NCBI GenBank assembly: GCA_023920165.1
Contig: CP089276.1
Span: 4,092,001 to 4,156,000, forward strand
DNA from: Curvularia clavata
Lineage: Eukaryota
Direction of reading: 5' to 3'
Length of the DNA: 64,000 bases
Positions within the stretch are counted from its first letter, which is position 1, and every line of letters begins with the position of its first letter. Both the position numbers and the translations under genes were made by a program. This document shows, piece after piece, positions 1 to 64,000 of this stretch. The notes under the pieces were generated by a model. The model worked only from the letters and a program-made list of their open reading frames with translations, had not been told where the DNA came from and did no database searches.

Positions 1-827
1 GCTTCAATCACCTGAGGCTGCCGCTCTGCTTCGCCCAGTATCTGTGCTGCTTTGGATGGCATCAGTACTGGTACTGCAGTGCTAAAAGGCGATGGTATCG
101 TGCCAGAGGACTTGGAGAAAGCATTGCGAAGATTTTGAAAAAGCTTCTTCTTGGGACTCTTGGAGGCCTCTTCTAGAGCTGGCTGCTCGTCTTTATTGGC
201 AGCCCGACACTGTGGCCGCAGGTCTACGGTTCTGATGTAGACCTCATCCTCCCTCAAGTCACCTGCGGTCCTTTAATAACAATGCTGTGGAATGAGGATC
301 CTGCACTTACCATTACCTGGAGTGGGCGGAATCTGCCCAGTCAACTTGAACAGGTTCCTCTCAGACCGTGACTCAATCTCGCCTCGAGCCGTTAGCTCGT
401 CGAGGGCTTCAAGTTCTGCCTGAGCGGCCACGGCACTCTGCTGACTGCGACCTGATCGCTTTGAGCGCGTCGTGGAGCCATGAGAGCTGCCTGTAACAGA
501 TCCGTAATCCGACTTCTGAGAAGATGAAGCAATCTTCTGTTCCATGACATTGGTAAGCTCAGTCACGGCGTTGCGGCCCTTACCAGAACCCGAGTGCGGA
601 AGATGTATCTCAGCCGGATCTACAGGCGTAGTCACTGAACTGGCTCCGACAGACCGCTGTCCCTGATGGGTGGCATTGGAAGAATTCTGAGCATATTGCG
701 GTCGCTTCTCATGGTCTGCATATTGAGCATTGGCTGGCAGCTCTGTAAGCTGCTGCCGCTGCTGTGAAAGTGAGGGGTTGTTGGTAGGGAGAGGGGGAGG
801 ACGCTTGCCTCGCGGATTAGACGACAT
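1..827 (-). CDS. Hypothetical protein, 3' part truncated by the window start; Ser/Gln-rich N-terminus
   Basis: ATG at 827 opens ORF 273..827. GTAAGT donor at 310 and CAG acceptor at about 263; coding appears to continue to the window edge. Confidence 0.6.
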
Positions 828-1549
828 ATCCGACAGGCTTGTAGCAGATCCCTGCTGTGTGTGTATGTGTGTGGGAGAACTCGCAGTAGAGTGATGGGTG
901 AAAGAGGAGAGTGGGCTAGCCTATGGGATGGGCTGCTCTGATGAGGTGAAAGGCTCGACTATCTGTTCACGCTCACAATCGTCAGTACTTGGAACTTGTA
1001 GCATACAAGTTCAGAGGTCCTGGGCAGTGCGGCGAGAGGTTGTCTGTGAGTGTTTGTTGTTGGCGAGAGATTAAGTGCGAGTGACGGCTCTGCTGCATAC
1101 TAAGGGCATATGGGCGTGCTGCCACAGGTAACCACGATAACAACAAACGCACCGCACCGCACACTCACCTCGAAATTTGACAGACAGCCACGTGCGGGCG
1201 TAAAATTAGCAATGACGCCATCAGACAGTGAAAGTAGAGAACCTCGTTACCTGCTCCATGCCAGCTAGCTGCCAATTGAGAATATGCATGCATTTGTAGA
1301 TAAAAACGGAACGAGATGTTTGAATTGACTGTCGTTTGAGCCTCGTGCAGGGCAACAAAGCCAGTCAGGTCAATATGTAGAGAGCAAAATGAAAAAGCCA
1401 GCCGGGTAATGGCAGAAGAAAAAGATCGCTACCCACAAATGGCGCCTGTATTCGAAGAGGTATCCAAAAGATTCACGCCTAATCAAAGAAGTTGTGCAAT
1501 GCAACGCTCCCAAGCGTGCGGTCGTGCTTAACTGTCGCCTCCACCACGT

Positions 1550-2444
<895 letters not shown>

Positions 2445-3935
2445 GTTGAAAGGAGGGCAAAGCTAGCAGCGAGGAGCTTTGCAAGGAAGCGAGCCGAGGA
2501 CAGTGATGTCGATGTCGTGTTTGGCTGTGGCGTGCAAACAGAGAGCCAGAGTCGGGGTTGGCCGCGTGGAGGCTAAGTAGGTCGTCAATGCGGAGACGGA
2601 GCTACGGACTGGAGCTGGAGCTAGAGCCGCAAGGTGCTATGCAAACGAGGGGTCGAAAATGAGCGGAGCAGGTCTGCGCAGGGCGGGCAGTCAGTGTCAG
2701 GGTCGACGAGGCAGGCAGAAGACGGCAAAGGCGGGCAGGCATACCTGGGGAGGGTGGCGGCGCGTGCTAGGCTGGAGGAGAGGGAGTGAAACTCGAAACG
2801 TTAGACTGCGCTGAGGACGCTGGGCGGTGGGCGGTGGGCGGTGGACGGCGAGCGGCGGCGGCGGGGAGGACAGGAGAGGAGAGTCGAGGCAGTGCCAATG
2901 ACGAGGCACGCGACGGGCGACAGCGAGACAGCACGGGCGGGGACAGGCGGCGGGCGGGCGACGAGGGCAGTCGGGAGGGCGTTGTCAGCGTGGGATGGGG
3001 CTCGAGTGAGGTTGTAAGGTGAGATGCACCGACGGTAACGGAGCGCCCTTGGGCAGGGCAGAGGCCAATCAGTGAAAGTCGGTCTAGGGCTGTTATCACG
3101 GCTAGCCTTGCATTCGGCTCCCGCCCGTACGGAAAACGGCGCGCATTATGTAGCGCCTGCGTGTATCTGCTGCACAATTTAACCCTCTGGATGCGCTGCT
3201 GCTGGCCAGACCGCGGGCGTGTTTGATTAAGGCCGGCTGCCTGTCTGGCCTGCCCAGTGCAGCCACAGTACCTACATACACATACATACATACATGGCCG
3301 CGCCGTGCAGCTCGCTGCAGTGCCGCCCCGTCTGCCAGCTGCCAGCGCCACCTGGCATTGGCCTGCTAGACGCACACGTTGCTCTTGTTGCTTTGCCATT
3401 CCCGCCATCACCCCTGACACGCCCGTCGAGAGCCCCAGATTTAACATATCCGTGCACCTCCAACAACGTGGCTGATCGCCTTGCGCGCCCACGTAGCGTC
3501 CTCTGGCGCGACATGCCGAGTCGGGTCGAGTGACTCGAGTCTGCTGGTGCTGCTGGTGCTGCTGGTGCCGCCGTTGCAATGCCTCCAGCCTAATTGGCCT
3601 GGCTTCGTCTGACCGGTTGGATAGCACACGCCGGCGCAGCCCTGTCATATATCGCCCTGCGCCAAACCAGATGGTGTTGTAAAGTATATCTCGCGGATGA
3701 TGCCATGTGCTGGCTGCGCGCTTCACTGCAGGGCAACCAACTCTAATTCCGCCGCCGCCAATCAACGGCCGCCGTCGGCATGGAGGAACCTTCGGCCCGT
3801 CAAGCTCGGGCCGTCTGCTTCTCCGTCCTCATCGCGCCTCACACCTGCGTCGTGCATCGTGCATCGTGCGCTGTGCACAGGAGCTGTTCAGCAGAAGACC
3901 GCAGGCTTCCCAGCCTCCATCGAGACGCATCTGCC

Positions 3936-5331
3936 ATGGAGCACCTCGACGACGAGCTGGATCTGCACTACCACAAGGGCTTCGATCCAGACGTCTACTA
4001 TCGCTGCCCGACTCTTGAAGTAACCGACTCTCTGAAGCCCTCACCGACAACAAGGTCTTCTTTGTTTAGTCACTGGCAGGAGCACTGCGCAACGAGGTGG
4101 ATAAGAATGCCTACAGCCTCATCCCCACCAATCTTGTTACCGAATTTGTCTTTGCGCCGTCTTCCACCATCACAATCCCCGTGACCCAGCAACTCAACCT
4201 TGATGCGCTGATTGAACCTGCCGGCTTCCTGCAGAGCATTGCCGTCGAGTATGCCCTGTGCCGTGACATCGCTGGCAAAGAAAGGCTCAGGGTGCAGCGA
4301 GCAATTGCGAGGTACCTGCCTTTGTGTACGGGTTGCGACACATGAACTCATCTTGCGCAGATCTATCATTGAAGCCATTCGAGAGACGGATGGCTACGAG
4401 TATTCGGAGCGCTCAGCTCAGAACAGAGACGGCAGTAATGGCGCCAGGTTCAGGTTTGTCTGCCGAGATAGCATCCAAAACAGGTATCGCAAAAGCAACA
4501 TGAAGAAGGACGCGTCACATGACTCTGAAGGAAGTGATGTCAATGCCAGTAAGAACAGCCATGGCATGTTGCCGACGTACGACTGCGGCGGTGCAATATA
4601 CATCAAGTTCTCTCTGAAGCGAGAGGCAATCAATGTTGTGTACAAACATAATCCCATTCACGCAGCACATCCAACTGCCGAAAAGTAAGTTGCGGAGACA
4701 GGTCTGCTCTACGACTATAGCCATTCGGCTTATAGTCTGTCGCTGACGATGCTATAGCCCACCTCCGTCACCTATACACCACCATGTTGCTTCTCCACCT
4801 GATGCTGCGCCTGAAAAACAGCCGCGAAAACGAAGGCGTGGCAAAGAAGCCGAGGCTGATGTGGAAAACCAACACCGAAATGCTGATCGTAACATGCCAG
4901 CTTCTCCAGGAAACCCCAAATCGTCGGCAAAAAAGCGCAAAAGGGAAGGTGCGACGCCATTACCTAAGCCTGCCCGGACGGCATCCTCGAAGCAGAGCAC
5001 AAAGGCAGAATCCCTCACATTGTCCACCCAATCGCGAAAGAAGGCATCTACCGTTGAAGAATCAAAGCAACTGCCGGACAGCGTCAAGGCTTGCATCCGC
5101 TGTCGGGAAAAGAAGATCAAGTGCAACAGGGCAGAGCCCTCGTGTGATCAGTGTCGAAGAGGTTTGTGGACGTGTCAGTACACTGTCCCGGCCAAGAAGC
5201 AGCGATCCAGAAATGGCTGTCTCAACTGCAAACAACGAAAACGCAAGTGCACACATGAGAAGCCAGCATGCGCACACTGCCTGCGCACAGATGACGACTG
5301 TGAGTACGCGGATTACTCTTCACTTCTCTAG
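3936..5331 (+). CDS. Putative transcription factor with two C-terminal Zn(II)2Cys6 clusters and a central C..C..H..H (WRKY/GCM1/FAR1-like) segment; introns 4020-4069, 4312-4360, 4685-4757
   Basis: Three GT..AG introns join ORF pieces 3780, 4097, 4212 and 4861 in frame. Clusters are CIRCREKKIKCNRAEPSCDQCRRGLWTC and CLNCKQRKRKCTHEKPACAHCLRTDDDC. Confidence 0.85.
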
Positions 5332-6298
5332 AGTCCTCTGCCAGCCCTGTGGTTACTACTAGCCCACATGCCAAATACAAATCCCCGGCCGTTGGAAATC
5401 CCATGCCAAGTCCGCCGGCCATGAAGACGTTGAGCGGGGAAGGACCCTTGCAGCCACTTATTCCATTGTGCATCGCCAACGCTACGCCAAATTGCGCTTC
5501 CCAAGACCTCCGCCAACATGCATCCTCTTCCTCCTGACCTACAAATCAGATGATGCAGTAAATCGTGGCATGTGAAGCGTGGGGCACGACCTGTTCACCT
5601 CACAGCCTGTCGGAACTGACCACAAAAGAGGCTGCGTGAGCGTGTGCCAAGGCGAGCAAGAGGGGCACTCGAGTAGACAGTCCCTGACATCTGGCAACAT
5701 GTGAACTTTAAGCAAATGACAGTGCGGCTCTGCTTACATATTGTTTCAACGTACGGAGTAATACTCTGCTCTGCTGACATCTTCGTTGCAACGCACCATC
5801 GCTCTTCGTAACCAGGAATTGCGCGCGAATAGTATGGGCACCTCTAATCAACCCAGGTTACTTCTTTACCCATCGAGGACGGAGCCGCCTGTTCCCCACA
5901 AACCGCTCCCGTACCCCAGTTGCACGGCACATGTATCCATAGGACCTCTCCACCTGTGATGCAACCTGCCATGTTCCTATTCGCCCCATCCCCTGTTTGC
6001 CGGCTGTTAATACTAGGGATAGCGGGCCGCCACAATATACACATTCCACCGCCTCATCAAAGCGACCGATCGCCACTCTACATCACACGTCTGTTTGGCC
6101 GTTTAGTCTTGGGCACCGGGAAACGTCAAGACTTGCCGTGCTCCTTACCGTAATGTGCCAAGTGGATATGGTAGAATGTCATCCTCCGCATGTTCCGCTG
6201 CAGGCAGGATGCGGAAGTACTTAAGGAAGAAAACTGCCTCTATGTAGTGCATACAGTAGATTACCCTCATTCAATTCAAGGCGTTGACATCTCCAACG

Positions 6299-8807
6299 AT
6301 GCGGTCTGCCATCCTCCCCTTGCTGGCTACGGCTGTGCTGTCTTCAGGTGCACATTCATTCTAATCTGCCTACCATGATCGCCACTAACATAGCCAGCTA
6401 TCCCATTCGATCAACCTACTTCGAAGCGTGCAGTAGGTACCTGGGATGCTGCATACACAAAAGCAACAGCAGCACTTGCAAAGCTATCGCAAGACGAGAA
6501 GGTTGGAATCGTTACCGGTACTGGCTGGCAAAAGGGCAACTGTGTGGGTAACACCAAGGCTGCCAGTTCAATTGGATACCCCTCGCTTTGTCTGCAAGGT
6601 GAGCAAATACGTTCCAAATACTTCAGGCCGACACGTCTTCCAGATCACAGCAGGGAAAACAAGTTCTCCCATAGTCTTGGAGGACGTTCGGATCTGCGTC
6701 TCCTATGAAGATCACCGTAAAGCTAACGACGTAAAGACGGCCCCCTTGGTGTCCGCTATGTGCAGGGTATAACTGCCTTCTCCTCTGCCATCCACGCCGC
6801 CAGCACCTGGGATATTGATCTTGTCCGCGAACGAGGAGCTTTTCTCGGTGCCGAAGCCAAGCAGTTGGGTATCCATGTGCAACTTGGCCCTTCTGCTGGA
6901 CCTCTTGGCAAGTTTGCCAAAGGCGGGCGTAACTGGGAGGGCTTCGGCTCAGATCCGTATCTTCAGGGTATCATGATGGCACAAACTATCGAGGGCATGC
7001 AGGAATCTGGTGTTCAAGCCACCGCTAAGCACTGGATTGTTAACGAGCAAGAGCGCAACAGGGACACCATGAGCTCCGATGTAGGCGACAGGGTCTTGCG
7101 TGAGCTTTATGTTTGGCCATTTGCGGATGCTGCTCACAGCAATGCAGCAGCTTTTATGTGCAGGTGAGTGGCGCTAGAATGGGTATTGGTTTACATGGCC
7201 ACTGATATGGTTTAGTTACAACAAGCTCAACGGAACGTGGGCGTGCGAAAGCGACGGCGTTATGAACAAGCTGTTGAAGGACGAGCTTGGCCATCGCGGA
7301 TACATCATGTCGGATTGGAATGGTATGTTTGAAAAAAAAAAGGACATGTCCTTGGTCCAACTGTGGCTAACACAATTCAGCCCAACATACTACTACTGGC
7401 AGTGCAAACGGTGGTATGGACATGACCATGCCTGGCACCGACTTCAGTGGTGGCAATGTTTTCTGGGGACCGCAGCTCAAGACCGCCATTAGCAATGGCC
7501 AGGTCAAGCAATCCCGTCTCGATGACATGGTCAAGCGAATTCTCGCTTCATGGTATTTTCTTGGCCAAGACCAAGGCTACCCTGCAACTTCCTTCAACTC
7601 CTGGAATATTGGAAGACACGATGTTAGTGGCAATCACAAGACCAATGTCCGGGCAACTGCTCGAGATGGTATTGTCTTGCTCAAGAACGCCAATGCTGCG
7701 CTGCCTTTGAAAAAGCCAAAGAGCATTGCTGTCATTGGAAGTGATAGTATTGTTGCTCCCCGCGGGGCCAATGCCTGCGTCGACCGTGGCTGCAATGAAG
7801 GTGTACTTACCATGGGCTGGGGTTCTGGATCGGTTGAGCTTCCAAACGACATGGTTGCACCACTGGATGCTATCAAGGCCCAGGCTCAGAAGGACGGTAT
7901 AACTGTTACATCATCACCTAACGACAATGCTCAGCAGGGTGCTAGCGCGGCGCAGAATGCTGACATTGCTGTCGTGTGCATCAACAGCGACGCTGGCGAG
8001 GGATATATCACCGTTGAAGGCAACACTGGTGACCGCACCAACCTCGATCCCTGGCACAATGGGAACGACCTCGTCAAAGCGGTTGCTGCTGTCAACAAGA
8101 AGACGATCGTGGTCGTTCACAGTGTCGGACCAATAATCATGGAGCAGTGGATCGACAACCCCAACGTCGTTGCAGTAGTGTGGGCAGGTCTCCCTGGCCA
8201 AGAGCCTGGAAACGGCGTTGCCGATATCCTCTATGGCGCAGCATCGCCAAGTGGCAAGCTTCCTTACACTATTGCCAAGAAGGAGTCGGACTACGGTACT
8301 ACGATTGCCAGCGGCGACGACAAGTCTTGGGATCTCTTCATTGACTATCGTTATTTCGACAAGCAGAACATCCAGCCCAGGTTTGAATTTGGCTTCGGAC
8401 TCTCATACACCAACTTCACCTACTCTGATCTTACCGTCTCAGGCAAGCCCTCTGCTGGTCCTGCCACTGGCGCCGTACAGCCCGGAGGCCCTGCTGATCT
8501 TTTCGAGACTGTAGCTACAGTGACTGCAAAGATCACGAACTCGGGTGGTGTTGCTGGTGCTGAGGTGCCACAGCTGTACCTGGGCTACCCTGCCTCTACC
8601 AACTCTCCACCAAAGCAGCTCAGAGGCTTCACGAAGCTCAAGTTGGAGGCTGGAGCAGGTGGCACGGCGACATTCAAGCTGAGGAGGAGGGACATGAGTT
8701 TCTGGGACGAGAAGACAAGGAAGTGGACTGTTGCATCGGGCGAGTATAGCGTGTATGTAGGAGCAAGCTCGAGGGACGTAAGGCTCACGGGTAAGATTGT
8801 GGTGTAG
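6299..8807 (+). CDS. Secreted GH3 beta-glucosidase (Cel3A/BglL type), multi-exon
   Basis: Signal peptide MRSAILPLLATAVLS; LCLQDGPLGVR across an intron; GGRNWEGFGSDPYL; KHWIVNEQE; nucleophile motif IMSDW; GLDM-like GMDMTMPG; GLPGQE; C-terminal Fn3-like domain (PKQLRGF). Confidence 0.95.
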
Positions 8808-9091
8808 TCGAATCAAGTGTGCCGCCTCACAAGAGGTACGCCAATGTCACGGCCACGTTGTTCGCTCACGTGTAGTCCACAGTACAGTTTCTGCATACAA
8901 ACATCACATTCTCGAGTATTCCTTTTGCAGTCTAGTCATACATTCACAGCCAATCATGCACCAGCGAAATAATGCCATCCACGTAAGGCGTGATTGACAT
9001 AGGCTTAGGAGAAAAAAAAAGCTTGGCTAGACTAGTCATGCATGGCTATCAGACCGCAGTTTGGCCGATATCGGTATAGCAAAACTTTGTG

Positions 9092-9097
9092 TGACTC
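9092..9097 (+). promoter_or_regulatory. Candidate Gcn4/CpcA element (TGACTC) upstream of CPA1/arg-2
   Basis: Hexamer match about 500 bp upstream of the uORF. Arg genes are typical cross-pathway targets, but the motif is short and could be chance. Confidence 0.3.
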
Positions 9098-9608
9098 TTT
9101 TTTCTCTTCGCCGTCGCTTGAGGTCCACTTACTGGATCCATAGTGGAACTTTTATTATACAGTCATGTACACACATACCAGTATGTGGTAACATACAAAC
9201 AATACAGACTGTGCTTGAGTGTTGAGCTTCAACAGTTGGCCAACCGCAGAGCTGAATTGGCCGAGCAAGGAAACACCACGGCCAAAAAAGCACAAGGCCA
9301 GTGGGGCGGTGATTCACGATCATCGTGTCCCTTTCCCCAGATCTTACATAGTTTGGAAGAATCTTTCGCATCGGCTTGATTCGTTATCGCGACTGTGGCT
9401 GGCCTTGATTGGCGCGTCGGCGTCATAGCGTGGCCTTCACGTAATCGTAAGCTGTACCTAGCAATTCCCCACGGTGACCTTTTCTCCTCGCTCAACACCG
9501 CAAACACTTTTTCTTCCCATCCACATCCACGTCAACAAGCAGCAGCCACAACGGGTCGACTGACCGAACCCACCCTATTTTGACCTCCATTGACACAGAA
9601 TCGCGCAT

Positions 9609-9905
9609 ATGAGTGCTGCCCCAACACTCTTTACTTCCCAGGTATGTCATGCCGGCTTTTGCGGATGCCCTCTTATCTCAAACTTCCTGTACACCGTCAA
9701 TCCCCCATCGGCCTTGTGCAGCAGCGGCTCGCTGGTCGATGCATCTTCATCTCCGCACCCCTCACTCTTATATATTTTTTCTGAACAAGGCTAATTGAGT
9801 ATTACAGGATTACATCTCAGGTATGCTATTACCAGAAGATGACGCGTTGACAGCGTCAAACTGACCATGTCTCTAGACCACCTGTGGAAGGCGTCAGTAA
9901 ACTGA
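9609..9905 (+). CDS. Arginine attenuator peptide (AAP) uORF, 24 aa MSAAPTLFTSQDYISDHLWKASVN; exons 9609-9641, 9808-9820, 9877-9905
   Basis: Joining two GTATG..AG introns gives 75 nt with the FTSQDYxSDHLW core of the Neurospora arg-2 / yeast CPA1 AAP. It ends 60 nt before the CPA1 ATG. Confidence 0.95.
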
Positions 9906-9965
9906 AAGCCTACCTAACATACCAACGAACCAACTACGACTTCTCACTACACATCTCCGCTCATA

Positions 9966-11486
9966 ATGATCTCCCAACTCTTTAAGCCTTCCACGGTCCG
10001 GTCCGCGGGACTCCTGGGACGAATGACAAAGAACCGCCCACAGGCACGCTACCTGGCTACTGTGCAATCAAACACCGAACGCATGATGCCCTCTCCTGGC
10101 GCACGCAGGGCTACCGCTGTCTCCAACGAGCCCGCCACTTTCACCATCAAGGTATGTACAGTCATGGCTTCAAAATTCGGCATAAGACTCACCGCTTGAT
10201 AGAACGGCCCCATCTTCGAGGGCAAGTCATTTGGTGCCAAAACCAACATTTCCGGCGAAGCCGTCTTCACAACTTCCCTCGTGGGATATCCTGAGTCTAT
10301 GACCGACCCCTCCTACCGCGGACAGATCCTTGTCTTTACCCAGCCGCTGATTGGTAACTACGGTGTGCCCTCCAGTGCCCGCGACGAGCACGGCTTGCTC
10401 CGATACTTTGAGTCACCCTACATCCAGGCTTCCGGTATTGTTGTCCAGGATTACGCTCTGAAACACAGCCACTGGACTGCTGTCGAGTCGCTTGGTGCTT
10501 GGTGTGCTCGTGAGGGTGTCCCCGCCATCTCTGGTGTCGACACTCGTGAGATTGTCACCTATCTCCGTGAGCAGGGTTCCTCGCTTGCTCGTATCTCCAT
10601 TGGTGAGGAGTATGATGCCGATGAAGATGAGGCTTATATCGACCCTGAGGCTATTCACCTCGTGCGACGAGTCTCGACAAAGGCACCTTTCCACGTCAGC
10701 TCCTCATTGGGCGACATGCACGTTGCTCTGATCGACTGCGGTGTCAAGGAGAACATCCTCCGCAGCCTCGTTTCCCGCGGTGCCAGCGTCACCTGCTTCC
10801 CCTATGATTACCCGATCCACAAGGTCGCCCACCACTTTGACGGTGTGTTCATCTCCAACGGCCCTGGTGACCCAACCCACTGCACAACCACTGTTCACAA
10901 CCTCCGTAAGCTCTTCGAGACGTCGCCACTCCCAGTCATGGGCATCTGCATGGGTCATCAGCTGATTGCTCTTGCTGCTGGTGCCAAGACCATCAAGCTC
11001 AAGTATGGAAACCGTGCTCACAACATTCCGGCTCTCGACCTCACGACGGGCAAGTGCCACATTACGTCGCAGAACCACGGATATGCTGTTGACCCAACCA
11101 CGTTGACGAGCGAGTGGAAGGAGTACTTCACCAACCTCAACGACCAGTCGAATGAGGGCCTGATTCACGCTTCCCGCCCCATCTTCAGCGCCCAGTTCCA
11201 CCCCGAAGCAAAGGGAGGACCTCTCGACTCTGCCTATCTCTTTGACAAGTACATTGAGAACGTAAAGCAGTACAAGGAGCAACAATCAAGCTTCTCACAG
11301 AGGAGCAACAAGCCCAGCCCGCTCTTGGTTGACCTGCTTGCCAAGGAGCGTGTTGGTGTCCACCCTGATGCGCCGGACTTTGAAGGTCACGCAGCTGGTA
11401 TGGACAGCCAGCAAGTCAATGTTGGTGGCCCCGTTGCTCCTTCGTACCAGCCCATTACGCAGAACCCTGTTGCGTCTGCGGCTTAG
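9966..11486 (+). CDS. CPA1: Arginine-specific carbamoyl-phosphate synthetase small (glutaminase) subunit, mitochondrial; intron about 10152-10203
   Basis: [51 protein letters not shown] (catalytic Cys), [14 protein letters not shown]; Arg-rich presequence. Confidence 0.97.
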
Positions 11487-11843
11487 AGTTGCCACATTGA
11501 CAAACTAAGTTGAGGCGGCTACGATGTGTGGAGTTTTTGTTCTCTTTTTTCTGAATTATTTTGTTTGATCAAAGGTTTCTCGTATTGTGAACAGGACGTG
11601 TGTTGGGCGTTTTATCAAGTAGGGAAGATGGATGGTATATGACCGAGAGGGAATTTTCCGGGTCTAAATTGCAGGCAGATGGATGCTTCGTGGGTTCTCG
11701 TTTTGAACTAGTAATATATACCATGATGATTTGAAATTTTGTGTCTTGCGTTTGCGTACATGTGTGAGTGCGATTGTATTTGTCGCAAGGATACTTTGCT
11801 TGTCATTATTCAAAATCTTCTAACAAAAGGGGTATTATCTAAT

Positions 11844-13684
11844 CTAAGCCTTTCCAAACCCAGGCTCATCCTGCATATCCTCCTCATCTTGCTTCTGCTG
11901 CTGTTGCTGCTGTGTCTGCTCCCCGCCTGCCTGTCCCTGCGCCGCCTGATCACCACCACCCTCCGGCTCCGTAGCCACCGAATCAGCAGGCTTACCTCCG
12001 TCTGGCGACAGATTCTTCCTATCTCGTCTCTCCTGCTCCTTTTTCCTCGCGCCAGCTTTTAGCTTCTCCCACTGCTCTCTGTAGCGGCCTAGGACCTGAG
12101 CGTCTCGCTCGTGCTGCTTGGCCAGTTTCTCGTTGTTGGTCATTAGGTCATCTATTTTGGCGTTTTGAGATGCGAGCAGGGCCTCGAGGTCGGCGATGCG
12201 TTTGAGGGACTCGGCGTCCGGAGGAGGAGGTAGGCTAGGCGATGTAGGGGGCTGGTGGTGCTGAGGGATGGGAGGAGAAGGGAGAGAAGGGTGGACGTGG
12301 GAGGCGAGAGCATGGGGATCGCTGTTGCCGCGGCTGGGACCTCGAGCGCGGAAGGACTGGGCAAGAGCGTTGAACGAATTTTGCGAGTTGAGTTCCCACA
12401 TTTGGATGCGCTTGGCTTGCTTGTCGATGACGGACTTGAGTGTGTCGTTTTCGAGGGCTAGTTCCTCCATGGTCTTGTGGCGCGACCCCCGACCGGCGGG
12501 TATGTTGAGCTGAGTCGTTACACTGGTTGCTGGGTTTCCGCGAGACAGCGGACGGCGTGTTCTGGTGGGCGAGGGTGGCCCGACATTTTCACGCGCATCG
12601 ACAAACTCTTCGTGGGAGCTGCCTCTCAGGGAGCCGGAGCCGTCATCAAGCGCATTGTATGGGGCGCTGGGAGAAGGATTGGGCGCGTTGGGATCGCGGA
12701 GAACACTGGCATAGGTGACTGTACCGCCTGTCGTCGGAACTAGGTAGAAGCTTTCGTTGGGACCGAGAGGAGGCGCACCGTCTTCCCTCAGCGCACGCAG
12801 CGCGGGCTTGCTGATGAGGGCCGCAAGATCAGGAACTGAAGAGGTGACGGTTCTAGAAGCCTCAGGCGAGTGGTTCCGCGACTTTGTCCGTGCAGCCTTG
12901 TCTTCGTCCCTGGGCGGTTCAGGCTCGGGGGTGGAGGCGGAAGGGTTGAGGGGCAGAGATGTGAAGGCGAGTGGTGCACTAATGGCGGATATGATGCCTC
13001 CGAAAGCATTGTAGAAGCGGCGGAAGTTGTCGTCGGCTGGGGGCGCTGTACGCTGTGGTGGGGCCTGGCTTGGGTGCTTGGGTGCGTCTTTGGCATTTGG
13101 AGAGTCTCCTTTGCGCGACTGCTGAGCGAGGAGATCGCGGACCGGTGTAGACGGTTGTTCGTGGCGGGCAGCCGTGGCGTTTGCTGGGTTGACTGAGGCG
13201 GCGCTCGTGGCTCTCTTCGCACTGGGGATGCCGCGCTTCTCGGCAAGGTTGGTGGCTATCGAGGACTGGGGCAGTCTGCGACGCGATGCAGGGGGCGTTT
13301 GGGAAGAAGCGGCCGGCGCAGATGGAGAAGTTCCGGTCGAGGAATTGGGCACGGGAGAGACGGAGGGGTCGGCTGGCTGCTTAGTCGAAGCGGCCGTCTT
13401 CTTGTGCTTAGGAGGCGCTTCTTTGATTAGGCCGGCGAGTTTGCGGTGATGATGCTCAAGCAGAGTAAGGATGCGCAGGGCCTGGGGGGAACGGTCAACG
13501 GAGCACCAGCCGGCTTTGTTGCGATAGCAGATACCTCAGCATTATGCGTGTCCTGGGCAGCATCGTGAAAGGCGGAGGCAGCGAGGTCGTGTTCCTGCCC
13601 CGCGGTCGCGACGCTGTTGTTGCGTGTGGCCGTGGCGGCGGCGCGGGCGTGATCATGGGCTTGGGTGAGGTGTGCGGATTCCAT
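11844..13684 (-). CDS. N-terminal MIT-like helical domain plus C-terminal coiled coil; putative Atg38/NRBF2-like protein; intron 13482-13534
   Basis: MESAHLTQAHDHARAA...EHDLAASAFHDAAQDTHNAE|ALRILTLLEHHHRKLA; coiled coils MEELALENDTLKSVIDKQAKRIQMWE and LKRIADLEALLASQ...YREQWEKLKAGARKK. Confidence 0.65.
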
Positions 13685-14213
13685 AGTGGCAGCAGTTGCA
13701 GCGGCGAGGGCTGGACATGCTCGAGGCGGCTTGGTGGTCGAGTGGTAGGGACAGCGAGAGTGTAAGAGAGGGAGAGAGACCGAGTGTGAGTGACGCTATA
13801 GGCGACAAGGATGCTGCTGCCCCCATGCAACCGCACAGTCGATCACCGGGTCGAGGGCCCGCCGCTAATGGACACGATTGGAACCGTGAACACGAGCAAC
13901 GTCGAGGGCCTGGTTTCAGCCCTCCAGCTGTTGCGCCGTGCTTTCTTCTGTCGGCCACATTCATCCTCATACATAGACACTCACGGCGCCCCCTCTGCTC
14001 AAATGTCCCTCGTCTGACTCTCCCGGCGACGCTGCCATAGACTGAAGCCCGTCACACTGTTCACAACTACGTAATCGACCCCATCCACCACCACCACGCC
14101 GACAGCCACCAGCGAACAGCTCCCCTCCCTCCCCCAACCCGCCGCCACGCCCACGATGCGAACCTGAGGCGACCTGTAGGCCATCCGCTCCGCAATCGAT
14201 TCACACCACATCC

Positions 14214-17200
14214 ATGGTCTCGCAAGAACCGCGCAAGAGCTTTGGCTCGGTGCTTAGCACGGCCAAGGACAAGGACACGACGCTTGCTGCGCCCCAGGTC
14301 TACGCAAAAGCCCCAGCCTCATCCACCGTCTCCGTCGCAAGCAGCACCGACGACTTGTCCAAGAGCGGTGACGGCGCTACCGACCGTCTCAGGAGTCGCC
14401 AGAACTCGGACGCTGGCCGGAGTGACGCCTCCTCGCAGCGTCGGCGCATGTCCAAGATTTTCAAAAGCCGCAAGAAGCAGGCAACCTCCATCTCGGCCTC
14501 TGCCAGCCGCGAGGACCTGTCCCTGCTCGACTCGGATGACAATGTCCCACCAGTTCCTGAATTAAAACGCCCCAACATGGGTCATCCATACCAGAGCGAC
14601 GACTCGCTTGGCCTGGCAAAGAGCGTTGCTAGCAGCCTCCTCACTGACGACTCCGACCCTGAAAAGTAAGTGTCCCGATTCCCTATCCCATTACTAGTTT
14701 CGGGCACAGACGCCTACTTCGAGCGCTCAACGGTGCTGCATATGTTTAGGGGTTTGCGTGGCAAGGTCGGGCCCGGTAGCACTGGCCCTGTCGTCAGCAC
14801 CGGCTCCACTGCGCCTAGGCATACCTATGTTCTGGCCTCTAGCTTCCCCACCCGCTGCTATCCCTCTCTCTCTCTTGCACATGGTTGCATACCCGTCTCA
14901 TACCATCCCTGACCATCGCCCTTCTTTCGATTCATCTTCGCATCTTGCCATCCTCCCGCCTCGTATTCTTTTGTTCTATACCCCCGCGCGTCGCTCGAGT
15001 GCTCCACTAAATTAGTTGCAGCCTTTCATCACAAAAGCGCCCTGGCATATCACCACATCAGTCCCATGCCGGTCTTCTGACCCTGTCTTCGCCTCTCATA
15101 GCCTCCGAGACAGTCACTTCCACCGATTCTGCGGATGCAACTCTCGTAAACTCCCTTGCCTCGACCGAGGAGAACAGCGGCCGGTCTGCTAGTACTGGTG
15201 ATATTTCTGCGAACAAACGGGCCGTATCCCCAGTTGGAAAGCTCAAGGGTGCCTTTACGCCCAGTCGGAGAACAACGACGGTTCCAATTGCTCCCAAGAA
15301 CGGCAGCGACACGGACATTGCAAGGCCGAGCACCAGTGGAGGCGGCCTCGGTTCTTTCTTTGGAGCGAAGAAGCGCGACGCCAAAGCTGTCGATGAATCT
15401 ATAACGGCCTCACCACCACAGATACTCATAGACGGAGCGGCACGATCAAGCCCATCGCCTAAATCGGCGCCGCCTAAACGCATCATTACAGCCAATCTAC
15501 CGGCGGCATCTCCAAATTTAATAGAAGCGCCCACGACATTCATAACTCCACCTACACCAACCGATGGAAACGCATCCTCTCCTACAGAATCAACACATTC
15601 CAGCAACGGTCCGACTCCAGCTGCTGCGCAGCCAAACTCCAACGTAGTCGCGGCGCCCCCGACCAACACGATATCGCACAGACGCGGGCGATCGGCGACA
15701 AACCCCCCGAGCAAACTATCGCATTCGTCTGTTCCACCCCTAACCCCTCACCCCGAAGAAACAAAAACTCCAGGAGGGACTGCGGTATTGCCTTCGTCTC
15801 CCGGTGGAACCGGTGGCTTCTTTGCTTCTATCTTTTCTGCTGCGCAGAACGCCGCGAGCAATATAACCGACACCATCAACATCAACCCAAACGCCAAGAA
15901 CAAGGCTAGTCAGCAACAGAAAAAGGAGGACAAGGATACCGAAGACGGCGGCGAGGAAGTCATTGGCCCAGCAAATACCGATACACCTGCAAAAGAAGGC
16001 GTCGAGCAGCGCAGACCAGCCGTCGAAACACTTGGCTCCGGGAACCTTAGCCTTGAGCAACTTGGCATTACTGACACCCAAGAGCCCAGCCCCATGTCCT
16101 CCGCGACAAACATAGCCATGCAAACAGACGAAGCTTCCGCCAAGTCTGAGGACAGGGCTGCTGCCCAGGCTGTCTCCGCTGCATACGCAGGTGAAAAGGC
16201 CCCTTCAGTAGCTAGCCAGCGTCCGCGGTCGCTGACTGCTGTCTCTGGACAATCGGGAAATGGTGCTGGCTCTCCTCCCCATCAGCCCGAGATTACCGAC
16301 TCACCAGCCTCCATACAACGGCAAGGCAGCGTCCGCAGCCGCATAAGCGCTGGCAGACGGAGACGGCATAGGGGTAGCTCCGCCACCACGGGTAATACAC
16401 TGGGCGCCGTCATCAGCGCAAGTACGAGTACATTGGCCCCAAGTGCAGCACTGCAAAGTCAACGCTTAAACGGAACCGGATTTGCAGTGGCGCCACCTCG
16501 ACGAAACAAAGACTTCCACAATCTGTTCAAGAGTGTTCCCGAAGACGATTATCTGATCGAGGACTATAGCGCAGCCCTCCAAAAGGAAATCTTGCTCCAT
16601 GGTCGCTTATATGTTTCCGAAGGCCATCTTTGCTTTTCCAGTAACATCTTGGGATGGGTAACGAACCTCGTTATCAGCTTCGATGAGGTGGTATCAGTTG
16701 AGAAGAAGTCCACTGCTGTTCTGTTCCCCAACGCTATAGTCATCCAGACTCTTCACGCTCGCAATGTGTTTGCCTCGTTCCTGTCGCGAGACTCGACCTA
16801 CGACCTCATCATTGGCATATGGAAGATATCTCATCCCAACCTCAAGTCTTCTCTCAATGGTGTCACGCTCGATGGATCGGGTGGCACGGGTGATAAGACG
16901 GAGAAGGCAGAGTCTGTCGGCAGTGAAGACGGATCTATTCAAGATTCAGACGACGAAGTGTATGATGAAGACGCAGAAGATGATGATGGCGTGGGTAGCT
17001 TCACAGAGGCGGGCGAGGGCAGTGTAACTGGCAGTGAGGTTGGTCCTGTGCCGGTCGAAGCAAGCCGAAAGGTCAGTGGTGCTGTAGCACAGGCTGTTGG
17101 CGGCGGTGGAGACGGTGCAGATACTGCCAAAGCCACAACAAATGGGGCTGCTCCTACAGCACAAGACTTCCCTGGCTCATCGGCACATGCACCTACCGAG

Positions 17201-18373
17201 TGTGGTGACAATGACCAGCATTATGACAAGCTGCTTATCGACACTACCATCCCTGCACCTTTGGGCAAAGTGTACAGTTTGATGTTTGGGCCTGCTTCTG
17301 GCACGTTTATGCGCAAATGGCTGGTCGACGACCAAAAGTCTACTGACTTACAGATGGAAGACGACAAGAAAGGGCTGGGTGAAGATACAAAGACCTTCAA
17401 TTATTCTTACATCAAGCCGCTCAATGCACCTGTTGGACCGAAGCAGACCAAGTGCAATATTTCCATGAGCCTCGAACAATTCGACCTGGACAAAGCTGTG
17501 AGTGTGCTCTGCAGCACTGCAACACCAGACGTGCCCAACGGAAGCATCTTCCTTGTCAAGACAAGGTATTGTTTGATGTGGGGACCGGGGAACAGCACGC
17601 GTCTGATCATGACTTTTACTGTCGAATGGAGCGGAAAGAGCTGGCTGAAAGGTGAGACAAAGATCCATGCCTGATGGCTCGAGACGTATTAACGATGACC
17701 AGGTCCCATTGAGAAAGGTGCAAACGATGGTCAGATGTCGTATGCCACCTCTCTTACAGCTGCTCTCCGCATGGCCGTAAGCGCCGTCAAAACGGGTGGC
17801 GCTAAAGGCGCTGCCAAGGGTGGAAAGGGCAAGAAACGCTCCAAGGGCAACCTTTTGGACGACGCGCCTGCACCCGCATCAACTCCTGCTCCAGTCAGCC
17901 AAACCAAGGAGAGCAACTGGGGCTTATTGGAGCCGCTGCGAAGTTTGCTCGGCCCGGTTGCTGATGTGCTCGAGTCAGTCTTTACTCCACAAGTGATCAT
18001 CTTCATCCTCGGAGCGCTCCTCATGTACACATGGCTGTTCCGCGGCACCACTGGCGTCAGCGGTCCGAATCAATGGTCATCTGCCCAACGACAAGTGGCG
18101 TACGAAGAAATTTGGCGCCACGAAGAGTCGGATCTCTGGGCCTGGCTCGAAGAAAGGGTCGCGTTAGACAGAGTCCACAGTTCTGTTGTTACCGGCTCGA
18201 GGCTTCAGCCGGATACCGAGTTGCACAATCGTATTTCGCCTAGGGATATGAAGGAGAGGGATATGGACGAAGCTATTCGCGTCACGGAAGAGAAGTTAAA
18301 GGCGTTGAAAGACGCAGTCATGCGCCAGCGCTCGGAATCGCGTACTGCAAGCCCTAAAGAGGAGCAGACGTAG
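14214..18373 (+). CDS. Lam/Ysp2-family membrane-contact-site sterol transfer protein (GRAM + VASt/StART-like + C-terminal TM); introns about 14666-15015/15021 and 17652-17703
   Basis: GRAM: RNKDFHNLFKSVPEDDYLIEDYSAALQKEILLHGRLYVSEGHLCFSSNILGW. VASt: YSYIKPLNAPVGPKQTKC, TPDVPNGSIFLVKTRYCLMW. TM: VIIFILGALLMYTWLF. Confidence 0.92.
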
Positions 18374-20645
18374 TAGATCGTAGACAAACAATTGATCAAC
18401 AAAGGTCGATTCACCCTGTACATTATACACAAGACTTGCGCATGGCGACGGCGTCTCTCTTATTATTTCCTGTTTCTGTCTCTGGTCTTTCTTCTTCTTC
18501 TTAGCCAGGTGTCGACTGGAGTTTTAGCTTGGCTCTGGGATTTGGAACTCGCTGTTTTCTGTGTTTTGCATCATATATTCGTCGTATCGACATTGCCACA
18601 CAAGCACACATTTTACAAAGTCCACAAACGTTCCGTTCTGTTCTGTTTCGTTTGGTGTTTCTGAAAGTGTTTCGAACTGATACTGACGTCGTGGGCAATC
18701 ACAATCTCACTTACTTCCTCCCTTTTTTTTGGCTTCTGAGATAAATGTCGCTTTCACAAATGATTGGATGATTTGTTAACTGCATCTATCCTATTTCGCC
18801 CCAATCGCAAGTATCTTCACTTGCACCACTCACTCGTATATCCATCTCGCTTTCCTTCGTTCAGCCCGCCACACAACTCCACTGGCACATTTGCATAAAA
18901 CACCCCTGTTTCACGCGAGCGAGTCAAGTTCATCCCTCTCTTACAAACTTTCAGCAGCAGCGCGCTCCGCGGCATAAACGCAAGCGTTGGTGTGTGTGAC
19001 GTGTGTCTAGTCTGAACAACGAAAACGGTTTACTAGGTGGATGTGAGGATAATGCATGCTGGAGCTGAGCTTCTAGAAAGGTCTAGATTGTGTTTTACAC
19101 AGGAAAAAAAACTGGCTTTTCCCAGCTATTTACTTGTACCTCTGATGCTGTGGCTGAGATTCTGGAATGCTTCAGAGAAAGAGAAGTTTAGGGGGGCAGG
19201 GGTAGGTTGTGTTGAAGGACGGGAGATGGCGTGGTGGAGGCACGGATGGCGCAGATGGCGGGTCTCACGATTAATGTATGTACATAGAATGCGCGGCGGA
19301 GAACGGAGGAAGCCGGTGCGAGGGGAAGTAAAGCTTAGAGGATTGGCGAAACCGCTTTGAGGATTTGCGTACGAGTCGACTCAATTGTACGAGATGCATG
19401 GGTTTGGACGAGAAAGGGTAGATATAGCGAGGATAGCACATTGACGATCATGTGGATGAGCGGATGACTGGAGCGTGGTCATAAGATGCAGGATATGGGT
19501 AGATCGTGTATCTGCCTTTCTGCCCTATACACGAGGTTAGAATGTGCTTGCATATGTATTACTACATATCCATGTAGATCGATCGCTCGTGTTTCAAGGT
19601 ATATTATCATTTCAGGTATAGTGATGTGCACGCTAACACCTAGCCGGTATACTCCTATGTAGCTGTCATGATAGTCATCATACCGTTGGAACTTTACCGT
19701 ATCGTATTCTGATCAAGTACTGTTCTTTTCGCAACTCTCGCTTCCGGATGCGCATCATCCGCTCTTCCCCATGGGCTCGTTACGGTACGTACGTCAAGAC
19801 GCCGCGGCCGTGAGTCGTTCCCCTTGGCAGCATCACCAACGTCTGATTTAAAGTTTCGCCTCACACAGGCTTTATGCTGTTTCTCGAGCCCACTGATGGA
19901 AGATTAGGCTGTTTCACGTTCATGACTTGGTCATTGTCAGGTGTGCTCTGAGTGTTTGGGTGACAAAAAAACCTTTGTTCATGGAAATATGGAGGATGGG
20001 AAAGAAACTTGGTTGGTGAGGTAGAAAAATGGAAGAGTATGATGATTGACCAGGCGAGTATCCACCCCCGTCCACTCCGAGGAGTAAACCGTGACGGATA
20101 CATACAAACCCGCAACAGAGAGTCGTCTGAGGTGGGGAGAGAGACGAGTTATAGAGTTTATCCAAGTTCGGCACAGTCACGGCTTTTCTTTTGTATTTGC
20201 CTCTTGGGCCCAGAAGTAGGCATGATTGGCGTGCTGAGAGGAGGCGATACGACGGAACAGCAGTTCTAACACTGTGCGTATGTGTCTGTTTGGCTGGCGA
20301 AAACAACAGTACATGCGGACCCTTGACCCCCCTTTTTTGGTATTTATGTTAATATCATGGCCCGTTAGCGGGTGGCAGATGTCATGATTTATCTCAATCG
20401 GGTTTCTTTCTTTTTACTTTCCCCGAGATAGGTGCGCGTTTGTTTCCGTACACAAGGCACATGGTGTAAGGTGGTTCCTTGCCCGTAAGCACTTGTACAG
20501 TGGTAAGAGAATGGTCTCTCCCTCGGCCAAATATCTCTGTTTGGTGGCCTACTTTATTTCTAACTCCCTGCAGGCAGCCTGGTCTGAAAAAACACCGCCG
20601 ATATACTTCTTTTGTGTGCCAGCATACCAAGGAAGAGGAGACAAC

Positions 20646-21931
20646 ATGACAGGCACATATCTAAATCCCAATGGCAAGGGATCAAGCGGCATCCTTGCTC
20701 CACTCGAAGTAGTAGCGCAATGGCCAAAGCCAAACTATGACAACCCCGTCAGACGGCCGAAAATTGTAGTGCCGTTGGTGTGTATACTAGGCACAGTCAT
20801 GCTTGCTATCGTGGGCGCGAGAACATGGGCGCGGTTCGTCATACAGAAAAATGGAAAGATGGATGATTGGTTTATGTTACTTGCAATGGTAAGAAGGGAA
20901 AAGAAAACTTCCTATTCTACCTTCTGGGAGTCCGATACACCTATTCATAACTAACATGTCGACTTGAACAGGTTCCTGCCATCGGGTTCGCAGTCGTCGT
21001 AGTCCTCGGTACGTGACTCTTCTCAACACCCTGGGTGTAACCCAACAGTTCCCCCTCCCCTAGAGTTCAGTCCCATTGCTAATACTACCCAGCTACCGAA
21101 GTCTATAACTTCGACCGCCACATCTGGGACGTCCGGCCCCCTCTCTATCCCGTGCAACGCAAAATTGTCTTCCTCGTCTACCTCCTCTATGTCCTGACCT
21201 CGTCGCTTATAAAAATTTCCGTCTTACTCTTCTACCGCCGCCTCGACTCGCGCAGCATTTCACGTACCTTCCGACTCGCGACGCACCTCAGTATCCTCTT
21301 CATCCTGATCTTCCTCGCCGCTTTCACAATCGTGCTCTGCACGGGATGCCAGCCCCTTGAGGCGTTCTGGAACCAGTTCGATGTAAAGCTGCAGCTGGAG
21401 GGTTATGCGTATACGTGCTGGTACAATGAGGAGGCGGATATCATGGCCGCGACGACTATAAGTGCGGTGCAAGATGCGATTACAGCGGGCTTGCCGACAC
21501 TGCTTTACTGGGGGCTGAGGATCCCAAGACGGCAGAAGATTGCGCTTACTGCAGTGTTTGCGGCGTCATATATTGTGGTCGCGGTGTGTGTGGTGCGGGT
21601 GTATGTTATGTGGGAGATTTTCAATAACCCGTTGTATGATGGCACGTGGACGACGTGGCCGGCACTTTTGCTGGTTATTCTAGAGGTGAATCTGGGTGCG
21701 ATATTGGCGTCCATTCCTGCTTTGAAAGTGTTTGCCAGACATTACTTTGAAGGTAGCGTTGTTGGAGGCAGCAGAGATGGTATTTCGAGGCAACGCGCTG
21801 GGTTTCGTGGGCCGAGCGATGTGGTGGAGTTGTCAGTGCTGTCGAGGACGCTGCGTGGGGATGAGGAGGGCGATTTGGCATTGCTGGATTTCAAGAAGAG
21901 CGAAACAAGGGACGAGAGGCTGCCTATTTGA
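20646..21931 (+). CDS. PTH11-like (fungal rhodopsin-domain) integral membrane protein, no CFEM domain; 3 exons
   Basis: WPKPNYDNP, ARTWARF..DDWFMLLA, HIWDV, LIKISVLLFYRRL, CQPLEAFW, LEVNLGAILASIPALK; several hydrophobic helices. Confidence 0.88.
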
Positions 21932-22228
21932 GAAGAGTGGAAAGATCGTATTATTACTGGTGCTGCGTTGCTTGTAGTGACATGAATATTCATGAACGAG
22001 AATGTACCAGGATGAATGTTCTGGTTACATTGATGTCATAAAGTATCCTCATTACGGACTTGGAGTTTCTTAAGCTTTGGCTTTCGTGGTCATCATCACG
22101 CAGGTTTCAAAATTCATATATGTGCCGGTTTCTTAATTCAGGTATCTAATATGGTATTCATCTACCCGATGGAAAATAAATGTCAAATCCATCCAATTCT
22201 CTTTCTATCTCAAACCATCTTACAAATG

Positions 22229-23120
22229 TCAAGATTTTGGATAATTCTTGCTATTAAACTCGTCGACAATTTCTCGTGCTGCCTTGACAATCTCTACCGC
22301 ACCCGGTGAATCCGAGTGGCAGCACAACGAAACCTGGTAATCACCGACGGGAAGCTGCAATTCCTCGCCTGTGGCAGCTGTCACCATTGCGTTCTCTACT
22401 TGGCTGCGGACATGTTTCCTCGTCTCATCTGGATGCCATGGCCTATAAGCGATCAGTAAACCAAGACACATTGATATAAGCAAATACACAATCAACAGCA
22501 TACTTTTTCTTACGGTCAATGACAAGCGTTTTGTCCTTGTTGTACTTGACATCACCGTACAACTCTGCCACAAATGGCAGACCCATTTCTCGAGCGACTT
22601 CTTCATGCAGCGTGCCTGCGAGCCCAAAGACTGTTGTTCCCGGTGGCACGCCGGCGTATACTGCGCGGCAGACGTCTTTGTCTCTATACATCATACCGTA
22701 CAAGACACCGTGTGGTTTCACATGATGCAGCGTCATGCCTTCGGCGTCTAGAAATGCCTTGAGCGCTCCGACTTGGTACCGCACTGCAGCAGTTAGTTCC
22801 TCGGGCGACATTTTAATTTCTCGTCGCCCGAAGCCCTGGATATCGGGTAGCCCAGGGTGAGCCCCTACGGCTATGTTGTGTTTCTTGCATGCAAGGACGG
22901 TTTGATGCATGATCAAGGGGTCGCTGAAAAAGGAGCGTGGTTTGTTATTTGAACTTTTCCTTTTATCTGAAGTCATCCATACTCACCCCGCGTGGAAGCC
23001 GCATGCTACATTTGCATGGTCAATGAGAGGAATTAGCTCGTCGTCTGGTCCGCATTTGAAGTTTCCGTATCCTTCACCGAGATCAACGTTGATCTTGACT
23101 GGGTGCTTGATTGCTGGCAT
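22229..23120 (-). CDS. lamB: LamB/YcsF (PxpA, 5-oxoprolinase subunit A-like) lactam utilization protein; 3 exons
   Basis: [75 protein letters not shown]. Confidence 0.92.
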
Positions 23121-23588
23121 TGTGGGTATATGTCTTGTAGGCTGTCTTGATGTTCAACGTAGGGTCTGATTTAAGAATGAGCGTCTAGTGTGATCATCAA
23201 GATAATTACCAGATATCGGTAGTATTCAGTATCCACTCCGGTCGTCCATCCGTCTCCAATCTACTCCATCTGTCAGACGAGATCGCGTCACGTCTCCAAA
23301 GTTTCGTTATCAACCCCGCCCTTTAACACTGCCACGGTGACGTCGCTCCCACCTTCGACACGTCGAAAACAGAACACGCGCGTGTCGGGCGCCAATTGCA
23401 AGTCTGCTTTCTCCGATGATGAGGGGCTGCCTCTTCGGTAGGGACGGAGACAGGCGGGAAGAAGGCGGGGTTTTTGGAGATACTTCCGGGCAGACGGCTC
23501 CAACGATGGCTTCATTAATTGTCGCGTGTGCGCGACTACATGGTACGAAGCTCAGTGACATATAATGTCCTGATTTTTTTTTTGTAAA
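23121..23588. promoter_or_regulatory. Bidirectional lamB/lamA promoter with GATA (AreA-type), SYGGRG (CreA-type) and CCAAT elements
   Basis: AGATAA 23200-23205, TTATC 23307-23311, CCCCGC 23314-23319, CCAAT 23392-23396, GCGGGG 23465-23470, all between the divergent ATGs. Confidence 0.5.
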
Positions 23589-26500
23589 ATGGAAAAGCTA
23601 AAGACGCTGCTTATTGCAAATCGTGGAGAGATTGCGGTATGTAGAGAGTTAGAGCCCGCGGAACGATCCCTCCGCCACTATCGATACATTAGAGACCAAT
23701 CTAACCCTGTACATCGTAGGTCCGCATCTGCAAGACCGCGAAGAAACTTAACATTAAAACCATTGCCATCTATTCTGAAGCTGATGCAGCGTCTCAACAT
23801 GTGCGTGATGCCGACGAAGCAGTGTTGCTTCCAGGCAGCAACGCGACTGCATACACAGACGAAGAAGCTGTCTTGCAAATAGCAAAGGAAAAAAGGGCAG
23901 ATGCAATCATCCCAGGTTACGGGTTTTTATCAGAGAACGCGCATTTCGCACGACTAGTTAGTGATGCAGGGATCGCATGGGTAGGGCCTTCTCCTGAGGC
24001 AATTGAGGCATTTGGTGTCAAGCATACAGCAAGGGAGCTAGCAGAGGCAGCCAATGTACCAATTGTCCCTGGAACAAAGGGGTTAGTCGAGAATGAAGAA
24101 GCAGCTGCCAAAGAAGCCGAACGTATTGGCTTTCCAGTCATGCTCAAGGCAACGGGAGGCGGTGGCGGTATGGGCCTCATCACCTGTAACAAGGTCGAAG
24201 AGGTACGTGATGGTTTCCGCATGGTGCAGTCGAGAGGCAAGACACTGTTCAAGAATCCCGGCGTCTTCATTGAGGCCTTTTATCCTGCCAGCCATCACAT
24301 TGAAGTCCAAGTTTTTGGCAACGGCCAGGGCCAGGCAATACATTTCGGCGAGCGCGAGTGCTCCATCCAAAGACGGCATCAAAAGGTCATTGAAGAGTGC
24401 CCGAGCCCGTTTGTCGAAAGACATGCCGAGTTGCGCAAGAAGCTAGGTGATGCAGCTGTTCGTCTCGCCGAATCCATCAAGTATGGTTCTGCAGGAACTA
24501 TTGAGTACCTGGTCGACGACAAGTCAGGAGATTTCTTCTTCCTCGAAATGAATACTCGGCTTCAGGTTGAACACGGCATTACAGAGCTGTGCTATGGCGT
24601 CGACTTGGTAGAGCTTATGCTGAAACAAGCAGACGCACAGCTCACAGGGAGACATGGTCTTGATGGTAAGATGTTGAAAAACATGCAGCCTTCGGGTCCT
24701 ACAGGATCGGCTATTGAGGCTCGCATCTACGCCGAGAATCCGCTCAGAGACTATGCTCCTTCGCCTGGTCTGCTTCAAAAAGTTGAGTGGAAGGATATAC
24801 CTGGTAGTCGCATTGACACATGGGTGTTTACGGGTGTCCGGATCACCCCTAATTACGGTATGTTTTTATCTCATTATTATGTCTGAATTGAGATCAGCTT
24901 TTTGCAGCTGGATACAAACTCACGCTTTCCAGATCCCCTCATAGCCAAGGCAATGGTCCACTCTCAGTCTAGAAACGATGCAATCGCATCCATGAAGGAG
25001 CTTCTTACAAAATCTCTCGTAAGCGGACCACCTACAAATCTTGAGTTTCTTGCATGCATTCTGGATGATACTCGTTTCAAAGATGGCGACACAATGACGA
25101 GCTTCCTCAAAAACTTGCAGTATACGCCTCATGCTATCGACGTTGTATCGGCAGGGGCATATACTCTTATCCAAGACCTTCCAGGAAGACCAACAGTAGG
25201 CAAAGGTGTGCCCCATTCTGGACCGATGGACCCTATAGCGTTCCAGATAGCAAACATGCTTGTAGGAAACCCTCGTACAAAAGAAGCTCTAGAGCTTACT
25301 TTGAGTGGACCGGAGCTGCGGTTTATAGGCCCTGCTATCGTAGCTCTATGCGGTGCCCCGATGGAAGTCAGTTTGGACGACAGGGAGTTCCCTATGTGGA
25401 CCAGTGTAAAGATTGAAGCTGGGCAGAAGCTCAAAATTGGCAAGACGACTGGCGGCGGCTGCCGTTCTTACCTAGCCATCTATGGCGGGTTTCCATCGGT
25501 TGCAGACTATTTTGGCTCGAAATCGACCTCGCCACTAGTTGCCATTGGAGGATATCAGGGGCGCGCGCTTGCACCAGGTGATTTGCTCCAAATAACAGAC
25601 GCAACTCCAGATGACTTCACAAGCGTATCGCTTCCCGAGCATTTGCGCCCAGTCTACAAATCAAGATGGGAGATTATGGCTATGGTTGGACCGCATGATG
25701 AGGGCTACTTCGACCCCAAATTCATCGAGCAGATCTACGACACTGAGTGGAAGGTGTCTCACAATGCCTCACGAAGCGGTATTCGCCTAGTTGGCCCGGT
25801 GCCGAAATGGGCACGCAAAGACGGTGGTCAAGGCGGCGCTCATCCCAGTAACCTGATCGAGTACGGATATCCACTAGGCACTCTGAACTGGACAGGAGAC
25901 GATCCTTGCATCTTTCCTGTAGACTGTCCGAACTTTGGCGGATTCGGTCGGTACATACCTTGCACTTCGACTAAAAACTTTTGCTAACTTCATATAGTAA
26001 GCAGCACTACAATTATCAAAGCAGACTGGTGGAAATTAGGGCAGGTAAAGGCAGGCAACACTGTTCGGTATGTTCGAGTTGGACTCGAAGATGCATTGAA
26101 GAAGCGCAAGTGGAACGCCCGGTTCCTTGACTCAGTGGAGCAAGCCATCAAGAACAGAGGTACGTTTCAGGGCATCGACAAACTGCAGGGTGCGCATTGT
26201 GAATTCCACACCGGTGACATCGGAAAGGCCGTGATATGGGAAAAGGCAGAGGATGCAAGCACGCCTCAGGTCAGATATCGTCAAGGAGGAGACGACCATA
26301 TCTTGGTTGAGTACGGCAACGAGGACTTTGACCTCAACCACCGTTGTCGTGTTACTGCGCTCGAAAACGCTATTCGCTCTGAATCGACACCCGAGGCAAT
26401 CAGATCAGCGATTTTTAACACCGTCGGATGCTGCACAACGCTCCTCCTGCACTATGACGGTACCAAGATTTCTCGTGCGGACCTCGTCGCTCATCTGCAG

Positions 26501-27573
26501 TCCATCGAGTCGAATCTTGGTGATCTAAGAAGCATGAAAGTACCTACGCGTGTGTTCAAGCTGCCCATCTCATTCGAGTCTAAGTTGCAAGACGAAGCAA
26601 CTCAGCGGTACATGACGAACCAGCGCCCGCATGCACCATATCTTCCAGACAATCTTGCCTTTGTAGCCAAAAACAATGCTCTCACCCCTCAGCAACTCAA
26701 AGAAATCTACCTCACAGGCCAGTTTATGGCCGTCGTAGTGGGTTTCTTCTGCGGAAATACAGTATCTCTACCTGTCGACCCCCGCCAGCGCATTACTGCC
26801 CCAAAGATGAACCCCAGCCGCGTCTTCACTCCCGAAGGTACTGTTGGCTGGGCTGGAAGCTGCATGTCGATCTACCCAGTAGACTCGCCAGGTGGCTACC
26901 AAATGACTGGTCGCACCGTTCCCTGCTGGGACTACTATTTCTACAAACCAGGCTTCGATCACAAGCCCTGGATCTTCCGCGACTTTGATATTTTAACCTT
27001 TTACCAGGTCAGCGAGCAGGAGCTCGATGACTTGCTGGGCAAGTTCCGCGCTGGCAAGTACGAGTGGAACTATGAAGAAATCTCATTCGACATGGCGCAG
27101 CATAACGAGCTGTTGCACACGACGCAGGACGAGGTTAGCGAGATCCGAAAGCGTCAGGCTGTCGCGCAGGAGGAGATGACGAAGGCGGAGAACGAGAGTT
27201 TGGAGCGCTGGCGTAAGGAGAAGGCAGAGAACCAGGTAGATGAGGGCACGGTAGAGAAATTGCTGGATGATCCGAGTGTTGTTGGTGTTGAGGCGCCCGT
27301 TGATGCCAATGTGTGGAAGGTGGAAGTGAAAGAGGGCGATGTGATTGGAGAATCGACAGTGGTGAGTGCTCAAAATAGTCCTTGTTCGCAAACTGGAAGG
27401 TTGGGCTAACAGGATTTCAGATTGTCATACTGGAGGCAATGAAGTTGGAGATTGCGGTCAAGACGCCTGATGCTGTGGCGAAGGCGGGAAAGATTACAGT
27501 GGAAAAGGTGCTTGTTAAGCCCGGGGATACAGTGAGTGCGGGTGGACATCTGGCGTTACTGAGGAAGGCTTGA
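23589..27573 (+). CDS. lamA: LamA / urea-carboxylase-like biotin enzyme (biotin carboxylase + PxpC-like + PxpB-like + biotinyl domain); 5 exons
   Basis: LLIANRGEIA, PGYGFLSEN, GGGGMG, RECSIQRRHQKVIEE, EMNTRLQVEH, SRSGIRL, SPGGYQMTGRT, biotinyl motif EAMKLE. No amidase domain at the N-terminus. Confidence 0.88.
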
Positions 27574-28196
27574 GTACTATGAGTAGTCCTTTAGGGATTT
27601 TTGATTGTATAATGTCATTGAGGTATCGCTAATGCTATTGGTATGTTCATGGGATGGGCCTGTGATAGTAACACTTGAGGCAAATGTCTCTGTAGCAAAA
27701 CCAAGCCTAGAAATGAGTTAGGATACAGATGGTGGAACTCAGAGCTATTCCTGCTGTGAGCTCTATTTATCCTTGATCTCACCTTGCCCCTTAGCTAGGT
27801 CATGGTGGTCTGAGCCCTGATCTCGAGTCAGAGGCGTCGGGGATCACCTAGTTCTTCGCTCTCCCACACCCCGCGAAACCGGAAAATGGCAGCCTACAAA
27901 AGTCACTTAAGAGCAAAGGGAAATTCATATCCATCCCATTTTTACACTGCAAAGGTAGCTGTAGCTGTTATAGTTATTCATTTTTTAAAATATTTCTAGC
28001 ATATACAGCGCTAGTTTCAAACGCAGCGTAATTGTCACAGTCATGTACTATCTCGATATTAATAACGTGTACTTGTAGATGAGCTCGTGTGATATTTCAA
28101 TTCTGGGAGAGCTTCGGCAGTCACTTTTATAATGGTTGGCGTAATGATATTTCTAACAGTACAAAATAGTGACTGCACTAGCAGAAGCACCAACCA

Positions 28197-29984
28197 TCAT
28201 CTTCCAAATCCGTCGACCAAGGAAGCTTGCTCGAAGGATGAAGAAATCAGAGAAACATGAGTAGCCATGGTAGTCGCAGAAACGCCATTAAATACCGAAA
28301 AATTATCACACTCGCCATCTAATCCTGCCGGCCCTGCATCAACCGGTACCATCTGACCGTTCCCGTCGATATCAGCCATAGCAATGCACCATGATCTGCC
28401 TGTAGGTACGCTAGATGGTGTTTTTGGTGCTACTGATCCCTCTGTTGGTGCATATGGGAGTCCAGTGAACGTGGGTGGGGGGTGGCATTCTCCATTTGGC
28501 GCGGCAGGACCGCCTGCGACGATGACAGGATGGCCGTTTCGATATATATCGGCGACGGTGACGCACCAGTTCGCAAGCGTCGTTATCATAGTCGGAGTCG
28601 GCAATGGCGTTGTGGTGGGATTCTCGCAGTAGGCGGTATTCTCTGTGATGGTAGTAGAAGTGGGCTCAGGAGTGCTGAAAGGACGACTTGGCACTGGTGT
28701 GGTGAGAGGAGGCTGCGCATCTACCAACTTTGTACTCGTCTTTGTGACGACAACGGTTACAAATGAGGTTTTGTTCAAAAGGTTCGGTGTGGAAGGTGTA
28801 GTTCGCGGTGACACTGTTGTAGTCGTCCTTGTCACTGTAAGGTAGCTTGTGCTAGGGCCAATTTTGGAGAAGTCATCTTGTAGGGTCTCAGGAGCTGGCT
28901 GTGAAAAGGACGCCAAGGTCATGGATGGAATGTTTGAGCGGGATGGTGCTTTGAAGCCATGCAGTCCACTTGAGCTAGGCAAGGCTGGCTGCGACATAGA
29001 TTGCGAGCTATTTAAAGGTAATGCCGGAAGACTTTGATTCGACATTGCGCAACTTAGGTTCTTAATCCGCGGCTTACGGGTGGACACATCGACCAGTCCC
29101 CAATCGGCCTTCTGGTCAAGAGCAGAGTCCCTTAGAAGCTCGTACCAGAACGTTGTGTATTTGCCGAATACAGAGCAACCAACTTCGTTCCAGAATCTTT
29201 GGAGCTCATCGACTCCAGCAACAGCTGAACCATGCTGCTCTGTATCGGTTGATGGCCAGCCCATCTCGGCGATCCAAACTGGTCTATTGCCAGCCCGATT
29301 CTTGACGTCTTCGAGAGAAAGATGAAAGCTTGTGTTTGCCATGTTGATGCTATCTTTGTTCCAATAAGGGTAGGCAGTCATGCCGATAAAATCGGCATTG
29401 TCTACTACAGCGTACTTTGCGGTATCGACATGTCCGATGGGCTTATCTTTCATGTACTCGGCAAAAGACGATTCTGCAATACTTTCCTTGACTTGAGCGA
29501 TGGTCTGCCCGACGACCTGTGCTGTAACACCCAGCTCACCAGCTTCTTCGGCGCGATAGATGTCTTCACTTCCTACAGCAAGCCCGATGATGAGATCGGA
29601 AAGTGCCTGCCCATGCTTCTTGAAGCCTTTCTCGAGCGCCGCCATTTCGTTTTTGACATTCTCGTCGGGTGAGTCGCCTTTCTTGCCAGGCGTGATCCAG
29701 AAGCCGAGAAGTAGGTTGGTGTTAGATTCTACAGCAGCATCAAATGCTTCTGTTGGCTCGTTGAGCGTTCCAGCAGCTTTGCAGGTGAACAGTCGTGCAC
29801 TGTCGAATGGTATGTCAGCGTTCAGGCTCTTCGCCAGGCTGAAGCCGTCGAGAAAGTCGGCCTTCTTCTTGACATTGGCTTCGACTGTCCAGAATGCCCC
29901 ATAGTTGAAGCCAGTATATATCTTGCTCGGAGGCTGAGCAACACTTGATAGCAGAAAAAGGCTGATGATGAGAAAACGTTTCAT
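28197..29984 (-). CDS. Secreted GH17 beta-1,3-glucanase/transglucosylase (EglC-like) with Ser/Thr/Pro linker and a duplicated Cys-flanked C-terminal motif
   Basis: Signal peptide; GFNYGA, FDSARLFT, LLLGFW, AVGSEDIYR (acid/base Glu), PIGHVDT, AYPYW, WIAEMGWPS (nucleophile). Confidence 0.88.
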   Translation of the reverse strand: MKRFLIISLFLLSSVAQPPSKIYTGFNYGAFWTVEANVKKKADFLDGFSLAKSLNADIPFDSARLFTCKAAGTLNEPTEAFDAAVESNTNLLLGFWITPGKKGDSPDENVKNEMAALEKGFKKHGQALSDLIIGLAVGSEDIYRAEEAGELGVTAQVVGQTIAQVKESIAESSFAEYMKDKPIGHVDTAKYAVVDNADFIGMTAYPYWNKDSINMANTSFHLSLEDVKNRAGNRPVWIAEMGWPSTDTEQHGSAVAGVDELQRFWNEVGCSVFGKYTTFWYELLRDSALDQKADWGLVDVSTRKPRIKNLSCAMSNQSLPALPLNSSQSMSQPALPSSSGLHGFKAPSRSNIPSMTLASFSQPAPETLQDDFSKIGPSTSYLTVTRTTTTVSPRTTPSTPNLLNKTSFVTVVVTKTSTKLVDAQPPLTTPVPSRPFSTPEPTSTTITENTAYCENPTTTPLPTPTMITTLANWCVTVADIYRNGHPVIVAGGPAAPNGECHPPPTFTGLPYAPTEGSVAPKTPSSVPTGRSWCIAMADIDGNGQMVPVDAGPAGLDGECDNFSVFNGVSATTMATHVSLISSSFEQASLVDGFGR

Positions 29985-30411
29985 TTGGGCTATTTGCTGC
30001 TTGGAAAATGAAACAGAGAAGATAGTTTATGTGTTAGCTAGGAGATCCACAAAAGTCGCGATAGGATAGTGGTGTTTATTCTCTCTTGCTATTGTGAATT
30101 GCTACGTTATTGACAGAAATTCGGTTACAGGCTACAGCCTGACAGTGAATAGTAAACTATTGATATGGCTGTCTTGTGACAGAACTTCATTCACGCAGTA
30201 TACAATAGTAGCATGGGCATCAAACGCAAAACATTGGGAGCAAACAATAGAATGAGCTTCTGCCACGACTAGTAGAAAATGGCAGTCTACGAAAATGCCA
30301 CCTTTTAAAGGTGTAGCTGTGGCAGCTACTTATTGTTTACTCTGTTTTTAGTAGCGTAAGTGAGCGCTTTGATTTTCTGGTTGTGAAAGAGTGAGCTGTT
30401 GGTGATGACGG

Positions 30412-30419
30412 ATGACTCT
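30412..30419 (+). promoter_or_regulatory. Candidate Gcn4/CpcA element (ATGACTCT) upstream of ILV3
   Basis: Near-consensus ATGACTCA(T) about 150 bp upstream of an amino-acid biosynthesis gene. Confidence 0.45.
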
Positions 30420-30561
30420 GACGATCAGAGCGCGGTTGCATCATCACCCTTGCTCTCATTGGCTGGCTGCCCATACGGAGAGGCGTCCGACTCCGCGTCC
30501 TCCGAGCTCGCATCAATAAATTGATCCCGCGACACTCTGGGGAATTGAATAGCCAGCCACA

Positions 30562-32417
30562 ATGTCTCTCGCACGCTTTGGAGGTGCTCTCGCGCGCGCG
30601 AGGTGCTCACCGCGGCCTCAATGGCATGCTGCGTATGTTCTTCACCTGCAATGCTAACTCCACCGAGACTGACAGCCCCCAGACGTGCTCTCTCCAGCTC
30701 CCCACTTCGCACCGCCAAAGCCGACAATGAACTCAATTCGGTCAGCAAGCACATCACACAGCCCAAGTCGCAGGGCGCCTCACAGGCCATGCTGTATGCC
30801 ACAGGCATGAGCGAGGAGGACATGAACAAGGCCCAGGTCGGCATCTCATCCGTCTGGTACTCTGGCAATCCATGCAACATGCACCTGATGGATCTCAACA
30901 ACAAGGTCAAGGAGGGTGTCGAGCGGGCAGGACTGCTGGGAATGCAGTTCAATACAATTGGTGTCAGCGACGGTATCTCCATGGGTACAAAGGGCATGCG
31001 CTACTCGCTGCAGTCGCGTGAAATTATCGCAGACTCGATTGAGACAGTCATGGGCGGACAGTGGTATGATGCAAACATCTCCATCCCTGGTTGTGACAAA
31101 AATATGCCCGGTGTCATCATTGCCATGGGACGTGTCAACAGGCCTTCACTTATGGTCTACGGCGGCACCATCCAGCCTGGCTGCGCAAAGACACTGGACA
31201 ACCAGCAAATTGATATCGTGTCTGCTTTCCAGGCATATGGCCAGTTCATCACAGGCGAGATCACCGAAGACCAGCGCTTCGACATCATCAGACATGCTTG
31301 CAACGGCCAGGGTGCATGCGGAGGCATGTACACGGCAAACACAATGGCTACTGCGATTGAGACAATGGGCATGTCGCTGCCTGGTTCTTCTTCGAACCCC
31401 GCCAACTCCAAGGCCAAGATGCTTGAGTGTCTGGCCGCAGGTGGAGCCATCAAGAATCTCCTCAAGGAAGACATTCGGCCTAGCGATATTCTTACCCGCC
31501 AAGCGCTCGAGAACGCCATGGTTGTCATTAGCATCACTGGTGGCTCGACGAACGCTGTACTCCACTTGATCGCCATTGCCGATTCGGTCGGAATTAAGCT
31601 GACCATAGACGACTTCCAGAGCGTCAGCGACCGCATTCCATTGCTGGCCGATCTGAAGCCTTCTGGAAAGTACGTCATGGCCGACATCCACGACATTGGT
31701 GGTACCCCAGCACTTTTGAAGTTTCTGTTGAAGGAAGGCCTCCTTGACGGAAGCCAGATGACTGTGACTGGTAAAACACTAAAGGAAAATCTGGAGAACG
31801 TCAAGGACTTCCCTGCTGAGCAGAAGATTATCAGGCCGCTCAGCGAGCCCCTGAAATCAACTGGCCACCTGCAGATTCTGCGGGGATCTCTTGCTCCTGG
31901 CGGCTGCGTAGGCAAAATTACGGGTAAGGAGGGCACAAAGTTTACTGGAAAGGCAAAGTGCTATGATGCCGAAGACGACTTCATTTCTGCCCTTGAGCGG
32001 GGTGAAATCAAGAAGGGTGAGAAGACTGTTGTTGTCATCCGCTACGAAGGACCCAAGGGCGGTCCTGGTATGCCCGAAATGCTGAAGCCCAGCTCTGCCA
32101 TCATGGGTGCTGGTCTTGGAAAAGACGTCGCCCTCATCACAGACGGTCGCTTCAGCGGTGGCAGCCACGGCTTCTTGATTGGCCACATTGTGCCTGAGGC
32201 TCAAGAGGGTGGTCCCATTGGTCTTGTTCAAGACGGTGACGAAATCACGATTGATTCAGAGTCAAATGAGTTGAACATCTCTGTGAGCGAACAGGAGCTT
32301 GCAGAGAGAAGGAAGAAGTGGACTGCGCCTGCGCTGAAGTACCAGAAGGGTACGCTGTTCAAGTATGCGCGGTTTGTCAAGGATGCCAGCCACGGATGCG
32401 TCACTGACGCGGAATGA
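30562..32417 (+). CDS. ILV3: Dihydroxy-acid dehydratase, mitochondrial (5' end uncertain: ATG 30562 with a short intron, or ATG 30621/30651)
   Basis: [74 protein letters not shown]. Confidence 0.96.
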
Positions 32418-34569
32418 CTGTAACGATGCGATACTACGCATGTCTTTGATTTGCGAGCTTGTACATTTGGCTATTGGATATTGGAAAAGTCGCTTTTGGA
32501 GTTTGTCTAAGCCGCCTTTGAATAAATGAATATTTTGCTTCGCAATTACGTTCTTGTAGTACCCAGGATGTTGCTTGCAATTTGTGAGCCATGACAACGA
32601 GGTAATTTCTTAGGCGCCATGTCTCATACAGATCAGGATTGCGTGATCGGGGCCTGAAGGCTATGTTGTGCAAATCCAAGTGAGGCGGTGGATCAAAGGG
32701 GGTATGCAGGGGTCACGTCATATGCACAGCGAGTCAAGATTGCGGGTTTAGTTGCTTGCACAGTGAGAGTAGTGAGATTCCGGAGAGGCAGCCCCAGAAG
32801 TCGTGCGCGTGGAAGTGGAGTAGCAAGCCTTGCACGGGGCGCGAAACGCGCGCAGGCTGTATGTGGATACTTCCAATTTGCCAAGTCCAAAATGGGACAG
32901 CGATTGGCGAATCTGGCAACGCTCTGGGGGGCGATTGCTCTAGGAGAATTTCATAGGAGCGATGGGATGCTGGCATGTACTTTTCCTTATCGGTGGTCCG
33001 TCCCGCGAAACCTTCCTCAGCTTCTTATGTTGTACTGAATCACATGGTGCCATTGTGGCCGTCTTCAAAACTCAACCCTTTGTGCGTGTGTTGACTGTCT
33101 CAAAGTTGTGTTAGCAGTAGCAGAGAATGGAAACCAGACGATATTGGCTGTTATTTGAGCTACATTGTTGGTGTGAGTGGGAGAAGAGAAAGTCAGTTCA
33201 CGTGATGGGGATGAGACCGGGGTAGACAAAGACTAAAATCGGTGTCAATGACAGGAAAGGAGTTGTATTGTGGCTTGTCTCACCAATGATAATATATGCG
33301 TATAGGACGATTCCTGTCGGCAACTTCCACAGTACCAAGATGGTCGCAAAGGTAGTTGTGTGGCTGACGGGAATAGTGAAGGTTAATGCTCGGCGAGGCT
33401 CGCTGCCCCCACGTGGCTGGTGATGGTCAAGCGTTGCCAAGAAGAATGATCACCCGGTCAAATCTCACTGCAGTAACTGTCCTATCCCTTTTCCATATCC
33501 CTTTTCAGCGCCTCTCTTCTGAAGCATCGCAGCCAACAACGTCCCGGCGACATCGAAGCGTCAAAAGAATCAGGACTCTGCGGATGTGAAGAACAAGACA
33601 ATTAGACATGGTCAACCAGATACGGCCAGCTAAGGAAAGTTAATCGGGCTGGCGTCTACCTAGTCGCTATAGACGCGTTGCCCAATTGGGGCTGGGGCCT
33701 GTTTCTGGTCGCGGTTGATCGACGTCTAGCGCAATGCCCTAGCTCCTACGACAATTACATTCCTAGATCTTCAGGGGGACCGTCGTTCGCCCGCTCGGGC
33801 AAACATCTGCAAAAACAATACTGTTAGGTCCCTGCATGGACACGTTGTACCCTTACACGTCAGCGCTTGCACGGTTCCTCGACCCAGGCTCAGTTGAAAC
33901 ACAATTTGGCCGACGGCCCTGCTGACTAGCATTGAATCCCTTCATTCGGGTGTGGCCTTTGTACGATTTTGGTCGTCAGTCTGTCAGTAACAACGGGAAC
34001 GAAACCTGGTTTGAACTCTAACCAACAATTCAGAAAGCTTGACGGCCGAAACCCGCCGTAATCTCTCACCGTTTAGTCCTGAACTGAAGCCGGAATCTTA
34101 GCGGTACATCCCCCTCTACACGACTCGTGAGCCGGTACCCCACAGCTCCTTTGGCTACTGCTTCCGCTAAGCGGAATAAACTTCCTCAGCGTCCTCCATA
34201 GATCACTCCTGATTGGACTATTGGACAGGCGTGTTTCTGATAATGACGATCGTCACAGATTTGTGCCTAGTCTAGACGGATGGTAACATGCCGTCAGTCT
34301 TGTTCACCACCATGTCGATTCAACTAGTCCATGATCTGCCATGACAGACAAGGCCTGCAATGAGCTCAACCAGACCGTGAGAATGATCGACGAGCCTCTG
34401 AATCGAGATGACCACGCTGAAGGAGACAGCCCGAGCATATAAACCATCTCCGAGTCCACTGAAGAAGATCACCACCAACGCACCACAGTCGCTCTCTTCT
34501 CCTCATCGCTCAGTCGCTCATTCATTCTTATATTATACTAGTTAATATCTTAATACGATCACCATCAAG

Positions 34570-36402
34570 ATGCGTTCCTACATTGCTGTTTCCATCTTTG
34601 CGCTCTCCGCATCGGTCCTTTCGGCACCTACTCCTCAGCTTGGCCTCAATAACGTTGTTGGCTCAGTCGCTGGCACTGTTGGTACCGGCAACCTGCTCCA
34701 GGGGAATGAGGCTGGCAACAACGACAACGATGTTGACCTCAGCGGCCTCACTGGCCTCCTGAAGAACGAAAAGCGTCAGCTCAACATTGTTGGCGGTCTT
34801 ACCAGGCCCGTCGACGGCCTTGTTGGCGATGTCACCAAGACCAGGGTTGTTGGCAACGCCAGGCGTCAGCTTAACCTCCCTGTTGTTGCTGGCGTTACTG
34901 GAACTCTTGACCGCGTCACTGGCAGCCTCAACACTGACGGTGCTATCAAGGGCGTCAACACCGACCTCCACAGCCGTCAGCTCAATGTCCCCGTTGTCCC
35001 AGCGGCTGTTGGCATTGTTGATGGTGTCACCCAGAGCCTGAACACTGACGGCGCCATCAAGGGAGTTAACACTGACCTCCACAGCCGCCAGCTCAACGTC
35101 CCCGTCGTCCCAGCAGCTGTCGGCATTGTCGATGGTGTTACTCAGAGCTTGAACACCGACGGTGCCATCAAGGGTGTCAACACTGACCTCCACAGCCGTC
35201 AACTGAACGTCCCCGTCGTTGCTGGCGTCACTGGAACTCTTGACCGTGTCACTGGCAGCCTCAACACCGACGGTGCCATCAAGGGTGTTAACACCGACCT
35301 CCACAGCAAGCGTCAGCTTAACCTTCCTGTCGTCGAAGGAGTTGTTGCCACTGTTGACAATGTCACTGGCAAGCTGAACACCGACGGTGCCATCAAGGGT
35401 GTCAACACTGACCTCCACAGCCGTCAACTGAACGTCCCCGTCGTTGCTGGCGTCACTGGAACTCTTGATCGCGTCACTGGAAGCCTCAACACTGATGGTG
35501 CTATCAAGGGCGTCAACACCGACCTCCACAGCCGTCAGCTCAACGTCCCCGTTGTCCCCAAGCTCACTGAGACAGTCGATGCCGTCACTGGCAGCCTGAA
35601 CACCAACGGCGCCATCAAGGGTGTCAACACCGACATCAACAGCAAGCGTCAGCTTAACCTCCCTGTTGTTGCTGGTGTTACTGGAACTCTTGATCGCGTC
35701 ACTGGCAGCCTTAACACCGACGGTGCTATCAAGGGCGTCAACACTGACCTCCACAGCCGCCAGCTCAACGTCCCCGTTGTCCCCAAGCTCACTGAGACTG
35801 TCGATGCCGTCACTGGCAGCCTGAACACCAACGGTGCTATCAAGGGTGTTAACACTGATGTCAACAGCAAGCGCCAGCTCGAGCTTGTAGGTGACGTTGC
35901 TGGACTGGTCACTGGCCCTGTCGACACTATCACCAACGGCCTCAATGTCGACGTCAACGTTAAGCGCGCCCTCCCTGTTGTCCAGGACCTCCCCGTAGTC
36001 GGCGGACTTGCCTCCACCCTCGACAACGCTCCTGTTGTTGGAGGCGTCACCGAGACTGTCCACGGCGTCACTGGCGACCTTAATCCCGTTACCAGCACCG
36101 TTTTCGATGCCGTCGAGCCCGTCACTGAGCTCACCAAGGTTATTGATGTCCGCTCCCCACAGCTTCTCGATGTCGACGTCGGCAAGACTGTTGATGGCGT
36201 TATCGACACTGTCGGCAACACTGTAAGTACCGATTCGGAACTCCTTGAGATCGAAGGCCCCCTCGTCCAGCTCCCTGACGTCAACGTCTCCCCTGTCGTC
36301 AACGCTGCCTAGATGATCATTCCGGGCTATTGACATTGCCTTGTTCGTCATCCAAGCCATTCACACAGACACATTTGCTAACTGGTCCTTTCACAGCTTT
36401 AA
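34570..36402 (+). CDS. Secreted Kex2-processed repeat protein (KEP; Rep1 repellent-like organisation). Ends at 36312 unspliced, or at 36402 if 36223-36396 is spliced out
   Basis: Signal peptide MRSYIAVSIFALSASVLS; nine 37-38 aa repeats QLN(V/L)PVV...LNT(D/N)GAIKGVNTD(LH/IN/VN)S(K)R separated by KR/RR/SR; strong codon bias; TATAAA at about 34438. Confidence 0.88.
34867..35874 (+). repeat. Coding tandem repeat, 9 units of 111/114 bp
   Basis: Unit starts at 34867, 34978, 35089, 35200, 35314, 35425, 35536, 35650 and 35761; total 1008 bp = 6x111 + 3x114. Confidence 0.95.
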
Positions 36403-37653
36403 ACAACCAAACAAACTCATAAAAAAGTTTTCTCACACATGAGCGTTCGTTGCATGGATTCGCCACTAGTCCAAGCGTCCCAAGATAGAGCGAGAGATAT
36501 CACAGCTCGGGGGTGGACTCGCGGGGCTGGGGAATGGCCAGGGGCCAAAGGACATGTTTACCAGAGTATATAATTTGATGGAAATAGCTATTGATATCCT
36601 TAGTTGCAGTTATGGGTTTCTCCCAATGCTATACCCTTTTCTTAACTGGAATCCCACAATGAAGTGCACATCTCAAGTGTCAACGAATTCGTGTTGACAA
36701 TCGTCAGTCGGCGTGTACTGCACGCCTAACCTCATCTCAAAAAAATCGGGTCACACTCCCTTTCACGCTCGTTGCGTCAAATCACTACCCCTTTCCTCAT
36801 AGATGCAATGACACCCCCCCTTGTCTCCTTTTCCTTGCAAGTCTAACCGATGCAGAAACGTCAGCTGAATCCACTTCCTCTTTGTCTCCACGCACGATCA
36901 AAAAGAACGCGCATGCAAAAGTGCGATTTGCAACATCCAATTCCCAAAACAGCCACGAGGAAGCAAAGAAATAGGAATAGCGCGCGTTTTGCGATACGAA
37001 GGCCCGAATCGCGGACACGCGACGCACGCACCACGTCAAAAGCCGTTGGGAGAGCGGGCGGAGAAGGAGATTATTTCACGGCACTTGGAGTGGAGAGACT
37101 AAAAAAAAAAATACGGGTATCGCCTGGGGTCCCTTTTTCGGTCCTTTTCATTACCTTTACTTTTTTGAGGTAGGGAAAGGTTGGTCGCTTTTTTGGCAAC
37201 ACGGGATGGTTGGTATGTGCTACATTTTACGAGGAGAGAAAAAGGGTATAGTAGGATGAGAAAAGAGAAGAAGGCGGGTTGGAGACAGGGGTTGCGGATG
37301 CAGTGCTTACATTCGGCGACGGGAAAAGGGACATAGGAAACGGGTGAGGAAGAGGGAAAAAAGAAAGACTCCTGTAGATCAAACGGTAAGATTGCGGGAA
37401 GAATATGAAAAATGCTATTTGTGGTTTTGCTTATGCGATGGTTTCCCGTGCTTCAAGTGGTGGTGATTGTCGCTCTTGGTAGGTGATCGATTTCTTGTTT
37501 TGGAGGAGAAGAATAAATCTATTAATATGTGTGAACAGTGTTGCATTAAACCGTTGAACCATCTTTCGATCTACTGCCAGAAACGCTGTTGCCGCTGTAT
37601 TAACGCTAGAATAAGATCGTCGTGGTTGCAATACTTCAAAAGGAGGGTTATCT

Positions 37654-38774
37654 TCAGTGTCCTCCAGTCGTGGGTAGCTGTATATCGTGTTAGCCAGAGT
37701 TATGCAAGTGCATCTGGGCGCAGGAGTGTCAAGTATACGTACGCCGAGATAGACCTTGAAAGAGTCGTAGATGAGCCATTGGAAGGCAGTCAAGGTACCA
37801 ATCATGAAGATACGAACGGGTAGGCCGTTCCATAGGCCAGTGAAGCCGATCTTGCCGTATATTCTGCCAATGGCCTGGCCAGCTCCTTCACCGGGCTTCC
37901 GGTCGCTGTTCAGTTTTGAGACCATGACGTCTGGTACGCGTTAGCCTTCCGATCTTCACTCTTTCTTGCTGAAAATACATCGACGTACCTGCAGGGTGCG
38001 ACACAACAGCACATCCGATACCAGCAATGTAACCTCCCAAAAAGGAGACACCAGTCTGCTGGAGACCACCATACGATTCCTTAGGCTTGCCTAAGAAACG
38101 GTAGATCTGAGTGACTGTCTCCTCGAATGTCGCAAACTTGACCATTGTGTACGGAATCTGACGAGCCCACAGGGGATATAGTCCCTTGTACAGTCCGCCA
38201 ACGCCCTCTTCTCTGATAATCTTCGCCCAGCCTTCTCTCAACGTATGTGCGAATGGGGGCATAGTGGTCTGCATGCGCACTTTGATAGCTTCCATGGGAC
38301 ATAGCGCGATATCAGCGAGGAATTCTGCCGAAGCAGATGCAGCAAGGTAGACGACTTGCTTAGGCGCACCAGGCGCAAGTTTGTCGCCGTACAGGTACTT
38401 GAACACTTCGTAGAAACCATACTTTCCGGCACCTTGCAATGAGTAGCCAATGAAGGTCGGTGTCCAGCCGAAGAACACACCGCGAAGGCCTTCTTTGGAG
38501 TAGATCATTTTCCATGCTTGGCTGTTGGACTTATAGAGAGACGAATCGACTTGGCGACGGCATTTCACCTGAAGGGGTATTCCATTAGCAAAGTAGTTCG
38601 AACACACTCATCTCCGCCTTAGACGGTTTGATTACTTACCAAATCCAGCGGGGTAACCATAGTATGCGTAGGTCCGCACGCGATAATCCCACCCATGGTA
38701 CACGCCGCGAAGTAGGACCCTGAGAAGAGCTCAATCTTCCTCTGAGGCTTCATCGCATCCAGTTTGTTCGCCAT
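37654..38774 (-). CDS. PIC2: Mitochondrial phosphate (copper) carrier, Pic2/SLC25A3 type; 4 exons
   Basis: [114 protein letters not shown]. Confidence 0.9.
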
Positions 38775-39685
38775 TGTACTTGCTGTGCTGAAAGTGCTTT
38801 TTCCTTAGGGGTTCAAAAAAGGGATCCTTATAAAGTCCTTCTCCCAGCGCGGCTCTACCGGCTCCTACGTAGTTGGCAATATCTCTCGGCCGAGCGTTAG
38901 CAACCTCTTGGTTTTCTGGTTATCTGGTGTCGCGTGCGTATTTGTTGTGTCGCGACCAGATGCAACTTGCAATTAGCCTGCAATGGAACAGAAATTGAAT
39001 ATCGAAAATAAGCAGTGAGCAGAAGTCTATAGAGAGCTTCTCAAGAACCAGCACGCAAGAAAAAAGTAGCTTTGTTATGACGGAGCTGGGACTAGTTACT
39101 GGGAAGCGTGTCCGCGAGTTCCGTCGCGATGACGTAACTGGCGGCGTGCGGGGACGCACGACATGCTGACCTAGCTTGGCTAAGATGCTTATCGTCGCCC
39201 TGCCCCCACAGGCGTCCAACTGGATTCTTGCCAGAGGTTCGGATTCAGCATGATGAAATCGTAGGTAAGCCATATTCTCCCACAAATGGTGAAGCCGAAA
39301 AATGGCGACTTGCCCAGTTTAAAAGTAGCTGTAGTTGCCACAGTTATGTATTATTGTGGCCTCAAGTACACGGCACAAAACCAGTAGACCGCGAGGGAAA
39401 AAGTTACTTCTATAAGATATTTGCGTGCACGCGAATGCGCTCTAAAACCGAAATCATGATTTGTGGTAGTCATATCCCAGCCCTCACTGTATCCGACTGC
39501 GCCCAAGCACCCACGCTATGCCACCCAATACGAAACATATCATCGTGAGAAAGAAAAAACTCCTGTATACGCAACAGGATCGTAAAAGTAGACGGCTTGA
39601 ATGTACTACCTCAATGCTGCAAAAACATAGACAGGAAACATCCAAAATTCAAAATAAGTAGCACAGTGTACTAGGTTAACAGTCA

Positions 39686-42600
39686 TCACTCCACTTCTGC
39701 TACCTCTTCCATATCCGACTCACTACCAAAGTCGGACTGGTCATAAAGGTCCCCTGATATACTGTCGTCCTGCGGCCACGAATGCAACCGAGGCTCGATG
39801 TCCGTTTGCCACGCATATATGCGAGCGCTATCAGCGGTGTCGTCTCTATACACATCCATTTCCGGATCCTCATTTTGAGCCAATTCGAAGATTTGCTGAA
39901 CGAGGAAATGAGAGGTGGAGATGAGAGGAGTTAGGTGCAACCTCGGTATGCCTGCATCTTTCTCGTATACAATCCGCTCCATCATATCATCTAGCAGTTC
40001 ACGAAGTGACCTCCATTTGGAAAGTACCATATCTGGTGGCCAATCGTCGTGACTTTTGTAAATCTCACCCACTAATAGCTGCGTACTGTCACGCACACTC
40101 TCAATGGGATTTAGAAGCAAGGTAGGCGCCCAAAGACGGCTTCTAGTCATGACGCAGTAGTAGAAGACAAATCTGTGCTTTTGCTCGAAAAGTGCTTCGT
40201 TTTCGGCTTTGAGGAGACCAATGAGAAAATCGATGACAGCTATCCCACTTAGTAGACGTTCTTCTTCGAGTCGGTTTGCCGACGCAACAGCTTTGCAGAC
40301 GGTATTAATGAGCCTTATGACATTCTCCACAGATGAAGAGGCCTCGCAGAATGAGAGCGCTGCCCGCACGTATGCATCGCAAAATGGAGGTTCGAGGGCC
40401 AGGCCATCGTAGATGGTTTTGAAAAGGTTGGACTGAGCCTGCGGATCCACCCAACCAAGCATCGACTTCACAATGAGGCCTGGACTGAAATCATCCATTC
40501 TGGTCGGGTCAAACATCTCCAAAGCTTTATCCAGGACTGCTATCGCTTTGATTTCTGGGTCCCAGAAGAACAGCTTGTGTCGCTCCCCAAGGGTTAGTGG
40601 AAACTTGAAGGATTCGCGGTCGAGCGTAGCCCCACGATTTTCGTTCAGTCCAAAAGGAACTGGAGGGAGATTTGTATCTGTCCGCGAAAGTAAAGTTGAG
40701 AAAAACTCAACGAACCGGTTGTAGATACCCGCCCTCTTACTCACAATCCTCCATAGCTCTGGGTTGTCATCCTGGAATCTTCTATGCACATGCATGGAAA
40801 GCAGCTTGAGGCAGAATTCGAGAAATCCAAAATTCATGAAGACTGTAGTCTCGGCATGACCCATTTGTATGACGTGGGTCAAGGTAAGATAGAAGTCATC
40901 CCAACCTCGGATGCTTTGATGGGTATCTTCTGCAACCTGGCGTAGCCTCATGGCGACTTCCATGAGTACCGTATCTTTTAGAGCCGAAGGTTCAGCTTCC
41001 ACATCATTTTCAGTACCTTCGAGACCATACAAGCTCGGTTCTTTCTCGCGTAAAACCCTGAGAGCCTCAATGAAAAAGCTACGCGTCTGAGAGCGCACCT
41101 TGGCGTGTGGACAACGAACGAGCATGTTGAGCAGTGCTCGCTCGTCTGAAGCAAAGTGTTTGAGTACGATGTTGCAACACATTGCGCAGGACAGGACTGG
41201 GCGTTGTAGTTGAAGCATAGTTTCCATGAAGAGTTCAGAGGAAGTATGGCGCCAAGCAGTATGGCCAAGATGCGCCAGAATGATCTGCAGTGACTGCTTT
41301 TCCTAGGAGAAAATTAGTGTCAAATTTTTTTGGTTCGTGTAGATAAACACGTACGTTTGCATGATCCTCGGAGCAAGACCCATGGTGGATCGTTCGAGAC
41401 ATGGCATGAAGCTGCCGCAGAAACTTTGTATGGTTCGGATCGAACTGGCAATACTCTCGAATGACGATCTCGTTTTTGACATCGACTTCTTCTTTAAGAG
41501 CCTGTGGCATAGGTGCTTTCAGCGTCCGTCCATTCGTTGAGGTGACCCATTTCCGCTGGTCTTCTTCGATTGCTGTTCGGCGTTGATAGAACAACATGTA
41601 AGCCGAGTATTGCTTGGGAATGCGGCTATAGGTGTCATCGGCCATGCCTCCAAAGGCTCGGTATGCAATATCTGCTGGATCAAAAGGCGTGACACTGCTG
41701 TCGTCAAATTCGACCCAAGTTGCAGCCGCGGTCCCTGCTGGGCTAGGTCTCTCACGGATGTAAGAGTAATAATGGCCATGTTCGCAAGTGCCAGTGTGTA
41801 CAAGTACACCTACAAGGTCGAAGATATCCTCCTTGTGCGTCTTGGTTGGGTTGCTCAGGTAATCGACATGGTAGGCGTTGATATCGATGTATGGCGGAAA
41901 CTCAAAGTAGTCGTGAACCTTTCGTCTGCTGAAGTCGGCCAAATCAAACTCGAAGCGTTTGAGGTGGAAGATGAGGTTGTCTGGTACCTCCTTGAAGCAA
42001 GTTCTTTTCACAGCATCCACATATCTGTCGCATGATTCACACTTGTACTTATTGTCGCCTTCCATGACGTCGCCACTAACAAAGGCCTGAAGGCTCTCTT
42101 GGAGCGTGGATTTCCCTACAACGTCACATTGGATGGCGAAAAATGGCTCTGAGCGCTCAGAAACATGTTCACACTCTTTCGACTTGATCTGGTTTAGAGT
42201 CTGTCCTCCATAGAAGGAGCGAAATTCTTGTTTCTTCTCCTCTTTGATGAGCTGGCGCTCCCATTGGTCGAAAAGAGAGTTGTAAAACTCGTCAGCATCC
42301 ATCTGAACGCTTATATCGATTGGCATGAGGTCAGAGTTTTTGACACATGCTGTAAAGCTCCGTGGGTCAGCAGATCGCCGGAAAGAATGTTGCATGTTTG
42401 TGAAGAGCCTTTGCGTTTCGAGAAGGAGCTTCTGCGAACCGCCACTTTCCCGAAGCTCCAAACCAAGCATGAATTTGCGAAAGTTGAGGTTCATGTAGAG
42501 CTGGGTGAGGAGCGAGTTTGCGTAACAAAGTGCACGGGGGTTATGGAGACCCACGTAACCCGTGCTGGAGCGGATTTCCATGGACCTGTCGACTGATAAT

Positions 42601-45600
42601 GTCGATAGTGCTGTACCGCACTCCTCCAACTCTATTTCTCCCACAAGGCGAAGAAGGTCGTTGTAGGTACTGCTGTCATCGACCAGAGCTAGCATCAAGT
42701 CATACATCTCGCGTCTCGTATGCGACTGCAGTATAGGAACATTCACAGTGCTGGCATCCATAGCTGGTAAACTGGTACACTCAGTAAATTTCTGTGAGCA
42801 AGGAGCATAGAGCGTACACCATACCTTTTCGTAAAGATGTACTTTTTGAAAATTTTGTCCATTACATCCCCCGCATTTACCGGTTGTTTGAAGGATTTCA
42901 GGGACAGTATGCAGCATAGAAGGAGCTTCGTCAGACCAAAGACGACGTGGTCAGTGTCTTCACGTCCAACAACCTCCTGGTGCTCGTAGTTCAGTAGTAA
43001 CTCGATCCACTGAGCCAACCATGAGCGAAGTAAGGTCTCGTCGCGCTTGTGTTCGTCCTGAGCACGGAACACATGGTCGGCAACCCCAAAAAGTTGTTGG
43101 GATTGTGTAGCATAGCCAATGGAATGTGGGAGAACAGCAGATATGGAAGCCCAGAATTGGACAGCGACCTCGCCTTTAGTAAGCGGACAAGTGGACGGAA
43201 GATCTCCTCCACACACAGAGGCGACTTTCCTCGCAACGTGTTCCCGAACAGCTGGTCGGATATCTTCTAGCAACAAGATTTTGTGCAAGCGTGGTAGTTG
43301 CGGATGCTCAATGAACGTCTCCCATACATCTCGGGAGTGGAGCGATGCTTCGATAATGGTACCATAGCAATCTTGAACCATGGCAATTTCTTCATTGGTT
43401 TCGAGCGCCATGGACAGAATCGATACAAGGCGATCTGCGAGCCGAGCCGGATCGGAGAAATACGCGACCGAGATATCAGGCGAAGGCCGTTCTCTTAGGA
43501 AGTCCAACAGTACATTCACAAGAACAGCCGCTAGCTGTAGTTCTTGGAAGTTGGAAATTGCTTCGCCGATCAGTCTCGGATTGAGTAGAGCCTCGTCCAA
43601 GTGATGGATCGCCTTGCCCAAGAACTTCTCATCCAAGTTTGAATTCCTAATCTGCTCGCAGAGCTTAGCTTGGAGAGCCAGCGCCGCATACCTTGCCTGG
43701 AAGAACTTTCCTGGGGGAAAAAGGTCTTCCGAAGAGATAACATCACCCATAACACTGTCTGGTATATTGTTTCGAGCCGGGAAGAAGCTCAGGTAGTCAA
43801 AAAGCAAATGGCTGATGGTATCGTTGGAGTCCATTAATGAAAACAACTCGTCAAAATATTTGGCCACAGCTGCCTCAAAAACCGATGATCCAGAGGCTGG
43901 TCCAGAGAAAGGGCGAGTAACCTTTGCATCGGGTGCTCGCTGCACCAAAACCTGGCCCCCAAAGTCGATGTCGCTGAGCTTCTCGTTTGACTGGGCGGCT
44001 ACATCGACCCTGTGGCCTTTTGCAAAAAGGTTGAGCTTGGAGTAGCCGGACACGTAACACAGCCTCCGATACAGATCATCAAGCGTATGATCTGGGCCCA
44101 TTGATACGGCCTGCCGGTCGCCATTAGCGCACTGGAACCGAATCGTGATGGCATCTCCGTAGGGTATATCCATCTCATCAATCTTAGAATCTGCCCTCTT
44201 ACTGCGATTGAACTCTGGTTTTTGTCGCAGTCGCTCAATCAGCAGCTTTTGGAACAGAACAATTCTGCGGCAACGCCCTTCCTTCTCCTCTCGTATCACA
44301 TCCGAGATGGTTGAAGCAGCGTCATCGGAACACGATTCGCGTACGGCTTTGCACGCATCCCGTATCTCCTGCATGCATTTCTCGACAAGGGCGATGTGAG
44401 CAGCCTCCATATCTCCCAGTGTGATGCCTTCGGCTTCGTTGATTTGGACGTAGCGGTTGGCAAGAAGCCGTGCAGCACGATCCTCAACGGTTGGCTCCGG
44501 GGAGAACAGGATCATGGACCATAGCAAGCCAGCACCAGGAATTTGTAACACTGTCTTCTCTCCTTGTTCCGTCTTTACGAGCTCTCGGATAGTGGGAAAG
44601 TTGTAGTTTGCAACGAATTCAAACATTCCAAGTGTATAGAGGCCTGGCTCCACGTGTGGCAGGTAAGAATAGATGAGTTGTCTGCAATATTCATTGTCAG
44701 GAATGAGCTTGATTGTTTGGAACAGCTGTGTCCATGCCCAATCTCTAGAGAAGTTTGAGATTGCGTGAGGGCCAACGGTATGATCCCAGAGGGGTTGGTA
44801 GAGCTCGGTAGGGATAGCAGGCCCAGCACGACATATCATGAGCGCAAGAAGCTCCAGTCTGTAACGAAGTGCCAATAGATGGTGCGCGCCTGGGTCCTTG
44901 TTCTTTTCCTTGCCAATAAACCACGGGATCTCCTCTAGAATCTTGCGTGCTACGTCTTGGTTCTGCTGGAAGAAGAAGCCATCACCTGTGTGAAGTGGTG
45001 AAGCGAGCGTGTAGATGACTTTTACACTACCGTTTGCTTTTTCTGAATGACTGCTGATGTGATCCGCACACTCACGGTAGATGGCGAGGCGCTCATCAAC
45101 GGGAACATGGAGGGCTAGACTGCGGAGATGATCTATAGCTTCGTTGTGGAGATCTAGAAGATCCTTGTCTGCCTCATTCTGGGATATGGTATCGCAGATG
45201 ATGCGAACACAGACATTCCACGGCCTTGCCTTTCGATTTCTGGTGGCATAGTCATCGGGAGTAGCCCTTTCTAAAACCTTTGCGCTCAGCTCTTGGAAGA
45301 AACGTAGTATGTTCATGGTGTAGCGACTGATGGAGAGCTCGTGAAGCTTGATGCAAAGGTACAATTGATCAGTGGGCTTCATCAGGTGAATGATGGCCCT
45401 TATCATGGTCAAGGTCGCCGAAACGACCCGGGGATCAGGGTTTGTAGCGACCGTGTTCCAGACGGCATCTGCTTGGTTGTCTGACCAGCGATTAGTAACC
45501 ACGAGAAATCCAATGATGTTCCCACTGCGCTGGAGTATCTGGGGATGCGAGTCGACGCTAATGATGTAATCGACAACCTTTCCGTCAAGCAAGAAGTCGG

Positions 45601-47200
45601 CTAGGTATTGCATCACTGGGTGCTTGGATGTGATGTCGTATTCACTGTACTGTTTGAATATCTCGACCAAGGCAGCATCCATCATTCCAATGCTTATGAC
45701 GCGCAAATCCATCCTGCCCTTCATGAGGTATTTGCGGAGGAGCTTGAATTTCCATGCGTTGGCTACCAGCGCGGCGAATGAATCGGGATCCTTGCGATAC
45801 TCATCCTGTTCTGTGGGGGGAGCAACCTCAACGGGCGATGAGGTTGTTGGCGAGTCCGGGCTCGTGAAGTCTAGAAACCTATCAACTAGAGCCGCCTCTA
45901 TGTCTTTGTCCCAGAGACAAAGTTCGAATAGCAATGCATGAAAATGGTGGATCAGATCGCGCGCGACACCGGCCTCGGTGGTCCTGTCCAAGTTGAACAA
46001 ATCGTCCATGTACTTTTCTAGATATAGCAGGGTACCGCGACTGAAGTCAGCCCGGTCATGCTCGCTACTGGGGAAAGCACTACGGAACATGCATGAGCCC
46101 AGTGTCATCAAGACGGGCGAGGCAAACCCAGCAATATGGTTCTGCACACCTACAGGAACCTGGTGAATCGCATCGTTGGCTAGGCGAAGCAGGTTCTGGG
46201 CGCCCCCGGCAGCGAGGAAGTCCTGTTGTAGTCGCAAAACCATCTTGCGAACATCGACAGAGTATTCTTTGCTGACCATATGATAAGCTGGGGCTTTGTC
46301 GGGGCGAAGAATGGTATGTAGATGACGAAGGTGCTTTTGAGAGACCAGAGGCAAAAGATAGATGTCGTCAGCGCGCGGCCGAGAAAGCAGTCGGACATCA
46401 ACGAGTAGAAGAAAGGAGCATATCCTGACGTAGGCGCTCAAGAAAGAGTAAAACATTTCGCCTGTCCGATGGTCATGGTGGCTGAACGAGACCCTGCGAC
46501 ATAGCACTCTATGTACTAAGAGAGCGAAGTCGTCCCAGAATGCTGCCTTTGTCACGTAGAAGCCTTGCAGGTCGATTGAAGGATCGGGGAGGTTGATGAG
46601 CCATTGTGCAAGGCTGGGGAAGAAGTCGGGATCAACGTCGTTGTCAATGTCTTGGACGTGTTGAGCCAGGTCACGGACTACGGCACCATAGTTATATGTA
46701 GCTGCCACAGGGACATAAGGGAAGCGGCGGAAATGCTCGTCAGGGTCCATGTGTACAGTCGGGCCGATTGACTCGTCAGGGTCGTCGTTGTCGTTGTCGT
46801 TGTCGTCGTCGTCGTCGATAGCCATGACCGGGGGGCTGGCGGCCTCGTCGTCAGAACTCGCGATGAGTATGGGAGACTGTGCGGGAGCGGGTGAAGGGCT
46901 CTCCGGAAGACTATTGATATGGTCGTCGTGTTCGGGGCGTGCCGGGGAAGAAGGCGGGTGAGAGCGTATGGTCATCTCCAACTGGTTGTCTGGGGGCGAT
47001 GGGGCTCCGTTGCGAGGGGTGCGGGGTTGGGTAGACATGGCACACTGGCTGTTCCTCCCGCTATGCAGGCGAGGACGTTTGCGGGTGAAGCTCGCGTCGG
47101 CGTCTTCAATGGGATCACGGCGCGGCGGCGTGGTGGGGAGCGTGGTTGCTGGCTCGTGGGCAGCGACAGACTGCACTAAGTCATTGTCCTGCAAGCTCAT
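39686..47200 (-). CDS. Large ubiquitin-specific protease (USP34/USP24/USP9-like); introns about 42771-42825 and 41304-41355
   Basis: Cys box GYVGLHNPRALCYANSLLTQLYM, QMDADEFYN, LIFHLKRFEFD, His box VHTGTCEHGHYYSYIR, WVEFDDS; long helical N-terminus. Three consecutive long ORFs joined by introns. Confidence 0.92.
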
Positions 47201-47902
47201 GACGGTGAAGGACGGAGGCGACGGTTTGCGAAAGAACTAGGCGCGGGCCGTGGAGACTGGCACACGTGTTGGCAGGTGAGGCCAGGCAGAGAGGGCAAGC
47301 AGCTCTGTCTGGTGCGATGCAGGCAGCAGCAAGCAGAGCAGAGCAGATGGGCCAGCCTGGCTAGCCCGAGTCCTCGCGCGCAGGCAGAAGAGAGAGGGCG
47401 CTAGCATTCATGAGCCGCAGCGACGGGAGCCGAGGGGGAATTGGGCGAGGGCAAGGCACGAGCAGCAGAGGCGCAGGGCTGGTGGGATATGTGTGTTCTC
47501 CAAATGTGAGCCTCTGGACATGTCGCTCAGCCCGCCGCCCGCCCGCCAGCCCCACTATCGTCATTGGCTCCCGCAGCTAGCGGCTGCCGCTAGCGCCCGA
47601 ACAGGGTGGCCCGTGCCATGCCGCTTCCGGCCACCATGGAGAAATCCTCCTTCTAATGCAGGCACACCAAGCCATCTCCACTTTGGACCTCTGCCCTGTC
47701 CATGCCCATGGCCGTCGGACGCACTTCGGTCTCTTGAACGTTCCATTCTCCCGTGTTTGACTGCCAGTCGAACCATTACCGCTCGCTCTTGGGCACGGCA
47801 AACAGGACCGAGCCGACTACAGTACGCCCAAGACAAGACGAGGAGAAAGAGGAAGAGTAAGAGGAAGAGGAAGAAAAGGACTGCACCTCGTCACCACCCG
47901 CA

Positions 47903-48884
47903 ATGGCACCAACGTCCAAACAAACCACCAAGCCCGTGTTCAAGACGGCATCTCCTTTTACAGAGACCAAATGGTTTGGGATCCCGCATCTGACTTCTTT
48001 CTGAGCATTACTGAGTGCTGCAGGCCAGAGCTGTCGCACGACGATGAACTCGTCATACTAGAGCTGCTATCCAAGTAGGTATGCAGAGCGCAGCAGTTTT
48101 TTTTTTCCTTTCTCGTGCACGTGCTCAGCCCTACGGGAACGTTAACCACTGCGCCGTTTTCCAACCCACACATCTAATTTTCATGCGCTGGCACTGACAA
48201 ACACCCAGTCTTATAACCCCACTAGGCGACCACCGCCGAACCCACATTCAACCATCCAAAGGCAAGAAGCGAAAACGCGCCACCACCAAACCCCATCAGG
48301 ATGACTCCACCACAGCAGAGACCCCACCCCCTCCGCCAGCTATAGCCAACTATCTCCTCGTTGGTCTTAACAGCGTCACTCGGCACCTCGAAGGCCTGGC
48401 TGTAAAGCATGCGCCCGCGACAAGCCTCGTCGCATCTGCAGACAGGGAGTCTGCCACTTGCAGCAAAGACGACCACCAGGATGCCGAAATGAAGGACTCA
48501 GCAAAGGCATCTGGAGGCGACTTACGACCATTGAGCATGGTCATACTCACTCACCCAAAACCGTCCCTCTCCCCAGCCCATGCCCATCTCCCTACCCTGG
48601 TCCATCTGAGCGCCCTTGTACCACCATCTGCGACCCAAGATGCATCCAGGACAGCGACACGTCTGGTCCCTCTGCCTACATCAGCAGAAGGCCGGCTCGC
48701 CTCGAGCCTGCATATTCCCCGCGTCGGTGCCCTGGCCATCTATGCAGATGCTCCCGGGGCCAAGGCATTAGAAGACTATGTTCGTGAGCACATTGGCACG
48801 ACAGAGTGCAAGTGGATCGAAGAGGCACTGAGCGCGGAATGGCAGGGGATGAATGTCAGCAAGGAAATGCCGCGTGTAAGCTAA
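47903..48884 (+). CDS. POP3: RNase P/MRP subunit Pop3 (L7Ae-like); 3 exons
   Basis: MAPTSKQTTKPVFKTASPFTETKW|..ELVILELLS; YLLVGLNSVTRHLE; HAHLPTLV; RLVPLPTSAEGRLASSLHIPRVGALAI...LEDYVREHI...W. Confidence 0.7.
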
Positions 48885-49039
48885 TCAAGAGATAGTACGC
48901 AACTGAATATACGTGTTTTGGTCAATCTTACGAGATGCCAGTTCTTTTGCATGATCCGACTAGCCCCGACAGAAGATGAACGCCTTGCCATGCAAACCAT
49001 GCAAAAATAGAATACATCAATCCGAATAAACTGCTCTTT

Positions 49040-50676
49040 TCAGCCCAAGAAATTCCGAACCGCACCACCAACATTTTCCAGATCGAGGAGGAACGTGTCG
49101 TGACCAAATAAGCTCTTTTCCTCGCCAAGCTCCACATGCGTCACGTTCTTGTTGCCCGTGCGCTTGAGCGTAGTGGCTATCTCCCTTTGCTGCCAAGCAG
49201 GGAACAGAATGTCGCTTGCAACACCCAGGACCAAAACGGGCGTGTTCGCCAATGGCCTTAGGCCAGCCACCAAATCTGCGGGAGGTTCGTGGCCATCCGA
49301 CTGTGTCAGTGATTCTGGCTCGGCAGGCTGTTCCTTCTCTTCGTAGGGTTTGTCGGGCAAGGTCAGGCTGCACACATCATTGTTGGTATCAGCGGCAAGG
49401 CCGTGTCCGTCTAGGAAAGCCTGGATCTTGCCGCTGTTTGCTTTGCGCACCTCGTTGATGCGGTTCCGGTGTTCTTGTCCAAGGTCAAAGAGATCCATGG
49501 CTTTGGAGACGTAGAGCAGGCTATTGGGATCGTATTCCAGGCACCACTTCTCGCCTGCGTGATCAAGATATGTTTCGATAAGGAAGTCGGGGCACAGCGC
49601 TGGTGGCCGGGACGGGTCTGCACGCCGTCGTCCAAATCGCTGTTCCCATTCCGGACCGCTGCGGTAGGTGACTGTGGCGATTTCTCGAGCGAGTTTCATG
49701 CCACCATGTGGAGGAATGCCGTCGTAGTAGAAACCACGAGCCCAGTTTGGATCCATCATCAACACTGCCAACAAATCAGTTCATGTTAACAAGGGTTGGT
49801 ATACCATATGTACCGACCTTGGCGTTGCGTGTGCCTCATGGCGATGCTGTAAGGGTGGCTGCGGGCACATCCACTGATGCTAACTACACGTCCCACCCGT
49901 TCGGGGAACAGAACACCAGCAGCCAGACTCTGCATACCTCCCATGCTCGACCCCACACTTGCGTACAGCTTCTGGATACCCAGATTGTCCAGCAGGCGAA
50001 ACTGCGCACGTACCATGTCTTCCATGGTGAGTATGGGAAACCGCGTCGCGTAGCGCTCGCCGTTGGCGGGGTCGATCGAGGAGGGACCAGTCGAGCCGTA
50101 GCATCCTCCAATTACATTGGTACAGACAACAAAATACTTGTCGGTATCCAAAGGCTTTCCTGGTCCAATGAACTTTTCCCACCACCCTGGTTTGGTGTTT
50201 GTCTCGGTGCTATGAGCATGGCTGGACGCTGACAAGCCGGTATGGAGCAAGATTGCATTGCTCTTGCTGGGGTTCAGCTGCCCCCACGTCTCATATGCAA
50301 TGTTGAATTCTGGCAGTATACCGCCCCAGTCCAGCAGTATCGGCTGCGTCGAGTGGAAATTGAGCGTATGTCCAGAAGTATACGAGGGCTCCGGGCCGGA
50401 AGACGATCGCTTTCTCGAGAGGGACTCTGAGCGAGATTCGTGGGCATCAAGACACGGGAAGGAGAGAGCGGGATTTGACGACTCGGCTTCATGGGCGGCC
50501 GCAGCATGCTGTGCTTTGCGCGGATACTGCTGGTGGATCTTTCGAACCGCTTGGTTCGACTGCCGCCTTGCAAACAGCTTTGACGGCTGGGCTGACCTTG
50601 CTGCGAAACATTGTGGGGTAGAGGACGCGAATGATGATGTCCGCGCGCGCGCGAGCAGACTACGGGCGACGCTCAT
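49040..50676 (-). CDS. cys2: MetX-fold serine O-acetyl/succinyltransferase (Cys2/CysA type), mitochondrial presequence; intron about 49767-49816
   Basis: [35 protein letters not shown], nucleophile GSSMGGM, SDILFP, GHDTFLL. The HTGLS and GGCYGS variants point to the serine-acylating branch rather than Met2. Confidence 0.8.
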
Positions 50677-52237
50677 GACGGATGTTTGTCTGCCACGACA
50701 CTCGCAAGTCGAGCGCAGAGGTAAGGTAATGCGAGTGTGGAGGCAAAGTACACACAAGCTTCATGATGATGCTACAGCTAGACTGCGGATTACAAACAGT
50801 CTGGACCGTCGTGCGAAAGTCATGGACTTGCGACCGTGTCGGGCCCAATGACGTCGCAAGAAGATGGCGTGCTTTCCGTGAGCCGTTCCCGGCATGCCAA
50901 CCCGTTTTGGGCAAGCCATGGTGCCTGTGTGCGATGGGCATGGTTTTGCCAAATGAAGAAATGCTTCTTGAGGCCTCCATGCTGCAGGCATGCATATTTT
51001 TGTCTTCACAATCCGCTTTTCAGTCGGCGTTCGCTCTCTGAAACCACTTACGCACTCTGCAGTTCCGCAAATACACTTCATCTTAGCAAAGGGGTGTGTT
51101 CATCCACCCCGTCGCGGATACTAGTGATGCTTTTTGCCGCACAGGACATGGGAAAAGAAAGACTGCAGTCCTGTCCAGTGTCTGTATGAACATTGCGAGG
51201 TCGATCAGCTGAAGCGCAGCACGCCGGCCCCTTTGGATATTGCAGTGGAAGAGGCTCGACTGGCGTACGAGAATACCCCGTAGGTGATTATACAATCAAT
51301 AGCAGACATATTGCCAGGACGCAATTTGCACAAAACCAAGCGGGAACCCATTGCCTCTTGTGCCTCTACAATGGACCGCCTCGACAGAACTGCTCGTCCA
51401 TGGAGACCGTGCACCCTCCGTGGACGGAAACCATGCTACTAGGTGGGTAAAAGGAGGTGTGGAGCTGCTCCATGGGCAGCAGAGACACGGAATATGGGCC
51501 TCGTGGACTCGAGCAAGAGAGTGCTGCGACTGCCAGATCGAGGCGGTAGCGTTAAGCGCCGCCGTGGCCATAGGTGGTGTTGCACCATGTTTCGAGACGT
51601 GTGACCTTGCACGCCCAGGTCCGGCCACAGACGAGGGCAACCATAGCGCACTTGGCAGCATAGCGAGAGCGGCGTGGCAGTATGCTATGGCATCTTGAGA
51701 TATTGAGGGTTTGTTTTGCGTTTGTCGATCCCGTCGACAGAGAACCACGGCTCCATGGGGTGGAGGGCAGAGCTTGCACGCCCATGTGGTGGTCTTGAGA
51801 CGCCGCATGATCCCCTGAGCGTTTGATGACAGGCACGCATGCCCACAGAAGGGGCTAATTTTGGCATTCGCAGGCCATGGCATCCAAGCAGGCCGTCAGT
51901 GTGCGGCCGAGGAGAATTGCAAGTGTGGACTAGACCCATTGGCCCCGGGGGCGGCATGCAGGGCGAGGTCTGAGGTTTCCAGGGCTGAGCCGGCCATGTC
52001 TTGGCTGACCGCCAGCGTCACTGTCGCGCCTGCCCACCCGAAACGTCCGCAAACCTTCTTCTCTTCTCGATCCGCATTTCCCACAACAGCCTCGACGTCT
52101 GCAACCCCATATCTACCGCCCAACGTCTGCCCCGTCACGCCCCACGCCGCCAGTTAGCCAGCCCTCCTGCGAGTGCTACGCTGCATACATAGGGAGAGCG
52201 CCAGACCGCAACCCCAGGTCTGCCGCACCTCAACACC

Positions 52238-54516
52238 ATGGACTCGGACTATTTCACGCCTGTCCGAGACGACCAGGACACTACCAGCGCTCACATCGAC
52301 GACTCAGATACCGACATGGCTGCCTCTGCCAGCGCAACAGCCTCGTCCTCGCGCTCCGCCATGTACACATCACCCAGCGTCCACGGGCGCAAAGGGCGCA
52401 TGTCTCGCTCAGGAGCACCTCGACCCATAATCACGCCCACGAGTCCGCTGTCTTCCACCATACCGCATAACCTGCTTCCTTCTGCGCCTGCCTCGCCGCC
52501 CACGCCAGCACCCAGTCCGACGCCAACGCAGCGGGTCCCTGATTGGAGCACTGCCGCCGAACACGAAGACGGTGACATCAAGAGCATACGGGCACAGTTT
52601 GGAGACATGAACAGGGGCGAGCGCATGCGGCTGCTTGGCGAGCTGCTCAACCTGTGCGACAGCCAAGAGCTAAGCTTCGTGGCCGAGTTCGTCAGTCCCA
52701 GACTAAAGAAGGACCCGTTCATGGTCCTGCCTACCGAGCTCTGCTTGAGAGTGCGTTTCGGCCCGTTAACCAACTGCCCTAATAGACATGGCTGACCCCC
52801 ATCTAGATACTGGAATGTGTAGACGACCCGACGACTCTGGCTCGAGCATCCCAGGTGTCAAAGAAATGGCGTGAGCTCGTCAACGACGACAGTGCCTGGA
52901 GACTGTTGTGCCAAAAATTCTCCTTCAGAGCGCTACCAAAACAGGATAAAATGGATGATGACGAGGCAAATGACGAAATGGAAGATGCCGAGCCCAAGTC
53001 ATGGTGGCAGGACGATGAGCGTGCGGCAAGGTCCGATGACGCATCGACGCGAGACCACCTCGACGTCGGACCCTCAAACAGTGGTTCCGAGGGTCTCCGG
53101 ACGCAGAGCCTCGATCGTGCAGCCAAGAGGAAGCCGTCCCAAAGAAAGTCGCAGGCAACCACCTATCGATCGCATTTCAAGCAGCGTTACATGGTTGAGA
53201 CTGCATGGCGCAACGGCGGAGTATGCGATGCGCGCCAGATCACTCCGGACCAGGGTGTAGTAACCAGCTTACACCTGACCAAGAAGTACATCGTCGTCGC
53301 CCTCGACAATGCCAAGATACACGTCTTCGATACCGTCGGCGACCACCAAAAGACTCTCCAAGGGCACGTCATGGGCGTGTGGGCAATGGTGCCATGGGGT
53401 GATCTTTTGGTTAGTGGAGGGTGCGATCGTGACGTGCGTGTCTGGAATCTTGCAACTGGGTACGGTCGTTATGCTCCCGAACCAATGTCATTAGCTAACC
53501 AGCTGTGTACAGCTTCCCGCAGTTCACCCTACGTGGTCACACGTCAACAGTACGATGTCTCAAGATGTCTGATGCTAATACAGCTATATCCGGATCTAGG
53601 GATACCACATTACGAATTTGGGACTTGAAGAAAGGATTGTGCAAACACGTACTCATTGGGCACCAGGCCAGTGTCCGATGTCTCGAGATACACGGTGACA
53701 TTGTTGTATCTGGCAGCTACGACACCACAGCAAAGATTTGGAGCATATCTGAGGGCAAGTGCCTGCGCACGCTTACTGGTCATTTTAGCCAGATTTATGC
53801 GATTGCCTTTGACGGCAAGAAGATCGCTACAGGAAGCTTGGACACCAGTGTCCGGATATGGGACCCAAATGACGGGTAAGTCTTTTTTGATACATGATAT
53901 GGCTCCACATCTAACCATCTTCTGTAGCAAATGTCTGGCCGTACTACAAGGTCATACCTCGCTTGTTGGACAGCTCCAGATGCGCGACGATATTCTTGTA
54001 ACTGGTGGATCGGATGGTTCGGTCCGCGTGTGGAGTCTTGCAACTTACCAGGCTATCCATCGATTAGCTGCGCACGACAACAGTGTCACAAGTCTGCAGT
54101 TTGATAATACCAGGATTGTCAGTGGTGGCAGCGATGGCCGTGTCAAGGTTTGGGACCTCAAGACTGGAGTTCTCGTTCGAGAATTGAGCAGCCCTGCAGA
54201 AGCTGTTTGGAGAGTAGTGTTTGAGGAAGAGAAGGCTGTCATCATGGCCAGTCGAGGTGGTCGGACTATTATGGAGGTGCGCTTTCAACGAATATTAGGT
54301 CCGGATTCATGGTACTAACAAGCTTGCTAGGTATGGGACTTTTCACCGCCCGCTGAAGAGGATTACGACTCGCGGTCATCTAGTCCAGCGAGTATGCCCG
54401 ATCGCCTCGAAGTCGACTACAACCGCCCACGGTCAGCTGTTTTGCCTGTAACTTCACCACTTGTACAGGACACGAGCGCTGGTGATGTGACCATGGACGA
54501 TGTAGCCGATTCATAA
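52238..54516 (+). CDS. F-box/WD40 protein (Cdc4/Fbw7/Sel-10-like SCF substrate receptor); 5 exons
   Basis: D-domain/F-box LSFVAEFVSPRLKKDPFMVLPTELCLR|ILE..ARASQVSKKWRELVND; repeated GH...SGS.D.T.RIW WD40 units. Confidence 0.92.
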
Positions 54517-56281
54517 CGGACAAAAGGGCAGCGGTGAACTATCGTCGTAACAGCAAAAACACTCCAGGCATAGCTTCTGCATCCCGCGCGTTGAGGCAGG
54601 AATACCGACAAGGCTATGTGACAGAAGCATCAAAGTCGGTCCAGAGATGTGCAGAGCCAGAGCTGATTTGCATCGCCCTGGTCTCGGGACGCCTCCACAC
54701 CCTGAGCAAAGCCCAGCACGCCCCATCCCTACCCGTCCGTGGTGAGGATACAATGGCAGACCAACTACGCCTGTTATTCACCACAATCGTACATCAGTGG
54801 GTCACATATTCGCTGGAGAGACCAATTGTTGTTTAGAAATCGTTATTATGTTCAGATACCACATGAGCTTGAGGGGAACGACGGATGCAGATCTATCAAA
54901 GCCAACATGGAGCTCCTTTTGCATATCTTTTTCAGGCGTCAAAACTTTGGCATACCCATATACACACACGGACATATCCACCATACCTCTTTTTTTTCTT
55001 CAATCTTTTTATTCCTTACTGTTGTTGTCAATGCCATTTTTTTCTAATGGGGTTATATTTTTTTTTTATTCCACTTGATTTAGTTTCATCTCATGATAGG
55101 GAAAACTCGGGGATTCTTATTACTCAATTTTTGGGGGACTTTGATTACTGTTTCTGGAGAATTTTGGCTGTGTATTGTGTGACGTTGAAGGAAGAAACCC
55201 CCGCACTTTTGTTTCTTAAATGATATTTATTCCTAGGTCATGGCGTATGTCTCACTTCCTCTTCTCTGTCTCTCTATGTGTGCGTATATATGTATATGTG
55301 GGATAGATATTAGTAATTTGAGTTTCAATTTGAGTCTTTTGAATGTGAATAGATTGGATCTAATCCCAGGCAGTGTTTTCTCTTCCCCCCTTTGTTGGCG
55401 ATTTAATGAAGTGTCAATGTTAGTGACATTGTTATGGGCAGGGATGCTACGCGAGACTTGGTTTGCCATGCTATGTGTCAATCTGTAATAATACCCTGCA
55501 CCGTTGCTATAATTAAGTGGAGTTTTATGATTCCAAATCAGCTTTTGGGGTAATTTCTTGGCGGCGTTTTGTTTGGAAGTGTCACGGGCTCTTATCTACG
55601 ATTGAGATTGTGTGAGTATGTTAACTAAAAGGTATGTAGTTGTATTGTTAAGGCTTTTTACATTGCGGTGTAACATAGCATTAGTTACCGTGATAGCTCA
55701 GGCGATGGGGTCTCTGGAAGTGGGTATGTTGAAGAAATGGGTCATGGTTTGAACATCGGATTACATGTCAGATTCAGAAGTATGTTCTCAATTGTTTTCT
55801 AGGGTTTTATTTACGTTATTAGTGAAGTGCTTTTTAACAGCTCTGCCTTCGATATCACAACACTCTAGGCCTCTTTTGGGCTTTATTGCTGGATCAGTTT
55901 GATTTGCTACCCCAGTCAGTTGTTTTCTGAACTTAAGATTCCTGACTTGCGGTGTTCTTTGCGTGAATGCAACAGGCCTTTCGGCTATTTTTCGCTTCCC
56001 GTACTCATTCTTCGTCATTGTGTGCTCTTCCTTTGGATGCTAAATTTTCGATGTTTGTCCGTCTTCATCTTCTCAGTACACTTTCTTGAAAAGAGTCTTC
56101 ACATCCGGTTCAGTGATACGGGTGATTACCTGCCAAACAGGCCCAGCGCATGCCATGATCGAAAATCCGACTTCGTATCTGTCACAAGTCCAGGGTAACA
56201 CGAGATCGTAGCAGACCAATGATTCCCACAGGCCAGCCATCCAGCCATATTCAATCCTGTCTGAACGAATAGAACCAATCA

Positions 56282-56761
56282 TCACCAAGGCATAGCCTCA
56301 ACTCCAAATTCCATCCTCGTGTGCCTCCGCTGCCTCTCCCGCCAGTCCACTTCTTCCTCTTCCTCTTCATATCCCCTCCCCTTATCCCACCTCTTCTTCA
56401 CCCGTCTAACCGCAAACCTCCCAATCCCCCACACTGTCGCTGCAAAAATCGTTCCCGCGATTCCCGTAGGCGCAAGCACAAACCCCGCACCACTAACCAA
56501 CGTGCCAAATGCGCCTGCACCCACCGTCGCAACTAGAGACCCAATCGCAACATACTTAGCATAGCGGACTATTTTCCAGAACGCAAAGATGAGGCCGGAG
56601 CGTATGACGCGGAGGAGTGCGCGGGTGCGCCGTGAGGAGACGGCGTTGGGCGCGGTCTTGGGGTCGTAGAGGTAGCGTAGGTTGCGCCGCGTGGATGCGA
56701 GGGCTGAGGTGGAGCGCGCGTCGATTTCAGTGTCGGGGTTGGTGCTGGCCGAGGGAGACAT
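56282..56761 (-). CDS. Hypothetical membrane protein (159 aa)
   Basis: ATG at 56761; Gly/Ala-rich hydrophobic hairpin YVAIGSLVATVGAGAFGTLVSGAGFVLAPTGIAGTIFAATVWGIG flanked by basic residues. Confidence 0.7.
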   Translation of the reverse strand: MSPSASTNPDTEIDARSTSALASTRRNLRYLYDPKTAPNAVSSRRTRALLRVIRSGLIFAFWKIVRYAKYVAIGSLVATVGAGAFGTLVSGAGFVLAPTGIAGTIFAATVWGIGRFAVRRVKKRWDKGRGYEEEEEEVDWRERQRRHTRMEFGVEAMPW

Positions 56762-57102
56762 GGTTGCGATGGTTATTCTAGCGGAATAAGCATAGGGTAT
56801 TAGAGATGGTAGGGTGGGGGAAGTAAGGTTCACGCTGGTGGGGTTGACGTCATTTGGCACTAAGAAGAGTAGGCCATGTTCGTTAGGCTAAATGCTTGGT
56901 TGGACGTTTCGAGATTTGTAGCTATAGTGAGGTTGTTCTCCAAAATTTGTTTCTCTGGAAAGGATGTCGACCACAATACATCCTTTCCCTAGGAGCAGAA
57001 CCATTAAGACTTACTTAGCTTTTTCCGCCAAGTAGCATATCCTCCTCCGCTTGTCCTGGAGATATCGGGCGTGCGTCGAAAAGGTCGATCCCCTCCTATT
57101 CA

Positions 57103-57627
57103 TCATGAAGCCACTACCCTCCCCTCTACTCCTGCTCTAGTATTCACCACTTGTCCAGTCCATAAATCCCACCAAGTCCTTCTTCCCGTAACTGAATCCC
57201 GGAACGAAACATGAATACACTTCCCATATCTCTTCATCTCTACCCTCCTTGCATTTTCCACAGCATCTCCATTGGTGCCCTCCAGGTAGTTGAGTAGGTC
57301 TTCTCGCATGCTCTCTTCGGCCAACTCCCCACTCTCATCAAGTGCGATCATGTCCATTTGCGTGCCTATTTCGCCAGTATCAGGCATGCGCACAGTGAGT
57401 CTCATGGAGCGAGTATATGGTGCAGGCGTGAAGACTCGGGAAGCGTAGATGTATCTTCGTCGCGGATTTGAATGCGATCCTGGCGCTATTCTCCCTCCAT
57501 GATTGCATATTACTGGCTCGTCGGAATAGCATATGGCGTAGATACTCACGTCAGGGGTCGTTTCTCTTAATGATGAAATACGCATGACAAAGTAGAAGTT
57601 CGTCGGTTCAATAACTGAGGCTTGCAT
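57103..57627 (-). CDS. Hypothetical protein (174 aa), no recognised family
   Basis: ATG-initiated intronless ORF with globular-like composition; TTTATAA (TATA-like on minus) at about 57697-57703. Confidence 0.5.
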   Translation of the reverse strand: MQASVIEPTNFYFVMRISSLRETTPDVSIYAICYSDEPVICNHGGRIAPGSHSNPRRRYIYASRVFTPAPYTRSMRLTVRMPDTGEIGTQMDMIALDESGELAEESMREDLLNYLEGTNGDAVENARRVEMKRYGKCIHVSFRDSVTGRRTWWDLWTGQVVNTRAGVEGRVVAS

Positions 57628-57839
57628 AGCTGTGGGCTTGGGCGGCTTTTATGTATTGGATTCGAGGATGGACTGTGATATGGATACTTATTGCCCTTAT
57701 AAATAACGTCTGCGAGGGAGATCTGCTCGTATAGCTCTCTTAACAACGCCATTCGGCAATGATGGGTTAAGAGTTGCATGCACATAGATCCAGGCACTGT
57801 GGTATCCCCAGATCCAGTCATTGCAACTTCCATAAGCTT

Positions 57840-59849
57840 TCAACCCTGCATCCGCCTTAGTCTTTCCTCAGCTGCCCGAGCCCTCCTTTCCCTCTCCATC
57901 CTCGCTCTCGCCTCTGGCGTCAATCCCCTCATCTCTTCCTCTCTCAAATCAGCAGCAGTCCTCACAGGCAGCGCACCCAAAGCCTTGCCTTTGCCAAGCC
58001 GTTGTTCCTTTCTTCTGACTTCTTCTGCTTCGCTCTCCTTGCGTACACGCTCAGTCTCTGCCTTCCTGCGATCTGCCTCAGCCTTGTTTTCTGCAGCTTT
58101 CGCGTCCTGCTCTTCGGCATGTCGCTTGTCAGCCTCAGCTTTAGTCATGGCTGGTGGAACACCCGCTTTCTCCCAATCCCATGCGGACTCGCCAAGCTGC
58201 GAGCGTGCAACACGGAATGCATCTCTTGTTGCACGGTCCCCCGCCAACGTGAATGGTGTCCGAGCATCATCATTCATCAATGTGGGATCCGCACCCGCTT
58301 TTGTGAGAAGGACAAGGACGATGAGTGCCGAGTTCAGCGACGCTGCAAGATGTAAAGGTGTTGGTGTATGGTGGTTTGCTGGTAGGAATGTAAATGTTGG
58401 TGGGATGTTGTTGGTCTGAATGTAGTTCATGAGCGCGGGAACCTTTGAGCGCTTGATCATTGGTATAATCTGTGATGTGTGTAACGAAGCAGCTTCCTCT
58501 TCTTTTGTCGGCTTCTTGGGCTTAGGTTTTGCGGGAGTCGTAGCCGTAGCCGTAGCTTCATTTTGGGAAGCATTCAGAGCCGCAAGCGCTGCTTCGTCAA
58601 CAGTACTTTGCTTCACTCGGGTAAGTTCAACAAAAGCACGCATGAGTTCTTTTTGAGTTGCTCGACGTGTGCTAAACGGGAAGCCTCTGTTGCGTGGGTC
58701 GTTGTTCCGCAGCACTTGCCCTTCATAGGGACCGAAAAGCGTTCTTCGATTTGTTGAACCAGTAGCGCGAACGAAAATAAGTTCTGCGGTATCGATCATG
58801 CTTTTCCAGCTGTTCAGCAGTTCTCGTACCTCGTTTACGAGTGCAGTCTCATTGTAGCGACGTATGGAAGAACCAGCAGAGTGTGCGTTGCCCTTGGCGT
58901 TATCGTTGGCAGATTGTGAGCCACCCTGCTTCCTTCGTGTCGTATATCTGTGGAATGTCTTATGAGCGATGACCGTAGCTGACCGCTCATCTGCCCCTGT
59001 GTGTTTCTTGCCCGTCTTTGGTGCCAATGCTACAATCATAGCTGCAAAATGCCCACCCCCGATCATGCAGAGAAAGTAATGCGGCCCAATATCCGTATCA
59101 GGTAGCGGGACGCCCCCCTCGTTCGCCTTGATCTTCGGAGGCTGCTTCGGTGATAGCTGCTTCCTCTTGATATTTTCTATGATATGTGACTCCTCTTCTT
59201 GCTCCGAGTTTGTAAATATGGCGCGGTATATGCCCAGCGACATGTTGTCTGGTATCGAAGGCGACGTGAACCATAGTAACGGAGGCTTGCCGGGCCCTAT
59301 TTGCTTTTTCGACGAAGTAAACTCGTCAAATCCAGGATCAGCAATTTTGGCCTGCTTCTTTAGGAGCGCGCTAAGTGTAGAATCTTTTCCCTTGCTACCG
59401 TCTTCTTCTTCATCGACTTCTGATTCCGATGACTCAGAGCCTGATATACTCTCGTCCAAGTCCCCGATGAGTTTTTCGAATTCCGTCTCGCTCACCGGCT
59501 TAGCCCCTTTTATCTTCTGCTTCAAATTATAGCCATGCAGGTCGGACCGCACATGACTGCGCTGGTCGGCAAGAGAGGTGAAGCTGAGGCCACAGAGGTT
59601 GCACGAGGTGGCCCTCGCTGGGCTGGAGTCGTCGCTATCTGCCTTGCTAGGCGATTCGGTTGTAGTCTCGGGGGCTGGGGATTGTGTTTCTGGAAGCAGC
59701 CGTTCAGGCTGGTCCTTAAGCGTGAGAGTGGCTAGAAGCTCTTCGGGTAGATCGAATACTGCAGTCGTTAGTTGAGTCGCAAACAACAAACGCCAATATG
59801 CATTACCATAGAGCGGTCGCTGTAGCAGGTGCTCTCCCTTTTGGGCCAT
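57840..59849 (-). CDS. VMS1: Vms1/ANKZF1 peptidyl-tRNA release nuclease (C2H2 finger, VLRF1 domain, ankyrin repeat, coiled coil, VIM); intron 59759-59806
   Basis: CNLCGLSF..QRSHVRSDLHGYNLKQK, GGGHFAA, HKTFHRYTTRRKQGGSQSANDNAKGNAHSAGSSIRRYNE, TPLHLAA, VIM RERRARAAEERL. Confidence 0.95.
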   Translation of the reverse strand: MAQKGEHLLQRPLYGNAYWRLLFATQLTTAVFDLPEELLATLTLKDQPERLLPETQSPAPETTTESPSKADSDDSSPARATSCNLCGLSFTSLADQRSHVRSDLHGYNLKQKIKGAKPVSETEFEKLIGDLDESISGSESSESEVDEEEDGSKGKDSTLSALLKKQAKIADPGFDEFTSSKKQIGPGKPPLLWFTSPSIPDNMSLGIYRAIFTNSEQEEESHIIENIKRKQLSPKQPPKIKANEGGVPLPDTDIGPHYFLCMIGGGHFAAMIVALAPKTGKKHTGADERSATVIAHKTFHRYTTRRKQGGSQSANDNAKGNAHSAGSSIRRYNETALVNEVRELLNSWKSMIDTAELIFVRATGSTNRRTLFGPYEGQVLRNNDPRNRGFPFSTRRATQKELMRAFVELTRVKQSTVDEAALAALNASQNEATATATTPAKPKPKKPTKEEEAASLHTSQIIPMIKRSKVPALMNYIQTNNIPPTFTFLPANHHTPTPLHLAASLNSALIVLVLLTKAGADPTLMNDDARTPFTLAGDRATRDAFRVARSQLGESAWDWEKAGVPPAMTKAEADKRHAEEQDAKAAENKAEADRRKAETERVRKESEAEEVRRKEQRLGKGKALGALPVRTAADLREEEMRGLTPEARARMERERRARAAEERLRRMQG

Positions 59850-60235
59850 CTCGTATATGCAACAGCAGATGTGGTTATTAGTTGTAGCCTCAGTGTGACA
59901 GGGAGTTGAATTTGGCGGGGCGCGTCGAAGATGACGTACGTTTCACGGCCCCACGCCTATTTGCACGCGCTAGTCGCCCACTGCTTAGCGCGTACCTAGC
60001 TTTCCCGCCACGATTGATATGCCAACCTTTTGTTTCTAGACTGGTTTGCTGATTTGCAAAAATGCGAACATACGCAAAGGCGGGGGTCTTGATAGAGAGT
60101 TTACTTAGGCCATTTCAGCTGCGCCACTTGTGACTGGAAGCAGCATAACTAGAGGCAGCATGGCTTCAAGCAGCACGGGCAGTGCAGTGGGAAAGCATAC
60201 GAGACCCTGAACAGCTCCCAAAATATAGGATCGTC

Positions 60236-61869
60236 TCAAGCTTCAGACAGCCTACGTTCTCTCGGATTTGCAGTTAACACTTGCAAGCGCACACTCTGAT
60301 AAGCTGTCCGCACACGGCCGGGAATCTGTTGTAGTCTCTCTTTGGTCGGTGGCCGAGCTATCAGCAAAACCATCAACGTGACCGGGATTGCTACAGCAAA
60401 GTACACCCAGAAATGCGGGCTACCGGGCAGGTTGGTAGCATTCATACTGAACAAGCTCGATATGTAGGTCAATGGAACGAATATGAGTGCCAGTATTGTC
60501 AAACGGCCTATATTTTCCGTCTCTGCAAAAGACCGGCGAGCGTCCAGAATTTGTACCAATGATGTGACAACTGGCAGCATGTTCTCGAGTCTATGGCCAG
60601 CATCTTCAATGTTTTTGTTGATGGCTTCAAAGTCTTCGAGCACAAGATCCACATCAGCGCGGTGTTCTGGTTGAGCGGAGGTATGCGTTTTCAAGTGGCG
60701 TATGACTGCTTGGATCTTTTGCTGGGAAACCATGCTTCTTCGGCGCCAGCCGTGAAGTTCGCGAATGTCCATGTCGAATCTCTTCAAGTCAAGACGATCG
60801 CCACCGTATTCGTAGAGCTTGAGGCAATGCAACATCACCGCCACATATTTCACCCATTGTGCAGCCACAATTCTTAGCGGGTAATAGGCAAGTGATTGAA
60901 TGGACGGATCCACTGGGTCAAAGCATTTGGGAATTGCTCGTTCCCAGTACTGGATCAAGTCACCAAGCATGCCGCTCTGCCCATGGCGTTGAGGGACTTT
61001 GTAAGATTGCGAGAAAGGCGGCATTTTCATGAAATCTTCATAGGTCCCCATATACGGTTGCAGTTTCAATTTCACCTTTTTTCCGGCATCCAAATGATCT
61101 CCGCCACGATAGAAAGTATCACCAAGTGGTGGATCGACAAGTACCAAGGCTTTATCCGTCAGCATTGTTGGTATTGAAATGCAAGAAACTTACCAAGCCA
61201 AATGCCACCCTCTTGCTTCAGTTTGATGATTGATACACGGCGTTGTGCAAGGCCAATCTTCGTTGCCCGGAGAAATACCAATTTGCGGTTGATGGCTGTG
61301 TCGGTCATGAATCGGGCGCCGGATGGGAATATATCGTTACAGGTAACAGATTGGTGATATGATATATTTACATAGCCACTCTGGTGAAGACGGGACGGCA
61401 GATTCGCATCGTCGGGCGTTTGATGGTACATCCCTGTCCTATGCACAGTATGCAAGTGTGTTGCGAGGAACAAAGGATCAATATCCAGCTCAGCGCCCAA
61501 GACAGTAATCATCTCAGCGGTCAAGTCTTCGATTAGGAGAATCCGTCCTTGAATTGCCAGATTGGACTGGTCATTCGACTTCTCCGTTTCGTTGTTTACT
61601 GCCCTTCTTAATTCGGAATGCAAACAGTCAATATCGGGAATGAACCGAATATTAGGGCCAGTGACTCCAGCCCGGAATTCAAGCGCAGTGGCGCGGCACA
61701 CAAACTTCCGAGTATCAGGCTTTACGAGGAAAGAAGAGAAAGTAGAGAGCGAGGGATTTCTAAAGCACAAGTCTTGAATGTATTTCTGGTATGCGCGCAG
61801 CGACGGGATGTGTGCATCCTCGCGCGTAGAGTAATCTGACGGCGGAGCGCAAATTGACTTGACTGTCAT
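60236..61869 (-). CDS. CorA-like (Mg2+ transporter superfamily) fungal membrane protein with degenerate GMN signature (FSMN); one intron near 61150-61192
   Basis: LLIEDLT..LG..LDIDPLFLATHL in the N-terminal part; long stalk helix; ENIGRLTILALIFVPLTYISSLFSMN...FWVYFAVAIPVTLMVLLI two-TM C-terminus. Confidence 0.82.
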
Positions 61870-62706
61870 GCTTTGTAGTTGATCTCAAGAGTGATGTTTG
61901 TCGCTAAGTGCCCTGTAGAGGTTAGAAGTAAGAACTCGCTACAACTGTTCGACCGCGGAGAAGCATCCTTGTGGTTGCACAACCTTGCTGCCTTAGTGCG
62001 ACGTGGCGTGGCTCAGCCTGGCGACCTTCTACCCACGGCTGATTTCAGCACCTGACACCTCAGCAAAAGAAAACAAAACGACTTTGAAAGTATTCAGAAG
62101 AGGTGATGAAAACAGAGAACACGCGAGTATTGAAGGTATACACTATGATTTCTGATAAATACTATTGACTGTTTTCTCTGTTATATCTTGCAGTCTTGCC
62201 CTAAGTACCTAGCTGTGAGGAATATTAATGATACAAGAAGGGGTGTGTGTGCCCATGTCAGCACATAAGGCAACTACAGGCAAATGACATGTGACCATGT
62301 GTTGTATTGCCTTGTTGCATGACTCTGCCTCTGAACCGAGCCTGGACTTAGTCGAGGTGGGTCGATGGATGTGTGGAGGATTATGCAATTGGTAGTAGTG
62401 GTACGGCAGTTTGAGCAGCTGGCGCCCCAGCCCAGCGCCCCATCCCAACTCCGGTCACTGGAGGAACTGGCAAGATACTAAGCACCCAATCACCCTCAAG
62501 ACGGAGCGCCTCGTCATAAAGCCTGCCTGGAGCCAAACGTATCAGGCTGATACTGGTATTTCCATACAGGAGGGACAGAGGCTGTATTTAATAAGAACAT
62601 CCGCCTTAAGCAGAGGAAAGCAGTGTGTTCTCCCAGCTCTTTATAGCCATTTTCATACGTCTGGTGTTCTCTAGTTCCAATACTTCAAGCATCCATTCAA
62701 CCTGAA

Positions 62707-64000
62707 ATGTCTTCATACAACACTGAACCAAGAAGATCCTCGGATCTATCGATTCAAGATCATGAGGACATTGGCAGAATTAGGGCGTTGAATCGTACGA
62801 TGACATATCTTAACACGCCTGCTCAATCAGCCATCAAGGAATTCTTGTCAGTTGCTTACCACATTGAGCACTACGAAGCCTTGGCTAAGAGAGCCCAGAA
62901 ACTGCTCGAGGCCGCTTTGAAGGATGCACGAGATTCTGACAAGGTTGAGGTTCAGTTCCGAATTACCTGTCGAGCAAAAACAATAAAGAGTCTGGAGGAA
63001 AAGCTACAAGCAAGAGATAAAACGCGAAACTATCGCACTGTACGAGATATCTTGGAGGATGTGCCAGATCTCGCTGGAGTAAGAATTGTGCTTTACACAC
63101 CTAATAAGGCCCAGCGGTCTAGAGTCAAAGAAGCTATCAAAGAGATCTGGGGTGACGGTGTTGAGGAAAGACTACATGGGGATCCAGTGTTGTCACGCAA
63201 AGCAAACTCGAGCAAGATTCACGACAAAGATGCAGATAATAACGACGAGGACGCCATGAGCAGTGGCCGGGAGAGTGAAGAGTATGTGCCAAAACACCTT
63301 GGGTATCAGGCCGACCATTACCGAGCTCTTATGCGCAAAGACCAACAGGATGATTCGTATAAGTACAAAGAGATAGACAAGGTAGAGATACAAGTCGTCT
63401 CAGCTCTTGGACATGTATGGGCAGAAGCAGGTCACGACGTCATGTATAAAACTCACGCGTACGGGAATCCTACAAAGTTGGAGCGTCGTATTCTAGACGC
63501 GCTCAGCGGTCTCATCACATCAGGAGACTTACTGCTCGAAGAGTTTCGTGAGTCAGTGACTAAGCGAACATATGCAAGATGGAGGCACCGAGAGGATCTC
63601 GCCATGTGGCTTCGCGAGTCGGACGTTATGAAGCAAAAAGGGAGGGAAGACGAAAAAAAAATCCACAAAACCTTGGATTATCATTTCGGGGCAGCAGGTA
63701 TCGATATCTTGTACAAATTCCTGAGCAAGACGGACAACAACTACCCAATAGCCGTTCGAAACATCCTCAAGACGCTAGATTTTCCGAAAAATCCCATATC
63801 TGGGTTGAAGAATGAACTCGCCCGATTTGGAGATGGCTTTGTACCTCCACACGGCCTGCTCGCACCGTTCTGTGTCTTGTCGCGTCTCTTACCCAAATCA
63901 GAAGAACCCTTGGATATGGAGGCACATAATGTATCTCAGAAATGCAGCATCATGATGGACGCATTTATCCTTCTCCAGACATTCTCTGGCACAGCAGCTG
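62707..64000 (+). CDS. RelA/SpoT-domain (alarmone synthetase-like nucleotidyltransferase) protein, at least 431 aa, truncated by the window end
   Basis: Stop-free frame from ATG 62707 to the window edge, absent from the ORF track. Motifs RAKTIKSLEEK (62971-63003), DLAGVR (63067-63084), GYQADHY (63301-63321), EIQVVSALGHVWAEAGHDVMYK (63385-63450). Confidence 0.88.
   Translation, partial: MSSYNTEPRRSSDLSIQDHEDIGRIRALNRTMTYLNTPAQSAIKEFLSVAYHIEHYEALAKRAQKLLEAALKDARDSDKVEVQFRITCRAKTIKSLEEKLQARDKTRNYRTVRDILEDVPDLAGVRIVLYTPNKAQRSRVKEAIKEIWGDGVEERLHGDPVLSRKANSSKIHDKDADNNDEDAMSSGRESEEYVPKHLGYQADHYRALMRKDQQDDSYKYKEIDKVEIQVVSALGHVWAEAGHDVMYKTHAYGNPTKLERRILDALSGLITSGDLLLEEFRESVTKRTYARWRHREDLAMWLRESDVMKQKGREDEKKIHKTLDYHFGAAGIDILYKFLSKTDNNYPIAVRNILKTLDFPKNPISGLKNELARFGDGFVPPHGLLAPFCVLSRLLPKSEEPLDMEAHNVSQKCSIMMDAFILLQTFSGTAA

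Follow-up and report, generated by a model that had tools for sequence, protein, structure and literature searches.

A divergently transcribed RelA/SpoT and CorA-like gene pair conserved in Dothideomycete fungi is a candidate signal-plus-pore module

In Curvularia clavata, a gene for a RelA/SpoT-type nucleotide synthetase and a gene for a CorA-like membrane protein diverge from a shared intergenic region near one end of the 64,000-bp stretch of DNA that was analysed (the window). That the RelA_SpoT and CorA-like genes constitute a conserved, divergently transcribed functional module in Dothideomycetes, mostly Pleosporales, is well supported, as is their functional coupling, because the pair recurs, its members carry consecutive accessions and the genes flanking it are not conserved. 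The best explanation of the pair, to which we give a probability of roughly 0.4, is a signal-plus-pore module that would be a eukaryotic counterpart of the signal synthases and membrane effectors of bacterial defence. A literature search found no paper describing a RelA/SpoT-CorA pair.

The original prediction placed the two genes head to head across an 837-bp spacer, and both this layout and the coordinates and content of the genes were reproduced when we re-derived them from open reading frames (ORFs) and Pfam matches. The spacer (61870-62706, 837 bp), defined by the ORF boundaries, is presumed to be a bidirectional promoter. The CorA-like gene (60236-61869, minus strand) has two exons and is built on two minus-strand ORFs (61159-61869 and 60236-61165). 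Its protein matched the Pfam CorA family PF01544 with an E-value of 2.6e-11 (43.9 bits; cutoff 27). Removal of a 44-nt intron (61150-61193, minus strand; GTAAGT...CTGAC...AG) restores the frame, and the resulting junction matches P0122, the orthologue from Alternaria alternata. Exon 1 (61194-61869, minus strand) encodes the N-terminal alpha/beta part, assigned to the cytoplasmic domain; it had no match of its own in the Pfam search, and its product is 68% identical to residues 1-226 of P0122. Exon 2 (60236-61149, minus strand, stop codon included) carries the PF01544 match. Its product, 76% identical to residues 228-524 of P0122, consists of the C-terminal portion of the soluble domain together with the stalk helix and a pair of transmembrane (TM) helices. 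The codon split by the intron gives Ala227, and the spliced product is ~529 aa long. An intron of 48-52 nt was found at the same site in the CorA genes of five related loci (L003, L004, L008, L017 and L061) and was missing from L002 and L005. Neither the intron nor the fact that the RelA gene runs out of the window had been noted for this DNA before.

To describe the fold of the CorA-like protein, we used a structure model of P0122, an orthologue 68-76% identical to the window protein, in its place. The model aligned with Thermotoga maritima CorA over ~450 columns (Foldseek E 1.6e-8) and contained the whole-chain CorA fold, comprising the alpha/beta N-domain, the stalk helix and two TM helices. 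The TM1-loop-TM2 segment, taken from the translation and the TM helices of the model, is LTILALIFVPLTYISSLFSMNATNLPGSPHFWVYFAVAIPVTLMVLLIA (60356..60502, minus strand). In CorA, the GMN motif at the end of TM1 is the Mg2+ selectivity motif. The window protein reads FSMN, of which SMN (60440-60448) occupies the GMN position, and Ser-Met at this site was invariant in the full-length homologues (18/18). The CorA-like protein is a member of the CorA/MIT superfamily by fold, yet it is no canonical Mg2+ channel.

The RelA_SpoT gene, which resembles those of small alarmone synthetases (SASs), lies on the plus strand (62707..64000). Its ORF starts at 62707, continues past 63999 and runs off the end of the window, which holds the first 431 of 533 codons. 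The complete product was present in the database as P0001 (533 aa; 100% identical across 100% of the query), so ~0.3 kb of the gene falls beyond the window. A Pfam scan of the 431 in-window residues returned RelA_SpoT (PF04607) alone, with an E-value of 3.9e-7 (30.8 bits; cutoff 27), and homologues are annotated with the same family in precomputed Pfam assignments. The synthetase domain (residues 89-250; 62971..63456, plus strand), delimited by translation, homologue conservation and fold, contains the motifs R89-x-K91, D121-x-x-G124-x-R126, G199-Y200-x-x-x-H204 and E227-x-Q229, followed by H236-x-W238 and Y247-K248. Fifteen positions of P0001 were invariant in all 36 homologues (36/36), namely R89, K91, D121, G124, R126, G199, Y200 and H204, together with E227, Q229, H236, W238, H243, Y247 and K248. 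In a profile alignment the synthetase residues lined up with the RelP/YwaC motifs. The E-x-Q-x-R-T motif appears as E-I-Q-V-V-S throughout the clade, bacterial relatives included, with V and S replacing R and T; the product, and even the substrate class, of the enzyme are therefore only putative.

A structure model of the enzyme (pLDDT 81) placed its N-domain closest to SAS1/RelQ (5dec_A; VIA-align Z 16.8, 185 residues aligned, rmsd 3.0) and RelP (6ewz_A; VIA-align Z 15.7), with lower scores for folds of the toxSAS type (CapRel Z 10.2, Tas1 9.8, FaRel 7.2). Foldseek comparison of the model with SAS folds gave an E-value of 3e-5 and TMt values of 0.68-0.77. The C-terminal domain (~270 residues) is all-helical and matched no named family (Atlas scores < 0.9). 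Collectively, sequence and model suggest that the RelA gene product is a stand-alone RelA/SpoT nucleotide pyrophosphokinase of the small-alarmone-synthetase type, of which both activity and product are predicted.

When the pair was originally described, the only evidence of linkage was that the two genes lay side by side in a single genome. That statement is now superseded, since the microsynteny check proposed at the time has been run and the pair recurs in related fungi, with linkage kept at 6/10 fungal loci and in 9/10 named pairs. The six are those of the ten informative fungal metagenome loci at which a minus-strand CorA gene and a plus-strand RelA gene stand head to head (L002, L003, L004, L005, L008 and L017). 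At L061 the pair has the same orientation and its genes are split by an 8.7-kb, ORF-poor insert of 35% GC. CorA is absent at three of the ten (L006, L007 and L009), where RelA is intact in L006 and truncated or frameshifted in L007 and L009. Mutual RelA identity among the pair loci is ~40%, except for L002 and L005, which share 74%. The nine named pairs with consecutive GenBank accessions belong to a set covering eight Dothideomycete species, mostly Pleosporales; the accessions of the A. alternata pair are seven apart. Two of the nine are paralogous pairs within the genome of Phaeosphaeriaceae sp. PMI808. At least 26 of the 84 close RelA matches (P0002-P0085) had a longest contig of exactly the same size as that of a listed CorA match, a figure obtained by hand count against 120 listed CorA matches and a lower bound because 300 CorA matches exist. 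For a strain polymorphism comparison of the kind suited to a het-type locus, the runs holding the locus were near-identical or mixed metagenomes.

Distances between the RelA proteins and between the CorA proteins of 28 pairs were correlated (Spearman 0.63, a value reached in 0/2000 permutations), and the nearest neighbour was identical in the two matrices for 17/28. Shared descent alone can produce such a correlation, and this is one of the points in favour of the improbable alternative that the two genes are not directly coupled and adjoin each other through a compact bidirectional promoter or a chance joint duplication. For that alternative, linkage is also the sole direct evidence of coupling, RelA occurs without CorA at L006, and some CorA members (Kalmusia N0V90_001619 and N0V90_001711, and two Lophiotrema proteins) lie off the contig of any RelA match listed. 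The CorA subfamily also outnumbers the RelA family in matches, 300 to 125 in length-limited searches. However, adjacency and orientation persist at ~40% RelA identity despite changing flanks, the orientation is kept across the insert in L061, and a single genome holds two paralogous pairs, all of which argue for coupling.

The genes flanking the pair differ from locus to locus, and across 13 regions the only recurring genes were RelA, CorA and a zinc-finger ORF. In the window, the neighbour is the VMS1-like gene that had been placed next to the pair (57840-59849, minus strand; bVLRF1 E 1.4e-60, plus ankyrin repeats), in which a C2H2 zinc-finger match was weak and under the cutoff (E 0.093). 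VMS1 was present at 0/80 loci examined. The window locus adjoins a housekeeping gene and no obviously accessory region, which counts against the module reading. A C2H2 zinc-finger gene was seen downstream of RelA at five relatives' loci, and 4 kb away at a sixth. The spacers equivalent to the 837-bp region measure ~0.4-1.0 kb in L002-L005, L008 and L017. Comparison of the pair spacers yielded the motif CAGCCT[GT]G, identified post hoc, which was common to 7/7 pair-intergenic regions compared. It matched 13 times in 4,860 bp of intergenic sequence, compared with 11 times in the whole 64,000-bp window. One copy in the window spacer is CAGCCTGG (62014..62021, plus strand).

These features would also suit a physiological ion or stress module, in which the CorA-like protein carries a divalent cation other than Mg2+, the synthetase tunes nucleotide pools and the C2H2 factor co-regulates both, with no role in immunity or death. 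The complete CorA transporter architecture is as expected for such a module, and the SMN filter suggests changed selectivity rather than lost function. ZntB-type relatives with altered filters transport other cations. The common promoter motif and the zinc-finger gene downstream of RelA resemble a small regulon, and the housekeeping surroundings of the window locus point the same way. We nevertheless consider a physiological module quite unlikely. The literature search found no pathway joining alarmone synthetases to CorA transporters, and one genome has more than one copy of the pair, whereas at L007, L009 and L061 it is degenerate or interrupted, a pattern to be expected sooner of accessory or conflict genes. 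Divergent SASs of Aspergillus and Gibberella ('divRel', later 'FunRel') were catalogued in 2011 (PMC3153485), the subfamily name FunRel being found in bioRxiv 10.1101/575399. According to the part of PMC3153485 available to us, fungi with such synthetases lack an RSH hydrolase. This sits poorly with a reversible homeostatic signal, and a housekeeping alarmone system would account for it less well than a dedicated local receptor.

A CorA-like gene was found at 0/68 bacterial-type relative loci, so fungi appear to have acquired the CorA partner. Each bacterial relative is a solo gene whose product of ~420-460 aa combines a synthetase with a C-terminal extension, and no conserved neighbour was found around these genes; such an arrangement suits a toxin that acts on its own no less than an enzyme that makes a signal. 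Some adjoin AbiE or ParE/Phd toxin-antitoxin genes or a serine recombinase (L036, L029 and L014). PADLOC PDC-S33, a single-gene defence candidate, weakly matched 4/5 bacterial relatives tested (E 6.5e-9 to 3e-5), P0120 (E 1.1e-3) and P0001 (E 1.4e-5, with no single stretch passing alone). Each of these observations is consistent with a toxin-centred module, in which growth is arrested by the RelA/SpoT enzyme itself and the CorA-like protein acts upstream or alongside as a membrane or ion-stress sensor, anchor or antidote rather than as a receptor of the product. The toxSAS/CapRel proteins pyrophosphorylate tRNA or make (p)ppApp, and the structural matches to CapRel, Tas1 and FaRel (Z 7-10) agree with this alternative. 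RelA also evolves faster than CorA (nearest-neighbour distances of, for example, 0.45 against 0.26), as expected for a sensor or toxin under conflict. On the other hand, the enzymes nearest in fold, RelQ and RelP (Z 15-17), make (p)ppGpp and are not toxSAS proteins, and a self-sufficient toxin would need no partner kept adjacent across lineages at ~40% identity. We therefore regard a toxin-centred module as unlikely.

In the signal-plus-pore module that we prefer, the helical C-domain would hold the synthetase off until a trigger arrives. The triggered synthetase would then make a pyrophosphorylated nucleotide, perhaps of the (p)ppGpp or (p)ppApp type, which would bind the cytoplasmic domain of a putative CorA-like pentamer and open its pore. 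The affected compartment would stop growing or die as a result of the ensuing ion flux or depolarisation. In this scheme, gating by a ligand, function as a pore and a role in immunity or cell death are all postulated. A bolder version is possible and, in our estimate, doubtful: the pair would represent the first eukaryotic alarmone-type second-messenger pathway, in which a RelA/SpoT product opens an adjacent CorA-family pore for regulated cell death or immunity, with the synthetase derived from a solo bacterial defence-like SAS and the CorA-like proteins being the missing receptors of the RelA_SpoT NLRs. If it were true, the same nucleotide chemistry would explain the role of the RelA_SpoT heads in fungal NLRs.

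Fungal RelA_SpoT domains have been in catalogues since 2011-2014, some listed under 'divergent SASs' and others among the effector heads of NLRs. The CorA-like partner is the first concrete candidate receptor or effector for whatever the fungal RelA_SpoT enzymes make. CBASS, and type III CRISPR with CorA, combine a nucleotide signal with a membrane effector; if the coupling works as proposed, this bacterial defence logic would extend to a eukaryote with different parts, and RelA_SpoT-NLR function would become open to direct test. Should the role prove physiological, the pair would still give a first functional context to a large fungal CorA-like family without the GMN motif.

The CorA-like protein shares with the canonical CorA/Mrs2/Alr1 Mg2+ channels the Pfam CorA domain, the N-terminal alpha/beta domain, the long stalk helix and two C-terminal TM helices. 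It differs from them in having SMN in place of their GMN signature and in an added, conserved His/Arg-rich loop (P0122 residues 144-157, low pLDDT). With RelQ/SAS1 and RelP/SAS2 the fungal enzyme shares the Pfam RelA_SpoT domain and the fold (Z 16.8 and 15.7), and it keeps R-x-K, D-x-x-G-x-R, G-Y-x-x-x-H and E-x-Q...W-A-x-x-H...Y-K. Unlike RelQ and RelP, it is 533 aa long with a ~270-residue helical C-domain, has V/S for the R/T of E-x-Q-x-R-T, and belongs to a eukaryotic host in which it has a CorA-like partner gene. CapRel and the toxSAS proteins FaRel and Tas1 likewise carry, on one polypeptide, a synthetase at the N terminus and a regulatory extension at the C terminus (Z 7-10). They score below RelQ and RelP, the searches run revealed no relationship for the C-terminal domain, and the fungal form is accompanied by a conserved membrane protein.

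Fungal NLRs such as nwd5 also carry a RelA_SpoT domain in filamentous ascomycetes, and this head has been proposed as an immune effector (PMC4986451, PMC3689799, PMC12258605; available parts). One precedent for the proposed module is the RelA_SpoT-NACHT-WD protein nwd5 of Podospora anserina, which rises 3.6-fold during incompatibility (PMC3689799, available part). No mention of a CorA partner of the RelA_SpoT NLRs was found in the available parts of these three papers (PMC4986451, PMC3689799, PMC12258605). The RelA of the pair is without NACHT, NB-ARC or repeats, in contrast to the NLRs. Fungal NLR identity was rejected for P0001, a protein of 533 aa with PF04607 as its only precomputed Pfam domain. 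A search for longer RelA homologues led to one protein, P0241, which is without a NOD domain by Pfam. The best 150 of 1498 exhaustive RelA matches were mostly 400-600 aa, and only P0241 (1160 aa) and P0348 (704 aa; domains not scanned) among these 150 exceeded 600 aa.

Identity with a type III CRISPR-associated CorA effector was ruled out as well: PADLOC models of CRISPR-type CorA matched the fungal protein weakly and in the TM region only (E 0.004-0.007), and there is no third conserved gene bar the C2H2 ORF. NrN, DEDD and lyase genes were not seen at the pair loci. The signal enzyme is Cas10 in the type III-B system and of the RelA/SpoT type in the fungal pair, whose host is a eukaryote. The two arrangements are nonetheless alike in design, and the CRISPR one is a further precedent for the proposed module. 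In type III CRISPR the second messenger SAM-AMP is bound by an effector of the CorA family, and in Bacteroides fragilis type III-B CRISPR a nucleotide-making enzyme is likewise genetically linked to a CorA-superfamily membrane protein (PMC10600005, available part). The CRISPR CorA and the fungal CorA-like protein each have an N-terminal soluble domain, and neither is a standard Mg2+ transporter (PMC10600005, same part). Similarity of the CRISPR protein to CorA is detectable only in its C-terminal 172 residues (PMC10600005, same part), whereas the fungal protein, as judged from the P0122 model, retains the entire canonical CorA fold.

The CorA-like gene and the RelA_SpoT gene are both intact, and they diverge from a spacer of 837 bp (61870-62706) in the window. 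The minus strand carries a single CorA-like gene, made up of two ORFs (61159-61869 and 60236-61165) and interrupted by a 44-nt intron (61150-61193) with GTAAGT, CTGAC and AG signals. In the spliced reading, a GCC codon is split across the junction of exon 1 (61194-61869) and exon 2 (60236-61149), and the product is ~529 aa in length. This model fits exactly to P0122, the Alternaria alternata orthologue: exon 1 matches residues 1-226 (68% identity), exon 2 matches from residue 228 (76% identity), and residue 227 is Ala. The C-terminal half matched Pfam CorA (PF01544, E 2.6e-11, 43.9 bits, cutoff 27), and a Pfam scan of exon 1 alone gave no match. On the plus strand, the RelA_SpoT ORF starts at 62707 and runs past the window end; it matched Pfam RelA_SpoT (PF04607, E 3.9e-7, 30.8 bits, cutoff 27) and its product is 100% identical to the 533-aa database protein P0001. 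Downstream of the CorA-like gene lies a VMS1-like gene (57840-59849, minus strand; bVLRF1, E 1.4e-60). Among named relatives, the best matches are to Pleosporales, namely Alternaria, Epicoccum, Didymella and Boeremia. The original prediction of divergent CorA-like and RelA/SpoT genes, an 837-bp spacer and a VMS1 neighbour is confirmed, since the ORFs, Pfam matches and coordinates all agree with it; the CorA intron and the truncation of RelA by the window end were absent from it. The sequencing runs containing the stretch comprised 23 rows, none listed as RNA. Runs X17 and X19 were mixtures with diverged VMS1-like contigs, and X21 was near-identical. In run X22, whose RNA label is a guess, two error-free contigs (63063-63309 and 63534-63998) covered only the RelA gene within 57800-64000; this carries no weight as a sign of expression, and uncovered parts carry none as a sign of absence.

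Conservation of the pair was examined in metagenomes using A1, an alignment of 36 RelA homologues. Of the 600 stretches returned by the scan, 273 proved to be relatives, and 80 loci were retained. By identity, ORF structure and introns, 12 of these were typed as fungal (L001-L009, L011, L017 and L061) and 68 as bacterial. With the two CorA exons as tblastn queries, seven of the 80 loci matched, each a fungal-type locus, against a single chance match (E 0.73) among the 68 bacterial-type loci. L001 and L011 lack an upstream flank and were excluded, leaving ten informative fungal loci. The microsynteny named in the original prediction as a check was retained in six of these ten (L002, L003, L004, L005, L008 and L017), with CorA on the minus and RelA on the plus strand, head-to-head, across spacers of ~0.4-1.0 kb. 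It was also retained, in split form, in L061 (L061:1205-9961), where the orientation is kept, with 8.7 kb of ORF-poor DNA of 35% GC between the two genes. No CorA exon match was obtained by tblastn in the other three informative loci: RelA is intact in L006 and the region upstream is ORF-poor, and L007 and L009 are low-GC contigs in which RelA is truncated or frameshifted. L061, L007 and L009 look like decayed or disrupted copies, and RIP (repeat-induced point mutation) or transposon insertion could possibly have produced their state. RelA identity among these loci and to the window is only ~40%, with the exceptions of L002/L005 (74%) and of L017 and L061 (~30%), and the loci represent deep, separate lineages. 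The CorA intron measures 48-52 nt in L003, L004, L008, L017 and L061, and is missing from the L002/L005 lineage, which has an uninterrupted ORF (L002:691-2304 and L005:285-2009, both minus strand).

The pair was also found in named genomes. For at least 26 of the 84 closest RelA matches (P0002-P0085), the longest contig was exactly equal in size to that of a listed CorA match, a lower bound from a hand count in which 120 of the 300 CorA matches were compared. GenBank accessions were consecutive in nine of the ten pairs looked up: Didymella keratinophila (RelA KAF3045805, CorA KAF3045806), Boeremia exigua (KAH6642909, KAH6642910), Amniculicola lignicola (KAF1993575, KAF1993574), Lojkania enalia (KAF2262813, KAF2262814), Paraphoma chrysanthemicola (KAH7076773, KAH7076772), Paraconiothyrium brasiliense (KAL1595287, KAL1595288), Kalmusia sp. 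(KAJ4302657, KAJ4302658) and two pairs in Phaeosphaeriaceae sp. PMI808 (pair 1, KAH8723479, KAH8723478; pair 2, KAH8698176, KAH8698175). In the tenth, from A. alternata, the accessions are seven apart. The two PMI808 pairs group with different partners, consistently in both families, which suggests duplication of the pair as a unit. Head-to-head linkage is conserved across deep lineages and paralogues. Pairwise distances of RelA and CorA were correlated over 28 pairs (Spearman 0.63, reached by none of 2000 permutations), and the nearest neighbour was identical for both proteins in 17 of the 28. Much of this correlation could come from shared descent alone, and the pair might be linked without functional coupling, an explanation that we consider quite improbable.

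Synteny in general does not account for the pairing. When ORFs in the last 14 kb of the window and in the 12 fungal loci were compared, with antisense shadows removed, the recurring families were just RelA (13 regions), CorA (eight) and a zinc-finger family (six), and VMS1 was found in none of the 80 loci. Adjacency in one genome, previously the sole evidence of linkage, has therefore been extended by the metagenome loci, the accessions and the unshared flanks. The zinc-finger ORFs are of the C2H2 type, and their C-terminal module of two fingers (…YRCA..GC.KADKIWTRLDNFKQH…) is conserved. Five of them lie on the minus strand just downstream of RelA, tail-to-tail with it (L002:4878-5951, L005:4516-5691, L006:11455-13035, L008:7340-7924 and L011:2236-2982), and the sixth is on the plus strand, 4 kb away from RelA (L003:7339-8643). 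The gene could belong to the cluster as a third member and perhaps regulate it; in C. clavata the corresponding position falls past the window end. K-mer counting in the pair spacers of the window, L002, L003, L004, L005, L008 and L017 revealed the 8-mer CAGCCTGG in six of the seven, compared to a maximum of four in 50 shuffles. The motif CAGCCT[GT]G, which is post hoc in that discovery and counting used the same data, has 13 copies in the 4,860 bp of spacer, with every one of the seven represented (the window by a copy at 62014-62021), compared to 11 copies in all 64,000 bp of the window. A copy is also present at L006:8134.

The bacterial relatives of the RelA protein are solo ORFs of ~420-460 aa, from genomes of 31-69% GC, with no adjoining CorA partner, and they align to query residues ~40-365 at 27-34% identity. 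No conserved neighbour was found in the 66 bacterial-type loci with an analysable RelA ORF; the neighbours are lineage-specific and include beta-lactamase, malic enzyme and recombinase. A weak match to the PADLOC candidate PDC-S33 was obtained for these relatives. In three loci (L036:7993-9734, L029:11236-12383 and L014:8381-9814) the gene adjoins AbiEi/AbiEii, Phd/ParE or serine recombinase, which hints at mobile or defence islands around some bacterial relatives.

Catalytic-type residues are conserved in the RelA protein, as judged from the alignment. R89, K91, K99, D121, G124, R126, G199, Y200, H204, E227, Q229, H236, W238, H243, Y247 and K248 are invariant in all 36 sequences of A1, and in the A1 profile the invariant blocks align to the RelP/YwaC motifs. 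At the E-x-Q-x-R-T position, the fungal protein reads E-I-Q-V-V-S and the bacterial relatives E-I-Q-V-A-S. In the AlphaFold model (pLDDT 81), the N-domain (~residues 40-255) aligned with VIA-align to B. subtilis SAS1 (Z 16.8) and RelP (Z 15.7), with rows falling almost exclusively in residues 37-275. The scores for CapRel (Z 10.2), Tas1 (9.8) and FaRel (7.2) were lower; Foldseek likewise matched the SAS fold (E 3e-5). Residues 257-520 are predicted to form an all-helical domain, for which an Atlas search returned leads (best feature score 0.83, structural TM ≤0.36) with no nameable family. A single-sequence search of the PDB with P0001 gave chance matches alone (E ≥0.36). We rejected an NLR identity for this protein, as it has no NOD domain. 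The best 150 of 1498 exhaustive RelA matches are mostly 400-600 aa, and a search for longer forms recovered a single metagenome protein, P0241 (1160 aa), also with no NOD domain. Its residues 1-526 are RelA-like, and the 630 residues that follow lack any Pfam match; either a merged gene model or a new fusion could account for this protein. Both the activity of the RelA_SpoT enzyme and the nature of its product are inferred. An alternative reading, which we regard as unlikely, is a toxin-centred module in which the CorA-like protein would be sensor or antidote.

Foldseek aligned the model of the CorA-like orthologue P0122 (pLDDT 71.5) with CorA of Thermotoga maritima across ~450 columns (E 1.6e-8), and on this basis the protein has the full CorA architecture. 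In the window, TM1 is followed by the signature F-S-M-N, whose Ser-Met is shared by all 18 of 18 full-length homologues; canonical Mg2+ channels need G-M-N at this point. The CorA-like protein is therefore a member of the superfamily with an altered filter and without the signature of Mg2+ channels, and a canonical Mg2+ transporter was rejected for lack of GMN. A physiological ion and stress regulon would be compatible with a CorA fold, here one with an altered filter, and seems to us a rather remote prospect. A His/Arg-rich loop in the soluble domain (P0122 residues 139-162), HLHTVHRTGM.HQ.PD.A.LPSRL (HRTGMRHQxPDEATLPSRL), is nearly invariant; in the window this conserved, basic and flexible stretch of low pLDDT is encoded in exon 1 at about 61390-61460 (minus strand). 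That the loop might bind a phosphorylated ligand is speculation. The CorA-like protein matched CRISPR-type CorA profiles (PADLOC) only weakly, and only within its TM region (E 0.004). A predicted complex of the soluble domain of P0122 (20-436) with the RelA homologue P0004 (40-535), computed with no alignments and no controls, scored 0.00 and has no bearing either way.

We tentatively favour, at a probability of roughly 0.4, a reading in which the product of the synthetase acts on the CorA-like pore; channel action would then arrest or kill the cell in the course of immunity or allorecognition. This preference is based on four observations. According to the respective papers, a CorA-family effector is gated by a nucleotide messenger in type III CRISPR (PMC10600005), fungal NLRs are recognised to carry RelA_SpoT as an effector head (PMC4986451; PMC3689799; PMC12258605), and RSH hydrolases are absent from fungi that have divergent SASs (PMC3153485). 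In addition, a dedicated membrane partner is retained by the fungal genes, whereas the bacterial relatives are solo. Both fungal SAS-like genes and RelA_SpoT-NLRs have been described in earlier publications. We found no paper tying either to CorA-like genes in the openly accessible literature searched, and the portions of fungal NLR papers text-searched for 'CorA' do not mention a CorA gene. Collectively, these results suggest that the pair may be of a known type, a nucleotide-signal synthase with a membrane effector, built here from different parts and in a eukaryotic host.

Follow-up and report, generated by a model that had tools for sequence, protein, structure and literature searches.

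The 3′ end of the window (the whole 64,000-nucleotide stretch of Curvularia clavata DNA analyzed here) is occupied by an ATG-started frame on the plus strand, 62707–63999, of 431 codons and with no stop before the window ends. The ORF listing gives only frames of 66 and 71 aa on the opposite strand over this interval. The frame is far above chance, with 125 database proteins matching at E ≤ 1e-3, and is 100% identical over 431 residues to the database protein P0002 (533 aa), so that the stop codon of the gene is expected approximately 102 codons beyond the window. The CDS (62707–63999, plus strand, codons 1–431 of 533) is intron-free within the window, based on the ORF, the identity to P0002, and transcript contigs lacking joints or indels in all four public runs. 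Its product is a stand-alone fungal protein of 533 residues, and the gene is real and transcribed. The initial annotation had described an uninterrupted frame of at least 431 codons leaving the window, four RelA/SpoT synthetase motifs in a set order, and approximately 180 helical-looking residues after them. All three observations stand, with the motifs at residues 89–99, 121–126, 199–204, and 227–248, and the following segment helical in the structure model. In the full-length P0002, RelA_SpoT is the sole Pfam domain (29.9 bits), with no NACHT/NB-ARC domain and no repeat family. HD hydrolase, TGS, and ACT domains are likewise absent from the 533-aa protein by Pfam, which corresponds to the layout of the SAS class. 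The neighboring genes in the window are ordinary core or housekeeping genes, with no HET, NLR, or other immune-type neighbor, and GC content is even across the region.

Contigs from 4/4 runs, derived from two studies, cover the gene unbroken. In the neighboring minus-strand gene, these contigs show a 44-nt GT..AG intron spliced out (4/4 runs), and the intergenic region 61915–62570 is empty or holds tiny low-depth contigs only. The run label “RNA?” is a guess, and the contigs were taken as cDNA owing to the spliced joint, not the label. The spliced neighboring intron, the near-empty spacer, and the unbroken cover together indicate that the gene is transcribed. Lack of a transcript had been named beforehand as grounds for rejecting the gene, and what was found instead are spliced cDNA-type contigs that span it. 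A probable 5′ untranslated leader (62570–62706, plus strand) is hinted at weakly by contig starts at 62570 (X2, with a sequencing-adapter loose end), 62585 (X3), and 62581 (X4); the X6 contig starts at 62458.

The N-terminal half of the protein has the fold of a RelA/SpoT-type synthetase. Pfam RelA_SpoT (PF04607) matches residues 89–250 (E 3.9e-7; 30.8 bits where the curated cutoff is 27) and covers profile positions 2–111 of 113. The synthetase domain, delimited by this match and by structural comparison with RelQ (5dec, VIA-align) and RelP (6ex0, Foldseek), comprises residues 38–288 (62818–63570, plus strand). In VIA-align searches, RelQ 5dec aligns to model residues 45–287 with a Z score of 16.5 and an rmsd of 3.0 over 185 of 188 residues, followed by RelP 6ewz (Z 15.6) and 6fgk (Z 15.0) and by Rel 8acu (Z 11.0). 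The toxin-type folds CapRel 7ztb, Tas1 6ox6, and FaRel2 8pu1 score 10.1, 9.6, and 6.8, respectively. Foldseek returned 31 matches at E ≤ 1e-3 with RelP and RelQ on top (RelP 6ex0: E 1.2e-5, TMt 0.74). Both the Pfam match and the resemblance to RelP/RelQ that had been anticipated from the sequence are therefore borne out. A single-sequence phmmer search of PDB sequences gave no RSH match, and a family profile was needed, with which RelQ and RelP were found at E values of 5e-7 to 1e-5 and CapRel at 0.11. The same profile gave designed armadillo-repeat proteins 35 bits as the sum of weak repeats, none of which passed as a single stretch, and these matches were given zero weight. NCBIfam searches gave nothing relevant for the window protein, and P0002 was without a match. 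The bacterial relatives score 17–43 bits against the cutoff of 320 of the NCBIfam equivalog GTPPhKinYjbM, a result that does not indicate close RelQ/RelP kinship.

Alignment to Staphylococcus aureus RelP, for which roles have been named for R78, K80, S84, K88, R91, D107, R112, Y151, E174, and H190 in the portion of the structural report available (PMC5794853), places a counterpart at each of the ten positions: R89, K91, S95, K99, R103, D121, R126, Y200, E227, and H243. All ten are invariant or at least 90% conserved in 50 sequences, with R103 lying one alignment column off RelP R91. The RxKxxxSxxxK motif is RAKTIKSLEEK (residues 89–99; 62971–63003, plus strand), in which R89, K91, S95, and K99 correspond to RelP R78, K80, S84, and K88 and would stack on adenine and bind the ATP phosphates; conservation is complete at K91 and K99 and at least 90% at R89 and S95. 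The second motif, DLAGVR (residues 121–126; 63067–63084, plus strand), supplies a predicted Mg2+ ligand, D121, and an adenine-stacking residue, R126 (RelP D107 and R112), and its D121, A123, V125, and R126 are invariant. The G-loop motif GYQADH (residues 199–204; 63301–63318, plus strand) aligns to RelP GYRSLH, with Y200, at the position of RelP Y151, predicted to stack on the acceptor base; Y200 and H204 are invariant. The fourth, EIQ...WAExxH..YK motif, EIQVVSALGHVWAEAGHDVMYK (residues 227–248; 63385–63450, plus strand), contributes the putative Mg2+-binding and catalytic E227 and the ribose-contacting H243 (RelP E174 and H190), and in it E227, Q229, V230, W238, H243, Y247, and K248 are invariant. 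As judged from the alignment and the model, the ATP (donor) site, both Mg2+ ligands, and the acceptor-base-stacking G-loop tyrosine are intact. The assignment as a RelA/SpoT-type synthetase made in the initial annotation is thus upheld by the Pfam match, the fold, and residue conservation.

Two features set the acceptor side apart. An acidic, disordered, and poorly conserved insert (residues 161–195; 63187–63291, plus strand; delimited by pLDDT and conservation) lies in the G-loop between β3 and β4, just before Tyr200. Its pLDDT is below 50 at residues 161–165 and 174–189, its mean pairwise identity is 0.16 versus 0.47–0.65 in the rest of the domain, and the bacterial relative P0107 lacks 19 residues at this position. 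In addition, the family of the window protein has EIQVVS in place of the EIQIRT of RelP and RelQ. The 35-residue insert and the EIQVVS sequence together mean that the acceptor site is not a plain RelQ/RelP site. The G-loop tyrosine is also required in the tRNA-modifying toxSAS enzymes and so does not discriminate between acceptors.

The most conserved stretch of the protein is a long helix, α5 (residues 257–288; 63475–63570, plus strand), in which E259, L263, D264, L266, G268, and G273 are at least 90% conserved and L277 is invariant (50 sequences). From the model, conservation, and complex prediction, α5 would form the core of a symmetric dimer interface. Prediction of a two-copy complex of residues 38–533 gave a score of 0.34, barely above the mark of 0.32, with 0.00 for the best of three controls. 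The interface of the best run comprises residues 233–245 and 251–288 and includes the family's most conserved segment. The runs, in which the alignment was not used, showed at least 78% contact agreement with partner pLDDT of at least 58 and chain pLDDT of only 58–61. In calibration, 21 of 30 proteins solved as pairs of one chain passed the mark, compared with 0 of 23 solved as single chains. The eukaryotic figures were 17 of 29 pairs, with only one of the seven lacking an older solved relative passing, and 0 of 30 single chains. The pass may reflect memory of the solved RelQ/RelP tetramers; the RelQ/RelP subfamily is characterized by a homotetramer with a central allosteric cleft.

The remainder of the protein is a helical domain, the first 143 residues of which (residues 289–431; 63571–63999, plus strand) lie in the window, with the structure model extending it to approximately residue 525. 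Folded alone, residues 289–525 reach a pLDDT of 92.8 and a pTM of 0.90. Foldseek with this domain gave no matches at E ≤ 1e-3 (best E 0.66), and in VIA-align none of 48161 chains reached Z ≥ 5 (best 4.4), a result that does not exclude a known fold. ESM Atlas gave no usable feature match for residues 290–533, with all structure rows below TM 0.4. The first subdomain weakly resembles helical bundles of the AAA+ lid type, but at a Z of about 4 this is within noise and was set aside. Pairwise identity in the C-terminal domain is 0.37–0.41 compared with 0.47–0.65 in the enzyme domain. Conservation in this domain falls almost wholly on hydrophobic core positions, as would suit a module for regulation or binding rather than another enzyme. 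Approximately the first 75 residues (about 290–368) are homologous to a very large family of bacterial proteins of 410–650 aa.

Bacterial proteins combining the synthetase with the helical module form 684 clusters at E ≤ 1e-30. In an unrooted tree, the fungal members fall on one side of a branch marked 99* as a single clade of 46 rows that includes Aspergillus and Pleosporales, many of the rows being metagenome proteins assigned as fungal solely by clustering with named fungal proteins. One further row of the 47 without a bacterial name, the 418-aa metagenome protein P0096, grouped with Acidobacteriaceae and is probably of bacterial origin. Six of 80 bacterial loci, where the called ORF was shorter than 380 aa, were left out of the tree and of the HMM search. 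The fungal clade is most simply explained by an old transfer out of bacteria, but the unrooted tree gives no direction. The distribution of the family is patchy, and multiple copies occur in several species, such as three in Phaeosphaeriaceae sp. PMI808. The catalytic and ATP-binding residues are invariant or nearly so in Pleosporales, Aspergillus, and bacteria alike. The flanking ORFs of the bacterial relatives (139 ORFs at 74 loci) include no conserved neighbor and no recurrent small partner of antitoxin type. Some relatives reside on mobile elements, with serine-recombinase elements at eight loci, tyrosine integrases at three, and transposases at three; two adjoin SIR2_2 or GmrSD genes, and others sit among metabolic genes. 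The PADLOC candidate defense protein PDC-S33 matches weakly, at E 1.4e-5 for the window protein and 6.5e-9 for P0107.

Taken as a whole, this is probably a cytosolic, stand-alone RelQ/RelP-type pyrophosphokinase of 533 residues that is dimeric, regulated, and alarmone-making and does not belong to an NLR, a reading we favor with reservation. The N-terminal half is predicted to be catalytically competent and would transfer the β,γ-pyrophosphate of ATP to the 3′-OH of a purine nucleotide, yielding a (p)ppGpp- or (p)ppApp-type alarmone. The subunits would pair symmetrically through helices α4 and α5, as RelQ and RelP subunits do. Output is probably controlled by the helical C-terminal domain and the fungus-specific acidic G-loop insert. 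Such control seems needed because these fungi, according to the available part of Atkinson 2011, lack an RSH hydrolase that could clear the product. The mobile-element and defense-gene settings of some bacterial relatives count against an alarmone role, in that they also fit a toxin or defense function.

It is possible, if rather unlikely, that the protein is instead an autoinhibited toxin resembling CapRel, which pyrophosphorylates the tRNA 3′ CCA or drains ATP as (p)ppApp and thereby stops growth or kills. The C-terminal domain would then restrain the enzyme until a non-self or stress trigger binds, so that a single protein would act as both sensor and effector in fungal immunity or incompatibility. 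The layout of a synthetase head with a non-catalytic tail and no partner gene is CapRel-like, and the lack of a conserved neighbor in the flanking ORFs of the bacterial relatives, the residence of some of them on mobile elements or beside SIR2_2 or GmrSD, and the weak PDC-S33 match all point the same way. So do the multiple copies in several species, the want of an RSH hydrolase in these fungi (available part of PMC3153485), and the standing of RelA_SpoT as an accepted fungal NLR effector class (available parts of PMC4986451 and PMC12258605). However, the fold is much nearer the housekeeping synthetases RelQ/RelP (Z 15–16.5) than CapRel (10.1), Tas1 (9.6), or FaRel2 (6.8), the C-terminal domain is not hypervariable, other bacterial relatives lie among metabolic genes, and the window has no immune-type neighbor and even GC. 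It is tempting to speculate that the layout is that of a sensor-effector from a large unstudied bacterial family, serving in filamentous fungi as a cytosolic alarm or cell-death enzyme in which a trigger acting on the C-terminal domain releases a burst of an alarmone such as (p)ppApp or (p)ppGpp, or of tRNA pyrophosphorylation; we regard this as doubtful. If true, it would represent a eukaryotic counterpart of CapRel-type immunity, and the RelA_SpoT heads of fungal NLRs would have in it their free-standing form.

The initial annotation had proposed that the synthetase might be the effector head of a larger NLR-like protein, such heads being present on fungal NLRs (available parts of PMC4986451 and PMC12258605). 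The frame leaves the window, and the transcript contigs continue for 1.5–2.2 kb beyond its end, whereas only 309 nt of coding sequence are expected to remain; the extra 1.2–1.9 kb may be a 3′ UTR or an overlapping neighbor. Nevertheless, the protein called at the locus has 533 aa with RelA_SpoT as the only Pfam domain, its Alternaria homolog P0005 shares the sequence pattern of the C-terminal end, and in relatives the match to the family profile stops no more than a few residues short of the end of the protein. Of the best 150 representatives, only three are longer than 650 aa (P0122, P0197, and P0222), and these have no NACHT/NB-ARC domain by Pfam; a search of longer proteins gave one 1160-aa protein with no NOD domain, an absence that is weak evidence. 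The proposal is not borne out, and an NLR architecture is now extremely improbable. An inactive relic of a bacterial gene, either a pseudoenzyme or a horizontally acquired copy in decay and devoid of any enzymatic role, would agree with the patchy distribution of the family and with no activity being known for any fungal member, but is very unlikely given residues for catalysis and ATP binding that are kept almost without change from bacteria to Pleosporales, a frame that is intact and transcribed, and two domains that both fold with high confidence in the models.

Whether fungi make or use alarmone nucleotides is a long-standing open question, and RelA_SpoT is counted as a fungal NLR effector domain, yet no product is known for it. 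The locus is otherwise an ordinary genome feature, a predicted gene with housekeeping neighbors from a family already in public databases and already noted in print. It offers a handy test case, being intron-free in the window, transcribed, and of 533 residues, with its catalytic residues kept and a confident model. Through the first C-terminal module the fungal proteins are tied to bacterial relatives in the thousands, so that a single biochemical finding would serve to annotate a large family.

Synthetase-only RSH proteins have been described in filamentous ascomycetes under the name divRel, with derivation by bacterial transfer proposed, Aspergillus named, and genomes with divRel stated to carry no RSH hydrolase (Atkinson 2011, PMC3153485, in the part available). 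A FunRel subfamily is named in the Methods of Jimmy et al. 2019 (bioRxiv 10.1101/575399, likewise in part). The fungal clade identified here probably corresponds to divRel, and probably also to FunRel. The window protein is likewise synthetase-only and shares its clade with proteins of Aspergillus, a genus cited for divRel; the available parts of the divRel and FunRel descriptions make no mention of the C-terminal domain or its bacterial counterpart. RelA_SpoT is also an accepted class of N-terminal effector in fungal NLRs (Dyrka et al. 2014, PMC4986451; Sordariales survey, PMC12258605), and the accessible text describes the role of such proteins only as hypothetical or poorly documented. No activity test of a fungal member was found in the literature searched, in agreement with the earlier statement that their activity is uncharacterized. 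The window protein shares with the NLR heads the same Pfam domain in filamentous ascomycetes, but has 533 aa, lacks NACHT/NB-ARC and WD40/ANK/TPR, and carries a different C-terminal domain.

Comparison with CapRel (7ztb, 9erv), a fused toxin-antitoxin tRNA pyrophosphokinase, reveals a common arrangement of a synthetase head and an attached non-catalytic tail without a partner gene. The synthetase domains superpose (7ztb, Z 10.1, 177 residues) over model residues 41–275 only, with the tail excluded; the tail of the window protein alone matches no solved chain at Z ≥ 5, and sequence similarity to CapRel is marginal (E 0.11). RelQ (SAS1/YjbM) and RelP (SAS2/YwaC) of Firmicutes (5dec, 5ded, 6ewz, 6ex0, 6fgk) are only 18–22% identical to the window protein, which is eukaryotic, has no known hydrolase partner, adds a 245-residue C-terminal helical domain and the 35-residue acidic G-loop insert, and has EIQVVS rather than EIQIRT. 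They display the same fold along the whole chain (Z 16.5–15.0, rmsd 2.9–3.8 over 180–196 residues) and the same ATP-binding, Mg2+, and G-loop residues, and pairing through α4/α5 is predicted for the fungal enzyme.

The RelA/SpoT gene occupies 62707–63999 on the forward strand as an ATG-initiated frame of 431 codons without a stop before the window end; the opposite strand contains only ORFs of 66 and 71 aa at this position. The open frame and the four synthetase motifs described in the initial annotation were all found, in order (RAKTIKSLEEK, residues 89–99; DLAGVR, 121–126; GYQADH, 199–204; EIQVVSALGHVWAEAGHDVMYK, 227–248), and a Pfam match to RelA_SpoT (PF04607) across residues 89–250, at 30.8 bits against a curated cutoff of 27, bears out the family assignment. 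The 533-aa database protein P0002 is 100% identical across all 431 window residues and is marked as the window's own protein, placing the end of the gene approximately 102 codons past the window. RelA_SpoT is the sole Pfam domain in full-length P0002.

Two studies supplied four small runs whose contigs were aligned to 59800–64000. No run is on record as RNA, and RNA origin was judged from a spliced joint: contigs of all four runs skip 61150–61193, the ends of which read CT..AC on the forward strand and hence GT..AG for the minus-strand neighbor, so the contigs derive from RNA. The spacer (61915–62570) has little or no contig cover in any of the four, and in each a single contig, starting at 62570, 62585, 62581, or 62458, runs unbroken to the window end. 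These gene-covering contigs extend 1.5–2.2 kb further. The gene is thus transcribed, with no intron inside the window and, in three of four runs, a leader of approximately 125–137 nt. The initial annotation had named absence of a transcript as evidence against its reading; RNA-derived contigs cover the gene in all four runs. All four carry G for T at 62600, in the leader, and A for C at 60362, which are probably strain differences.

The genes upstream are ordinary. The divergently transcribed neighbor (60236–61869, minus strand) is CorA-like, with a Pfam CorA match (E 2.6e-11) in its C-terminal exon, no Pfam family match in its long N-terminal exon, and a 44-nt GT..AG intron, 61150–61193, the joint seen in all four runs. 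Beyond it lie a Vms1-like gene with bVLRF1 and ankyrin domains (57843–59849, minus strand), WD40 exons (52951–54315, plus strand), an alpha/beta-hydrolase and, further upstream, dihydroxy-acid dehydratase, urea-carboxylase-like exons, carbamoyl-phosphate synthase small chain, ubiquitin hydrolase, and others. No NLR, HET, Nudix, or RSH hydrolase gene was found within the 64-kb window, and GC content is even (0.46–0.50). Overlapping opposite-strand open frames of 588 aa (plus) and 565 aa (minus) occupy 34546–36360; the former matches NIP_1 weakly, no individual stretch passing, and the sequence may be of low complexity.

The gene is a real, expressed member of an already known fungal small alarmone synthetase (SAS) family. 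Divergent synthetase-only RSHs (divRel) are described in Aspergillus nidulans, A. fumigatus, and Gibberella zeae by Atkinson et al. 2011 (PMC3153485), whose available text proposes bacterial transfer as their origin and gives these fungi no RSH hydrolase. A FunRel subfamily is named in the Methods of Jimmy et al. 2019 (bioRxiv 10.1101/575399). Dyrka et al. 2014 (PMC4986451) include RelA_SpoT in 12 fungal NLR N-terminal domain classes, at <1% of annotations; a 2025 Sordariales survey (PMC12258605) counts it among canonical NLR N-terminal domains, and Wojciechowski et al. 2022 (PMC9815663) use its Pfam model as a search seed. The occurrence of RelA_SpoT as an NLR N-terminal domain, mentioned in the initial annotation, is stated in PMC4986451 and PMC12258605. 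Daskalov 2023 (PMC10197012) calls the role of such metabolites in fungi poorly documented, and no published activity test of a fungal RelA/SpoT family member was found in the literature searched.

The further suggestion that this protein is the effector head of a larger NLR fails. The full-length protein, of 533 aa, has only RelA_SpoT; the 120 relatives listed are 258–612 aa long (search range 237–755 aa), and the Alternaria alternata homolog P0005 (70% identical) shows the same C-terminal pattern at its end. When 1.84 billion representatives were searched with the profile, 7560 matched at E ≤ 1e-3; 3674 reached ≤ 1e-10 and 684 reached ≤ 1e-30. Many of the best 150 of these 7560 align nearly end to end, stopping a few residues from their own C-termini. 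Just three of the 150 exceed 650 aa, P0122 (1160), P0222 (711), and P0197 (704), and Pfam finds no NACHT or NB-ARC domain in them. A word-based search of longer proteins found P0122 only. In P0222, RelA_SpoT is followed at the C-terminus by an EH/EF-hand domain (Pfam EH, E 8.8e-17), the product either of fusion in a eukaryote or of merged gene models.

The C-terminal region (residues 289–525), folded alone with an alignment of 45 full-length fungal relatives, yielded a confident model (pLDDT 92.8, pTM 0.90) in which helices form two subdomains and the first also contains a β-hairpin. Foldseek found no solved relative (best E 0.66), none of 48161 chains reached Z 5 in VIA-align (best 4.4), and Pfam, NCBIfam, and ESM Atlas gave no match. 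Conservation is moderate (pairwise identity 0.37–0.41), conserved positions being mostly hydrophobic; our reading is of a regulatory or binding module rather than a second enzyme. A fungal HMM of this domain detects 74 of 74 bacterial relatives tested (lowest E 4e-10, for a set of this small size), the match being confined to the first ~78 domain positions (P0002 residues ~290–368). The ~590-aa bacterial forms examined contain a second, weak copy of this first module, the ~60-residue helical one that follows the synthetase domain, which suggests tandem duplication in this size class, a single clade (loci L008, L010, L011, L031, L037, L040, L050, L069, L070, L074, L078, and L080). Within the literature searched, neither the lack of a solved fold relative nor the sharing of the first module with a very large bacterial family appears to be in print.

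A prokaryote scan (one genome per species) confirmed 351 relatives out of 408 pattern matches. The best 80 of the 351 are 27–34% identical, span Actinomycetota, Bacillota, Acidobacteriota, Pseudomonadota, Myxococcota, and others, and have ORFs mostly of 411–647 aa. In an unrooted maximum likelihood tree (IQ-TREE quick search, 124 rows, 449 columns), a branch with 99% support separates 46 of 47 non-bacterial-named rows from the rest. Among the 46 are a clade of Aspergillus and one rich in Pleosporales that also contains Cenococcum, Coleophoma, and Lasiodiplodia; the 47th, metagenome protein P0096, lies among Acidobacteriaceae. The window protein's nearest neighbor is P0003, followed by P0004 and Alternaria P0005. 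The simplest reading of these sequences, the tree being unrooted, would be one old transfer from bacteria to filamentous ascomycetes. No conserved partner gene was found among 139 ORFs flanking 74 bacterial loci. In eight loci of Clostridia-type genomes (L013, L023, L024, L028, L033, L043, L044, and L056; around positions 1000–8000 of each), the homolog has a divergent, large serine recombinase on one side and a truncated flavoprotein gene on the other, and resembles the cargo of a small integrative element that entered the flavoprotein gene. Tyrosine integrases neighbor it at three of the 74 loci and transposases at three. At six Bacillota loci the homolog is flanked by a beta-lactamase-fold gene and a malic enzyme gene, of which a seventh locus (L020) has only the upstream one.

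The AlphaFold2 model of the protein (50-sequence alignment; mean pLDDT 85.1, pTM 0.74) is disordered only at residues 1–30, 161–189, and the final eight, and residues 38–288 adopt a predicted SAS topology. Two copies of residues 38–533 gave a pairing score of 0.34, barely over the mark of 0.32 (best of three controls, 0.00), with at least 78% contact agreement between runs and partner pLDDT of at least 58. This mark was reached by 21/30 one-chain pairs and 0/23 single-chain proteins and, among eukaryotes, by 17/29 pairs, 1/7 pairs without an older solved relative, and 0/30 single chains. The predicted interface is symmetric and uses helices 233–245 and 251–288, where conservation across the family is highest; the score may be a memory of RelQ/RelP tetramers.

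In S. aureus RelP, R78 and R112 stack on adenine, K80, K88, R91, and S84 hold phosphates, D107 and E174 hold Mg2+, H190 contacts ribose, and G-loop Y151 is critical in guanosine binding (Steinchen et al. 2018, PMC5794853); the available text of PMC7983052 accords with these roles. The aligned residues are R89/R126, K91/K99/S95 with R103 one column off from R91, and D121/E227/H243/Y200. Across the 50 aligned sequences each of the ten is either invariant or conserved in at least 90%, by which measure the donor site and catalytic centre are intact.

Most likely, the protein would be a regulated, probably dimeric (as predicted), ATP-dependent pyrophosphokinase of a purine nucleotide. The main rival is an autoinhibited toxin resembling CapRel. 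Defense-type genes lie directly downstream of the homolog in two bacterial loci, encoding a 1210-aa SIR2_2 protein (L047:3505–7134) and a GmrSD-like endonuclease (L051:5370–6401). Searched with the family profile, RelQ/RelP sequences score E 5e-7 to 1e-5, and CapRel 0.11. Structural comparison with RelP and RelQ, proposed in the initial annotation, returned these as the best fold matches: VIA-align Z scores are 16.5 for RelQ 5dec (RMSD 3.0, 185/188 residues), 15.6 for RelP 6ewz, 15.0 for 6fgk, 11.1 for the exported Streptomyces SAS 8vx3, 10.1 for CapRel 7ztb, 9.6 for Tas1 6ox6, and 6.8 for FaRel2 8pu1, and Foldseek also ranks RelP and RelQ top (E 1.2e-5, TMt 0.74). CapRel and FaRel2 have tRNA-modifying activity, and Tas1 synthesizes (p)ppApp. 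The window protein differs from RelQ and RelP in two respects: EIQVVS stands in place of EIQIRT in the strand that follows the catalytic Glu, and the β3–β4 G-loop carries a disordered acidic insert (residues 161–195) that is poorly conserved (pairwise identity 0.16).
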